Below, piece after piece: positions 1 to 64,000 of a stretch of DNA of 64,000 nucleotides. The DNA lies in contig SMSO01000034.1 in the NCBI GenBank assembly GCA_004764695.1, forward strand, positions 1,550,001-1,614,000, given 5' to 3'. The notes under the pieces were generated by a model, which did no database searches, was not told where the DNA came from, and worked only from the letters and a program-made list of their open reading frames with translations. The translations under genes were made by a program, and so were the position numbers. This DNA is from Schizochytrium sp. TIO01. Its lineage: Eukaryota > Protista > Bigyra: Labyrinthulomycetes. Within the stretch, counting starts at the first letter, position 1. Every line of letters starts with the position of its first letter.

Positions 1-2390
1 TTCCGGAAGTTTGATAAGGTCTCTTGATACATGCTAGTCTTACCGTCAACGAGCATTCGGGTAAGAAGATGGTAGGTAGGTATGTAGGTACTATACGCTG
101 ATGAGTTTCTTCTTTTGCTTACTTGCTTCGTTTAAATGGGAGATTTTGTTTATCGAGCCAGAAAGTGAAAGGAACGACACGGAGCTTTGGGTGACAAGAC
201 TGCTCTGCCTCCGAGTGTTCGTTACAATATCGTGAAAATTTGTGTGTTTAAAGTGCTTCCTTAAAACCCAAACACTGCATGTGAAAATTGAAAAATATAT
301 TCTGTTTAGGGCTAACTCAACAAACTCGGCATGTCAAGCAAAAACACTGCAGGGAAAGATTCCTTCCAGGGGCCCTCAATCCTGAAAGTGATTGCTCGAA
401 CGGGATGACCGTGGGCAGCTGATGCAGCTGTCATGGGAGAAGAACCCCCGACGTTTATGCTCCATACTTATAAGTTTTCGCGAACCTAACAACATCAGCG
501 AGTTAGCATAACAAAAAATTAAATTACAACTTTTTCTTAACACTCTATATCCTTTGACTCCGTTTTGATGAGCTATACGACTAGCACAGTCAAGACAATA
601 AAAAATAGTTCTCTCTGTTCGAGTTCACCCTCGCAGTTCCTGGTTAGGTAATTCTTTAGGGGCCGCACATCCCTGACTTTCTTGTTCCGCTGTAGGCAAC
701 ATGCAGCAACTGACTCAATGTGTGTTCTCATCCTTACCCCCACTTCTCAACGTATTCCGAATGTTCAAACCGCTGCGCCGATTCATCGTCCAACTTCCGA
801 AAAGGAAACAGGATCTATATGGCAGAAAATACAGATTGCAAAAGCGAAGAGGCTTTACTATGTACAGGGTTGTCCTTTCTTCATTTCATCCTCGTACTTG
901 AAATTGGAGTTATAGCCCATTCGTCCCTATGAAAAGAAAGTAAACCTCCCAGGACTTAGGAAAAGAATATCGAGTATCAAGTCAAGAACCCCTCCCCAAA
1001 AACACGGTTGGCAAGCAACCCTAGCATCTTACTCAAAAGTGCATGTCAGTCCAAGAAGCCGCTTACATGCGCTTTCATGAGGCTGAATGAAGCATCTGTG
1101 TAAGGCGACAGCTCAGGCCTGTTGACAAGATATCCGTTACGATTAAGTTTGAGTGCACGAAACTCACTCATTGGAAGAACGGTATAGAAAAGTATAAAGT
1201 ACATCGACCATGCTTTCAACGCAAGTCCCGGGAATAGTATTTAGCTGGGTTTTGCTTGATGCTTGCTTATCAAGCTTCGAGGCATCAAGATCGATTGATA
1301 CTGTCTCAGACTGACTCAAGCAGCTTTTTGAGGCTCAAACAAAGCAAAAATCGATCCGTGTTTTTTTTTTTTGCCATGGAACAAAGTTCTTGCAAGTCTG
1401 TGCTGTGACAAGCCTGGTGTCGTAATCTAATCCGTTGACGCTAATGTGGGGACTGAATCGCTACCAACAATGTCGAGGGCTTGATCTCGTCACAACGTCA
1501 AACGAAGTCTGAAGGGGAAAAAAACTATAACATCAGAGGAAAAGAAAGAATGCAACACATCGTTTAATCTTAAAAGAAATTAATCATTCGAGCAAGCAAA
1601 GTAGCCAGCGAGCAAGCAACTGGAGAGACCTCTATACTTTCCCAAGTAAGCTGAGACTAGAGTCGAGGATTGCTCCGGGTATACTGAAAAGGGAAATGTC
1701 AAATTCCCCTGTCTTGAAGTATCGCGTCATCGCAGGAACCTGCAATGACACAGAAAAGAGCTATCAACCTAGAAGCTACTCAGAGCAGAAGTGCTAAACC
1801 ACCAAAAAAAAGAGGGAAAAACACAAGAGTCAGAGAGAAGGAAAATAAGATGTAACAATAAAATTATTTTCATTTTCTGTATTAAAAAAAATAAAAATGA
1901 AATGGTAGAAATAACACGGAAACTACAGTGTGTACCTCCTCATGTGTGCTATCGTCGTCTGTGACCAAGTGTGCGAATATTGATTGATTTGCTTTCTTTC
2001 ACAAGATCTCTTAAGTTTTACAGAGCTGTGAATGAAAGGCCTGGTCCGCCAAGCCTCGCACGGGTCATATCTCTACGCCAGCCTCCTAAGTTCACCAACT
2101 TCCACGGCCGCGGAGACTCTTCTTTGGAGGCTTGGCGAGTTGCTTATCGCAATGGTGCGCCTCGAGGTTCAGGCCTCCAATTGCGAGGCTCTGCGCACTT
2201 GGCGTTCGAACTTCATGGAGGTCACCCACGGCACATGGAATTATAGAAGCATGGCCGACAACGATGGAGATATTGCCACTAACGTTCCCAAAACAGGACA
2301 GAGGCCCGGACAAAGATGGTTCGGAGGCGCCGCCTTGGAATCATAAGGCGAGACGGACATGCTGTGCTAAAGCTAAGTCTTACGTTGGGT

Positions 2391-2427
2391 GCGATGCGAT
2401 GCGATGCGATGCGATGCGATGCGATGC
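2391..2427. repeat. (GCGAT)n pentanucleotide microsatellite, 7 full copies
   Basis: Direct reading; it produces the CDAMR / ASHRI artefact ORFs in the track. Confidence 0.95.
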
Positions 2428-2885
2428 AAGTCCTGACATTGCTCAAATGCTCGGAGTATAACTTGGGCAGCACGAAGAGTGCCGTGGATTTGAGTTGGAC
2501 ATGAAACTGTCGTACGGATCAAATAGTTGTCGTTCACCTTGCAGAAGCAGACTGCACGGTCTTGCCAAAGGTGCTAGAGGATGGATGGAAGAGGCAGAGA
2601 GGCTCAAGGCAATGCATACTTTCCAACGCTCTGCAATTCACGCTGACTTTTGTAAGTGACACACTCTGCTGATTACACCCGATACTGACTCTGTACATGG
2701 TGTTCTTCGCATCAAAATGCACTGAGCTAGTTTGGCACACTGCTGAGTCCTGACGCTGACGGCTGGGACATGCAACACTCGATGGCGTATTGACTAACGC
2801 CGGGAGCCAGCTCACTTCAATCCCTGCGCTTGAGATTGCGCCGCCAAACCCCAATCTCAGGGACCATTGACTTTAAAGGGCAAGC

Positions 2886-5291
2886 ATGGGCAACGTCCAG
2901 ACTGCTGATGATGAAAAACCCTCTTGTTCGCAACAGCAAGAGGTATTGAGAGATTATGAAGGGGCAGCAAATAAAAATGGCACCCCACATGAGACGCTCG
3001 AAAATTCTTTCCAAGGCGATGAAGGTCCGTTTGTAGATGAGCTGCATTGCCGAGGAACTGATAATGACGCAGGTTTAGCTGACTCATCAAGTGCGGCATC
3101 CTCCTCGTCATCGTCGTCTTCTTATTCCTCCACTGCGAGCATAGGAACCTCAGTTACTATGACGACATCAGCGGGGGTGACCTTGACAAAATCAAGCGAA
3201 GAGGAAAGCATACTTGGGGTTAAGCCGAAGCAAATGAAGACTATGAGCCACGAATTTATGAAGCTGTCTCACATCTCCGAGTCACCAGAGCAATGTGAGG
3301 TAACATCATTGTCTGAAGAAGGCGAGCTAGTTTCTGGCAAAAACCATGCCAAATTCGAAGAAAAAGAGGGAAATATCAAAAAGCCCATCTCGAAAAGGCA
3401 TGTTTGCAAAGAAGATATAAAGGATGTACTAGAGGACCTCAGAACAGTCCACAAATATATAGAGAGTGCCTATGGGCGATTGGCGAGTATTATTCCTGAA
3501 GCGATTGATCGAGCTACTCATCTATCAGGATGTTTTAGTAGGCGCAAACATCAGCAGAGCCGAGCACGTAAGCTCCACGAAGAGATGCAAAGTGTTCGGA
3601 AAGAAATGGAGATGTTTTTGTCTTGTATAGTCAAGCTGGAAGACTGGCTTGAAACAGATGAAAATGTTTCTTATTATTTAGAAGTAGTCTTGACATTGCA
3701 GTACATGGGCGTAGTGCTAAGTATTTCGGACGATAAGTTTACAAGTCTTGGACGCATCAAGTGCAAATATTATAAAGCAGAATATGACGGAATTACGTTG
3801 GAAAAACTCACTGATTCATTCAGTAATCGCTATATCACCTGGCATACGCACGGTGATTTGAAGCTGTTCCTATCTCAGATTAGAGGTTTGAATGAAGTCA
3901 TGCAGATGTTTATCCATAAGGCATGCTGTGAGCCCGACAATTATATTATGAGAATCGTCTCCGGAGAGATCGACTTAGAAAAAGAAGATCATATTGAAGT
4001 CGTTTCTGGCCTTTATGATGAAGACAGCGCAGCACGAAACCTCACCAAGTTTTTCAACGCGCTAATGATCGCTAATGCTTCCGTCTATGAGATGTATTTC
4101 GAAGAGGACCAAGCTGCACGGTGTGCTGGGTTCATGCGTGGCTTGACATACTTTGGCATACTCAAGCACAAGCGTGGTAAGCACCGGGGCCAAGTTACCT
4201 TCACAAGTTTAGGATCTGATATTCAAGAACAACTAAAATTTATCCAGTATGTGTGGAACCTGCCGGATAAAAAGGCCGTAAGCGACCTTTGGAGGATTGG
4301 TCTTCCTCCAATTAAGCATAGTTTCTCGTTTAAAATCGAAGGGCACGTGAATGCTCGATTCATTTCAGATGAAAGTACTAAAGTTCTCCCTAACGAGTTT
4401 GATAAACCCAATGCACTAGAGAAAGCCAAGCCACAGCGAGCTATTATCCTACACTTTCATGGAGGTGGGTTTATTTCAAGCAGTGCGACAGCACACGAGA
4501 CTTACACGCGAAGCTGGGCAAAACATTGCAAGTCTCCTATGATTTCTGTCGATTATAGTTTGTCCCCTGAAGCGAAATTTCCGACCGCACTAGATGAGGC
4601 TTTCACAGCCTACAGGTGGTGTCGAGAAGTCGCATGTAAGATGTACAAGACTGACCGGGTAGTGGTAACCGGCGACTCCGCGGGTGGTACTTTGAGTACC
4701 GCACTCATTGTTAAATGCATCATGGAAGATTATCCTATCCCAGATGGAGCTTTGCTGTCATATCCTGCCGTGGACATCCGACGTTCCTTTTTTCCGTCCC
4801 TCCTTTGGAGCCTCAATGATCGGCTTCTACCGTACACTTTCCTGCTTTCATGCCTTTCTGCGTATTTGGGAACTCAGGATCCAGAAGAAATGCTACGTAT
4901 CTGCGATAATCCACAGGCTTCCCCAAACGTTGCGTCTGATGAAATTTTATCCAAATTTCCACCTACATATTTGATCGCAGCTGCAAGCGATCCTCTTTTT
5001 GACAGGACAGTTGAATTTGCTCACCGTCTTTCAATAGTCCTTCCCAAGGGGAATACAAAACTCTACGTTGTGCCTCGCATGGCACATGGTTTCCTCTGTT
5101 TTAATATTCCAAGCATTGGTATTCCTGAGGTAGGCAGCCTCATCGAGCTTTGTTCTGACTTGCTAGAAAATCTTGTGGAGGGGGACTTCGAACCAAATTC
5201 TGCGCAGCAAAATAAAACTCTAAATTGTAGATCTTCACCCGCATCGTCATCTTCTGGATCGTCCACATCCGGGAGTCAAATTCAAGAATAA
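2886..5291 (+). CDS. Hormone-sensitive lipase family alpha/beta hydrolase, 801 aa
   Basis: HFHGGGF oxyanion motif, SVDYSLSPEAKFP, GDSAGG nucleophile elbow, DPLFD acid and HGF histidine. Ser-rich N-terminus starting MGNVQT. Confidence 0.92.
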   Translation: MGNVQTADDEKPSCSQQQEVLRDYEGAANKNGTPHETLENSFQGDEGPFVDELHCRGTDNDAGLADSSSAASSSSSSSSYSSTASIGTSVTMTTSAGVTLTKSSEEESILGVKPKQMKTMSHEFMKLSHISESPEQCEVTSLSEEGELVSGKNHAKFEEKEGNIKKPISKRHVCKEDIKDVLEDLRTVHKYIESAYGRLASIIPEAIDRATHLSGCFSRRKHQQSRARKLHEEMQSVRKEMEMFLSCIVKLEDWLETDENVSYYLEVVLTLQYMGVVLSISDDKFTSLGRIKCKYYKAEYDGITLEKLTDSFSNRYITWHTHGDLKLFLSQIRGLNEVMQMFIHKACCEPDNYIMRIVSGEIDLEKEDHIEVVSGLYDEDSAARNLTKFFNALMIANASVYEMYFEEDQAARCAGFMRGLTYFGILKHKRGKHRGQVTFTSLGSDIQEQLKFIQYVWNLPDKKAVSDLWRIGLPPIKHSFSFKIEGHVNARFISDESTKVLPNEFDKPNALEKAKPQRAIILHFHGGGFISSSATAHETYTRSWAKHCKSPMISVDYSLSPEAKFPTALDEAFTAYRWCREVACKMYKTDRVVVTGDSAGGTLSTALIVKCIMEDYPIPDGALLSYPAVDIRRSFFPSLLWSLNDRLLPYTFLLSCLSAYLGTQDPEEMLRICDNPQASPNVASDEILSKFPPTYLIAAASDPLFDRTVEFAHRLSIVLPKGNTKLYVVPRMAHGFLCFNIPSIGIPEVGSLIELCSDLLENLVEGDFEPNSAQQNKTLNCRSSPASSSSGSSTSGSQIQE

Positions 5292-5495
5292 CCAACAACC
5301 AAATCAAACAGTAACCAATAACTCAACTGTTGCAGGACATTTAACAAAGTCAAGGTTTTTCTGCCCATTCAAGAGTTATTCGATCATCAGCGCAAATTTG
5401 CTATCAGCTTGTTGGAAGGGAAAACATAATATTATTTCTAAGCTAATAAAGTGAAATTGCTGAAGTGGTTCAAACAATAAGACATAGTTCTATTT

Positions 5496-7160
5496 CTAAA
5501 CAAGAAAATCTTTACGAATGGCTTCAATCTCTTCACGAGCACGATCGTGTTCTAGCTCAAGCCTTTCGAGTTCGGAAAGCACTTTGCCTGAAACTTTGTC
5601 CTTATACCTTGATCTGTTCTGTGGAGAAAAGGTGTCGCCCTCAGAATCTGACTCTCCACGCGCAGTTTTCGTGGCACGTACCCTGGGTTTGGGTACGCTT
5701 TTTGCAAACTCAAGAGCACGGTGTCGTGCAGACTGGGCTTTTCGTTTCTCTCGCAAAGCTTGCTCACGAACATCCGGTGCTTGTTTATGGTATACGCGCC
5801 GCGTTTGGTTGGCTAGTTCATCTTCCTCCTGGTTGTTTGCACCTGGAGATTGCTTTATTGCATAGCTCGAAGCTAACGCTGGGGTAATTTGCTTCAATAC
5901 AGGGTTATTATTGAGATTTCGAAGTTTCGAACTATAGGACTTCATGCGCTCCATTTTTTCACGTTTCTTGGCCATTTCCTCTGTATTCAAATCCACCTGG
6001 AGCTTACCCAGCTCGTAGTACCCGTCTGGTTTATTCTTCAGATACTCTTTTGTTGTGCAAGGCTTGTAAGACACGTTTCTATGTTTGCGACTGAAGAATA
6101 GCTGGTCCTTTTCGTTCTTTATCAGGCGCTCATTGGCTTCGTCTTTTGTAGGTCGTTCCTTAGCTTCTTCTTTTTCCTCAGCAAATACATCTGGATCTCG
6201 CCTTCGCTGCCGCTCGTTTCCTCGTTGGCTTTGTTTGTTGGGGGAGTCGTAGGCGGCTCCTTGAGGTTTATGAGCGACAAGTCGTGGACTTACTGATGGA
6301 GGATTCGGCTGAGCATCAACCTGGTGAGGTGAACACCTGTAGGCATGTGTGGTGTCAGAGAAGCCAGGAGAGCTCATTTTCATGTGAGAATATCCATAGA
6401 GCTGTCCACCTAGCTGTCTAGGAATATTGATTTGTGACTGTGTCACCTCTGATGGAAAGGGTTTAGTTGCGGACGACGTTGGTGCCGAATAGTGGCCGGC
6501 TTTTAATCCTGAGGATTGTTGGTCATAGGAAGATGCTACAATATCTTGTAAATCAGCCAGGCTCGGTCTCATTGCGGGTTCCAATGAATCTGCATGAGTT
6601 TTGAATTTATCCTCCGATATCCCATAGCTTCCGGATCTTTGTTTTGCACTATTAGTTGAATAGCTTGTAAAAGTAGAGACAGACGGAGAATTTACCTGCA
6701 CAACAGGTCGCTGGGGCCCAACTTGCACTGAAGAAATTTGCCCGTGGTTTTGAGGAAGAGGCTGCATTTTAGTATGCCCGCTAGTCCCAAGGCTAGAGAA
6801 GCTTCCATTCCCCGACTGTACAGGTGGAAATATCGTGCCGTGACTTTGTTGTAGACTTTGTGTGTTTGGGACACCTCCAGTATTACCAGCTGTCTGCAAT
6901 GAAATGACACTCGTTCTTGCTGCAAACCCTGCATTGCCAAAGTCTTTGCGTAGATTTTCAGGGTTCTGGGCGCTTTGTTGTCTCTCTCTCTGCTGCTGCT
7001 TTAAGGCTTCACGAGATAGTGGTGCACCTCCCTGTCGTTCTCTTGATGCTGGTGCGTGAAGCCTCACATACGAACCGTCCCCTGATGTTTTAAGAATACG
7101 TTGCCCGAATTTCGACTGGAAGCTACCCCCTGCTGTCGGTCCATTACGTGACCTCTTCAT
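5496..7160 (-). CDS. JHY-like (C11orf63-type) ciliary protein, 554 aa
   Basis: Low-complexity N-terminus. C-terminal blocks YKPCTTKEY..ELGKL, SARHRALEFAKSVPKP and LERLELEHDRAREEIEAIRK resemble the JHY C-terminal domain as I recall it. Confidence 0.65.
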   Translation of the reverse strand: MKRSRNGPTAGGSFQSKFGQRILKTSGDGSYVRLHAPASRERQGGAPLSREALKQQQRERQQSAQNPENLRKDFGNAGFAARTSVISLQTAGNTGGVPNTQSLQQSHGTIFPPVQSGNGSFSSLGTSGHTKMQPLPQNHGQISSVQVGPQRPVVQVNSPSVSTFTSYSTNSAKQRSGSYGISEDKFKTHADSLEPAMRPSLADLQDIVASSYDQQSSGLKAGHYSAPTSSATKPFPSEVTQSQINIPRQLGGQLYGYSHMKMSSPGFSDTTHAYRCSPHQVDAQPNPPSVSPRLVAHKPQGAAYDSPNKQSQRGNERQRRRDPDVFAEEKEEAKERPTKDEANERLIKNEKDQLFFSRKHRNVSYKPCTTKEYLKNKPDGYYELGKLQVDLNTEEMAKKREKMERMKSYSSKLRNLNNNPVLKQITPALASSYAIKQSPGANNQEEDELANQTRRVYHKQAPDVREQALREKRKAQSARHRALEFAKSVPKPRVRATKTARGESDSEGDTFSPQNRSRYKDKVSGKVLSELERLELEHDRAREEIEAIRKDFLV

Positions 7161-7598
7161 ATTTTAAGTTTGCCCAGGACCGGCATCCGAAGAGCGTGTG
7201 TTCAACTTGTCTGCGATTAATTTGTCAATCTGTTTCTATGCACGTTCTGCCCAAAACTTTTATGTTGCCAGTCAATGACTTTTCCCTTACTTGTGATTAT
7301 TACAAAGCAAAGTTTTAATCAATACTAAGACGGAGTTCTTTCCCATGCCCCACTTCAAGCTTAGATCTATCAAAAATAAGCCTTAAGTCTTATGAAAGTA
7401 TATCCGTAAAGCCCAAATTTGGAGAGCCGTTGATCATTTTATACAGCGATACTCTTGGTCCGTTATTTAAAATAATAGAAGTACATATTTAAAAGACTTG
7501 GGTACGAGGAGTGCTCTAAAGAAATAATAGAAACGTCAAACACGATCAATCTCGCATCGTGGGGTTCGTACAATCTACGCACGAAGATTCTGATCAAG

Positions 7599-7832
7599 AT
7601 GGACGCTCGCGAGCTTGAAGCACTGAGAACATCTTCGGCTGCAGTTGCTGCCCAACTAGAGTCTGCACGGGACACGTTTGCAGAAATGACAAGGATTGCA
7701 CAGGCATCGGCAGCGGTTATGCAACGCTGGAAAGAGGCCCTTGGTGCAAGTGTAGAGTCAGAATCAGACGCTCAGAACGCGCGAATCGAGGGCGCTGTTG
7801 AAACGAGTGCAGAAATCGCGCAAGCCCTATAA
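7599..7832 (+). CDS. Small helical protein, probable DASH/Dam1 complex subunit Dad2, 77 aa
   Basis: ELEALRTSSAAVAAQLES...AQASAAVMQRWKEAL matches the Dad2 pattern (L..L...S..LA.Q.E......L.....AVA.VL..W..V). Good start context AAGATG. Confidence 0.55.
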   Translation: MDARELEALRTSSAAVAAQLESARDTFAEMTRIAQASAAVMQRWKEALGASVESESDAQNARIEGAVETSAEIAQAL

Positions 7833-8223
7833 GCTGTCTACTGCGAGCTCATTTTTTTTTTGTAGATGCAGAGTTCTCGCCAACCTAGTTTCAATTATGC
7901 TGACAAACTACGTGTAAATATTAGAGGAACGGTCTCGCTGCCTAAATTTTGATCACATATGCGCAAGGCTATGGAATGCTAAGTCATCAAACGATGCTGC
8001 ATGTTACTGTGCAATAGAGGTGGTGTATTAGGAAGCAAGCAGAATTCTTCACAAGAAAAGTCTAAGGCATTGCCCGTGATGTTTCACTTTTGTTATTATC
8101 TGGCAAACCTGCCAAAAGCTGATGGTCGCCTTAAATTCGAATCATAAAAGAGAAAACATAACTTGACAAATCAACTTTTTCTATTCTAGTTCAAGATCGT
8201 TTATTTGCTGATAATTACTCGGC

Positions 8224-10094
8224 TTACCCACTGTATTCGACACATCGAGATAATGGGATGCCGAGGTTGTCAACAAGTGCAGTCTTGAGCGCTGCCATGA
8301 ACCCAGGAGGCCCGCTCCAACCGTATACAGAGTCAGGTCTGCCACTGACCTGGACAATATCCTGAAGAAAGTTTACATTGTCAACACGGGTACCAATAAT
8401 GTACTCAGTAAAATCCTCATTGGCAGGACTTTCAGAAGCATCTGTAAGAAGGTGAATCACACGAACCTTTGTCGGAAGTTTTGCTTCAGCTGCAAGAGTA
8501 TGCAATGCATCCTTGCCAAGTATGTGGGGAGGAGACTTATTGGCGCAAATGATGGTCACCTGTAGCCCAGCGTTTGCATCTATAGCATTTTGCACAATCT
8601 GCAACATTGGTGTCACACCACTCCCACCAGCAAACAGAAAAACATTTTTAAGGCCTTGGAGAGATGGGAAGGCTTTGTTTAGGGTCGACTCTGAGGCCTT
8701 CACGGTCCCCGGACGAGCAAATACCTTATCCCCAATATTCAGTGAAGCTAGACGCGGGCTCACTTCACCTTTCTCATATACCCGAATCTCGAGATGCACA
8801 AGATGGTTTGAACTAGCCTCTAAACTACGCTTCGCGGAGCGCGCCGGTGTATAGGGTCGATGAACCAGTTCAGACCCTAGAACATTTCCACTCATGACAC
8901 CAATGTCCAAGTGGCGTGTATCAAAAAGGTCCTCCACATCTACAATAGTACCATCCCCAAAATCATTCGTAATGCTGTACAATCGTCGCAAGACTTCTTG
9001 GGCACCATCAAATGTTGTTGCATCTAGTTTTAGAGAGAGGCTGGAGTCGCTGTGTTGTTGCTTTACAGCCACAACAAGTTGTGTCCACTCTACATCATCG
9101 GCACCCATCTCTGCAGCAACAGTACCACCAGCTGCAGCACCTTCCAAAGAGTCAATGTCATCGTGTTCCGTTGTTGTCAGCGATGCAAGCGAGGTGGATA
9201 CATCAGATCGTCCCATATAAGGCGGCATTGCGCCGGGCATACTTCCTTGGGGGGGGGGTGCGAGGCCTGGCATGGTACCCTGGGGAGGAGGCATAGATGA
9301 TGAGTTGCCACGTAACACATGGCCACTTCTTTGTGGGAGTCCGAAGCTTCGCTTTGAATGAACAGGTTTATTGCTAGCTTGTGAAGACCCTCCACAGGTT
9401 GACATACCTCCATAGCTGTCACTATCCCATTTGCCATCCAGATTGAGGGTTACGTAGATTCCATCGGCACGTTCCTCAACTTTGTGAACGCGCTGCGCAT
9501 TTTCTTTTTTCTTCCAACCTCCAGGCACCATTTTTTTATCAGCTGTCATGATGAGTGGCTGATAGAATTTTGAGCCATCCTCCAAGGAGACCTGATACAA
9601 ATGCCATGGGCAAACCAGGCAGGATTCCCCATTGACATCTTCGATATCGCCATTACCAAGCGGGCCTCCTGCATGGTAGCAGGTACTATCCATGCAGTAC
9701 AGCTTGCCACGGTGCCTGAGCACGCTCACATATCTTCCTCGAATTTGCTATAAAGATTAAAAAGTATAGATTTTACCACACATTTGAATCATTGGGAGCC
9801 CCAGGACCAAAGTTCGTCCATAGATGTAGAAATAATTCCCAGGTGTCATATGGACCATGGATATCACAATTGCCCAAAGTATATATTACATTTCTAGAAT
9901 CTTTGCGTGAGTCATCCAGTTTATACTTTGTCGCACTACACTTGTACATACCTTGCATTTCTCAGCGACCTGTGAGTTTGCTATATTGCTCAAACGAAAC
10001 TTACCGTGTGGACTCGGGCTCCGTTCGAAGCGAGTTTGCTCACATCACAGACGCGATGCGGCGTTGAAGTGGATGCGGACGCCGAAGAAGACAT
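8224..10094 (-). CDS. Rieske [2Fe-2S] domain fused to a cytochrome b5 reductase-like FAD/NAD(P)H domain; exons 10094-10005 and 9747-8224, about 537 aa
   Basis: Exon 1 MSSSAS...ARVHT ends at a GTAAGT donor. Acceptor TTTATAG joins in frame to QIRGRYVSVLRH. Rieske ligands CYH...CPWH; reductase motifs RPYTP, GEVSPRL, AGGSGVTP, SGPPGFM. Confidence 0.88.
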
Positions 10095-11634
10095 CGTCGC
10101 CCAAGCAGAAGAGTGCTTCTAGCTCTCCCCGAGCTTACTCCAGACTTAAAGCTCTGAAAACAAGCACTGTACAGCGCTCGCAATGGGCTTTCGGCGTTTG
10201 AGAAGTGCTGCTGTGCAAATCTCGATTATCCGCCCTTCTCTCAGCCTTAGAGAAAATGTTATTAGATGGACCTACTGCTCATCCTCATAGGCCCCAATTA
10301 GAAAGAGTATAGTCATGCTAATTTCAAGTCGCAGAATGTATCGAATTGTTAAAGGATCAAATTATGAGTACATTTTGACTGTGCGGTCGAGATTTTCTAA
10401 GACTGAAGTAAAGTAACTTCAAACGAGCTTGCAGGTCTATGCACTCGTTGAGCTGGCAACTTTATTTTAAAGGTATCATCCCGATTTCATTCTTTCAGTG
10501 TCAGCACTTAGAAAATAAACGAGGACAGTGCCACGGTATTGATAATTTATTTTTAGGACGCAAACTCGAGAATTACATGATCTAATCTAGCTTGAGGCAG
10601 CAATTGCAACAATCTAAAACCAAATCAAGTGTTACCTCGCGAAAGAGATGTGCATGCCATTTCTGCATGCCATTTCTTTAATCTGAGGCTAAGGAGAACT
10701 AGACTATTCTCGACTAACCATAATATCCTAGCTTATGGGTAAACTACAGATTCTGATCCCTTAATATCCTCAAATATACGCATATCAACGGCCCGGCCGC
10801 TTACAGAGGGGTTCCCTCAGTGCGGTTCCTCTCTATCTCCACTATCTGCACTATTTTTCTTTCCCTCACATATTAAACTTTCTAATCCCCACCGTAAGGG
10901 TGTACTTGAGAGGGTAATAATTCAAATCCAAAAGAACCCCTCAAATTTGGTGACTTTACCTCACTGGGCATAGGGGTATTCAAAGAGTGGAAGAAATCCT
11001 AGTGGACACATAACCAAACTCCACTGGTAAGGAACCGTTAAGGCCCGTTGAGAGGGGGGGCATTGCAGAAGTATACGTCGATCCCAGGCCGAGTCCAAAT
11101 CTGCGAGACAGTACCCAGTAAGCAAGCTGGCCGATCTCTTGCACTCGCTCGGCCCCCACGGTCCCATCCCGGCGCCCTCGCAGCCTGCACCACAGAGGAT
11201 CCCGCCCCGTTTGTGGAGCTCTCGACTAGCTCAAGTCTGCGTAGCTGGAGGTACGGTCTGCTCTTTTCGAGCTCGTAATCGAACAAGCGATCATTGGCGA
11301 TTCTCGTAGTTACTATCCGAGTTCAACTTTTCCCTTAGTTTTCCGAGTTCTTGTCGATTGAGAGTGGATTGATTGGCATTCTCGGCACCGTCGCTGGGGG
11401 TCAAGTTGTATCGGTGGAGTGAAGGCTAGACATAACTTTTCTTCACTACTGGACCTGGCTGTCTTGATTTTGCAGTGAGAAGTCGGCTCGATAGGATTAT
11501 CAGGAAGAAGTGGTTGAGTCTGTTTCCCAAGCCTACAAACCTTCACAATCCTATATCTTTCGGAGCAGCTTGGACTCCGGCGAAAACCTCAAACACCTTC
11601 AAGCATCCCGTCATTTCTAAGTCTCTTTGCCAAG

Positions 11635-14600
11635 ATGGAGACCCCTCAGAAAACAATCAACAGCCACAAATCTTCTGATCACAGTGAGGATGTCCAGCTC
11701 GAAGATATCCGACTAGAAGAAGCTAATATCCCAAGCCCCAGTGTTCCTGGCAGCCTATCGGATTCTTTCGCCGCTTTCGGCAGCGCTTCCTCAAATTCTA
11801 CTCCTGAAAACCCTAGTTTGGACGATGATGTTATTGTCTCCAGCCCTTCTAAGGCCTCTGTGATCGAGGTTGACGTGTCTGAATTTACTCCTCGCAAACG
11901 TCGCGGTTCTGTCTCCTCGGCCTCTGATATGCGCAGTCCTCGCCTTGCCTCCCTTCTCAGCCCTACGAGGTCCCTCTGCGAAGGCTTTAGCAACGGTGTT
12001 ACGCTAGAGGAAGTTACGGAGAAGCTTCGTCGTGCTGACGACAAGCGGAGCTCCGTTTTGGGACTACGGAAAGAGAAGGCTGGTGCATGGAGCGAAAAAC
12101 ACCGACGAGCCTCAGAAGCAAGGCGCCGCGAGAGCCTTGAAAAAGCGAGCAACCTCGAGGCAAAACTCCAATCTGCGGAACGCCGTCGCAGTCTTCTCCT
12201 GGAAAAACAACAAGCTTCGGCTGCTGCTCAGGTGATCTACGCTCGAGGTGTGCAAGAAAGTAATGCTGCTTCGCAAGCTGCCGAGAGCTTTGAGAGGCGG
12301 GAGAACCTTGAGGAGAGACTTGAGCAGGCGTCAAAGAGGCGTGAGTCGTTTCTCGACGAGGTCTCTGGCAAAGCAGCAGCAACAACAGGAAGGGTATCCA
12401 CGGCACAAGAGCGAGAACAAGAACATGTACAAGAACGCCGCGAGGAGATTGATCGCAGGCTCTCGCAAGCCGCAGAAGCTCGTGAGGAGATGATTGGCTG
12501 TATCAGAGGCCGTGCTCACGAGCTTTCGGAACGCGTGGAACTTGCTAACGCTGCAGCACAGGCAGAAAAAGACCTTCGTCGCGCAAAGCTCGGATGCAGA
12601 CTCTCCGAAGCAGACCAGAGAAGAGCAGAGCAACTCGCGGCAACCCGTGAGAAAGCGCAGAATGCGAACGAAAAAGTTGTACGTAAGAGCGAGGAACTCG
12701 AGATCATGACTGAAGCACGAATGCAGCAGATTGCAGCGAAGATGGAAAGGGCAGACGAAGCGCGGCTTCAGAATATTGAGGACAAAAAGGCTCGAGCGCA
12801 AATTGTGGCGGAGCGCGTTCAAAGAACTGCTATGGAAAATGCGAGGGAGAACGCAGTGAGGAGGCATACTATTGACACGAAAATGGCAGCTGCAGCAGAA
12901 CAGAGGGACCTCGTGATAAATGAGAAAATGAAACGCGCTGGGCGAAACGGAGAACGCATGGAACGCGTGAAAGAAACAACTGAGAAGAAGGCAGAAGCGC
13001 AACTTGAAAAGGTGCAGGCGAAGCTTGATGAAGCAGCAAGTAAAAGAGCAGATGCTATCGATGCCAAAGTTCGCAAGGCGAGACGCCAGAGTGATCGCGT
13101 GGACCGAGCCAAAGAAGCGGCGAAAGATGTGGCGGATGATCGCCGCAAGAGCATTGAATTCAAGCTCGCCAGAGCTTCGGAAGCTCGTGATGAAATTCTC
13201 TCTGAAAAGGCGGCTCGCGCTGCTGAGGAATCGCGAAAGGTGGCATCGAGCAAGAGTACTCTTGAGGAGCAGGCAGATCGCCGACGACAAAGCCTTGATC
13301 GTAAACTGGGCGAAGCTCTCGAGGCACGCGAGAATATCCTTCAGGAGCGCAAGGAGAAAGCAGCAGCTGTAAATGAACGCGTAGACGAAGCGAGAAGGCA
13401 ATCTTTGGTAGATGCCGAGGCGAAAAGGGAACAAATCGCCAAGAAACTCGCGCAGGCAGAGGCCGCTCGGCAAGCAAAACTATCGATTGTGCAAACTAAG
13501 GCCAGCGATGAATCTGCCAAAGTAGAGGCTGTCGGCCAAGATATCCGACGCCGCCAAAGCGTTGAGTCCGAGCAGGCTCGAGAGCAGCTTGAGCAGCGCC
13601 TTGGAAATGCCTCTGAGAATCGCGAGGCAGTCTTGTCCGATCGCAAATTCCGTGCGACGAAGACTACAGATCGCGTGAACGACCGACTTCGGCAGCTTGA
13701 CGAGCAGACCGAACAAAGACGACGTGAACTCGAGCAGCGTCTTGAGGATGCTGCCGACAAACGATCCTCCAGCGTGGCTCAGAGGCAGGCCAAGGCCGGA
13801 CAGCAGATCTCCAAGGTGGTAACTGCTTCGGTGGCTTCTCGTGAAAGGGAGCGACTTGAGGCCGAAGCAAAGCGGGTTGCCTTAGAGCAACGCCTTGACC
13901 AAGCTGAACGATCGCGCTCGACAGTGTTGGCGTCAATCGCGGGTCGTGCTGCTGCAGAGATCCGCAAGGTTGATGAAGCTTCTGCTCAGGCTGAAGAACG
14001 CGTAGAGGAAATGCGGCGTACAATGGACCAGAAGCTTGAAGTGGCTGCAGAAATCCGTGAAGCTTCATTGCTTATGAAGCAAGTGAAGGCCTCGCAGCAG
14101 TCCACGCGTGTGGCGGACGCCAACATCGCACTCAAAGAGCGGACATCTCACCTCAGTAGCACAAAGCTTCGGCTACTCAATGCCAAGCTGGATCAGGCTC
14201 AGGAAGCGCGTTCCGCGGTTCTCTCGGATGTGGCTGCCAAGGCAGCTATCACGAGCGAGAAGGTGAAGCAAGTCTCTAAGACTCTCGAATCTGCATCGGA
14301 TGCACGCCGTGCCGAGCTGGAGCGTCGTATGGGTTCTGCGGCAAGCCAGCGAGAATGCGTCATTCACTCGAAGCAGGTCAAGGCTAGCTCGCACTCTGCC
14401 CGCGTGGAGGCTGCTGGTGAGGCACTAAAGCGGAACCAGTCTCATGAGCTAAACCAGCGTCGGCGTGATATGGATGATCGCCTTGAACAAGCAGCTGCTT
14501 CTCGGGGCGCTGTGCTCGAGTCTCGAAAGGCGAAGGCAGCCGGGGTCAATGAGAAGGTGGCAGTTGCCCTAGCGGCAATGCAAGATGCTTCGGATGGTGA

Positions 14601-14898
14601 GCGTGTGGCCCTTTCGGAGCGTATTGATACCAAGCTGAACCAAGCTAACCAGCGACGCAGTAGTCATTTGGAGGATACTCAGAAGAGGTCTGCAAAGATT
14701 GCTGAGCATGCGCGAAATGTGGCCAAAGCAAAGCTTGAAGAACAAAACGAAAATGCTGAACGTTCACGCTTGGCCATTTCTAGTAAGCTGGAGTCTGCTG
14801 ATGAGCGCCGTTCCAACATCCTTGCGCAGAAAATGAGTCCTACTCGTGGCACGCGCCGCTCTACAGGAGTTCTGTCACCTGCCAATGGTGCGCGTTAA
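11635..14898 (+). CDS. 1087-aa helical protein with 20 stathmin-like repeats after an SP/TP-rich N-terminus
   Basis: Recurrent [KR][LM]xxAxxxRxxx[LIV] core (e.g. KLQSAERRRSLL, KLESADERRSNIL). The first three spacings counted are 47, 51 and 47 aa. Confidence 0.85.
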   Translation: METPQKTINSHKSSDHSEDVQLEDIRLEEANIPSPSVPGSLSDSFAAFGSASSNSTPENPSLDDDVIVSSPSKASVIEVDVSEFTPRKRRGSVSSASDMRSPRLASLLSPTRSLCEGFSNGVTLEEVTEKLRRADDKRSSVLGLRKEKAGAWSEKHRRASEARRRESLEKASNLEAKLQSAERRRSLLLEKQQASAAAQVIYARGVQESNAASQAAESFERRENLEERLEQASKRRESFLDEVSGKAAATTGRVSTAQEREQEHVQERREEIDRRLSQAAEAREEMIGCIRGRAHELSERVELANAAAQAEKDLRRAKLGCRLSEADQRRAEQLAATREKAQNANEKVVRKSEELEIMTEARMQQIAAKMERADEARLQNIEDKKARAQIVAERVQRTAMENARENAVRRHTIDTKMAAAAEQRDLVINEKMKRAGRNGERMERVKETTEKKAEAQLEKVQAKLDEAASKRADAIDAKVRKARRQSDRVDRAKEAAKDVADDRRKSIEFKLARASEARDEILSEKAARAAEESRKVASSKSTLEEQADRRRQSLDRKLGEALEARENILQERKEKAAAVNERVDEARRQSLVDAEAKREQIAKKLAQAEAARQAKLSIVQTKASDESAKVEAVGQDIRRRQSVESEQAREQLEQRLGNASENREAVLSDRKFRATKTTDRVNDRLRQLDEQTEQRRRELEQRLEDAADKRSSSVAQRQAKAGQQISKVVTASVASRERERLEAEAKRVALEQRLDQAERSRSTVLASIAGRAAAEIRKVDEASAQAEERVEEMRRTMDQKLEVAAEIREASLLMKQVKASQQSTRVADANIALKERTSHLSSTKLRLLNAKLDQAQEARSAVLSDVAAKAAITSEKVKQVSKTLESASDARRAELERRMGSAASQRECVIHSKQVKASSHSARVEAAGEALKRNQSHELNQRRRDMDDRLEQAAASRGAVLESRKAKAAGVNEKVAVALAAMQDASDGERVALSERIDTKLNQANQRRSSHLEDTQKRSAKIAEHARNVAKAKLEEQNENAERSRLAISSKLESADERRSNILAQKMSPTRGTRRSTGVLSPANGAR

Positions 14899-15540
14899 TC
14901 TCTCCCTTTTTTTGCCCGCTCAATTTTCTTTTTTGATGCACCGGGCAGGATGTTGCTTTTTTGTTGTATGCGCCTGTCATCAATACTGCCATTTCTTTGG
15001 GACTGTTGCTCTCAGCACATGTATCTGATTTGGGACAACCAGGTATGTAAGCTTGATCCCCCGCTTTTCAGAGGTGTCAAATGTTTTCGCAGTTGCCTTG
15101 ATTGGTGCTGCTATTCCTGAAGTCTTCCCTGTTTTTTCATATCTTACCACTTGCAAGCCTCTTTTTTTTCTCTTCAATTTTAAGAAGGGGTTACTTTATC
15201 ATAGTAGATCAATCAATTCTCCAACACGAAAATACAAAAAAAAATACATCATTATAATAATAATAATCACCATTTTAAAATTTTGTATAACCTGCTAAGC
15301 TTGAAGGTTCCAGTAAATATTAGACTGAGAAGCTGGCAGATATACCCATACACATGTGTTAGGTAGATTTCCAACTCAAACGAGAAGTACAAATTAAACA
15401 ATTTTATTATATTGTTCAATTACCAGCGCCGAGTGTTTGATTATTCGACTCCAGAGGTTTAGTTTTCTTCGTCCTACCTTGGGTAGGTTAGCATTCCAAT
15501 ACAATCTACAATACGATTCAGTCTACGCAAGCCAGAAAGA

Positions 15541-16302
15541 TCATCCCTCGATAATTCTTTTCTCCTTGTACATGCGCATCGCAAATTTTCCAAGCTCAGT
15601 TTGTCTGTAATTCTCGATAAGTTGCTTGTAGTCGTCTGAGAACTCATTCTCAGGAGGAAAGTACTGAGCCCCTCCAAACAGGTTGGGAGGAGCTAGCAAA
15701 GGATACATAATTGCAGCAAGAGCAATATTCGTGGCAGTGAGGTCAGTAGGATGGGTAACCCCATTTGTGATACCCATTTGATTTTGCACTTTGACGACAA
15801 GATCTGAAAGACGGTTCTGCTGCTCCTCCACGTACTGGTCTGATCGAACATAAAGACGAGAGAGAACACGCCTAGTCAAACCAATGAGCCAATACCAAGC
15901 TGTTCTTTGAGCAAATGATGACTCTTTCGAAAGTCCAGATACAACCGGTGAGTCAATAAGTTTATCATACGCCACAGTTCGGGCTGTGTCACCAAGCTCA
16001 TCGATCAGACCTTGCAGTTCTTCACTAGGCATCGCTCCGATGCTGCTTGATCCGTTTTCAACTGCATACTTCAAGATGCTCCAGGAGTCAGGTTTGCAAG
16101 CTCCATCCGAAAGAAGAAGGTATGGCACTTGCTTGCGAGATGTGCCAGGTTTAGAAGGGAGGACGCCAGGTAGAATATGAACCACGGGAAGCCCAGAGCG
16201 TTCTTCAAAACGTATTTTGGCTGCGGTGAGAGCCCATCTCGCTGACTCCGCATAATGCGAGATCGTGATGGTACACAGCACCGGTAGTTCTAGCTGTGTC
16301 AT
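15541..16302 (-). CDS. Glutathione S-transferase-like protein, about 253 aa from the first ATG
   Basis: TITISHYAESARWAL N-terminal thioredoxin-fold motif, QVP cis-Pro loop, DSWSIL motif, C-terminal LTATNIALAA. Confidence 0.78.
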   Translation of the reverse strand: MTQLELPVLCTITISHYAESARWALTAAKIRFEERSGLPVVHILPGVLPSKPGTSRKQVPYLLLSDGACKPDSWSILKYAVENGSSSIGAMPSEELQGLIDELGDTARTVAYDKLIDSPVVSGLSKESSFAQRTAWYWLIGLTRRVLSRLYVRSDQYVEEQQNRLSDLVVKVQNQMGITNGVTHPTDLTATNIALAAIMYPLLAPPNLFGGAQYFPPENEFSDDYKQLIENYRQTELGKFAMRMYKEKRIIEG

Positions 16303-16709
16303 ATTCGCCACAGTTCTCCCTTCGCTGCGTCAGGCGCCCGCTCCCGGACTGCGATAGTGTGGAGTTATTGGTTTGCAAGACTCTAAAAGCACCAGTGCCG
16401 TTGTTACATTAAAAAAAAATATTATATTATATACATGACATACATATATTCAGGACTACGGCCCCTTCTACCAGCCCAGCACTACGTCCCCTAAAAGTTC
16501 GTTCACAAGGTAAATTCACGAGTCTTCCTCCACCGCCTTCCTTCTTCCACCAGATCTGCCAGCGTGCCGAGCTGCATGCACTGCTCGCGCCCAAACTTTG
16601 AGTTTAATCTTCATTTGCATCACACCTCTTATCCCAGCCACCTCCACTTAGGCCTCTACCTCCCTTAGAGCGGCGACACTTCCAGAGCACCTCTAACAAT
16701 CCACCAATG

Positions 16710-16825
16710 CATCAATCAATCAACCAACACATCAACACATCAATACACATCAATACACATCAATCAATCAATCAATACATCAATACATCAATACATCAAT
16801 ACATCAATACATCAATACATCAATC
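16710..16825. repeat. Degenerate (CATCAATA)n / (CAAT)n tandem repeat
   Basis: Direct reading. Confidence 0.9.
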
Positions 16826-16893
16826 CCCTCAACTCAACGTAGTCTCGAGGAGGCTCAAATCAAGCACGGACTCAGCTCACCAAAGTAGCTCAA

Positions 16894-16953
16894 CAAAAGC
16901 CAAAAGCCAAAAGCCAAAAGCCAAAAGCCAAAAGCCAAAAGCTAAGCCAAAGC
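16894..16953. repeat. (CAAAAGC)n heptamer repeat
   Basis: Direct reading. Confidence 0.9.
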
Positions 16954-17234
16954 TTCGTTGTTCTGAAGCTTCTCCCGAGGTCACTCACTCACTCGCATTC
17001 GGTGTCTTCTTGGCGCCTTTGGTTGGCGTCCTTCGCGTCCATGTTCCCATCGCTGCGAAGGACCGCAGCAGCAGCAAGAAAGAAAGAAAGAAAGAAAGAA
17101 CTCCTCTGCGTCAGTGAGTGCGTCTTCAACCCAGCTCACTGACCCTGGGTTGGCGCACGGGGGACCAGGGTTGGTAGGGCCCCGCTAGCCGTGGCTAGGG
17201 GAAAATGTGGCGCCCCGGGACCAGCAGTTCCGCA

Positions 17235-17248
17235 GTATTGCGCAATAC
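17235..17248. promoter_or_regulatory. Perfect 14-bp palindrome GTATTGCGCAATAC with C/EBP-type bZIP core ATTGCGCAAT, in the divergent GST/pirin intergenic region
   Basis: The palindrome is seen directly; any regulatory role is inferred. Confidence 0.3.
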
Positions 17249-17993
17249 AACAAAATACAATCAATAAGCTGAGGACGAGAAACAACCTCAGGTTGGCACG
17301 TTCATTCATTCATTCATTCATTCATACATTCATACACTCACTCAGACACTCAGACACGCGTTGATGCATACATGGAAACAGCGGAGCGCGTTTCGTAAGA
17401 CTTGGAGTTCTGCGAGTTGGCGTTTTCTTCGATGCCGGGCTGGAAGTGGACAGAATGGATTGGATTCCAAGATCGATGCATCAACTAACTCAACGACGGC
17501 GAGAACCACCTACCAGGCAAGACCTGCCGGAGCATCGACCGATATCGCGGCATGAGGTGCTAACGACAGGCGGACCAGACTCTGCTTTTGCATTTATCGC
17601 AATCGATCCACGAATACGCTCGGCATTTCAAGCTGCCAGCCGGGAGCTCTTGAAGGGCACCGGCAGGAGCAGCAATTGAATTGAATTCCGCAGCAGAGCC
17701 CAGGGAGCGTAGCCAAACGCCTAAGTGGCGCCTAGTGGCGACCAATTGATGGATCAATTTGCCCTCGGTCTGGTATTAGCTGCACCATGCTCATAAACGA
17801 AGCGATTCGAAGTTAGCATTGTGGAAGCTAAAGGATCAATCACCTGGGTTAAGAAAGGCCAACCCAACGCCACGCCAGCCTCACCTGCTGCTGTTGAACC
17901 TGGTACTGCCATAGACCCAGGCTTCCTTACCCCACCATGGACCAGGCAGAACCCAGAGTCCAGGATCCATCGCCAAGGCCACAGAACAAGTAA

Positions 17994-18024
17994 GTACGTA
18001 CGTACGTACGTACGTACGTACGTA
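17994..18024. repeat. (TACG)n microsatellite
   Basis: Direct reading. Confidence 0.95.
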
Positions 18025-18718
18025 TTATACAGCACACTCCTCAAAGACCATCCCAGCTACACTCCCCCCGTTCCCACTATTCTCTCTGTTACCTTTATTA
18101 CCTACGTTACCTTGGTTCCCTATGTTCACATTGTTACCCTCGTTACCTTGGGCTCGAAGCGAGGATATCCTTGGAGATACGTTAGATCATGATATTCTCG
18201 ATCATGCGTGATATACTTGATCTTCAGTGATATGCTTTTGTATAGGAACGAATAGATGCGGGTTCCCAGCTAGTGTGGTGTGGGTACAGTTTGGGGTAGG
18301 AAGCTGGGTAGTCGGAAAGCGCCTTGGCGGGATCCGAGCGAGCGGAATCCGCCTTTGCGCGATCCTGGGGTCTGAAGATTGGCAAAGGTTGGCGAGGAAG
18401 AAAGCCTCGTGGAAAGCGTCTTGGCACCCGGCAGACACGTAACTCTTGGCTGCGACCTGCCTTGATATTGCAAACATAGCAGGTGCCGCGAAAGAGGGCT
18501 CAAAGACTTTGTTTGGGTGCTTTTCAGGATTCGTTGGAGGAGGACAAGAAGAGGAGGGAGGAGGTACGAGAAGAAGAGGCAAAATAGGGGCCTCGGCGAG
18601 CTTCGTGAGGAAGGCTTCGAGCGGCGTCCTGGTGGCAGGAGCTGCTGTCTGGGGCGAACACGCTTTTGCAGGAAAGACAATTGCTCGGGCTGCAAGTACG
18701 TGTACTGAGAACAACATC

Positions 18719-19543
18719 ATGTCTTCTATTCGCAAGGTTGATGAGGGTATCCTCTTCGTGTCAGAGCCCAACCCATTCATGTTTGGTAATGGCAAGAATG
18801 ACCCGAACAATTCCGCATGGACCAATAAAAACTGGCTCAAAAGCAGATTCCACTTCAGTTTTGCAGAGTATCATAACCCTCGCAACAGCCACTTTGGAAA
18901 GATGCGTGTTATGAACGACGATTTAGTTCAGCCAAACCGCGGGTTTGGAGCGCACCCTCATGCAAATATGGAGATCGTCACCTATGTTGTTCATGGTGAG
19001 CTCAGTCATGCAGACAACAAAGGGAACCAGGAAAGCCTCGGTCGGCACAGCACACAATTTATGTCCGCCGGCCAGGGCGTTGTTCACTCCGAGTTCAACG
19101 ACTCCACGAAGTCTCCTGTTCGCTTCATTCAAATGTGGTTTATGCCCCGCATGATGAACATTGATACTCGCTATGGCTCAACGCAAGGTAATGCCGAAGC
19201 CCTCACTAATAAGTGGCAGCACCTTGTGTCTGATGATGACTCCTCCTTTTCTACGCCAGTGAAGATTTGCCAAGATATTAACATCTACGTAACCCTGCTC
19301 GATGAAGGCAAGGAAATTGACTTTCACGTTAACTCAAACCGCCAAGCATACCTTCTTTGTGTTGAAGGAACTGTTACGCTGCAGGGTACACGTGGCGATG
19401 GCAAGGAAGAGAAGACGGAGTTGAAAGCACACGATGCAGCTGAGCTCTTCGGCGACATTAAGCTCAACATGCACGCCGAAGCGACTGGCACCCATTTACT
19501 TTTGGTTGAGATGAAGAAAGATGGATCCTCACGCTTCGCATAA
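18719..19543 (+). CDS. Pirin-family bicupin (YhhW / quercetin 2,3-dioxygenase-like), 274 aa from the first ATG
   Basis: WLKSRFHFSFAEY, RVMNDD, GFGAHPHANMEIVTYV, H-D..GN, MSAGQGVVHSEFN, FIQMW: the His/His/His/Glu metal site. The frame is open upstream to at least 18446 without an ATG. Confidence 0.92.
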   Translation: MSSIRKVDEGILFVSEPNPFMFGNGKNDPNNSAWTNKNWLKSRFHFSFAEYHNPRNSHFGKMRVMNDDLVQPNRGFGAHPHANMEIVTYVVHGELSHADNKGNQESLGRHSTQFMSAGQGVVHSEFNDSTKSPVRFIQMWFMPRMMNIDTRYGSTQGNAEALTNKWQHLVSDDDSSFSTPVKICQDINIYVTLLDEGKEIDFHVNSNRQAYLLCVEGTVTLQGTRGDGKEEKTELKAHDAAELFGDIKLNMHAEATGTHLLLVEMKKDGSSRFA

Positions 19544-20401
19544 GCTTTTCTATTCTATATAATAGATCTGATATGGGCAGCCACACCCAATTATAATATC
19601 CAACAATTCTGTTTCACAAATGCCGATCAGGTTGAACCGTCGCGTCTTCCAGCCTAATGTACCAATGTAAAAGGGACTTAGTTACAATATTTTGCTTTTG
19701 AGTCAATCGACGTAAGATTTTATCATATCTATAGACTGAGTATCTCTTTTTTTAATTAGGTGCACAATTTTATGTTTAAGTTTAGATAGACTGCAGCTTC
19801 GTTGCAACCATCGTCAGCGTTTTAAAGTTTTGTAGTATAGGAGTGATATTTCTTCTTGTCCACAACAAGTTGCGAATTACGTCAGAATGACTATGCAACA
19901 CATTGATAGCTTTCACATTCTCAAGTCACCTGCTTTGTTACTTCTCGCTTCTCTCTTTGACCTGCTCCTTGCTTTTGCAAAGGTAGCCATAGTACCTCGT
20001 TAGGAAAGATTCACATCATCCCGTACTGAGAGTTGCTAGTAAGTGCAATAAACTTATACACCTGACTCAAAGGAATCATCCCAAATGCAACCCCAAAGAC
20101 CCTAGTTAGGAGGGCTTATATTGCAATTTCTTTCCTCAACTCGACACAAAATTGGTTCTACATGAGGAATGAACGATGTAGTCGTAGTTGGTTGGATTCC
20201 TAGCCCTACTAGTGCTATGTATAGTATCAACAATAGGAGTGTCCTAGTAACTAGACTTTCAGTGCTTTAAATTTGCGCGCTGACTTATCGTCGATTGCGC
20301 TGCGATCATCATACAAGTGCAGAAATATTAACAGCTCGAGACAGCAAAACTCTCGAGAGATGCGGGACTGGCAGCCTCTGCATATATCTCCTCGAAGCAA
20401 G

Positions 20402-21582
20402 ATGTCTGCGTCTCAAGCTGCAAAGCTCCGCGTGGTTAACCTCGTCGCCTGGACCGTAGTGGCAGCGTGTGCCATCGTAGCGGTGCTCAAAGGCGAGGAG
20501 CTCCAGGCATTGTCAGCGTATGACTCGAGTCCGATCGACTGGTGCGGTAAGTCTTTGCGTGAATATAATAGTGTTGGAATCAGCAACCGGGTGAGGCCAG
20601 CAAGGAACTTTGCAGGAGCAAGAGTACATCTATGTAAGGTCGTCATCGTTCTTGGTTTCGTGGCAGGATTTTATGTTACGGGAAGGAAACAAATGTAAAT
20701 GTGTATAATTGTAGAGCAACGATATCGGATCTACGCTCTATAAGGTGATTAGTGGAACGTTTTGGACAAGCATAACTGACAAGTGACTATTCCGATGTAT
20801 TCTAACCTTACAATATTGTGCATTTGATGCATTTTCTGGGATGGGGTCAATGATGTGTTGTTACAATATCAATAGAGATCAATTATGAGGTACATCCATG
20901 GGTAGCTGAGTTCTGGAACTCAATTTCATCTATTCCAATCGCCCTTGTGGCTCCTTTAGTTCGCATCAATGATCTAGTTCCACGCTACTTTTGGTCCGAG
21001 CTTCGATCAAGCATGGCGATTATTCTCTCTCTCATTGTCATTATTGGGATTGGATCTACCTACTTCCATGCTACCTTGAGCGTGTTTGGACAAATTATGG
21101 ATGAAATGGGCATTATTTGGATCGTACAATACTCTGCTCTTTTTATTCTGCCACCAGGTGAACACACGTTGCTGGTACAGGCAGCCTTTTTGCCTTCTGT
21201 CTTTCTCGGGTACATTTTTTTCTCTACCCTGTTGGGTCTATTCTTACCTATTGTGTCTCATATTCTTGTTCTTTCGTGTGCACCGATTGGTCTTTACATC
21301 CATGTTAAAGCATTTCAGCGCTCTCAAAGTAAGACCGCAAAACATCGTTTTCGCTTGGCCTTGCGCTTCTTCTTTGCGGCATGGGCATGTTGGCTTACGG
21401 ACCGCTTATTGTGCCCTCAAGTGCAGCAGCTCCGTGAGATCATTGGGTTTCAGCCCCAATTGCATGCTTGCTGGCACATCCTTATTGGTATTACAGCTTA
21501 CATACTTATCGGTGTGTGCTGCGAGTATGTTGCTGATGCACGCCGTGAAGTCAAGCAAGCTGAGCCTTTGGAAATTGTCTAA
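20402..21582 (+). CDS. Alkaline ceramidase (CREST superfamily); exons 20402-20546 and 20876-21582
   Basis: Splicing GTAAGT (20547) to CAATAG (20875) restores SSPIDWCE-INY...AEFWNSISS. GSTYFH, DEMGI and HACWH motifs; multiple hydrophobic segments. An alternative in-frame ATG lies at 20360. Confidence 0.92.
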
Positions 21583-22075
21583 GACCTTGAAAAAATTATA
21601 TGCTTCAATTACCTTTCATCGCTTTCTTTGAAGACAGACAAAACATATCTGTATATGCACAACATTTCTGTAGGTAGTAATAAGTGCTTATACTCAACCT
21701 CCAAGAGAAATGTACCATCCTCGATTATTACGAAGGGTGCATTATATGTTCTGAACTTTGTAAACCCATCTTCTTAGTGTTGTTCGAAAAAAGCAGATCC
21801 CACATCTGTTTGATATGTTGCCTACTGATAGATTTAAATAAGTCGGCATTATTAATTTGTGCAACGTTTTGATTTAGCAGTCGAATCACGGTTTGAAAGG
21901 AACACATCGAGAAAAAGTTAATATGGATTGTACTGAATTTACTCTTTAGAAAAAATGTGCGATGCACAACAAAAACGAATTAAATAATCATGAGGTCGGA
22001 TAGCTTATGCCCCGGCAAGAGAATACGCTACTCAGTGACCTATTGAGACAAAAAGGAAAGCAGCTCGTCAACCAT

Positions 22076-22198
22076 TTATTGGTCGGCCTTGTAAATAGGG
22101 AGGACACCAACGGTATCCAGACGAGGCCGTGAGATACGAGGCCGAGTGGGAACAGGCTCAGCCTGAACGTTGCGGCGAACAAACTTTGGCTGCTGCAT
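22076..22198 (-). CDS. Microprotein family member 1, 40 aa: MQQPKFVRRNVQAEPVPTRPRISRPRLDTVGVLPIYKADQ
   Basis: ACAATG start context; shares the RPRL[DE]TxxxLP[IM]Y and P.xVR motifs with paralogues at 24.3, 26.1 and 28.2 kb. Confidence 0.75.
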   Translation of the reverse strand: MQQPKFVRRNVQAEPVPTRPRISRPRLDTVGVLPIYKADQ

Positions 22199-22233
22199 TG
22201 TTATTATGAAGTAGAACTTTGGATAGTTTGCTA

Positions 22234-22385
22234 TGGAGGTTTGCTTTGGAGGTTTGCTTTGAGGTTTGCTTTGGAGGTTTGCTTTGGAGGTTTGCTTTGG
22301 AGGTTTAATTTTGGGGGTTTGCTTTGGAGGTTTGCTTTGGAGGTTTGCTTTTGGGGGTTTGCTTTGAGGTCTACTTTTGAGGTCT
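22234..22385. repeat. 13-bp minisatellite (TTTGCTTTGGAGG)n, about 11 degenerate copies, just upstream of microprotein 1
   Basis: Direct reading; it explains the KQTSKANLQSKPP translations seen in two frames. Confidence 0.92.
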
Positions 22386-24329
22386 GCTTCTTTGGGAAGA
22401 TAATCTTGTGCAAGTAGGTATTTTCTCTCTATTGATTTAAAAAAATACGATACACGCGTATCCATCCATCCATATAAAAGTCGATACCTCTGGCTTTCAA
22501 GCATGAGCCTGTGTCTTCAATGCTGGTCGGGTTCTTGGTTGGTTGCTATGCAGTGCGGTGATGAAGCAATTAGCTTCGAAAGAGTGCTGTCACGAAAGCA
22601 AGTATTCACCACAGCAGCAAGCTTGGCGGGAAATCATCACCCCCATCCAAGCTACAGGTCGCTTTACTCCCATGCTCTCCAGCATTTTTCATAGCAAGAA
22701 AGTTACCTGCTTCATAGCCAGAGTTCCCACCATTGGTTCTGCACAGTTAACTCAAAGCTGTCCTGCTTCTTAGCAGGGTGCTGGTCTCGGCCTTGTCTTT
22801 GAGTGGATAAGGAAACTTCTTTAAGCAACAGCTATAGTTGAAGCTAGTTACACTAAGTGCATACGTCAGGCATGTTTCTGTCAGGAATCGACGTGAAATG
22901 GAGGTCGATGCCGGAATTTGTTTTGCCATCTTCTCATAATGATGCATTTGAATGCAGAGAAGCTGCTATGCAGAGAAGCTGCAAGTCTCATCACCAGCCC
23001 TTACTGAATGATTCTCGGCTACTTCAAAGTAGTATGTCTCGATCTATAGAAGTTTCTGTTTTCTCATCCTTGCAAGACTCGTTCTTCGCCTTATTCCTGA
23101 CATAGGAAATACCTTACTCGATAAAGGTGTACGGATACATAAAAATGGATTTTGTAGAGAATGACCTGCATACAAGATATCGGAAAAAATACGATGTATC
23201 ACGATACGATATAGACGAGATTCGAACTACCTTATGAACATAACCTAACTTAAAACCTTGCGTGTGGCACATCTTTAAGGTATAGTGACCTCAAATTCAA
23301 ATCATGATGGTTCAACTTCAAGTGCCGGTGGGCGTGTGCCGTGTACTGCTACTGTGACCTGAGTGACTACCTTTTATAAAGGGATTTCAACGATTACTTT
23401 GTATTCCATGAGAATGATTTTATACTCACACGGTAAATTCATGACTGTGATTGATCAACGAGAAAGGCCTGGTGGGTTGCACAACTCTCGGCTTGCCATG
23501 AGAGCATCTGCTTGATATGAAGGGATGATAACGATTATATTCTCATTGCGCTGGAACGCAGAAATCAATAAGCTAATCTTGCGGCATATCCAAGAAAAGT
23601 CTCGGCAAGAAAACCCTGCTGAGGACTTTTTTTCGTTACATTCCAGCCATCTGTGTAATGAGGACCTTATTGCATCCAAAAAGTTGACTCGAACTTTTTC
23701 ACCTGCCTCTTTTCCCGTAGACCACCCCTCGGAGACAAAATTATAGGCTTATTATGTGGCTATTCTGATTAATTGCAAATAATTCTCGTAGGTGCGCACT
23801 GAGGTGTGTACTCAGACGAAGCTTCAAGGTGCCTCTAATTATAGGAACAGAGTATAGAGCATTAAGATTGATTAAATGTATACAGAATACGATACTTGAA
23901 TGGTTGTTCCACAAATTAAGAGGATCATCTACGTGTTTCCTCAACGTAGCGGGGCGTTATTCAATGCGAGCGAAGAGCAAGTTGGACAATAGATTTGTGA
24001 TTATGATACCCTCTCGCCCACAGCGATTGCTTTGAAGTTACAAAGGCTTCTCAGATAGAGGGAGATTCTCAAACAGAAGGAGAGAGAGGCAAAGAAATGG
24101 CTCTCGTGCTTAGTATTATTCTATTTATTCAAGGGTTAGAACTGAGCAGGGCGGCATAAACTCAAATCTCGAAATAACTCAAGATCAAAGATATTCTAGA
24201 ATCACTTTAAAACAGATTAAAAAATGTTGCATTATGATACATGGTTTGTAATAGAAGTTGCTACATGAAGATAATCCAATTATCTTAGGCAGCAGCACCT
24301 GAATAGGACTACAGATGATTGGCCGAGCT

Positions 24330-24452
24330 TTACTTTGCTTTGGGGGTATAGATGGGTAGAGTCTCGACTGTATCGAGACGAGGGCGCGTAACTCTTGTGC
24401 CGTTGGTAGGCGACATCTGGTTGGCATTGCGGCGAACGACTCGAGGGAACAT
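24330..24452 (-). CDS. Microprotein family member 2, 40 aa: MFPRVVRRNANQMSPTNGTRVTRPRLDTVETLPIYTPKAK (absent from the ORF track)
   Basis: Hand translation: ATG at 24452 in AAAATG context, TAA at 24332-24330. Aligns end to end with members 1 and 3. Confidence 0.78.
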   Translation of the reverse strand: MFPRVVRRNANQMSPTNGTRVTRPRLDTVETLPIYTPKAK

Positions 24453-24657
24453 TTTCTTTTCTACTAGTATATGTATACTATGAATGTCTTTCTTAGCTTG
24501 ACTCAATGATGGCTTTGTATTGCTTGTTTTGATGCGCTTGAGTTTGGGGTTTGCTTTCCAGTTTGCTCCTCAGTTTGCTTTCATCTCTGCTTCTGCCTGC
24601 TTCTCTGCTTGCTTCCTTCTTTGCCATCATTGCTTCGACTGTGAGCACGCGGAGTCG

Positions 24658-24707
24658 AGCTAATTGCACCAACTCTTTGTGCTCGGCAAGCAAGTTAGCT
24701 CCCCACA
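24658..24707. promoter_or_regulatory. Conserved upstream block AGCTAATTGC...ACTC..TGTGCTC...AGCTCCCCACA of microprotein 2
   Basis: Alignable with 26417-26456 upstream of member 3; the 10-mer also occurs inverted at 22566-22575. Confidence 0.55.
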
Positions 24708-26085
24708 GCACTCATCGTGCTCTTGAGATTCTGAGTCTCACGAAAATGGATTCCAGCCTTCCCGTTCTGTTGCTTGAGAACCGGCCGCCTGTACATGGAG
24801 CCATACAGTGAACCGCCCGGTCCCTGTATACAGCACACTGGCTTTGCGGTATGAGGATGCGTTGACCAGGGCTAGATACATAAATGAAAAACAGAGAACC
24901 CAATTTTTCTTGAGTCTCCGCATTGCAATAAGTGGATTCTGATAAGTGCAGGTCATTGAAAGTTGTTCGCCCGCCCTTTGTTCGTTCTCTTGCTGTGTTC
25001 AGGGCTGTAGAAACTTTAGAACTAATAGGCCTATTTATGTACATATATCTCTTTTTCTTTTCTTGTTTAAAGTAAATAGTTTCTTAGAAAACTAAACCCA
25101 TATGAATATTCAAGTTCTTATACGATACCATGGAAGATGGTAATTAAAATCTTTGCGTAGATAAAATGGCCCAGTGCACCGGAGAAGCCTTGACTTAAAG
25201 CATAGTGCTACTTGCGTGATACGATAGGTCTAAGGCCAGCCTTCGCGCCGAGACTGGAGAGGAAAGAAAGATGAGATACCTGGTCTAATACGTGAAAGGT
25301 TGCACGCTACGAAGTGAGATGGAAGCTAAAAGGGAATCTACTTTGCTTCTTACGGAAAAGTGAGCAGAGAAGCCTTTTTCTCTTTAATTAAGAAGCATAC
25401 TTACAATAGGCTGATGCTATATTGTTTGTTTTAAGACACAATATAGCTTCGTGAAAGTGCAGTTCTTGCTCAGTACTGCTTTGTAAATCCTAATGCAAGA
25501 TAGTCCCCAAGCACCTCTGCACACTACCCCAAAACCTGGTCAGTTTTCATTTTGACATTGACTTTTCCTTTATTCACCTACTCCTAAAGTTTGTGGCGCG
25601 CACTTTACTCAAAAGCTGGCCTGACTGCCCTAGACCAGCCTTTTGATATGAATTTGCATTCCATTTAGTAACAATTATACTATGAAATAGGTTACAGCTG
25701 TATTGCAACCAAGAATGACTACGCTATGCAGCCAGCTAAACGCAGTTGCTGTCATCCCACTATCTATTCTGGATATTCACAAATGCTCATGTTTCTTAGT
25801 TTAAGGGAAGCAAGATGATGTATGTCTAGTAGCATCTTGCGTATTTATGCCTGGAGTGTTGGGCCATTCTTCTACGTTAGCAATCTCGATCATATTGGCA
25901 CAGGCAGAAGGTAACAAGCAATAGAGGTATTCAAGATAAAGTTATATCAATTCTCAATTTTATTTCATCATAATAATTCACAGTACAGACTTGGGTGCTT
26001 GTTGAGCAACTAGAACTCACTCAAAAGCATAATAGGGGTTTTCTATGTATGGCAAGACCATTTATTGTCTTGCAAGTAGCTTGCA

Positions 26086-26250
26086 TCATCTTGCAGGGTG
26101 ATGGTTTTCCCCTGTTGGACAGCTTGTATAACTTGCAGATCTGTAGATAGGCAAGCAATCTACAGTCTCAAGCCGAGGTCGTCTAGGTTGCAATTTAGGC
26201 TTCGTGGTGTCTTTGGCGTTCGCTCCTTGACGTACAACGCGCGGCAGCAT
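26086..26250 (-). CDS. Microprotein family member 3, 54 aa: MLPRVVRQGANAKDTTKPKLQPRRPRLETVDCLPIYRSASYTSCPTGENHHPAR
   Basis: First ATG at 26250 in AAAATG context; both family motifs present. Confidence 0.75.
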   Translation of the reverse strand: MLPRVVRQGANAKDTTKPKLQPRRPRLETVDCLPIYRSASYTSCPTGENHHPAR

Positions 26251-26416
26251 TTTCACAAACTTATGCAATATAAGAAGAGCAATTATTGAGCAACCAACTT
26301 CTGCGTTAGGGTTTTGCTGAAAGCCTCTGAGCTGCAACGAAAGCTACGTATCACACGAAAGAAGCACACATTGAGCTATTAGCTTTCAAAGGGGTGCTGG
26401 TCTACTTTTGAAGAGA

Positions 26417-26456
26417 AGCTAATTGCTTACTCGTCTGTGCTCAACAGCTCCCCACA
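26417..26456. promoter_or_regulatory. Conserved upstream block AGCTAATTGC..ACTCGTCTGTGCTC..AGCTCCCCACA of microprotein 3
   Basis: Homologous to 24658-24707. Confidence 0.55.
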
Positions 26457-28166
26457 TATGAAGCAAATTGTTGTTTTTATTTTTCTAATACTGGACTAGC
26501 CTGGAAAAGAGGGATTTAAAACTATTTTTAGCTTACAGGAACACACCAAGCTTGTGGTTGAAATGCCCGAGTATACTAGCCCTACTTACTCTATAAATAA
26601 GGGGCAAAAGGCATATTTATAAAGTCCAGCCGAAAGTACATAATCATGGACCCAACGAGCTTTTGATGTAATCAGTAACTCTTTTACAATCCTTCAAGAC
26701 ATAGTCCTGCCCGAACCCCTCGTTTGGAAGTCATACAAGCAAGTATATATTTTCCATTTATAAGGGTTGACGAGCAGTGTCAACGGATTAGCGTGACTTG
26801 GAAGTTTCTGGTGAAACTAAGCGCGGTTGTTGCTTTAATCTAGTGCGTTGATCGACGCTGGAATGTGAGCTACTGCTTCCGCTAAAGGATGCTGAAGACA
26901 CCTGTGTGCCTAGAGGTTTGGAAATAAGCAGTTTGAACAATTTCCTTTCATTTCCTTCTTCTTCTTTAAAAAAAAAAAAAATAAATCCAAGCATATGTGG
27001 ACGAAGGATGAAATGATTCAAGTAAGGATAATCTTGAGTTGATCAGCGCGGGGAAACCTCACCGCCTATAGCTCTTGAGACTTTGTATGTGAATCCCCTG
27101 AAGCCCTTCCTGTCAATTTGACATAAGGAATCCAATTATTCTGGCTCTCTACCTCTTTCTCTATCTGTGACCATTCACAGGGATGTTCCATCCAATACAC
27201 ACCTTTCTCTTTCTTTTCTTTCTTTGTTCCAGACTACGTTCCCATGCCCACGTATGCTGTCATTGTATAGAAGCAAAATACAATAATCGAATTTCCACAT
27301 GTACACTCCCTGTTACCTTCCATGCTGCCTTCTAACAGCAGCATCGGCGAACAAGAAACTATCTGCCTTCACATAACAACCTCCTATTTCCTCATTCCCC
27401 TATTTATGACCTCTCTATTGGAATTATTACAGTATATTTATTGCGCGGTCTCTCGTATTCTCTTATTTTCATGCTCAAGGTTTTACTCGTAAGCAAGAAA
27501 GCAGTTTTCGCATATAGAACCAGAAACAAGATAGGTACAAGTACGTATACTACTAGGTAGTGGACAGTAATAAATCTTGTGATAAGCCTTGTTTACAATC
27601 ATCCAAATTCACCAATATTGTCAAGAAATAATAGACCTTTAGCTAGAGGAACCAAGGATACACAACAAAACAATGCATTCGTGTTGCTAGGTATTGTTGA
27701 GTTTAGCGAAGATCAATCTTATTGGTGAATGTCTGCCCTCATTTGAAATTGCGTAGCACGAAGCAAACTTACATTGGTAAGCTATGAATGATCTCAGCTT
27801 TACAAATCTAGTATCATTCGATATCATATTCAACAAGAAAATACTGAAATCCGAATTTATCTGTAGGTTTTAAAACGGGGGGGAGGGGGGGTGTCAAGAA
27901 ATTGGAAGAACAAGGAAGCAAGAAAGGATTCTTGACAAGGCATGAACTTGGATTTGAAGATAAAAAGCATGCTTTACACATCATCTGCCATTGATGCAAA
28001 TCGAGCTATGAATAAAAATAAGTCAATTAACCACAACGGAGCTTCCCTACGCAAACATTCATGATTCCTTCAAATCAAATCCATATCTAAAACCCAAAAC
28101 AAATGTAATGGGATCAATTTATATATATAATAAGAAAGACAGCAAGCCCACAGCTTAGACTTGTAG

Positions 28167-28427
28167 TTATAGCTTTGGAGGAATATACATCGGTAGCACC
28201 TCAGATGTCTCAAGCCGTGGTCTCGAAAGCGTTGACCTGGTCTTAATTATGGGCGAAAAAAATAATGGTTTGGTAAGCTGAGCTGCATCTGACTCGTGGT
28301 TCTTGACCTGCTTTTCATTCCCTGAAAGAGAAGATCTCGTACCAACTTCAGTCATACTCCTAATACGAATAACTATCATGGACGGCGCTGAGTTCTGAGC
28401 AGCGGTCTTTCCCATTTCCTCTGGCAT
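28167..28427 (-). CDS. Microprotein family member 4, divergent, up to 86 aa, ending ...LSRPRLETSEVLPMYIPPKL
   Basis: Carries the full C-terminal motif, on the same strand and at the same ~2-kb spacing. Start codon uncertain (several in-frame ATGs). Confidence 0.6.
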   Translation of the reverse strand: MPEEMGKTAAQNSAPSMIVIRIRSMTEVGTRSSLSGNEKQVKNHESDAAQLTKPLFFSPIIKTRSTLSRPRLETSEVLPMYIPPKL

Positions 28428-31400
28428 GAGGTTGCCGACCCACAAAACGGTGAAATACAGTTTGGGTTTTGTCGGAGCTTCAATTTAGCTGAAGCTTGAT
28501 TCATAAGGCCATATTGGTTTATTTATGTAACAATGCCAGGTAGGCATTTTATTCGACGGCTTTCACTATTTCGGCATGATTATGGATACCAGTTGACAGA
28601 AAGTGCTATTCACCTAGCGCAAACAAAAAAGGATATCAAAACGTATTCCATGTTCCGATTTCATAAATCATACCGAGGAAATAGCCCGAAATCCTCATAA
28701 ACACAAAGCGGTGAGAGTTTCTTTGCAAGGAGGATAAGGTTGCAACTCTTATGTTTGAGGCTGTCGTTGATTTTTTTCATTATGTATTATCCATATTTTT
28801 TCTTATGAAGTATTTGCCATAAACGAAGACGAAGAGTCTAGTAATACTGACAAAGAAGAAGCAAGACTCGTTAATATTACTTGAGGTGTCAAGTACTGTC
28901 TGAGATTTTGCGGGTTCAAGAACATGTTACATTGTTAGTTTAAAAAGTGGTGGACGTACGTCAGAGCCAAGATAAAAATCTTAGGTATTTACTGATTTTC
29001 AATCTTTTCTCTTTCTCTGTTTAATTCATTAACACATTCTCAACAGAACAGATGTACCAGTAATCATGCCGAATTAACAACTTTATAAACTGCAGCATTC
29101 AAGCTGGGCAGGCCTTAGAAAGGAACTCAGTCATGATTAGACATAGCATGCCAAACTAACCCATGAATGTATTGTGCATATTTGTCCTTATTGCACTGAC
29201 GCGTTTTGCAAAGTGCATGCAAATGACTTTTAACTCCTTTTTTTCTTTCTTTTTTTTTAAACAAACAGATATCTATGGATAATCAAGATAACAGGCAAAG
29301 GCAAAATAATAGTATCACTAAGAAGCGAAGTCTGCCCTCAATATGCTTCGAGCTAATGGTATGCGCCTCATAAATAAGATGTGCCGTTGTGAACTAACCA
29401 TGCGCATCTTTAGCTTGAAAAAGCCTAGAATGAAAAAAGAGCGCACATCACGATAGCCAGATGTGCAAGGTCGGTTAGTTTATCTTATCGAATTAGGATT
29501 TTGAATATAAACAACTGTAAGAGCACTGGAACACTATTCTCATCATGTAAAAGACATCAACATAATTGATGGCAGGATCAATTGCCGAGATCTATTCACC
29601 GATGAGTCCAGATGGGATTAGATAGCGGCTTCTCGGCACTACAATATTGGGGGGGACTTGCATTTTGTGTACCATATAGCTATGCTGTGCTATTTTGACC
29701 TTCTGGTTTTTTCTTCGAAATATTGTTACCCTGGCAGTTGAATGCATGAAGGTTACCTGCTGAAATCAACACGCCCTCGTCTGAGAAGAAGGAATCCAGG
29801 TTTTAAATCAATGGCAACGTTCTACTCTGTCGAGACTTCTTAACCGTTTAATGAATGAGTCGGGAGAAAACCAAGGGAGCCGCGCGAAAGGACGAAGAGC
29901 CAAATTCAACCTACTAGTCAGACATGTGTGCATATAATTCAGATATTTCTTGTGTCAGCTCGCTAGCTCGCTAGCCAGTCTAAATCTTTGTCGGTGAACC
30001 TCTCACTCAAGCTTAGTTGCTTCGAGCACGTAGCTTCAAACAAAGGGCCATTGGGTTTTATCTACAATACTAAAGGAGTGGCAAGAATCCGAGCTAGTGT
30101 CAAATTAGATTTCGCGTATATGCACTTGCCTTCAGTTTCACTTGTACCCCACCGATTTCCAAAGGAACATACTGTGTTGGGACAGCTCAACTCGGAATCA
30201 CTGTGGCGTCAATGTTGCACTTAAATGGATGATTGGCTTCAAATAAGTTAAATAAGTTAATTGTCTTGCGTTTATTACATATCATTAAACTTAGCACCAC
30301 TAAGGTCATCACTTCTAAATGACTTATCCAGGCTACTAAGGGCAGCCGTCGTGCCAAACTAGGTGAAGATTTAACATATTGATTCAACATTATTTAGCTA
30401 GCCTTGGTTCGGCTTAAAGATTGACAACAGCTTGGTATGATGTTAACCCATCGATACAACAGCTGAGAATAAAAGCTTAGCTTTACACGCCATAGGGTTA
30501 TGGCTAAAGAATTTTTCACCGCGCCAGCTTTTGGCAAAGTTGAATATCCATTCCCATAACCCCAGTGGGCGAAACTCCACTATAAGAGTATGAGATTTTC
30601 AGCTCCTCTCGAGTTGACCCAGATCTTGCATCATGTCAAACCCGAGACTCCTCCAGGCCATGAATTTTTTAAGGCAATCTCGCTATTTAGAAACCCGCAG
30701 TGAAATCAGATGCTGCCAAATGCAGCAACAGATGCCTTGGCATACATTGAAAACCTTGGCATTGATTCAATTAAGGGTATGCTACGCAAGTTACAGGTTT
30801 CTCTTTAAGTTTCCCGTTACATTCTTGTTTTACATAGAAAGTCACGAGTTTTGAGCCAGCAAGTACATTTTCAGATATTTCTTCTCCTAATAAAACTTTG
30901 AAAACTGTAGAGTAGACAAAAAAATATCAAGTTTGTTTTAGAACTCCATCAGAACATACGCACCAGATTCACGCGTACGAGAGCTGGCTTGCGAAAAAAG
31001 TCGCCAGTTCGAACCCGGCCTAGCATATAAATACGAACAGCCTTATGTTACAATTTTAAGTTCTTCTTTTCTTTTCTTTTCTTTTCTTTCTTTTCTATTA
31101 CCTGGTACTTTAAAGAACCCCGTAACGGGCAGTTTTATACTGCATGTTTGTGACAGGTTACTTAGAAATGGCTTCTTTCTGATCAGCGATATCCTGCAGT
31201 CCTTAGGTAATGTATTTGCTTGCCACTATACGAGGGGGGGGGCGAACCAGTGGCTTCCCACAACGACTTGGCACACTAGCTTGATTGCCTAGCTTACACA
31301 TCATCACTCACCAGTAAGGTAACAACTGATGCTCGCTTGCTTACTTACATAAACGAGCTTCATTGCATCCTCAGGTTCCAAGAAGCTGATTGAATCATGA

Positions 31401-32544
31401 ACCAGAGCTTGATTTTTCTCCGGCAATAAACCTCGACACATTCACAAACTCTACATGAACTACAGCGCACGCCTTCTCCCTGGACATTATTTGTCATTTG
31501 AAGGAGCCAGAAGGGCTAAAGCTGCTTCCTTTTCAGACTAACGGGCAATGAATGCTGGCTTCCATTTTATGAGCACTACTGCTAAATAGATAGTGTACGC
31601 TAATTTTAGAGAGAGAAAAGAGCAGGTAGCTAGTATTACAACTATGCTATTTACTTAAACCTCATTTCTCCATCGCTCCGCTGCATAAAATTTAATTTAA
31701 AAAAAAAAAATGTTGGAATTTCCCCCCCCTTTTTTTTTTAAATAAAAATTAAAGCGCGCTGATTCTCCAACAAGAAGTTTTCCATATTTGTTAAGATAGC
31801 GCAACGCATTGATTTTGTTTTGTTTCTTTAGCGATTTTTAAATATTCGGACAGGAAATACTACCGCTAGGTTGTATATAACTTTCGAACAAGCAAAACGA
31901 AAACCCAGATGTAATAATCTCACCTATAGATGTTCGACAGAGGCCAAAGGGGCAGAAGCCAGGCACCAGCCTTCATATACGTCACAACCGCATTGGAACC
32001 ATCAGGAGCTCCAGCAAACTTGCAAACCCAGATTCTAAGGGATGCGCTCTAGGCTTAGCTTTGAGCAAATCACAATGCCACTCAAGAACGATGTATGTGA
32101 ATCATGCTATTGCAGACTTGTACGAAGGGAAGGCATGGGTGTTTGTCCCAAGCCAAAAGCAAAGCCATATCGTCAGAGGCTATTTATTGTAGAGGTCCTC
32201 CCCATCTATGTTCCAGCTTGACCACAATAAATCTGGTGCAGATGATATTCGAGGTTCTTCGGTGCCGATCTACGAATACTTAAAGAAAATAAATATGGAA
32301 AACTGTACAATTTAAATTTGACACAGCGGCTATGCCTAATTTTCAACAAGTCTTGCGGACCCCGGATTAATTTCGAGTCAGAATTGGTCAATCAGGTATA
32401 TCTGTTGAGTTGAGGTCTGGAATGTGACAGCGCATACATGCTACGTAACCCTTCAAACGGGTAGTAAAGATGGAACATCTCTGTTGAATAGCTTTATTAG
32501 ATATGAAATATCATGTTTTAGTTTATATACTTGCACATGAATAG

Positions 32545-35500
32545 CTACTTATTCGTAGAATCCATTTCTAAATTATCTCTGGTCACTGACGGAAATATAC
32601 CATTACAATACTGTGCCGTCTCTTTGACAAGGTCGTCTAGCATAAGATCAGCAACCTTGGAGATAATATCCCATTCCTCTTGCTCGCTTTGCATCCATTC
32701 CTCATCTCGTTCGAGGAGATCAGAACAAATCACATTTTCCAAGCGTTCATAAGGATCCATGGTCCACAACGCACTACTGGACCATCTAGAGTTATCATAT
32801 ACCTCGCTAAAGTAATCAAGTGCGCCCCCCTCAGCACCTCCATTCAACAGTACAGGCGCGATACTCGGTCCAGATTCGAGCCTATCCCATCGTAAGACAC
32901 GCTTCAGTACATCATCTACAAGAGTCTCTAAAGGTGGTACAGGAGCGCGTAGCCGGATCGCTTGTCGAAAAGGAACATGGGCCCAGGAACCCGATTTCTC
33001 AACTGGAATCTTTGTTCCATAACGCTGCCCTAACAAAATTTCCTCCAATGAGCTATTAACTAAGTCAAAAAGCATTTTGTTGTTGATCTGCAGATATTCA
33101 GGATTTTTATCTGCGCGTTCCATCTCCAAATAAAAGCTCACATCAAGTGCCTCCCCGGCGCTCTCAGTTTGCATCTGAACCGCCTGTTTCCATTCTTCAA
33201 ATATGGCACGCCCTCCATTCTCCTCAACCATATCGAATAGTCTCCGCACGTACATATCCGTGTAAGATGTCCAGTCATAATAGCCCTCATCTTCATCACG
33301 CTCGGATTCAAGATACTCAGGTTCTTCTGCTCCGTCAGTCACTCCTGTTGTATCAGTATCGTCATACGTAGCTTGTGCATCTCGTTCGGCATAATCAAAG
33401 GATGAAGCTGTGTCGTCCTCGACCAAGGCTGTATTATCAGTCTTAAAAGATTCCACAATAGCAATGTCATTTACTTCCCTCTCGCCTAAAATACCTTGAG
33501 CCATATCAATCGCTGACTCGAGGCTTTGAGCAATATCATGTGGTTCTTCAGCTAAGGGCAAAAACGAATCGGTTTTTTTGGAATGCATTTGAATACCATC
33601 TTCAAGACCATCTTCAAGAACAACATCGTTATCTTTCGCGTCTCTCGTGAAATCAGAACTACTAATTTCGAGGTTGTGAGCTTCGCCTGGCTTGGAAAAT
33701 GCTTGCTGAATTAGCTCCGGGAGAAGCATAGCAGTCAGCTTGTCTGCAAGCTCTGCTTTTTGGGCGCGGCGTGCCTCAAATGTGACCCGGCCATCTTCTA
33801 ATGGCTCACCTCCACCTTGCGCCTCTTTAAATGTTGCAGTCTCTACAGAGCCATTGTCAAGTTGGTGTGGACTTTTGTGGAACTCTCCGTCTCCAGCTTT
33901 GTGGCGCTCTTTAGGTAAGGACGAAAACGACTCGTTTTCGTCTATGTTGTGCTCCCCATCCTCATCTGCGCTATATATGCCATCCTCACCTGAATTTTCA
34001 ATATCACTCACTTCAGGTCCTTGGTGTTTCTTAATGGTCTTTATACCAGGTTCCTCCACTTTTTCTACCACTTCGCGTACATCGCCATCACTTTCTTTAT
34101 CACTACCTTCACTGATATCTTTGACCACAGCCTCTGGCATTTCTGCATGAGCTATACCTCTAATCAACTCTTCATGCACCGAGTCCATCTCCTGTGCCAA
34201 CTGGGTATCTTGAGGGTTTTGATCAATGCTAACACTAATGGGATTAAGAGGCTCGCCATCTAACATAATTTTGCCCGAATCATGGATTTCGCTACCGAAG
34301 TGCTGTGTCTCCGAAATACCATGATTTTCTTCTTTGGAAGAGATAAGCTCAGCATGGTGGTTGGCCGGGCCAACACGACTTGGAGCCCTAACTCGGCAAA
34401 TTTCAAATTCATCAATACTTGCAAAAGAGTCTGCTGCAAGGTTTGCTATCATTCCTGCAACCTCCGGATCTTCACCTTCGTCCTCATTACTCTGACCGTC
34501 GATAATGTTTTCCTCATGAGCAGCCCTTGCTCCAGTAAGATTGCTGTCTTGATTCTCATTTGCCTCCGTACCATCGAGCTCGGCCTGCCGTTCATTAGGC
34601 CCAACTGACTCTAGAAGGGCAACAGCTGACTCATCAAATTCATCATCATTAATATCGCCAGCTTCGCTCATCTGGTCCCAATCATCGGCAAGAGGAACTG
34701 CATCATGAACGAGCGAGGCGCCAATCGATGACACTTGGCCTGATCCGAAACTGTCAGAGTAAGCGCTTGAAGTAACAGTGCTTTGGGCCAGTGCAGTTTC
34801 CAGGGCAGCTATTTCTCGATCAGTTTCCATGATCTCTTGCTCGAGATCACGTTCAAATTTACGTTGGTCATGATGTGACTGTCGTAGAGAGTGTTTTTCC
34901 TGCAATTTCCCTAGAGCAGCACGTTTGATTTCAAGCGCATTCTCGAGGTTGTGAATTCTTTCGGCGCGAAGTTCCATACTTTCTTGCATAGCTAAACCAC
35001 GGGAAGATAGTGAAGAGGAGGCTGGCTCCGCTCTACCAGCAACTGCATTCGACTCGAAGAACCTTGATTGACCAGGCATTTTTATAGGGCTTGATCGAAT
35101 ATCACCGTCAGCCGGGAGAGAAGCATTTGTCAAAAGGGGAGAAAGATGGTCCAGGCTTTGGTTGGAAGCAGCAATATCGTGTGTGTCAACACGAAGAGGC
35201 TCCGGAACCTTTTCTTTACCCACAATGGTAGCACGCTCATCTTCTTCGTCTTCTTCATCTTCAAAGCTTTCTTCATACTCCGTCGTTTCTTCTACGGTAC
35301 GAGCTGAAGAAACTACTTGACTTTGCTCATAATGTGTATCTAGCTCTTCGTCTACTTCCTCATCATATACATTGGAAGGAAGGCTTGATTTTGATTTTTG
35401 AACTTGGTCAAGATCCTCATCGATGACTTCTTCATCGTCATCATCAAACATGCCTTGACTAATGAGATCTTCCGCAACGCTGGACACTACCGATCTAGAG

Positions 35501-38500
35501 TGCGCATTATCTGCACTTTTCACAGAACGAGCGACATTGGAAGTGCCACTATCATACTCACTCTCAATCTCAGATTTGTATACATTTCCATCATCCTCGA
35601 ATGATGCACTATATTGAATACTGTCACGCTCCGAAATGTTACCCTTACTATCCCGAGGACTCTGCAAAGCTTGGGTTATATTTGGCAACATTTGTTCACC
35701 CATCAACGCTGGAGCTGGGCTCGTTGGTGAAAGCGATGCGCCATCAGATCCCATTAAAGAAGCCGCAGCTTTCAAGAACAAGGCATCTCTCTCTGGAGAA
35801 GACAAAGGCAGATCAAAGGAACCTTGCTTTTGACGAAATTGCATTGTTTCATGGTATAAAGTGCTCAACGTTTGCTTGTGCTTTCGGTAGCTAAGTTCCT
35901 CTTTATAGTATTGTTCTGTCAAGGCGGCACGCTCACTGTCAATCGAAGCCTTATTCATCCAGAAGTTTGTTTCAATTTTCCGTCGCTCCTGCTCAAGACT
36001 AGCTTCGATCTCGCGCTGCGAAGGCATTTTAATATCATTTGCACGAGGGGACATTATTCCAACCTTCTTAGGAGAGGAGTCTCCAGATCTAAAGCTACTG
36101 CCTCCTGTCTTACAGTCCTCCACCCACTGAATCATGAGTTTCTTCTGATGAATAAGCCATTTAAGCTGTTCTCTAGTTTTCTCCCGTAAAGCTTTTTCTC
36201 GCATCTTTAACAATTCCTGCTCATGCTGTCTGCGTGTAGCAGCATTCTTCCGGTAATTTCTCAACAGCTGTTTCGTAAATGCTCTAAAAGACCCATCAGC
36301 ATCTTGTTCGCTTTCAGCTAGACCCAGGTCATCATCAGACTCTCGAAGGAAAGACTCATCTGGAACGAGTTCTCGCATCAGACGTTTATCCTCAGCAGAG
36401 AGCTGAACATGGAGGAACTCATCGTTTCGGGATTGTGCAGCATGATCGAGTTCTTGTCCACGATTAAGTTTGCGGTTACTGGATTGATATACCTCGGAGC
36501 CTTCCTCGAAACCCTCTTCGGCATCTTCATCGTCAAAGCTTGAATACACCTCACCCTCAGCAGCAGATGCGAGGCTTCCTGACATGCCCAAAGTAACCAT
36601 CTTATCGGAATGGAGACGATCAACATCGACCTCGTCGATAATGCTCTGGCTTTGGGACGCCCCATCTCCCTCGTCATCACTGTCTAAATTTTCTTCAACA
36701 TCTTCACTGATTTCATCCTCGACAGATTCTTGGTGAGAGTCTTGTTTTAGAGTTTTGCCTTGTACAATTCTCGCGGAGGAAGCCGCTGTTCGCGGGCTAT
36801 CTGAAATTGAATTTACTGAAGCTGCAGCCGTGCGAGGCGAGCGGGTTGCATAAGATCCAGATGCGCTTAGAATTGATCGAGGGCTACGTGACCATGACTC
36901 CTCAACACTGACTGTTGTGCCCTGGAGGGACGGAATATCGCCACGACGAGAACTTCGTGGGGTTTCGTGGAATCCACTTGTGCTGAATTCGGTGTCGTAT
37001 TGTTCATCTTCACCTAAACTCTCGTCATCATCTTCTTCAGATTCATTGTCATCATCATCGCCTTCGTGATTTTCCTCCACTCCTGAGCTTGATTCACTGC
37101 AATATCGGCCGTGGCCTTCATCCATAGAATTTGATTTACCAGAAGGTACCAAGATCTTCTCAAGCTGAATTGGAGATGTTGAATGGGAAACCTGTCCTGG
37201 AATTGGTGAGGTTGCATGGGATTCGTAAATTGGCTTCATCTCAGCTACAGTGACAGCTGCGTCTCGACGATCGACTAGTGGGGCGTCGGATGCCATATCT
37301 CGCACATCTTTGTCAAGGGTTTGTGCACCTGTATCTCTCCGTTTGGCCTCTGCAATGGTGTCCTGAAGACTCTTTGCACGTGCTTCTGCTGCAAAAATCT
37401 GAGCTTGGGCTTGTTCATTAATGTGAGCTCTAATCTCGACTGTGCGAGCCTCTACGAGATCTTGGCTAGCCTGATAAACTGTTGCAATTTTTGCAACTTC
37501 GGCTGCGTGTCTTCGTTCATCATCCCATTGCTGCATGAGTGCTGCTGTTTCGTGCTGAGCAAGCGAGAGCGCCTGCGCATGCTCGAGCTCGTTCAAGTGT
37601 TGATGTGTCTGCTCTAGAGTCTCAAGAAGGTTTACATTTGCTAAGAGCTTCCTACGGAGGGCTCCAGGAGAAAGAGTGCGAGGTTTCTCCGAGTGCGAAG
37701 CTGACGACGTAGTGCCATCATGTTGGGACTCCTGTGTTTTCAATGGGGTTTGCAATGTTTCTTCGCCATTAAGGATGCAGCTTTTTACCTGTTCACCCTC
37801 CTCAACCTCGGATTCATAAATAGCATCATGGCTACCTCTATTATCAACGTGAACACTGTCATTAGTTTGTGGCTTTAAAGTATCGAGGATTGGTCTTTCG
37901 TCCTCTGCAGGAACTTGAAGGAGCTCGTCGTCCCATTTGAGCTCCTCTGGACGTCCTGCCTCGTCGGATGCAGTCACATGACGTTGATGATGCAGGCGTA
38001 CATGATCGGGGATTGCCTCCTTCACGGTGGCATCGTTTTCTAGATGCAGTAGCTTAGATGCTTGCTCAATTAGATCAGAGGATCCAGCAAAATGTGCTAT
38101 AGGAGGATCCTGCTTAGAATGAAGATCGTCAGCAAGCCCAATATCCTCATCTGAATTCTCGCCATCTGCTTTGGAAGATCTGCTCTGAATACTAGCTGCA
38201 GTAGAGCCACCATCCGAAGCTTCGGCGGCATCTAGATGAGCTTGACGAGCTGCCTCCTGCTGCGCTACGTAGAGATCAAGAATTCCATAAGATTTTCTCT
38301 TGACATAGGCTTCAACCTTGTCCTGTATTGGCATGCGTTGCGTATTTCTGGACGCAATGTTCTGGGCAGCCCTAAGATTGGAGAGGACAGGTCCTGCACG
38401 ACCTACCGAACCAGCAGGGCTTGTGGAGTTCTTCTGGCAGGTCGATGAGGAAGCAGAACGGAGATTGGGGTCGCGAGCAATGGCTCGTTGCAACATCTCT

Positions 38501-40704
38501 GCGGCAACACGCTCAGCGTCTTCCTGAAGCATTTTAAGCGCGTCTTGCTTACCAGGTAGACCCATTGTCGCCGGTTCACGGAAAACTTGAACTTTGTTCC
38601 CAGAAACTCTGTCTGATAATGCAAGATGGTCTGCACCCTCACTACTGAGAGATTCATCATCCATGTTGCCATCGTTGATACCAGTGCTGCCACTAGTGTG
38701 CTTAGAGGAGAAGGAATCTGACAACGAGGATATCTGGGTGTCTGCAGCTTGTGAGCGCCATGGTGCTGCTTCAGAAAGCTTGGTAATACCGGCAAGAAGA
38801 CTTTCACCATCATGACTACCCGAATTGTTCTTTGCCTGGTCTCTGTCTCTCTGCCTGTGCTGAAGTAATGCGCTCGTAGCTTCGGTATGTTCACGTAGCT
38901 CTGTAAGACGCTCCCCTATTTGATTAGAATTCCTCAAGAAACTTGCTTGAGCATTCGACACCATAGCCTTTGCAACTTGTTGGGCAGCACGGCGAACAGC
39001 CTCCATTGCTGTTGAATTTAGTCCGCTGCTCGCTCCTGATGAACTACCACTACTATTTGAGTGTGCAGACTCACCAGTAATGCTAACCCCAATGTCGCTA
39101 TTTTCACTGTCCGATAACCCGCTTGATGTATCCTCGTGAACTTTATCAACCTGGTTTAATCGGTGACTCTCACTAGTCGAACGGCTGGTGGTCCTCATTC
39201 TTTTTGCAGACTCTCGTGGTGACCCAGAAACGTAATTCATCATAAAGGCCTCCTGATCAAGGTGAAGATCGACGCGCGGGCCCAGTGTGCGTGCTGGTTT
39301 GTCAGTACTGTGAGGTCGTGTAGAGCGTACTAGGTTACGACTAAACCTTGGTAGAGATTTTCGCTTTGGGGATGCTGAAGAATATCGATCTGCTTGTTTG
39401 GCTGGAGAGCGAGCGACGCTTTGACTGAGAGACTCGTACTGATGAGCTTCTAGTTCACGTAATTTGTTGATTTTGTGTTGCTTTTCTTGTTCCATACGAT
39501 CTTGTTCCTCCTGTTCACGCTTCCGCCTCAAAATACGTTGCTTCTTCATGAAGGCCTGAAGTTTGCGTCGTTCCTGTTCAGTAGCGGCTCGTTGAGAGTG
39601 TGTACCCACAACACGGTCCTCGTGTTTATCAACCAAGTATGTTGCCTTCATTGGTACCCTTGCCACTGCTGGTAGCGCCGGCTTGCTTTGCAGCATGCTA
39701 GTTCTCCGAGAATCTTTCACGTGCAACTTTGCAGGTCTCTGAGCTTTTAGGACTCTTGGCGCACGCCCTAGCGTGCCACTATCTATGCACATCGCATCGT
39801 CCATTCCTAGAGCAGTTCCTCGCCGCCCTGCATCTGCATCAAAATCCAGCTCATTGCTATCTTCATTTTCATCATCAACCCTGCTCCCTATCTGCTTAAT
39901 AGTATTTCTAGTTCTCTTTCCTGCAAGTGTATTCCTCGAGTTGGTGTTTTTGATTTCGGCAATTCCAGCGTCCTGGGTTCGAGCTCTGCTTTGCCATCCA
40001 AATTTGCGAGGCGCAGAACCGGTCTCTAAAGCAGGGTCGCTTCTTCTAAACTCTTTCTTCCCAGAAGGTGCTTTGGCTTGAGCATTGCTTCTTCGTATTG
40101 CCTCAGCTTGAGCGGCAAGAAATTCAAGGTGTTTAGCCTGCTCAATAGCCTTCTCCTGGCGCTCCCGGCGTGTCCTTAGTGTCGTCCTACGAAGGGCCTC
40201 CTCTGCCCGCAGCCTGGTGGCCTCTTGTCGCGCAACTCTCGCTTCTTCAGTTTCTACATCAAACTCAGCTGTCACTCGGGAATTTGCTCTGGCTTTGGGA
40301 TTGACTTTGGAATTGGCTTTGGCTTTGGCTTTGGCTTTGAATTCCTCCGCCTCTTGCAACCGCCGCGAGGCTGCCCTTACGCGCTCCAGGGCAGCGCGAG
40401 GCCCATCCACAGCGGTGGGCACCTCGACAGCGCGTATCCTCTTGTGATACCTTGGCGAGTTTGCCACTTTATCATGTTCCTCGAGGTCGCGAGTGCCGCG
40501 TTGTTGAACTCCACGAGTATGTCGGCGCGGATTTTGAAATAGAGTTTGAAAATCGTCGCCGTCACGGCTGACACCGCCGTCTTCGCTCGGCCACGCGTAC
40601 CCAGGGGGGAGCTCCGCGCGGGGAGCAGACGTTACGCGAACATCCTCGTCGCTCACACGCCGACCGCGCACGCCGCCCATTGTGCGCAGCGCAGCCGCTG
40701 TCAT
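32545..40704 (-). CDS. CEP350: CEP350-like centrosomal/basal-body protein, about 2719 aa from the first ATG
   Basis: PGALRRKLLANVNLLETLEQTHQHLNELEHAQALSLAQHETAAL and ELLKMREKALREKTREQLKWLIHQKK match conserved CEP350 blocks as I recall them. C-terminal NKMLFDLVNSSL...VADLMLDDLVKET is DUF4378/TRM-like. Confidence 0.75.
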   Translation of the reverse strand: MTAAALRTMGGVRGRRVSDEDVRVTSAPRAELPPGYAWPSEDGGVSRDGDDFQTLFQNPRRHTRGVQQRGTRDLEEHDKVANSPRYHKRIRAVEVPTAVDGPRAALERVRAASRRLQEAEEFKAKAKAKANSKVNPKARANSRVTAEFDVETEEARVARQEATRLRAEEALRRTTLRTRRERQEKAIEQAKHLEFLAAQAEAIRRSNAQAKAPSGKKEFRRSDPALETGSAPRKFGWQSRARTQDAGIAEIKNTNSRNTLAGKRTRNTIKQIGSRVDDENEDSNELDFDADAGRRGTALGMDDAMCIDSGTLGRAPRVLKAQRPAKLHVKDSRRTSMLQSKPALPAVARVPMKATYLVDKHEDRVVGTHSQRAATEQERRKLQAFMKKQRILRRKREQEEQDRMEQEKQHKINKLRELEAHQYESLSQSVARSPAKQADRYSSASPKRKSLPRFSRNLVRSTRPHSTDKPARTLGPRVDLHLDQEAFMMNYVSGSPRESAKRMRTTSRSTSESHRLNQVDKVHEDTSSGLSDSENSDIGVSITGESAHSNSSGSSSGASSGLNSTAMEAVRRAAQQVAKAMVSNAQASFLRNSNQIGERLTELREHTEATSALLQHRQRDRDQAKNNSGSHDGESLLAGITKLSEAAPWRSQAADTQISSLSDSFSSKHTSGSTGINDGNMDDESLSSEGADHLALSDRVSGNKVQVFREPATMGLPGKQDALKMLQEDAERVAAEMLQRAIARDPNLRSASSSTCQKNSTSPAGSVGRAGPVLSNLRAAQNIASRNTQRMPIQDKVEAYVKRKSYGILDLYVAQQEAARQAHLDAAEASDGGSTAASIQSRSSKADGENSDEDIGLADDLHSKQDPPIAHFAGSSDLIEQASKLLHLENDATVKEAIPDHVRLHHQRHVTASDEAGRPEELKWDDELLQVPAEDERPILDTLKPQTNDSVHVDNRGSHDAIYESEVEEGEQVKSCILNGEETLQTPLKTQESQHDGTTSSASHSEKPRTLSPGALRRKLLANVNLLETLEQTHQHLNELEHAQALSLAQHETAALMQQWDDERRHAAEVAKIATVYQASQDLVEARTVEIRAHINEQAQAQIFAAEARAKSLQDTIAEAKRRDTGAQTLDKDVRDMASDAPLVDRRDAAVTVAEMKPIYESHATSPIPGQVSHSTSPIQLEKILVPSGKSNSMDEGHGRYCSESSSGVEENHEGDDDDNESEEDDDESLGEDEQYDTEFSTSGFHETPRSSRRGDIPSLQGTTVSVEESWSRSPRSILSASGSYATRSPRTAAASVNSISDSPRTAASSARIVQGKTLKQDSHQESVEDEISEDVEENLDSDDEGDGASQSQSIIDEVDVDRLHSDKMVTLGMSGSLASAAEGEVYSSFDDEDAEEGFEEGSEVYQSSNRKLNRGQELDHAAQSRNDEFLHVQLSAEDKRLMRELVPDESFLRESDDDLGLAESEQDADGSFRAFTKQLLRNYRKNAATRRQHEQELLKMREKALREKTREQLKWLIHQKKLMIQWVEDCKTGGSSFRSGDSSPKKVGIMSPRANDIKMPSQREIEASLEQERRKIETNFWMNKASIDSERAALTEQYYKEELSYRKHKQTLSTLYHETMQFRQKQGSFDLPLSSPERDALFLKAAASLMGSDGASLSPTSPAPALMGEQMLPNITQALQSPRDSKGNISERDSIQYSASFEDDGNVYKSEIESEYDSGTSNVARSVKSADNAHSRSVVSSVAEDLISQGMFDDDDEEVIDEDLDQVQKSKSSLPSNVYDEEVDEELDTHYEQSQVVSSARTVEETTEYEESFEDEEDEEDERATIVGKEKVPEPLRVDTHDIAASNQSLDHLSPLLTNASLPADGDIRSSPIKMPGQSRFFESNAVAGRAEPASSSLSSRGLAMQESMELRAERIHNLENALEIKRAALGKLQEKHSLRQSHHDQRKFERDLEQEIMETDREIAALETALAQSTVTSSAYSDSFGSGQVSSIGASLVHDAVPLADDWDQMSEAGDINDDEFDESAVALLESVGPNERQAELDGTEANENQDSNLTGARAAHEENIIDGQSNEDEGEDPEVAGMIANLAADSFASIDEFEICRVRAPSRVGPANHHAELISSKEENHGISETQHFGSEIHDSGKIMLDGEPLNPISVSIDQNPQDTQLAQEMDSVHEELIRGIAHAEMPEAVVKDISEGSDKESDGDVREVVEKVEEPGIKTIKKHQGPEVSDIENSGEDGIYSADEDGEHNIDENESFSSLPKERHKAGDGEFHKSPHQLDNGSVETATFKEAQGGGEPLEDGRVTFEARRAQKAELADKLTAMLLPELIQQAFSKPGEAHNLEISSSDFTRDAKDNDVVLEDGLEDGIQMHSKKTDSFLPLAEEPHDIAQSLESAIDMAQGILGEREVNDIAIVESFKTDNTALVEDDTASSFDYAERDAQATYDDTDTTGVTDGAEEPEYLESERDEDEGYYDWTSYTDMYVRRLFDMVEENGGRAIFEEWKQAVQMQTESAGEALDVSFYLEMERADKNPEYLQINNKMLFDLVNSSLEEILLGQRYGTKIPVEKSGSWAHVPFRQAIRLRAPVPPLETLVDDVLKRVLRWDRLESGPSIAPVLLNGGAEGGALDYFSEVYDNSRWSSSALWTMDPYERLENVICSDLLERDEEWMQSEQEEWDIISKVADLMLDDLVKETAQYCNGIFPSVTRDNLEMDSTNK

Positions 40705-41850
40705 TGAGTTCTGCAAACGGCGGATCCCAACTTAGCAAGCACTGTCAAAGAGAAGAAATAGAGAAGGCAAAAAAGAACACTGCTTCCTCACTATAACGCA
40801 CATAAAAACAATAGCACAGCAACAAGGAGCACAATTGGAACAGGACGCGATTAAATGAGAACACCACAAGTAGAGGTACGGGTTATAGATAAAGCTAGAT
40901 AGCGCATAGCAGTGAAGGGAGAGAGATGGCAAAATAATGGGTGGGTAAATTGGGATCGTCCATGGGATAATGGCTTAATTAGCGAGAACGATTTGTGATG
41001 CCACAAACTGTTGTATCTAGCAAAGACTGGTTCAGCAGAAGGCGAGCGAGTAAAGCTTACTTTCATTTTTGAAACACCCCATCTGTACCGCTTACAAGTA
41101 ACTGATGATGGAGCGAAGAAGCGATATAGTCCATGAGGATGAATAAGCTTTTAAAAATGAATTGATAAATTATGATCAATACCAATGATCCAACTGTAAG
41201 ACTTCCACTACTTCAGTATAGGTTTAACATCAAACATTACATATCTCTTTCCCGATTATGGTTTATATATTGGGTGTAAAACACTTATGTTTCAAACCTA
41301 AGACCAGTCTTCAATGTTACTTGGCACTAACTTCTTTATTTTAGTCATCACCTCCGTTACTGTTGACGAATTAATTAATCGTAGCAAATGACTTTTTTTG
41401 CATGGAAAGACAATTTCGCTTGTACTAGTCGAAATCCACAAATACATTGATCACATCTTTTAATATTCTGGTTAGAGACATCGCGCATTGCAATTAGACG
41501 TGTTTTTTATAAGAATGCGAACGCTGCTAATGTTCTGGACATTTAAATGTTGTCATTTGAAATGTGACAGTTTTCCAATTTGATTGCTAAGGATAGAGGC
41601 GATTGACGAGGACGCTCGAGTCCAACAGGATTGACTAGTAAATTTGATACATAAAGTAGCACTCAAGTTACGGGTCATGGTGTTCTATCATACACTACAC
41701 TAGAGAACGCATTTCGTCCCAATCGAAAAGTGAAAATAAAAGAATTTTTCTCTTTTCTCTTTTCTCTTTTAGTTGTTGGAGAGTCTTCATTTACTGCCAC
41801 CAGTGGCCAAGAGCAAACCTCAGACCTTTTTGACCTTTGGGACGTCCGCG

Positions 41851-42879
41851 ATGACGTCCGCAGAGCCCGCCACTGATGCTAGTACTGATGCTGCGATTCA
41901 CGAGGAGCATCAGTCGCTGGCCTCGGCGCTGGAGCAGGTTTCTTTAGGGCAAGTTGCTACAACACCTGTGAACGAAAATGCCCAGGACGAGCAACTCCAA
42001 GAGGAGGTAGAGGAACAGCGCGTGACGATGTTCTGCTGTCAAAAGTGCAGGTGTGCTCTCTTTACGGACCAACAACTAAGTAAACAGCACGTGACAGGGC
42101 AACATGAGTTCGGGTACTTTAAGCAGGCAAAAGATGGCAAGGGTTCCAGAGAGTGCAGCTCCATGTTCCTCTCAGAACCGAACCAGTGGATGAGCACCTT
42201 GGCCATGGCTGACGAGGTTGTCGGCAAGCTCAATTGTCCAAAATGCGGTCACCGTGTTGGCAGCTTTTCGTGGTCTGGGTCCCAATGCAGCTGCGGAACC
42301 TGGATCGTCCCTGCGATCCAGGTTCCCGTAAGCAAGGTTGACCCCCGAGAGATCCCAGTCTCGATGATTCCTCAACACTGCGCTGACCTGAAGGTGCCCG
42401 AGAGTCCGGAGTTCCATGATGTGGCAAGCCAACAGGGAGAAGGTGTGCAAGGAGGCGAGCAGTCTCGAGACGTAAAGGAAGAAGAGGAAGATCCTCGTGA
42501 GATTAGGGCTATCTTACATGAGCAATGGATCCAGCACATTCAGGATGGGCAAATCGAGCAGGCATTTGCGCTGGTTGATACCTCAGACTGCTCTATGACC
42601 ACTGTACAAAAGAAAATATTTGATGGAAAAGTCAAGGTTGCTAAGGTGCTCGGAGCATCATCCGCCAAATTGCAGGGTCGCATCAAAATTGTAGAGCCGG
42701 GCGCGGTCGTCATGCCTGCGCCTTCCCACTCTACACGTATTATTTTTACCGTGGATGGCATCAAGGGCCGTTTTGGTGAATCGATTTGGTGGTCATCAGC
42801 TGACGACAGTGAGCCAAAAGTGCAACATATTATGCGAGTCAAAGATCCAAGTGACGCGTACTTAGAGGGCCAAAGCTAA
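41851..42879 (+). CDS. Yvh1/DUSP12-type zinc-binding domain protein with an unknown C-terminal domain
   Basis: CQKCR..LF...H...CSSMF..EP..WM...GKLNCPKCGHRVGSFSWSGSQCSCGTWIVPA. No CX5R phosphatase domain is visible. A possible splice acceptor at 41771-41772 makes the start uncertain. Confidence 0.8.
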   Translation: MTSAEPATDASTDAAIHEEHQSLASALEQVSLGQVATTPVNENAQDEQLQEEVEEQRVTMFCCQKCRCALFTDQQLSKQHVTGQHEFGYFKQAKDGKGSRECSSMFLSEPNQWMSTLAMADEVVGKLNCPKCGHRVGSFSWSGSQCSCGTWIVPAIQVPVSKVDPREIPVSMIPQHCADLKVPESPEFHDVASQQGEGVQGGEQSRDVKEEEEDPREIRAILHEQWIQHIQDGQIEQAFALVDTSDCSMTTVQKKIFDGKVKVAKVLGASSAKLQGRIKIVEPGAVVMPAPSHSTRIIFTVDGIKGRFGESIWWSSADDSEPKVQHIMRVKDPSDAYLEGQS

Positions 42880-43678
42880 GAAATAAAAGCCTTCTCCCTC
42901 GCCATTTGATTATTCAACAAATAGAAACCATTCAAATAATACCATAGGCTTCTTGCTTTTTCAAAGTCCTATTAGACTATTTTACAATGATTATGATAGT
43001 AAAACTAAACTTGCATATTTTTTGGATGATTCCATACTTTCCAGCATCTTATATTAACTCACCAGACTATTAAATCTCTCTTCATCCCAACTAGACTCTT
43101 TCACAAAAACTGGCTCAGTACACCTGCAGCTGTAGCCTAAGAAAATTAAGTTACAGCACATTTCGTCTCAACTATTTCCCAACTTCGCGCTCCACAAAGA
43201 TTGATTTAGCTACTATCGTCACTTCAAGATTTATTTTTTTAACAACACACAAAAGGCACATTCAAAGCACTTATTTTCTTCACCAACGTAAGACAGGTCA
43301 GAACGATCAAGATAGAAAATGCACTTCTTAGATCAAAGCCAAGAATATCTTTTAATTACTCGTCTAATGATATTCGCAATAAGGAAAGTGGTCAGTAAGA
43401 CTATTTCATGTAATCAACGTCTTATGAAGCGAAAATTTTAAAGCAGGTGAGAGCTTATACCTTTGACTTGTGTATTTTTTTTGTTTCAAAGGGCTTTGAC
43501 AGTGCACCTCTGGCATCACAAGACTCAATCTCCTTACACAAGCGCCTAAATTTAGGACGACTTTTTATACCTTGACAAAGAAAAAAAAAAAAAGTAGATG
43601 AAATGGCAAAGGACAGAGAAAAAATTGAATGAATAGGGTTCTTCACACAAAGTGAAGATGGCAATGGCAGTCAAATAT

Positions 43679-45000
43679 TTACTCGTCGTCCTCCTCCTCC
43701 ATGTCCTCTTCGTCGCTCTCCTCCTCCATAGCGGCGATCTTCTCGAGCTTGGCGGCGACGGAGGCATCACGCTCCTCCTTGGTCTTGCGAGCGGGGTGCT
43801 TGCGGGACTTGTCGTGGGTGGCAGACTTGTTGCGCTCCTTCTTGGTCTCGGCGTGCTTGTAGCTCGGGTCAGCGCGGATGGCCTTGTGGACGTTGGTCCA
43901 CATCTCCTCGAGGTCATCAGCGGAAACCTCAGCCTTCACGTAAGAGCCGAAGCGCTCCTCAAGGGTCTTGGTGCCAGACTCCTCGTCTTCCTGCTCGAGA
44001 ATGCGCATGTACTCAGCGATGTTCTCAGCGAAGATGAGCTCCTTGTGGACGGAGGCATCGTACTCCTTCTCATCGGGGTCGTAGCCGGGGAACTTCTTGG
44101 GGTTGTGGGGGATATCGAGACCAGCGTCGGAGGCACCCTTGAGGACACCGAAGACCTTGGCACCGAGGGAGGTACGGGCAAGACCAACATCGAGGTTGAC
44201 ACGGAGGGGACGGCGGTCCTCATCGAGCTCGTCAACGTAGAAAGTGCGCTTGCCGAAGGAGACAGACATGATCTCACCAGTGACCTCATCCTCCTCATCG
44301 TCACCAACACCAGTGTACTGCTCGAAGAGACCAACCTTCTTGAGGGCACGGCGGCCGGCAAGGAGACCGGTGGCGTAGGCAGCGGCGTAGTTCTTGTAGC
44401 CGGCCTTGGCACCGAAGCGCTCGAGCTCCTTGGAGTAGGCGGAGGCGAGGACGTGGTCACCAGCGATGGTGGAGTAGACAACCTGGGCGATCACCTGCTT
44501 GCCGGTGATGCGGGCGACAAGGCGGTACTTGGCGGCATTGTACTTGTTCTTGGCGTTCTTCACCAAGCGCTTGCGCTGGTAGTAGTCGGTGAGACCGGCG
44601 CGGCGACGGCGGAACTTCACCTGGCTGTATCATGTAATTTATTTTATTAATCAAAGCGTTGTCAGTATTCTGCTTGTCCCCAAAACCACCATTCATACCG
44701 AAAATCGTCGCCTCTCTTCATGCTCAGTATGCAACCGAGGGAGCTTTCACCAGTGAAGGGCAACCGCAGGACAGTCAAAACATCCAAGCCTAACTATCCC
44801 ACATCTTCGTCCACGATAAGAGGCCACGCTTGATTCTGATCACCTCTGTGCAAACAGAAACAGCTTGCAGCCACTCAAGATGCAACATGAAAGCTACTCA
44901 TCCCTGACGATGGCACAACGAGAGGAGTCCCCCAGCGAGAAAAACAAACTTACTAGCGCGAGTAGTACGCGTTGGTCTTCTGCTTCTTGACGAAGGGCAT
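43679..45000 (-). CDS. RPL5: 60S ribosomal protein L5 (uL18); exons 45000-44954 and 44624-43679
   Basis: Splicing gives [66 protein letters not shown]; strong codon bias. Confidence 0.97.
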
Positions 45001-45181
45001 CTTGCCTAACCTGGTGTCTGACTGCGACCTTCGCACGCCACAACCTTGCCTGTAATCAATCTGCCTTGCCTCCTCGCCACTGCTCCTCGCCTGCCGCACC
45101 GTGTTACCCGCGTTCCCCATATAATTTGCTTGCATCCCAGACACCACTCCTTGCCACAAAGGATATTCCCCGTGTTCTCTG

Positions 45182-45194
45182 ACCCTAACCCTAG
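45182..45194. promoter_or_regulatory. Telo-box-like element ACCCTAACCCTAG about 180 bp upstream of RPL5
   Basis: Sequence seen directly; function is by analogy to plant telo-boxes. Confidence 0.35.
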
Positions 45195-45873
45195 TTCAAG
45201 GGGTTCCTCATGTTCTGAAGGTTCTATCGAGCAACGCTAGTAATAAGGTAAAATGGGTTGCGCTAGACTGAAGATGGAGTCAACGGCTTTGAGGCATCCC
45301 TCAGCGTCGATGAATAAGAGAAAAATGGTATAAAATGAGGGTTTTCGTACGCAGAGATTTATAAGTGAGAAACAGACTCGGTAAAGAACGAGACTCGGTA
45401 AAGAACTGACGTAGGATTGGTGGAACTGTATGGGTGAATAAACTAAAGACAAATAGTGCTGACCAAAATGGACTGAGACAATGTCCTGTAGTTTGTCTCG
45501 CTTTATCATTGTTCTCTCCTTGAGGTTAATTCTTTCTTCAAATTTTCATTTATACATACATACCTTGAGGTTGTCTTAAGGTATTAGGCCTATTTTCTTG
45601 CTTTTTTTATATCTAAGTGAGAGTACTTGAGTGTGAATGAGAACTTCATATGGGAACTCTTCATGTGTAATTAAATTGTTTCGTCGTACATGAGCAATTG
45701 TTGTCAAAAGTCTCAGCAAGAATTGCCATGCGGGATTTTGAGTGAAAGACATCTGAGACTTGATCGGTGACTGAGACAGCGAGTAGCACTGGACTCTTCC
45801 TCTCCTGTGGAGGCCTTGTGGCCTCACCAACACTGGACTTGTAGTCACAAACCTTAATGCAAGCTCATTAAGT

Positions 45874-48570
45874 ATGACAACATCGCGAGCAAAAATTCAA
45901 GATGGTATTTATTTTAGTCCTGCCATCCGCGTAAAGAGAAAACCGTCTGGAACTTTTGAAAGCCGTAGCGAGAGAGACCTTAACACAGCAAAAGAACATA
46001 CAATTGGAGATGACATAAATAAAGGGGATTTCTATCTTCCAAGGCTTCTTGAACCCAACGAAGAACCAAAGTTTAGTGAAGCATCTCGAAAGCGCATCCA
46101 ACTTAGTGGTAATCTCCTCAACACAAACCCTTTGAGCGACCTATTACCATGGCCAACTGGTGAGCCGATCAGTACTACAGAGACTAAATCAAAGAGGACA
46201 AGCGAGCATCAGCAAAACTGTATTTCTCAAATTTCCCCAAAGCATGATTTCGGTTATGATTCTGATTTTCCTGATTTAAATCAACCTACTCTTTTGGAAA
46301 CAATAGCTACGCCTACTGAGAATATGAATAACCAGATTCCCTCCCCGAAAGAAGTGCCAGGATTGTATATAAAGGTCTCCCGAACGTCCTCACATTCAGA
46401 AAGATGGGGCCCTGGGAATCTGGGGCGCAAGGTTAAAGGGCTTCCAAAGCTAGAAGCAGAAATTTCTATACGACATCACGCAGTACTAGATGAGATGGGC
46501 CGAGTCCATCTTCGACATCAACGATTTGTAGAGCTCCAAGAGCGAGTTGATGTACAACTAATTACGCCACTGAAGCTTTATCTAATGCGTTCCTCAGATT
46601 TTTACCAAGAACGCCCGATGATGCCATGCGCTAACAATACCTTCCTTCTAGATAATTTTGATCACAAACATGGTTACCAAGAACCAGTCCGAAACCGATC
46701 AAGGAATTGGTGGGAAGAACTTTGGACAGAACTTGCCCCAAATCTTATACCATTTCGAAAACGTATTGCTCAGGAAGCCACAGAAGCAGAAGCATTAGCA
46801 GCATTTGAGAGCAAGCGAAAAGTATATGTTGATGGCGTTCTCATGAACCAGCTTTTAATCTTGCGTCAAGGCGCTGTACTTAGTGGGCATGCCATGGTAC
46901 TTTCGGTGTATGGCATGGGCATTGCTGGTCGTGTGTATATCAAGCCAGCTCGCTTCCCACGTCATCTAAAAATCGAGGCCTACTGCCCCCGGCAAATGAT
47001 GACCTATACTCTTCGTGTGGACCTTGAAGACCTTGAAAACCTTTTCAAGGACAGCCTCTACATGTTAGACCCAGGACACAAGAAGGAACTTTGTGAAGAG
47101 CTCCTCCAGATGCTTTATCTCGATGAATCAATTATGGCATTACGTTTAGCAAGAAAAGTTCCACAAGAGTCTACTTTGACTCAACAAAGACGGAAAGAAA
47201 GAAAGCAAGCCCGTATCTCCCAGCAGGAACGCTTGTTGCGAATTTCCCGTGGAGAGGATGTTGACGGCCTACATGCTACTCTTCGGAGCACTACAGCTGA
47301 TTCAACTGGGCATAAAACACGAAAGCGACCATGGCTCCGGCTTCAAGACCAAGTATTATCAACAGTCGTACGACTATCTAACTATAAGCTCGTGCTCACA
47401 GTACATGCGCCTGCAAGACGCAAGAATGTACTCATCATTCGGGCTTATGATCAAGAGTCTTCCAAAACATTTCAACTTATTCTGAGCTTACGCGAATTGG
47501 GTCGTAGACTCGGGGACAAGCGAGATCCAGACCTTTGGGATACCGATCAACGGAAAACAAACTGTGAAGCTATGATTTCTATGCTTTCATTACGCAGTCT
47601 CAATGTTGCTGGAACTGAAATGGCATTAGCCATACAAGATCGTGTGGGCCTTGCAAGGCCTGGACTTGGTCTTAAAAAGAATGAAACAAGACGCCATGCA
47701 CTGACACTCCCTTCAGCTCTATTAAAAACTATACAAGGTGGCGGACATGATGATAGGGGCGATGCACGACGCTCGACCATCCTTCCCGGACTAGGAGGAG
47801 GCGGTCGTATGCGTAAGAGTACCATGGTGGGCAGCCGGCGCACAACGATAGCTATGGACCAAGCTACTTCACGAAAAGATATTGGAAAAGGTAAATTACT
47901 ATGCCGTTGCATACATAAGATTTCTCATGAGACTTGCATCATTAGCTTTTATTCTGGACGTGGAGACCAGGATCTCGTCTCATGGGTTATTTATGTGATC
48001 AAAACTAGTGAAACGCATCGTCTTACGCTGTCTCGAAGCGAGTTAGAAGCTCTACTTAAAACCCACCCAGAAATTGTTGAAGAACAACTGAATGCAAATG
48101 GCTATCGTGCACAACCCCTTTCTGAGAATGTGCTCTGCAATATTATACTACGAGAGCGTATAGCCTTGGGTCCAGGCTGGATCCCAGTGTTAGATCGTAG
48201 CATTTATAGGCGGGGACATCGACTAAAATGGAGTTTCCCGAATGCAAACACGAATGGAATCTCTCAACAGTCTGTTGGAATCCCAACTTCACCAACTGTA
48301 AGCAAAACCGAGGCTGTCGCTACACAACTTGTGTCATATTGCGTAGTCACGGTTTACCTCCTAGATGCAACAACTATTGAATTTGAGGTTTTTGAACGTG
48401 CATCTTGCCAAACTTGCACGTATCGATCTCCACAAGAAGTAATGGAGGCAATCATGACTGATTTAAAGGCTTTGAATGATCTCGAACGGACTATCCAGTT
48501 AGGTACAATTATTGCATCGTTCAAGCTTTCCAGAACGGTGAATGGCCTCATCACTATACATGACATATAA
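45874..48570 (+). CDS. Uncharacterised 898-aa protein with about four copies of a beta-rich module
   Basis: Long ATG-initiated ORF; recurring pattern (hydrophobic strands, I.AY, S..T..L.L...EL). No family recognised. Confidence 0.8.
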   Translation: MTTSRAKIQDGIYFSPAIRVKRKPSGTFESRSERDLNTAKEHTIGDDINKGDFYLPRLLEPNEEPKFSEASRKRIQLSGNLLNTNPLSDLLPWPTGEPISTTETKSKRTSEHQQNCISQISPKHDFGYDSDFPDLNQPTLLETIATPTENMNNQIPSPKEVPGLYIKVSRTSSHSERWGPGNLGRKVKGLPKLEAEISIRHHAVLDEMGRVHLRHQRFVELQERVDVQLITPLKLYLMRSSDFYQERPMMPCANNTFLLDNFDHKHGYQEPVRNRSRNWWEELWTELAPNLIPFRKRIAQEATEAEALAAFESKRKVYVDGVLMNQLLILRQGAVLSGHAMVLSVYGMGIAGRVYIKPARFPRHLKIEAYCPRQMMTYTLRVDLEDLENLFKDSLYMLDPGHKKELCEELLQMLYLDESIMALRLARKVPQESTLTQQRRKERKQARISQQERLLRISRGEDVDGLHATLRSTTADSTGHKTRKRPWLRLQDQVLSTVVRLSNYKLVLTVHAPARRKNVLIIRAYDQESSKTFQLILSLRELGRRLGDKRDPDLWDTDQRKTNCEAMISMLSLRSLNVAGTEMALAIQDRVGLARPGLGLKKNETRRHALTLPSALLKTIQGGGHDDRGDARRSTILPGLGGGGRMRKSTMVGSRRTTIAMDQATSRKDIGKGKLLCRCIHKISHETCIISFYSGRGDQDLVSWVIYVIKTSETHRLTLSRSELEALLKTHPEIVEEQLNANGYRAQPLSENVLCNIILRERIALGPGWIPVLDRSIYRRGHRLKWSFPNANTNGISQQSVGIPTSPTVSKTEAVATQLVSYCVVTVYLLDATTIEFEVFERASCQTCTYRSPQEVMEAIMTDLKALNDLERTIQLGTIIASFKLSRTVNGLITIHDI

Positions 48571-49066
48571 GAGACATATCCGTATCAATAGAAGACAAGA
48601 TAATTATACAAATGAAAATGAATTATGTACTTTCTTTAAACCTGTGATAAATGCGACGCAACACCAGCAAGGATCAATTGTCTTCGTGAAACCTCCATTC
48701 ACCACTTGGAGAACCTTATCTTATGATATCAAAGGACCAAACAAGGGGATATGGCAAGACACAGAGTTAACAGAGACAAAATCGCGAAGGGGGGAGAAAG
48801 CATCAATCAATCAGCTTGCATGCGGGCGCACGCGCATATGCACATCCTTGAAGTAGGTTATTATATGATGAGGAAGCCAAGGAAACGAAAGGGTCCAAGG
48901 CAGGTATAAGGGAAATATTTTGAAAGAAGACGTAGGAGATAAAGTGGGATTGCGAGTAACCTCTTTATATATTCATAAAGAAGGAACTACCATGGTACGT
49001 AGAATTTGTAAAAAATGTAGGGTTTGATAGTGACAAATGGGTTTGGACAACTTGACTTTCAGGTGC

Positions 49067-51213
<2,147 letters not shown>

Positions 51214-52190
51214 TCAGTCTTTTTTGTTCACTTTGCTCTTCTTCCATCGATTGTCCACCAAGCATTTAAGGACTTAGCCACAGCCATTCAAATTGGCCTG
51301 AGCCAATTTTTCGTCTCTGCCACTCAATACATAAACTAGGTCTTTTGGATCTACAGAACCCTAATACCCAGTAAGGAGATGCGACGCTCTGCTTGGTCGC
51401 TTCCATCCAAATCAATCTATCGCGGCTGAAGCCGGCGTCACACCGCGCAGAAGCGATGATCTCCTCAGCAATCCAGATTCGCAGCTAGAATGATGGAGAC
51501 AAAGCCACGACGTCAAGTTGGATATTCACCAGACAGGACGTGTGGCTTGGAGCCGCTCATGCGTCCATAGGTAAGCTCAGCTCACGGCAGCTGGAGCGGG
51601 TGGTGGGTGGTCCTGGCGGCAGCCGTGTGGCCGCGAGCGGCAAACAGAGCGGCAGCAACATGGCGGCCAGCTAGAGCGCTTGAATACAGTGCCGCATGAG
51701 CGGCACCTCAATCTGAGGCACGTACCTGTCGAAGACGTCGTTCGGGATCTGCTGCACCAGTCAATCTCCCGCTCGTGCTTTTCTCCCTTCTGGAAAAGGG
51801 TCCACTTCCACCTTAATCCCTTGTCTCCCGCCGCTCCCGACCCCTCTTTAAACCCGCGCTTTTAAGGCCCTTCTCAGCCCCCAGGTTCGACCGCGAACCC
51901 TCATTTGGGGAACGCGGGGAATGGATTGACTTCGCGAAGAACGTGAATGTGGAAGAAAGAGGAGAGCTTTGTCTCTTTGTTTCGTTGTTTCTTTCTTACT
52001 GAGAAGAGTGAGAGAAGCCTCATCCGTGCAGCAGGCAGTCGGGCTGTGGCTTTGCACGTCTTGTTCTGAGGTCGGCTTCAGGGCCTAGGGGAGAGGCTGG
52101 CAATTGTAAGGCGTGCTCACGAGGGATCGGCCGCAGGGCATTTATTGCAGGTCTTGCGCGATTCTACTCGCGATCTCAGCGCCGCATTAC

Positions 52191-52310
52191 ATTTTTTTTC
52201 TTTTCTTTTTTTCTTTTTTTCTTTTCTTTTTTTCTTTTTTTCTTTTTTTAATTTTCTTTTCTTTTTTAATTTTTTTTCTTTTCTTCTGTTCTGTTTTTTT
52301 TTTTTTTGCT
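52191..52310. repeat. About 120-bp poly-T / polypyrimidine low-complexity tract
   Basis: Direct reading. Confidence 0.95.
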
Positions 52311-52996
52311 TCTGGGTGACGAGAAATGGTCTCAGTTATGAATAAATTAATGAATTACTACATGTGTTTTCTAAATGTCTCGCCCCTCTTCAGAGCTTGG
52401 CTAAATTTTGACCTGACTTACGCCTTGTTTTCCCCGCGGGTTGAAGAAAGCGCTTTCAGGAGCAGACACATCATCATGTGTTTTGCTTTGCTTTGCTTTG
52501 CTTTGCCTTGCCTTTGTTGTGATGTTACCTAGTGTAGTCAAGATTTTGCCTGCTTTGCGTCGATTTGATTTGCAATGCTTCGTTTCCTTTTCTTTCCTTT
52601 TCTTTTCTTCTCGCCTAGCTACGCTTAGGCAGTGCGCTAGAAAGAGATTGCAAACTAATGGAAATCTCATGTGCGATTGATTGATTGATTGATCTGATTC
52701 TTCAGGGCTGATTTCATTCGTTGCGGTTCTCAGAGGTCAATCTATTGCGCCGTTCTCAGCTGCGGAGGTATGATAGGCGGCTCTTCACGCATAAGCTGAG
52801 TAATCTCCTGCTTCGTGGCGAGCGAATCAGCACATGGCCAGAGCCACCGATGATTCATTCTCCCTGATTTCCAGGCCTTACAGTGTTTTCCTCGTCTTCA
52901 GGTCTCTCGCTGATTTCTTGCGGCTGCAAACAAACTAAGAAGTCTTCATTCATCTTGAGAACACCGCGATCTCGACAGTGAATCAATCAATCATCA

Positions 52997-53025
52997 AATC
53001 GATCGATCGATCGATCGATCGATCG
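52997..53025. repeat. (ATCG)n microsatellite
   Basis: Direct reading. Confidence 0.95.
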
Positions 53026-53305
53026 CGAAGAAGATGTGTAGTTCATGGTCGCTCACGAGTTTTGGGCAATCCATGAGGCTCGAAGGATGCTCTGGAGTTG
53101 TCTGGAGTTGTCTGGAGCTGCGAATGCTCCGCACTGTAGATCGCGAAGTTTTCTGATCAGACTGCTTGCTTCCTTTTGTGTTGTTGTTGTGTTGTTTTGT
53201 TGCTGTGTTGTTTTGTTGTGTTGTTGTTGCTTTCTGCAGCGTAAGCAGTAGGTAACAAGGTATTGGACAGGAGGCAGTGTGAGCGAATGAATGCCACCAC
53301 CCAGT

Positions 53306-53791
53306 TTACTTTTTGCAATTCGCAACTCGCAAAAGCTGGGGAAGGAGGCGTTCCATCCACCCCGAGCCTTCCTGGTGCAGGGCTTCGAGAATAAACCATC
53401 GTGGAAGCAAGCGACGCGGAAGCCACCACCACAAAAACAAAACTGGGTTTTCCTGAAGCACTTCAGCGATCTCTAGCTGGCCTGATGTAATCTGCGCTAA
53501 ACTTGCTTGCGTGCTGCGCAATCTTCGAGACCGAATATCTTTTGTGCTTTCCGCCTTGACCCCAAAAACTGAGGGGTCTCTGGCCACCGGCAATGATGGC
53601 AATCTTCGAGCGAATGCTTCTTCAACATCCAGCCAGTGCATCAATGATCCAACATTAATCGAATGTTCATCCAGCATTGGCTCAACATTTGTTTGCTCAA
53701 TCTTGATGATCGATGGTTCATGAAGTTGTAGAACACCTTGGTGCAGTCGCTCGATCCTCAAAGACACCTCGTCGTCATCAAAATCAAACAT
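53306..53791 (-). CDS. Possible orphan protein, 161 aa (MFDFDDDEVSLRIERL...)
   Basis: ATG-initiated, non-repetitive ORF inside a microsatellite-rich region; no motif recognised. Confidence 0.35.
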   Translation of the reverse strand: MFDFDDDEVSLRIERLHQGVLQLHEPSIIKIEQTNVEPMLDEHSINVGSLMHWLDVEEAFARRLPSLPVARDPSVFGVKAESTKDIRSRRLRSTQASLAQITSGQLEIAEVLQENPVLFLWWWLPRRLLPRWFILEALHQEGSGWMERLLPQLLRVANCKK

Positions 53792-54042
53792 TTCTAGCCA
53801 GCCGGGGTGCCTAAACGACTAGGAAGGACCCAAACACCCTCTTAGTACAGCGCTGCAAAGTGAATTAAGAGAATCAACAAATGCAGTGCCGCGATCTATC
53901 TATCGATCTATCTATCTTTGCAAACATTGGCATGTCGCGGCCGCTAATGTTGACGCCGACTGCACCCAGCCAGGCGGAGCTGGCCACCAACAAACATTTT
54001 CTTCTCTGGCAGCACAACTTGTAGCCCTCAATTCCCGTTCGT

Positions 54043-54142
54043 ATTGCATCGCATCGCATTGCAGAGAATTGCAGTGCAATGCAATACATTTCATTGCATG
54101 GCACTGCACTGCATTACATCGCATTACATTGCATTGCATTTA
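54043..54142. repeat. Degenerate (GCATT/GCATC/GCACT)n pentamer repeat
   Basis: Direct reading. Confidence 0.85.
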
Positions 54143-54295
54143 TTACAAAGTGAGCGCAGTGCTAGTGCCGTGGTATGCCACACTTAGCGGCACCAGGTTA
54201 GTAGCACATTATCCTCTCAGTGCACTGCCAGATCGAAGAACTTTTGGCAGCTGCAGACTTCAGGCTCTCTATAAGGTATGTATATCTGATACTTA

Positions 54296-54300
54296 TTGAC

Positions 54301-54336
<36 letters not shown>
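54296..54336. repeat. (TTGA)n microsatellite
   Basis: Direct reading. Confidence 0.95.
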
Positions 54337-57300
54337 ATTTTTATTTGTTTTATTTAATTACTTTAGCTGCAGTGCTGCAAGCGCTTGCATCAGGTGGGAT
54401 TATGCGCAAGCGGCTGAACACTGGCAGTAGTGCGAGTTTATGAAGCCAAACGAGGAGCGAATTACAGGCTATTTATAGAGAGAATGAATGTTCATTTTGG
54501 GTTTCATTCTTTTATTCTAAAATGAAATGATCCTCCTCATTTGTCCAAGTGCGGAGTGTCGATCGCACTTTGGAGTTGACTTTTGCTTGCTTCCTTGCTT
54601 CCTTGCTTCCTTGCCTCTACAGTCTACGATACTAAAATAGCCAGCGGAACGTGATTAGTTATTTGATTTATGCAGGCTAAAGTCCTTGTCAAGGTTTTGA
54701 AGACCTCGGAGACAACTTTCTTCTCTTTATTCATTTAATCGTTGGTTTACGGTCATAAATAAATAACTTGAAATAAACAAAAAGTAAATAAACCCTACTC
54801 CATAACCCCAAAAATGGATGGATTCAGCCGCTTGATCTAGCACACTCTGCCAAAGCAAAGCAACCTCTGCTGCAGTTGAAGCAGGTAGGTAGGTACCTTC
54901 ACGGTCTTTGGAGCTTGGATCTTCTGCGAGCACAAGACCAAAGGTATTCATTCATGTATTCGTTCCGAATGCTACGTTCCTTTGTGTAATTTATTTTCTT
55001 TATATACCTGTATCTATCTATTCACTCCAAAGGCCGGTGCCATCAGAGGTAAAAAGTTAACATTTTCTAACCTGAAAACTCAATCCAAAACAATCAATCG
55101 CTCATTCATTGTGAGGTGTTGCAAGCTTTGGGATCAATCTTCTCAGCGTATCTTTCATGCGCAATAGACACGCGAGCGGCTTAGACACAGCAAATGACAC
55201 TTTTCTCTTCTACGGAGGTGGTTTTGAAGACACCGCACGCGTGCCCTCTCGTCTTTTGCTTTTATAAACAAGGATTTCGAAGAAAAAACTGTAAAGAAAG
55301 TCAATTTCTTTTTATTTTAAAACCCTTTTTTGATCAAAGCTTATTCGTATTGTTCAATAACTTTTTGAATGCCAGAATAATTTATATAGCAGGCATTAGG
55401 CCTAAAAGACATTGCCGCACTTTTGCACGTAGCGAGGAGGCCGAATGTGTACTACTTGATCCGAAACTTCTCACAGGATCGCGGTCTTGCAGGTAGAACT
55501 ACATTTACTACTGGCAACTAATAATAGGTAACGAATAAGCGATACACAAGACATTCCAGATGGCCTGGGTTAGGACAAGAACCCAAAAATCGAGAAGGGC
55601 ACGATAATCTTTCTGAAGAGTTAAAACGCCTTCGAAGATTTCTGGGAAAGTCTTAACTATTGAGAAACCTCGCAAGCATTGCTTAGCAGCGGGAAGGAAA
55701 TATAGTGCGCCTGTACCTAGGTATCGTTTGGGCTTGATAAGCAACTGGAGACTCCAGATGCTCTATCTTTGGAGGTTGCCAGTCTTGGAAGACAAAAAAA
55801 AAAGCAGTTTTCGAAGTTATTGAGTTGTTGATTTATGCATTAATTTATTTTCTAATTAAAAAGAGATGAACTAAAACATGAGAGTCTGAGATTATAGAAT
55901 AAATCTGAGAAAATTGCCAGGAATGATATTGCATAGGTAGGTAGGTGCGAATGCACATAATAAAACTTGTGAATCAGATTTTGAAAAGCACGGCAACACC
56001 ACAGTGTGATCAAACGACCAGGATTTACAGGTATTGGAACTCATGTGTAATGTAAAGCTTGGCTTTTATATTTTCGTTTCTTAAAATTGAAGATGCAGCA
56101 TTTGGAATGGGGTATAGATTCGTTAAATGATTTTTTATTCGCATCACCAGTAGTGTCCTAAATCTCTAGTCCCTTATGGCAGGCTTAAATCAGTATATGC
56201 AGACGTGAATTATTTTCCAATTCAACCGTACGTATCTGATATTGTTCGACATCTCCTTCTAAACTTATTTCCTCAACTAAGCTTTAGTTGTCTTCAGTTG
56301 TTTGTTCCACCAGCAAATTCACCCTAGAAGAAATGCTGGACCTAGTATCTAATTATACAATAATCCTGATTTTACCTTTTCTTTGCTTCTGCAATGATGT
56401 CTAATCTTGTGAATATGAGCATGTCTGATATCACATACATATGCCAAGCCCAGGGCTCCAATAAGATCGAGAAGATAAAGACTAAAAACTTTGTTTCTAC
56501 AGTCTATACGTGTTGACTTTCACATGTTGCATTACAATGAAAAGTGTCATCGTAGGAGACATATATTGAAAACAACGTTTTATCCTGATAGACTAGCTAA
56601 TTTATCGTAGAGGTATTTTGGACATTAGCTTATGTTTCTAAATAAGGACTTTCTTAGAGACGTTGTAATGACACAATTGAAGCACTCTATTTGCTTCTCT
56701 AAAGGGATACTTTGCACATGAAGATCTGTTTTCTACTGAATGTTAACCACTAGTAGTTTAGAACTCTTCATTGAAAAGCTCTTAGAACTCTTCATCGATA
56801 AGCTTTTAGCCTTCATTTGGAAAGCAAATGAGTTTGTGCGAGCCAAACATTGAATCTCAGTCATATCAAGCATATAGCCATTTTCACCTGTGTTCATCTC
56901 CGCAGAATTGGACACTATCTGTAAAGAAATGTTAAAAAATTGTTAGGACTGGGCAACACATATTTCTTTTTTTTACTTTTGGTTTTACTTTTCTAAGAAA
57001 AAAGTGATAGGTAGTTGTACCTACTAATAAGACGAAAGCCTGCAGCACCAAGTAGGTACTTTAAATAAAGTAAAAAGCTTTAGGGATGAAGTCAGCTCAG
57101 AAACAACACATCGAAAAATTGTTCGACCTGTGTCTGACCATCTACTGAGACTCACCAAATGTTAAGCTCCAACTCTCTCAGTAAGTACCTTGGCACATAG
57201 CTAACTAGGTAGATCGAGATACTGGTTAAGCTAAGCATCTGAAATGCATCCCACTATCAACATTATCACGATACTGTTTTGTGTAAAGTTCAATACTTAA

Positions 57301-58157
57301 ACTATCTGCTAGTATACGTAGGTAGGTCTTAATCTGACAAGACTCGGACCTGTCTCAGGTAAGAAATGCTATGAAATTGATAGCAGCGCTACTTTTAGAA
57401 CCATCAACCTATGTAACATGCCTGACCAGATTATTACGTCACATATCATCAAGCAGAGACTAATCTACAAAATATTAAATGCACACCAGCATTTTGCTCA
57501 GTGTACTATATCTGGTTCTGATATAAAGAAAAGCAACCCCACACATACTTTATATGACACAGTGGTTGCACTGTGAAATGTGGTTAGGCGATTAGGTTCA
57601 ACCAATAACAATAAAAATGTGATGGTCAGATGCACCATGTGTTGAGGTGACTTGTCTCCAATATTTGATTCTTGCAAGAGTTAAAGCTACATCAACTTTA
57701 AAATATTTACATTTCATTTATGCTGGTACATAGGCAACTATTACAATCCTGTCTATAAGTTGTTGTGAGCTTCGTCTTAACCTTATAGGGTGCGCAACCC
57801 ACGATGAGATAGGTTAATTATGTTGATGACAATAACATGGGAAACAATCACAAATACAGTCCTCATGGCTCCTTGTTCGCTCGGTTCTTCTTGCTCGGAA
57901 TCCGTGACATTGAAATCCGGGCTTGCTAAGGACAAATACAGAAAACTGCTAGTGGTTAAAATACGTGCGCTTCAAACTTCACACACGTATCTTCGACCAG
58001 CGTGTTGAGGATCTGTGAGATTCCCATCAAACCGAGATTTACGCCAAGCAAGACTTAGAGTCTTAGCAGGATATTGTTCATAAGCAAAACGTTTCAAACC
58101 CGACTTCAAAGCTGCTTCGCAAGCGTGCCGTTGCGAAGGTGGCAGACTAAACGAACA

Positions 58158-60149
58158 ATGGTACATGTCGTAGACGGCGAGGTGAGACCTGGCCACTTTC
58201 CGAGAAACTCTGACGCGTATGAAAGGCGCCGAGCAGCTTACGGTATTGAGAGCTTCCCTGGGGAACACAAAGCAGTACCTGACAATCGCTTTCATCTTAT
58301 CGTAAGTGCTGCTTGTCCCTGGGCTCATCGCACGCTACTTCTCCGGGAGCTAAAGGACCTGCGTAAGATTTCTGTGTCCATTGTCTCCCCACTGCTCAAT
58401 GACGAGGTTGGTTGGCGATTTGCCAATCAGGAAGATGTAGATAGGTACAAAGATAGCTCAGTAGCCCCAACGCAGGATAATGCGTCTGGGGAAAAGTTTA
58501 CATACTTGTATGAGCTTTATTTAAAGAATGATAGCTCGTATACTGGCAATGTTACAACACCCGTCCTTTACGACAGCGTTGATCATAAGATAATAAGCAA
58601 TGAGTCTTGGGACATTATTCGCTACTTGGACCAAGCTTTTGATGCTGGGCCAAAGGCCAAAATCTCCTATGAACTCTACCCAAAATCTCAACAAGAAGCA
58701 ATCGATGCAGAATGCAAGTGGATCCAAGATGAGCTCAACAATGGTGTGTACAAGTGTGGACTTGCCAAGTCCCAAAAAGCTTATGAAGAAGCACTTGATG
58801 GTGTATTCCGATGTCTTGACAGGCTTGAGATCCAACTGAGCGCACATCGTTATCTTGTGGAACAAAATCTCAAGCTTACGCTTGCAGACATACAACTTTT
58901 ACCAAGTCTACTGCGATTCGATGATGTATATCACATTCTATTTAAGTGTGCAAAGCGCCGCCTCGTTTCGTACCGCCATCTCTCTGACTATGCTCGTGAC
59001 TTGTATCAGATTGAAGGTGTGAAAGAGACAACAGACTTCCAGCAAAACAAGGATCACTACTTTACCCATTTCACCTCAGCTAACCCGAACCAAGTTATCC
59101 CTTTGGGTTCATCTGCAAAGACTTTCAAGCGTCCACATGACCGTGATCGTTTTGGATCCAAAGTTGAGGAAACTGTTGACAAATCCAAAGCCGGGGAACA
59201 AACAAATAAAGAAGCGCGTCAGGCAAAAGGTGAATTTGTTCGTGGGGTCTCTGGTCATCGTCGCATTATCACTGATACCGGTGAAGGCAAAGGAGAACTA
59301 CCAGCTGAAAAGGATAGGTACCACTTGTATATTGCAAACAATTGTCCCTGGTGTCATCGAGTGATGCTTGCACGAGCAATTTTGGGCCTCGAAGATATCA
59401 TCTCCGTTGATGTTCTCTTCTACCGCCGAGACCCAGAGCGAGGTTGGCAGTTCCTCCCTGAGGAAAGCGAGTTGCGGGACATTGAAATTAAGCATCGCCA
59501 TGAACTTCTTGACGGAAAGGTTAGTACGATCGACTCTATCAATGGAAAGAAGTACGCACCTGAGATCTATCAAATGTATGACTCGAAAGAGCGCTCAGTT
59601 CCTATTCTCTTTGACCGAAAGGAGAACCAGATTGTCAACAATGAATCCGCAGAGATTGTTCGAATGTTCTCTCAAGGGTTTAGAAAATTTCATCGTGCAG
59701 GTGCCCCTGATCTTTATCCGGAGAGTCTTGCAACAGAAATTGATGCACTCAATAATTGGATCTATCCTGATATCAACAATGGTGCATATCGAGCCGGATT
59801 TAGCAGTGATCAAGCGACCTACGAGGATGCATTTCGAAAATACTTTGCGGCCTTTGATCGCCTTGAAACAATTCTTGCCCACAGCCGGTTTTTGACGGGC
59901 GATACGCCTACGGAGGCAGATGTGCGCTTGTTCCCAACTATTTTCCGTCATGACCCTGTTTACTACGCGCGAATGAAAGTCAACGATAGGATGGTCTTGG
60001 ATTGTCCACACTTGTCCCGCTGGTTACAAGACATGATCGAATTGCCAGGTGTCAAGGAGGCATCTAATCTTGATCACGCAATCTTTGGCTACTTCGGTCG
60101 CACTGGGAATGGGCTAATTCCACCTCGTCCGAATCCTCGTTGGTATTAG
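58158..60149 (+). CDS. Glutathionyl-hydroquinone reductase (Xi-class GST, YqjG/ECM4-like) with two tandem domains, 663 aa from the first ATG
   Basis: Domain 1: RFHLIVSAACPWAHR, GWRF, TTPVLYD, SNES, NNGVYKCG, ADIQL..L.RFD.VY. Domain 2: RYHLYIANNCPWCHR, GWQF, SVPILFD, NNES, NNGAYRAG, ADVRLFPTIFRHD.VY. Confidence 0.93.
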   Translation: MVHVVDGEVRPGHFPRNSDAYERRRAAYGIESFPGEHKAVPDNRFHLIVSAACPWAHRTLLLRELKDLRKISVSIVSPLLNDEVGWRFANQEDVDRYKDSSVAPTQDNASGEKFTYLYELYLKNDSSYTGNVTTPVLYDSVDHKIISNESWDIIRYLDQAFDAGPKAKISYELYPKSQQEAIDAECKWIQDELNNGVYKCGLAKSQKAYEEALDGVFRCLDRLEIQLSAHRYLVEQNLKLTLADIQLLPSLLRFDDVYHILFKCAKRRLVSYRHLSDYARDLYQIEGVKETTDFQQNKDHYFTHFTSANPNQVIPLGSSAKTFKRPHDRDRFGSKVEETVDKSKAGEQTNKEARQAKGEFVRGVSGHRRIITDTGEGKGELPAEKDRYHLYIANNCPWCHRVMLARAILGLEDIISVDVLFYRRDPERGWQFLPEESELRDIEIKHRHELLDGKVSTIDSINGKKYAPEIYQMYDSKERSVPILFDRKENQIVNNESAEIVRMFSQGFRKFHRAGAPDLYPESLATEIDALNNWIYPDINNGAYRAGFSSDQATYEDAFRKYFAAFDRLETILAHSRFLTGDTPTEADVRLFPTIFRHDPVYYARMKVNDRMVLDCPHLSRWLQDMIELPGVKEASNLDHAIFGYFGRTGNGLIPPRPNPRWY

Positions 60150-61719
60150 TTCTTAACATCATCATTGCTTTTTTCTACGTTATCTTATTTATTTCATACA
60201 CATCACTATTCGGTATCCACGAGACATAATTACATACTTATTTCGCTACTCGTTTCTTTGAAAAAGGATAATCCTGTGGCAATTGAACAATCTTGCTCTT
60301 CCTATTGTTTTCGATTACCTCAAGTTTGACACGTAACATTGTTCAAGATTGCGTGAATTACGCAGCCGTGCTTATCATTATATTGAAAACTAATACATAC
60401 TACCTATGTTCATCTAATGCAGCAATTAACACAAATTCCCAATGGTTATAATAGTGAAATTTTCCATAGCTCAAATATACTTGGAGCAAAAGACTGTCTA
60501 AATTCATGATTATGTCAGTACAGCAATGATAGAGATTCCACTTACGGTATCTTTAATGAGAGTTCTTCATGTGGTTAGCAATCTTCGGAAGCTCGCACTT
60601 TCTGTGTACGTTCATATACTTGACGGCTGAAAATTGTTGCCAATCTGAGTTAGATTTCTATATAAATTACCCTCACAAGAGTCACCGACAGCTTGTCAAG
60701 AGAGTAATGCTACAATAGAGCTCCTATCCACCTTCAATTTCTGGCACAATGTTGTACAACATCGATTTGTAGTGTGTATCATGCTGCATAAGTATCATGC
60801 CCTTCTTGAAAACATGAATATTCACCACTCACTAGAGGAGTATTTATGATAAAGAGGAATAGTGTCAAATTTAAAGACGATTTATCTGCACTAGACGTAT
60901 TAATTGACTAGTTTCACCAATGTAATGTGTTTGCTATGATAAATTAAAATGTAAAGGCCTTGTCGCACAGTCAAGAAAAGTTATTGTTCTGTTTCAAGGC
61001 TGACCTATAATGTGAAAAGAAAATATCAGAAGATTCTAGGAAAGTATCTAAAACAGGAAATTAATCACTTTCTGATAATACAACGCTTTGTTGCTGTATA
61101 AATCATCTTTTCGGACGTGCTGCGACATTCTCTAACTCGTTTATATACCCCTTCTATATCCAAATGTAATGCTATCCAGATACAAACCTACCCGTTCGAC
61201 CAATAAAATTCTAAGCTTTCCTATTAGACTAACTTTCCTTTGATACGCCGTGAAAAGAATATTTGAATTGGCATTTTGCTAACTCATACTCTTTACTCTA
61301 CTCGTGTCTGAGTGCCAGATACAAACGCTTTTGTGTTGCAGACGCGGCTATCTATACCTATACATACCGAGCTATAGCAATTAGTTTTTACCCGATCAGA
61401 TTTCAGCCATACCTCAACTTACCAAACCTACGAAGATCTGATTCTTTGGGCCCACAAGAGTTCGCTATCTTTCTCTTGGGTATTCATAAATCTGTCCCAG
61501 CAACCGTGTCTTTCAAAGGCAGTCATTTGCGACCTCTGTTATTAGGAAGAAGGAGGAAACTAATAGAAGTCATATACGGGCAATAAGAGTATTCTTCACC
61601 TAGTAAGTGCATTGCGAGGAGGAGCTTGGGCCAAAACCGTTTAACTCGGGCAAGTCAACGCCTGATTGGGCTCTACCAAAGGCAAGCCACGGAGCTTTGC
61701 GAGCTTCACGAGAGCGAAG

Positions 61720-64000
61720 ATGCCTGGAAGCAAGCTCCACAGACTTGCACAGGAGCGCCTCCGACGTCTTAACGCTGAAAATCGAGCGAGGCAACCAGAT
61801 TCGGAGGTACCGGCCAAGACGGAAAGTCGAGCTGTGAAGACGCCCTCAATAGTGCAGAATGTTTTAGAGAGCAAATCGAAAACTGACCCTGCAAAGGTTA
61901 TTTCCTCACGAGAGGAGCTGAAACGACGCTCCATCAAGCTTGGTGGCGCTGTGTTGTCGAGAGAGGAGCTTGCCGCACTGAAAAGAGCTGCAGTTGTGCG
62001 TGAACGGGAGAAGAGGCGCCAGCAGAGGCTACTTGAAGAGGCCCTCGAGCAAGAGCGACTTAAGGAGGCCCAGCAAGAAGCCATTCGACGAGAGAAGGTA
62101 CGGCAATGCAAATCGAATAATGAGTCCCAAGAACCTACAGAAAACCCGTCTAAATATAAATCACGAAAGCCCAGCGCCACGACCAATCTAGACGCTGCCA
62201 AAATCCAGTTTTACAAGGAAGAAGCAAAAGCTCGCGAAGCCAAACGTGAGCGACTTCGAAAGAAAGCAAACGCTTTGAAAACCCAAAATGCGAAAGAAGC
62301 ACACGGCGAGATGCTAAGTTATAAGGAAAAAGCAATTGCTTTAGAAAAGGAGAGATTAAGGCGTTTGGAGAAGGAGCGTCGACTTCGCAAACCCCAAACG
62401 GAGAGATTTTCAAGCCGAGAAGAGCTTGAGCGCGCCTTTGAAGATAAAACTGCATCAATGGGAGGAGTGATCGGCATTAATGAAGCGGAGAAGTTTATAG
62501 AAAGCAACTCACGTTATTCAGTTGCCCCATCGCTCAGAAAGCAGGGTGTAAAGGTAGTGTCATGGGTGACACTATCCGAACATTTACTGTCTCCTCGGGA
62601 AGGGCATCGTCGAGAAAATTCTACTCGAACAGAGACTAACGATCATATATCTAATGATCACGAGAATCTCCCTCTCCCCCCAAACCTTTCCAAACGCAGG
62701 TCTCAACAAGAGATTCGGAATGTACTGGCACTATGCGAAACATCATTTTGCGAGCTGGCTCGGCACAGCGGATTTCCTAATAGAGTGAGGCCTTCTGATT
62801 TGAACGCTTTGCACTCTACAGCAGAGTTTGACACTGTTCTTACGTTTCCGTCCTTGAGCAATGAGAAAGACGAGCCAATCTCCTGGAATACCTACAAAAC
62901 TTGGATCGTGGGTCAACTAACGTCTGGCCGTCCAGAAACAGCGGCGGCAGTGCAAGCTGTCCTCGTCAAGCGAGTCATTCGAACAGACTCAGCTATAACA
63001 GCTGCAGTGGAGAAGCCTCGCTTGGTAGCTGTCAAGTCACCTGAAGCAGTTACGGTTCCTGTACTAGATGATAACGACAGCGAGAGTTCTGCTAGCGAGG
63101 AGGATTCGGTAGAAACACCAGCAACCATACTAAATGCGGTTTTCGAGCCTTCTTCTTCAAGCGCAAAAGAAGTTCGTCATGATGGAGAGCTTAAAGTCCT
63201 CGACAAACATATTGACCGTCTCTCTGCGCGCCTTGCAAAAATCTCTAGCGGTGATTCTAAAGGTGATGCTATTGCTGATATCGAAGAAACCTCCGATTCT
63301 GCGTCCTCTTCAGCATCATCATCACCAGCTTCCTCCCCAAACCAGTCAGCACGATCTGCTTTTAAATTTGAAAAACAGTTGCCAATCGATAGACTTGAAA
63401 ATAACTTTGGAAAGGAAAAAACAGAGCAGCAGAAGGAATTTGCCCAAGATGATGTGGACAGTGATGAAAATGGTGAAAATGATGGTGTAAAAGGAATGGC
63501 ACAAGGAGGACATATGAAATGTCAAGATAAAGTTGTGTTTAGTGGACGTTGTTGGATGCTTTGCGAACGTAAACGCGAAGACTGGCTACATGCTGAGGTT
63601 GAATGGGAACGAAGCCGTGAAATTTGCGCAGAAGTCGAGGTCACTCAAGTAAATAACCCATTCCGTCTTTATCTTCGTGTACATCTATTACGAAGTGGGC
63701 TTGAATGTATGCGACGCATTGGTATTGACGAACTTGCTGCTCTTACTGCGCAGCATGCCCGACATGCAGAACAAGAGAGAGTGTCCCTTTCTCAGTCAGG
63801 TCACCACGTTCTCCTTAAAGGTCAGCGATGCCGCAGCCTTGGTCCTGACGAGTGGACCCACGCTGAGCTCGAGGCAGCCATCCGCGCAGAGGAGTCTATG
63901 CGGAGCTGGGTAAGAGAGGGTCGCATGCCAAAGAAAAATGATCTTGTTCGATGGGTTTTACTTCATTGCACTATCCGTATTAGTGGCGACGAGCTTGATC
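61720..64000 (+). CDS. Long uncharacterised ORF (MPGSKLHRLAQERLRRL...), at least 760 aa, truncated by the window end; absent from the ORF track
   Basis: ATG at 61720 after an upstream in-frame TAA. Hand translation found no stop in the stretches read, including the last line. Charged coiled-coil N-terminus, acidic linker, globular-looking distal part. Confidence 0.8.
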   Translation, partial: MPGSKLHRLAQERLRRLNAENRARQPDSEVPAKTESRAVKTPSIVQNVLESKSKTDPAKVISSREELKRRSIKLGGAVLSREELAALKRAAVVREREKRRQQRLLEEALEQERLKEAQQEAIRREKVRQCKSNNESQEPTENPSKYKSRKPSATTNLDAAKIQFYKEEAKAREAKRERLRKKANALKTQNAKEAHGEMLSYKEKAIALEKERLRRLEKERRLRKPQTERFSSREELERAFEDKTASMGGVIGINEAEKFIESNSRYSVAPSLRKQGVKVVSWVTLSEHLLSPREGHRRENSTRTETNDHISNDHENLPLPPNLSKRRSQQEIRNVLALCETSFCELARHSGFPNRVRPSDLNALHSTAEFDTVLTFPSLSNEKDEPISWNTYKTWIVGQLTSGRPETAAAVQAVLVKRVIRTDSAITAAVEKPRLVAVKSPEAVTVPVLDDNDSESSASEEDSVETPATILNAVFEPSSSSAKEVRHDGELKVLDKHIDRLSARLAKISSGDSKGDAIADIEETSDSASSSASSSPASSPNQSARSAFKFEKQLPIDRLENNFGKEKTEQQKEFAQDDVDSDENGENDGVKGMAQGGHMKCQDKVVFSGRCWMLCERKREDWLHAEVEWERSREICAEVEVTQVNNPFRLYLRVHLLRSGLECMRRIGIDELAALTAQHARHAEQERVSLSQSGHHVLLKGQRCRSLGPDEWTHAELEAAIRAEESMRSWVREGRMPKKNDLVRWVLLHCTIRISGDELD

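Follow-up and report, generated by a model that had tools for sequence, protein, structure and literature searches.

The window, the whole stretch of 64,000 nucleotides of Schizochytrium DNA analyzed here, very probably holds a real coding family of small open reading frames (ORFs), with four members co-oriented on the minus strand and a fifth on the plus strand (Table 1). Their transcripts are presumably translated into microproteins, which may be substrates or decoys of a kinase of the Akt/SGK/S6K class that work by a phospho-switch mechanism; we give this reading a probability of roughly 0.4. The only strongly conserved part of the family is a shared stretch of 13 residues near the C-terminus, motif B (R-[P]-R-[L]-x-T-x-x-[V]-L-P-x-[Y/F]). 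Motif A ([KR]-[LVF]-V-R-R-[NG]), located approximately 16 residues upstream of motif B and at a fixed distance from it in seven members, is present in roughly half of the family as well.

Table 1. Coordinates of the microprotein genes, their motifs, transcripts and upstream elements in the window.
Feature	Position	Strand	Length	Remarks
Member 1 coding sequence	22198-22076	minus	40 aa	
Member 1 motif B	22129-22091	minus		RPRLDTVGVLPIY
Member 1 mRNA, minimal extent	21907-22351	minus		RNA contig and repeat k-mer depth
Member 2 coding sequence	24452-24330	minus	40 aa	
Member 2 motif B	24386-24348	minus		
Member 2 mRNA	24206-24542	minus	~320-340 nt	RNA contigs
GCAAACC element, member 2	24548-24554	minus (sense)		102 nt 5' of the ATG
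Member 3 coding sequence	26250-26086	minus	54 aa	
Member 3 motif B	26181-26143	minus		
Member 3 transcript-sized contig	25942-26342	minus		run X3, low depth (14)
Similar element, member 3	26310-26317			-67 from the ATG
Member 4 ORF	28427-28167	minus	86 aa	counted from the ATG at 28427
Member 4 motif B	28223-28185	minus		RPRLETSEVLPMY
Member 5 (new)	32042-32221	plus	at most 59 aa	genome profile search
Member 5 motif B	32171-32209	plus		RQRLFIVEVLPIY
Similar element, member 5	32022-32028			-20 from the ATG

A previous sequence-only reading had described four minus-strand ORFs with stop codons 1.8-2.3 kb apart. Their positions were reproduced exactly, the measured spacings are 2254, 1756 and 2081 bases, and the four motif strings, every synonymous codon listed for them and the A at position -3 of the ATG in members 1-3 were all correct on recheck. 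Member 4 is the weakest of the four: it is devoid of the N-terminal motif A, its start is uncertain (candidate ATGs lie 44-68 codons ahead of motif B) and its E-value of 8e-13 was obtained with a profile that includes member 4 itself. The proposed profile search of the genome revealed the fifth member in the window as well as copies elsewhere. Member 5 was picked up by the four-member profile at E 0.026, when it had not yet been included; it has motif A (LVRREG) and carries Ile at the Thr position of motif B.

Profile searches detected at least 14 members in the Schizochytrium genome, five in the window and at least nine elsewhere, the latter comprising five dispersed copies and, on a different contig, a further cluster with four members. 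The proposal of an old tandem family is thus supported, while the size given for it was an underestimate. A permissive back-translation of RPRL[DE]T was scanned over 64 Mb with the reversed pattern as control, yielding 44 matches versus 49 for the control. Four of the 44 matches lie co-oriented inside 6.2 kb in the window, and the four-ORF array is therefore not a product of chance.

Comparison of 13 members showed that the synonymous sites of motif B are saturated, with a mean pS of 0.78 versus a mean pN of 0.31. The invariant first Arg is encoded by all six Arg codons and the invariant Leu by CTN as well as TTR codons. DNA between the units did not align even at word size 7, with the exception of a 70-base CAAACC-type repeat directly upstream of members 1 and 2. 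Together, the substitution rates and the non-alignable DNA argue for selection on the peptide and not for a DNA repeat, as had been suggested; the flanking DNA is, as claimed, mostly not alignable, save for the 70-base repeat.

Minus-strand transcripts, which the sequence-only reading implied, were found over members 1-3 as short polyadenylated RNAs. Short, separate RNA-type contigs cover these members; no introns or splice joints were seen in them, and the microprotein ATG is the earliest ATG of each transcript. For member 1, a contig from run X3 extends from 21907 to 22255 (depth 224), and repeat k-mers occur at transcript-level depth as far as 22351. In this contig, 22 loose T stand ahead of position 21907. 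Since the genome past this position does not contain an A-run, the poly(A) tail is non-templated, and the transcript is therefore derived from the minus strand. Member 2 is covered by separate contigs in runs X3 (24217-24529, depth 413) and X6 (24206-24542, depth 310), resulting in a 5' UTR of about 77-90 nt and a 3' UTR of about 113-124 nt. The depth of 224-413 at members 1 and 2 compares with 4-13 between genes and, around member 2, with 4-29 in the flanks. It is hardly probable that the RNAs are non-coding or parts of larger spliced genes in which the ORFs are incidental. The low RNA depth of member 3 would fit such an explanation; it is however contradicted by conserved amino acids alongside saturated synonymous sites in non-alignable DNA, by ORFs that begin at the first ATG with A at -3 (members 1-3), by contigs free of splice joints and by the constant distance between the two motifs in seven members.

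The 5' leader of member 1 contains nine GCAAACC repeats (tandem repeat 22208-22389), and such elements are also present upstream of members 2, 3 and 5 (Table 1). Altogether, a GCAAACC element is located at most 200 nt upstream of the ATG in eight of 13 members, in those stretches on the sense strand only; the background is 0.11 per strand-kb, and the motif was picked post hoc, after inspection.

The members are mostly 40-60 residues long, basic and hydrophilic, with a pI of 9.2-11.7 and a highest 9-residue hydropathy of 2.5. By hydropathy, none of the members examined contains a signal-peptide-like or hydrophobic segment, and the AlphaFold2 model of member 1 is without secondary structure. These properties agree with the earlier description of basic, probably disordered proteins that lack a signal peptide, for which a regulatory role may be envisaged. 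It is very unlikely that the ORFs instead encode precursors from which a bioactive peptide, made up of the last 13-20 residues, would be exported or released by processing. The conserved part is always C-terminal, the paralogues are diverged and arranged in tandem, and RPRL...P.[F/Y] resembles apelin-13 (QRPRLSHKGPMPF). Yet a signal peptide or hydrophobic segment is found in no member, dibasic processing sites do not flank the motif and there is no Pfam match. The C-terminal position is itself weak evidence, since in stop-rich, non-coding-like DNA any motif adjoins a stop and most random matches would fall at most 20 codons from one. Apelin itself was rejected as a relative (no hydrophobic N-terminus, no Pfam match).

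The expectation that these ORFs would escape most gene callers was borne out: none of the ten ORFs tested is an exact entry among approximately 15 billion proteins. Nor did the protein collections, Pfam or a PDB profile search match any known family, in line with the earlier failure to recognize one. A word-indexed search of 5.8 billion proteins gave no match with either the four-member alignment or the 117-aa member, hmmscan of nine members against Pfam (E up to 10) was negative, the PDB search with the family profile returned nothing and the best score in the ESM Atlas was 0.77, which is under the useful range. A profile search of 1.84 billion representatives yielded only two proteins, which are translated tandem repeats with KRPRLDTGDY and MRPRLYTVDH units and were not taken as relatives. 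Scanning metagenomes with a protein pattern gave 34 matches with zero relatives among them; a DNA pattern gave 27 matches that look like chance, and the single contig with two of these contains two identical repeat copies. No orthologue from another species was retrieved and the microprotein family was not found in any database or paper. A lineage-restricted family is the best explanation.

The genes are independent, intron-less and polyadenylated and presumably encode basic, intrinsically disordered microproteins. If these are kinase substrates, the R-x-R-x-x-T half of motif B would serve as acceptor site for a basophilic AGC kinase (Akt/SGK/S6K class). Every one of 13 members has Arg at -5 and -3 of the acceptor, which itself is Thr in 11 of them and Ser in none; the two Thr-less members would be pseudosubstrates and the remainder abundant small substrates. 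Phosphorylation of the Thr would switch binding by the adjoining V-L-P-x-[Y/F] element or by a phospho-reader, and here we infer the phosphorylation, the identity of the kinase, the reader and the downstream effect. Genes for AGC kinases are present in the genome, the closest relatives of solved structure being Akt2, Akt1, SGK1 and S6K1 (with Akt2 structure entries such as 1o6k among the matches). The genome also encodes 14-3-3 proteins, which could be one such reader, as at Thr246 of PRAS40. None of 13 members has the Pro at +2 that characterizes classical 14-3-3 sites.

The C-terminus of human PRAS40 (residues 238-256) reads DLPRPRLNTSDFQKLKRKY and contains the Akt site Thr246 (PMC2708931), phosphorylation of which leads to 14-3-3 binding (PMC5620322). 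R-P-R-L-x-T with a Thr acceptor is common to this tail and members 1-4 as well as most others, and several members have T-S-[DE]-V where PRAS40 has T-S-D-F, so that position +2 is acidic and position +3 hydrophobic in both. Both sites are located about ten residues from the end of a proline-rich disordered chain. In contrast, PRAS40 is 256 residues long and contains both a TOS motif and a PRAS domain, whereas the microproteins have 40-60 residues and possess V-L-P-x-[Y/F] as an extra invariant element absent from PRAS40. The PRAS family (PF15798) gave no match in nine members (hmmscan, E up to 10); its profile also found none in the Schizochytrium genome, which leaves absence unproven since the control genomes were likewise negative. 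The TOS motif F-x-[ILMV]-[DE]-[ILMV] is present in one of 13 members, and there only overlapping motif B. The likeness to PRAS40 is one linear motif, not homology.

PKI, inhibitor-1/DARPP-32 and ENSA/ARPP-19 are small heat-stable regulators of kinases and phosphatases that are short, disordered and charged; one or two linear motifs fill the substrate site of the enzyme, and several form small paralogue families. The microproteins are similar in shortness, disorder, charge and use of linear motifs, without any sequence relation. PKI, which has a pseudosubstrate R-R-N-A-[hydrophobic] preceded by an amphipathic helix, was rejected as a relative: there is no Pfam match, R-R-x-[AG]-hydrophobic occurs in one of 13 members, no helix is predicted, and only member 2 has a PKI-like R-R-N-A in motif A, there without a hydrophobic +1 residue.

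Member 2 was co-folded with ATP and one of the genome's AGC kinases (L074, residues 100-467), alongside three controls. The score was 0.66 (runs 0.69, 0.66 and 0.66) and that of the best control 0.10; the runs share at least 60% of contacts, and the partner pLDDT is at least 45. In the calibration, which did not extend to peptides, disordered chains or a riding ligand, 51 of 78 solved complexes and two of 108 mismatched pairs came up to the pass mark; passing it does not tell which kinase of a family binds. Residues 21-23 and 25-32 of member 2, corresponding to the motif, form the predicted interface, with motif A outside. The predicted contacts of Thr28 are with the catalytic Asp244, with Leu265, which follows the DFG, and with residues 279-281 of the P+1 loop; Arg25 is predicted to contact Glu248, and Arg23 to contact Glu283 and 315-319. 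The predicted pose is thus substrate-like, with member 2 in the substrate groove and its Thr at the catalytic Asp. The GSK3-beta Ser9 peptide GRPRTTSFAE is bound to Akt2 in solved structures and has the same register, with Arg at -5 and -3 and the acceptor at the catalytic Asp; the predicted pose may be remembered, at least partly, from such Akt-peptide complexes. The GSK3-beta peptide (R-P-R-x-x-[S/T]-hydrophobic) differs in its Ser acceptor and has no counterpart to the L-P-x-[Y/F] that follows the Thr of the microproteins. Among 13 members, four with an intact R-x-R-x-x-T carry the hydrophobic +1 residue (Val), and Thr, Ser, Asn, Glu or Gln is found in the others.

The L-P at +4 and +5, both invariant, and the nearly invariant aromatic residue at +7 are not accounted for by AGC-kinase specificity, and only the Leu is part of the confident interface. 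It is conceivable, though somewhat less likely than a kinase substrate site, that motif B is a docking peptide for another partner, R-x-R a mere basic anchor and the microproteins adaptors or competitive inhibitors. This would account for the Leu, Pro and aromatic residues, which a kinase substrate site leaves unexplained. Candidate partners are a WW-domain (Nedd4-type) ligase via L-P-x-Y, an FHA domain reading pThr-x-x-Val, a MAP-kinase docking groove and the APC/C D-box receptor (R-x-x-L). L-P-x-Y is found in 9 of 13 members and T-x-x-[ILV], always with Thr and never Ser, in 10. WW-domain ligands have L/P-P-x-Y with an invariant Tyr, to which the microproteins may fit poorly, since Phe replaces Tyr in four of 13 members and Ala in the 14th; their flanks are also unlike known adaptors. 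JIP1 docks to MAP kinase through RPKRPTTLNLF; by ELM-type patterns, the D-motif fits only three of 13 members and the D-box only five. Calcineurin PxIxIT was rejected (one of 13 members), and a PY-NLS, PTS2, nuclear export signal and kinase activation-loop mimic (T-x4-P-x-Y) were set aside on by-eye judgement only. In a motif of 13 residues with about seven constrained positions, likeness to several known linear motifs can arise by chance. Rather doubtful is the full combination, in which minimal, PRAS40-tail-like microproteins would join an AGC-kinase Thr site to V-L-P-x-[Y/F] docking and build a phospho-switch to buffer or route growth-kinase (TOR/AGC) and 14-3-3 signalling, with the Thr-less members as pseudosubstrate inhibitors, in a highly expressed lineage-specific family. 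Should it hold, V-L-P-x-[Y/F] would be a linear motif with a partner so far undescribed.

Every member of this family was missed by gene callers, and 10 kb of a compact protist genome that seem devoid of genes contain expressed ones in a row. The family illustrates cleanly how selection on a short linear motif can maintain microproteins, and its host is cultivated industrially for lipids and can be transformed. If the microproteins are kinase substrates, they would provide small, easily handled tools for studying growth signalling of the AGC/TOR type in stramenopiles and a new docking motif, the partner of which could be retrieved with a 13-residue peptide; if they are not, they still constitute a conserved, abundant and unannotated gene family.

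Four minus-strand small ORFs had been proposed by the sequence-only reading as an old tandem family of microproteins, and a re-read of the sequence reproduced their coordinates, motif strings, codons and the A at -3. No ORF of at least 130 aa starts from 22.5 to 32.5 kb of the window. Among the genes of the window are long intron-free ORFs, encoding a ceramidase, a pirin, a GST, JHY and a 2,723-aa DUF4378 protein. A profile built from the four members detected five more ORFs in this eukaryotic genome (64 Mb, 37 contigs) with E values of 0.002-0.2. Three of these sit together in 5 kb of contig C34, and another, member 5, lies in the window (contig C33) on the plus strand. Two more profile rounds resulted in 14 members, which is a lower bound; the weakest, C30b and C30c, entered with E values of 0.06 and 0.5. 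The tandem family is real, and a size of four understated it, since the window contains five members and the genome at least 14. The six-residue core, loosely back-translated, has 44 matches in the genome versus 49 for a reversed control and thus occurs at chance frequency, so that finding four of them in one orientation in 6.2 kb is far beyond chance.

Members of the microprotein family and other features (window positions unless a contig is named)
Feature	Location	Strand	Remarks
Member 1	22198-22076	minus	
Tandem array	22208-22389	minus	~13-nt units (AAAGCAAACCTCC); 5' leader of member 1 mRNA
Member 2	24452-24330	minus	
Member 3	26250-26086	minus	
Member 4	28427-28167	minus	
Member 5	32042-32221	plus	
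Four members (L053, L039, L038, L041)	C34: 2,304,235-2,311,755	mixed	cluster, spacing 1.6-3 kb
Four members	C30		dispersed (near 1,833,900, 8,476,500, 8,542,900 and 8,711,000); one is a 117-aa ORF ending ...RPRLYTQAVLPLAQN
One member	C24: ~2,452,000		
Motif copy in hybrid histidine kinase	L055:1114-2841 (C3: ~456,195-457,922)	minus	RGRLPTTDVLPLF, E 0.04
Imperfect palindrome	31683-31772		~73-90 bases, ~300 nt upstream of member 5
Long ORF, no Pfam match	11635-14898	plus	1087 aa; stretch with raised G+C (0.55), strong AT skew (0.32)
Long ORF, no Pfam match	45874-48570	plus	898 aa
Long ORF, no Pfam match	49037-50503	plus	488 aa

The members share the element R-[P]-R-[L]-x-T-x-x-[V]-L-P-x-[Y/F] (motif B), in which both Arg, Leu and Pro are invariant (13/13), followed by 1-18 residues and the stop. 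Seven members carry in addition a basic motif A, [KR]-[LVF]-V-R-R-[NG], which precedes motif B by about 16 residues. Across the 13 motif B codons of 13 family members the mean pS is 0.78 (saturated) and the mean pN 0.31; all six Arg codons are used at the invariant first Arg, and CTC, CTA, TTG and TTA at the invariant Leu. This paralogue comparison, proposed earlier as a check, agrees with the original claim: the codon pattern argues that selection acts on the peptide. The flanking DNA had been described as mostly unalignable, and in a self-comparison of 21.6-32.6 kb (word size 7) nothing aligned between the units, with the exception of 70 bases of a CAAACC-type repeat that directly precede members 1 and 2. 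All members are basic, as predicted (pI 9.2-11.7), and hydrophilic, with 6-18% proline, a hydropathy check revealed no hydrophobic segment in any of them, and AlphaFold2 with the family alignment gave no secondary structure (pLDDT 79, pTM 0.19), consistent with disordered proteins lacking a signal peptide.

No Pfam family, no PDB chain, no relative in two large protein collections and none in two metagenome scans was found for the members. The only matches to the family profile, P0001 and P0002 in a protein collection, are built from KRPRLDTGDY or MRPRLYTVDH repeat units and are probably translated tandem DNA repeats. None of the tested ORFs is on record as a called protein, in line with the suggestion that gene callers overlooked them, and no paper on small ORFs in thraustochytrids was found. 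Member L038 of the C34 cluster has an open frame without an in-frame ATG and may use an alternative start or be a decaying gene. The motif B copy in the hybrid histidine kinase is located in the linker between the HATPase_c and receiver domains; it could be a true linear-motif instance in a large protein or a chance match.

Sequencing runs were compared with window positions 21900-27899, which comprise members 1-3; the runs are stored as contigs with a single depth figure each, and their label as RNA is a guess by the tool. In run X3 member 1 is covered by a 371-nt contig (21907-22255, depth 224), ending in 22 T before 21907 that mismatch the genome (TGTGTTCC on the minus strand there). The T run is a poly(A) tail, non-templated, on an RNA from the minus strand, which makes the X3 library cDNA and settles the strand. 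In two studies member 2 is covered by a contig to itself (24217-24529, depth 413, in X3; 24206-24542, depth 310, in X6), and a 404-nt X3 contig of depth 14 was placed on 25942-26342 for member 3; X3 depth between genes is 4-13. Separate short contigs over members 1-3 bear out the expected minus-strand transcripts. The contig of member 1 in X1 and X6 extends over the convergent ceramidase gene as well, which makes its depth in these runs uninformative on member 1 alone. No splice joints were reported in contigs over 21900-27899, hence members 1-3 have no introns, and the first ATG of each of their transcripts is that of the microprotein. X3 differs from the assembly by an 8-nt insertion (TATATGTA) at 24467 in the 5'UTR of member 2. 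X1 and X6 show about 30 differences to the window in 6 kb, of which a single one falls inside a microprotein ORF (26136, where Ala39 in the non-conserved tail of member 3 becomes Thr).

In 8/13 members the element GCAAA(A)CC occurs on the sense strand in the 200 nt preceding the ATG, nine copies being present in the member 1 leader, against 0.11 per strand-kb elsewhere; this enrichment is indicative only, because the motif was chosen after inspection of the sequences. Repeat k-mers of the tandem array are present at transcript-level depth. The member 1 frame has no stop across the array as far as an ATG at 22504, but the start of the abundant transcript seems to lie downstream of this ATG.

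The first half of motif B matches R-x-R-x-x-S/T, the consensus of Akt/SGK/S6K-type kinases. It would be an acceptor site for such a kinase, the microproteins serving as substrates or decoys, a reading to which we assign a probability of about 0.4. Over R-P-R-L-x-T motif B is identical to the C-terminal Akt site of human PRAS40 (residues 238-256, DLPRPRLNTSDFQKLKRKY; Akt site Thr246; PMC2708931), where phosphorylation by Akt results in binding of 14-3-3 (PMC5620322). The genome encodes several 14-3-3 proteins and AGC kinases with Akt2, Akt1, SGK1 and S6K1 as nearest solved relatives; one of them, L074, has a kinase domain and AGC tail without a PH domain. A co-fold of L074 (residues 100-467), ATP and member 2 scored 0.66 (runs 0.69, 0.66 and 0.66; best of three controls 0.10), passing a mark reached by 51/78 solved complexes and 2/108 mismatched pairs in a calibration that covered neither peptides nor disordered chains nor a riding ligand. 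The runs share at least 60% of contacts, with a partner pLDDT of 45 or more. The confident interface coincides exactly with motif B (member 2 residues 21-23 and 25-32), and motif A is absent from it. Thr28 is placed on the catalytic Asp244, Leu265 after the DFG and the P+1 loop, Arg25 on Glu248, and Arg23 on Glu283 and residues 315-319, a predicted pose that is the canonical substrate pose. Since solved Akt-peptide complexes exist, the pass may show likeness only, and the model cannot tell which kinase of the class binds.

To our knowledge, AGC specificity gives no role to the invariant L-P (+4, +5) or to the aromatic residue (+7), and this L-P-x-[Y/F] side is a conserved half-motif that the kinase reading does not explain. 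A docking partner other than an AGC kinase is a somewhat unlikely alternative: an acceptor that is always Thr, never Ser, with T-x-x-[ILV] in 10/13 members, would suit a reader specific for pThr, for example an FHA domain, and L-P-x-Y would suit a WW domain, although four members have Phe instead of Tyr. Because of these unexplained parts of the motif, the kinase-substrate or decoy reading is rated no higher than given above. The finding is real and was understated: these ORFs belong to a family of at least 14 unannotated microprotein genes that is expressed and under selection and that offers a testable, partly supported mechanistic lead.
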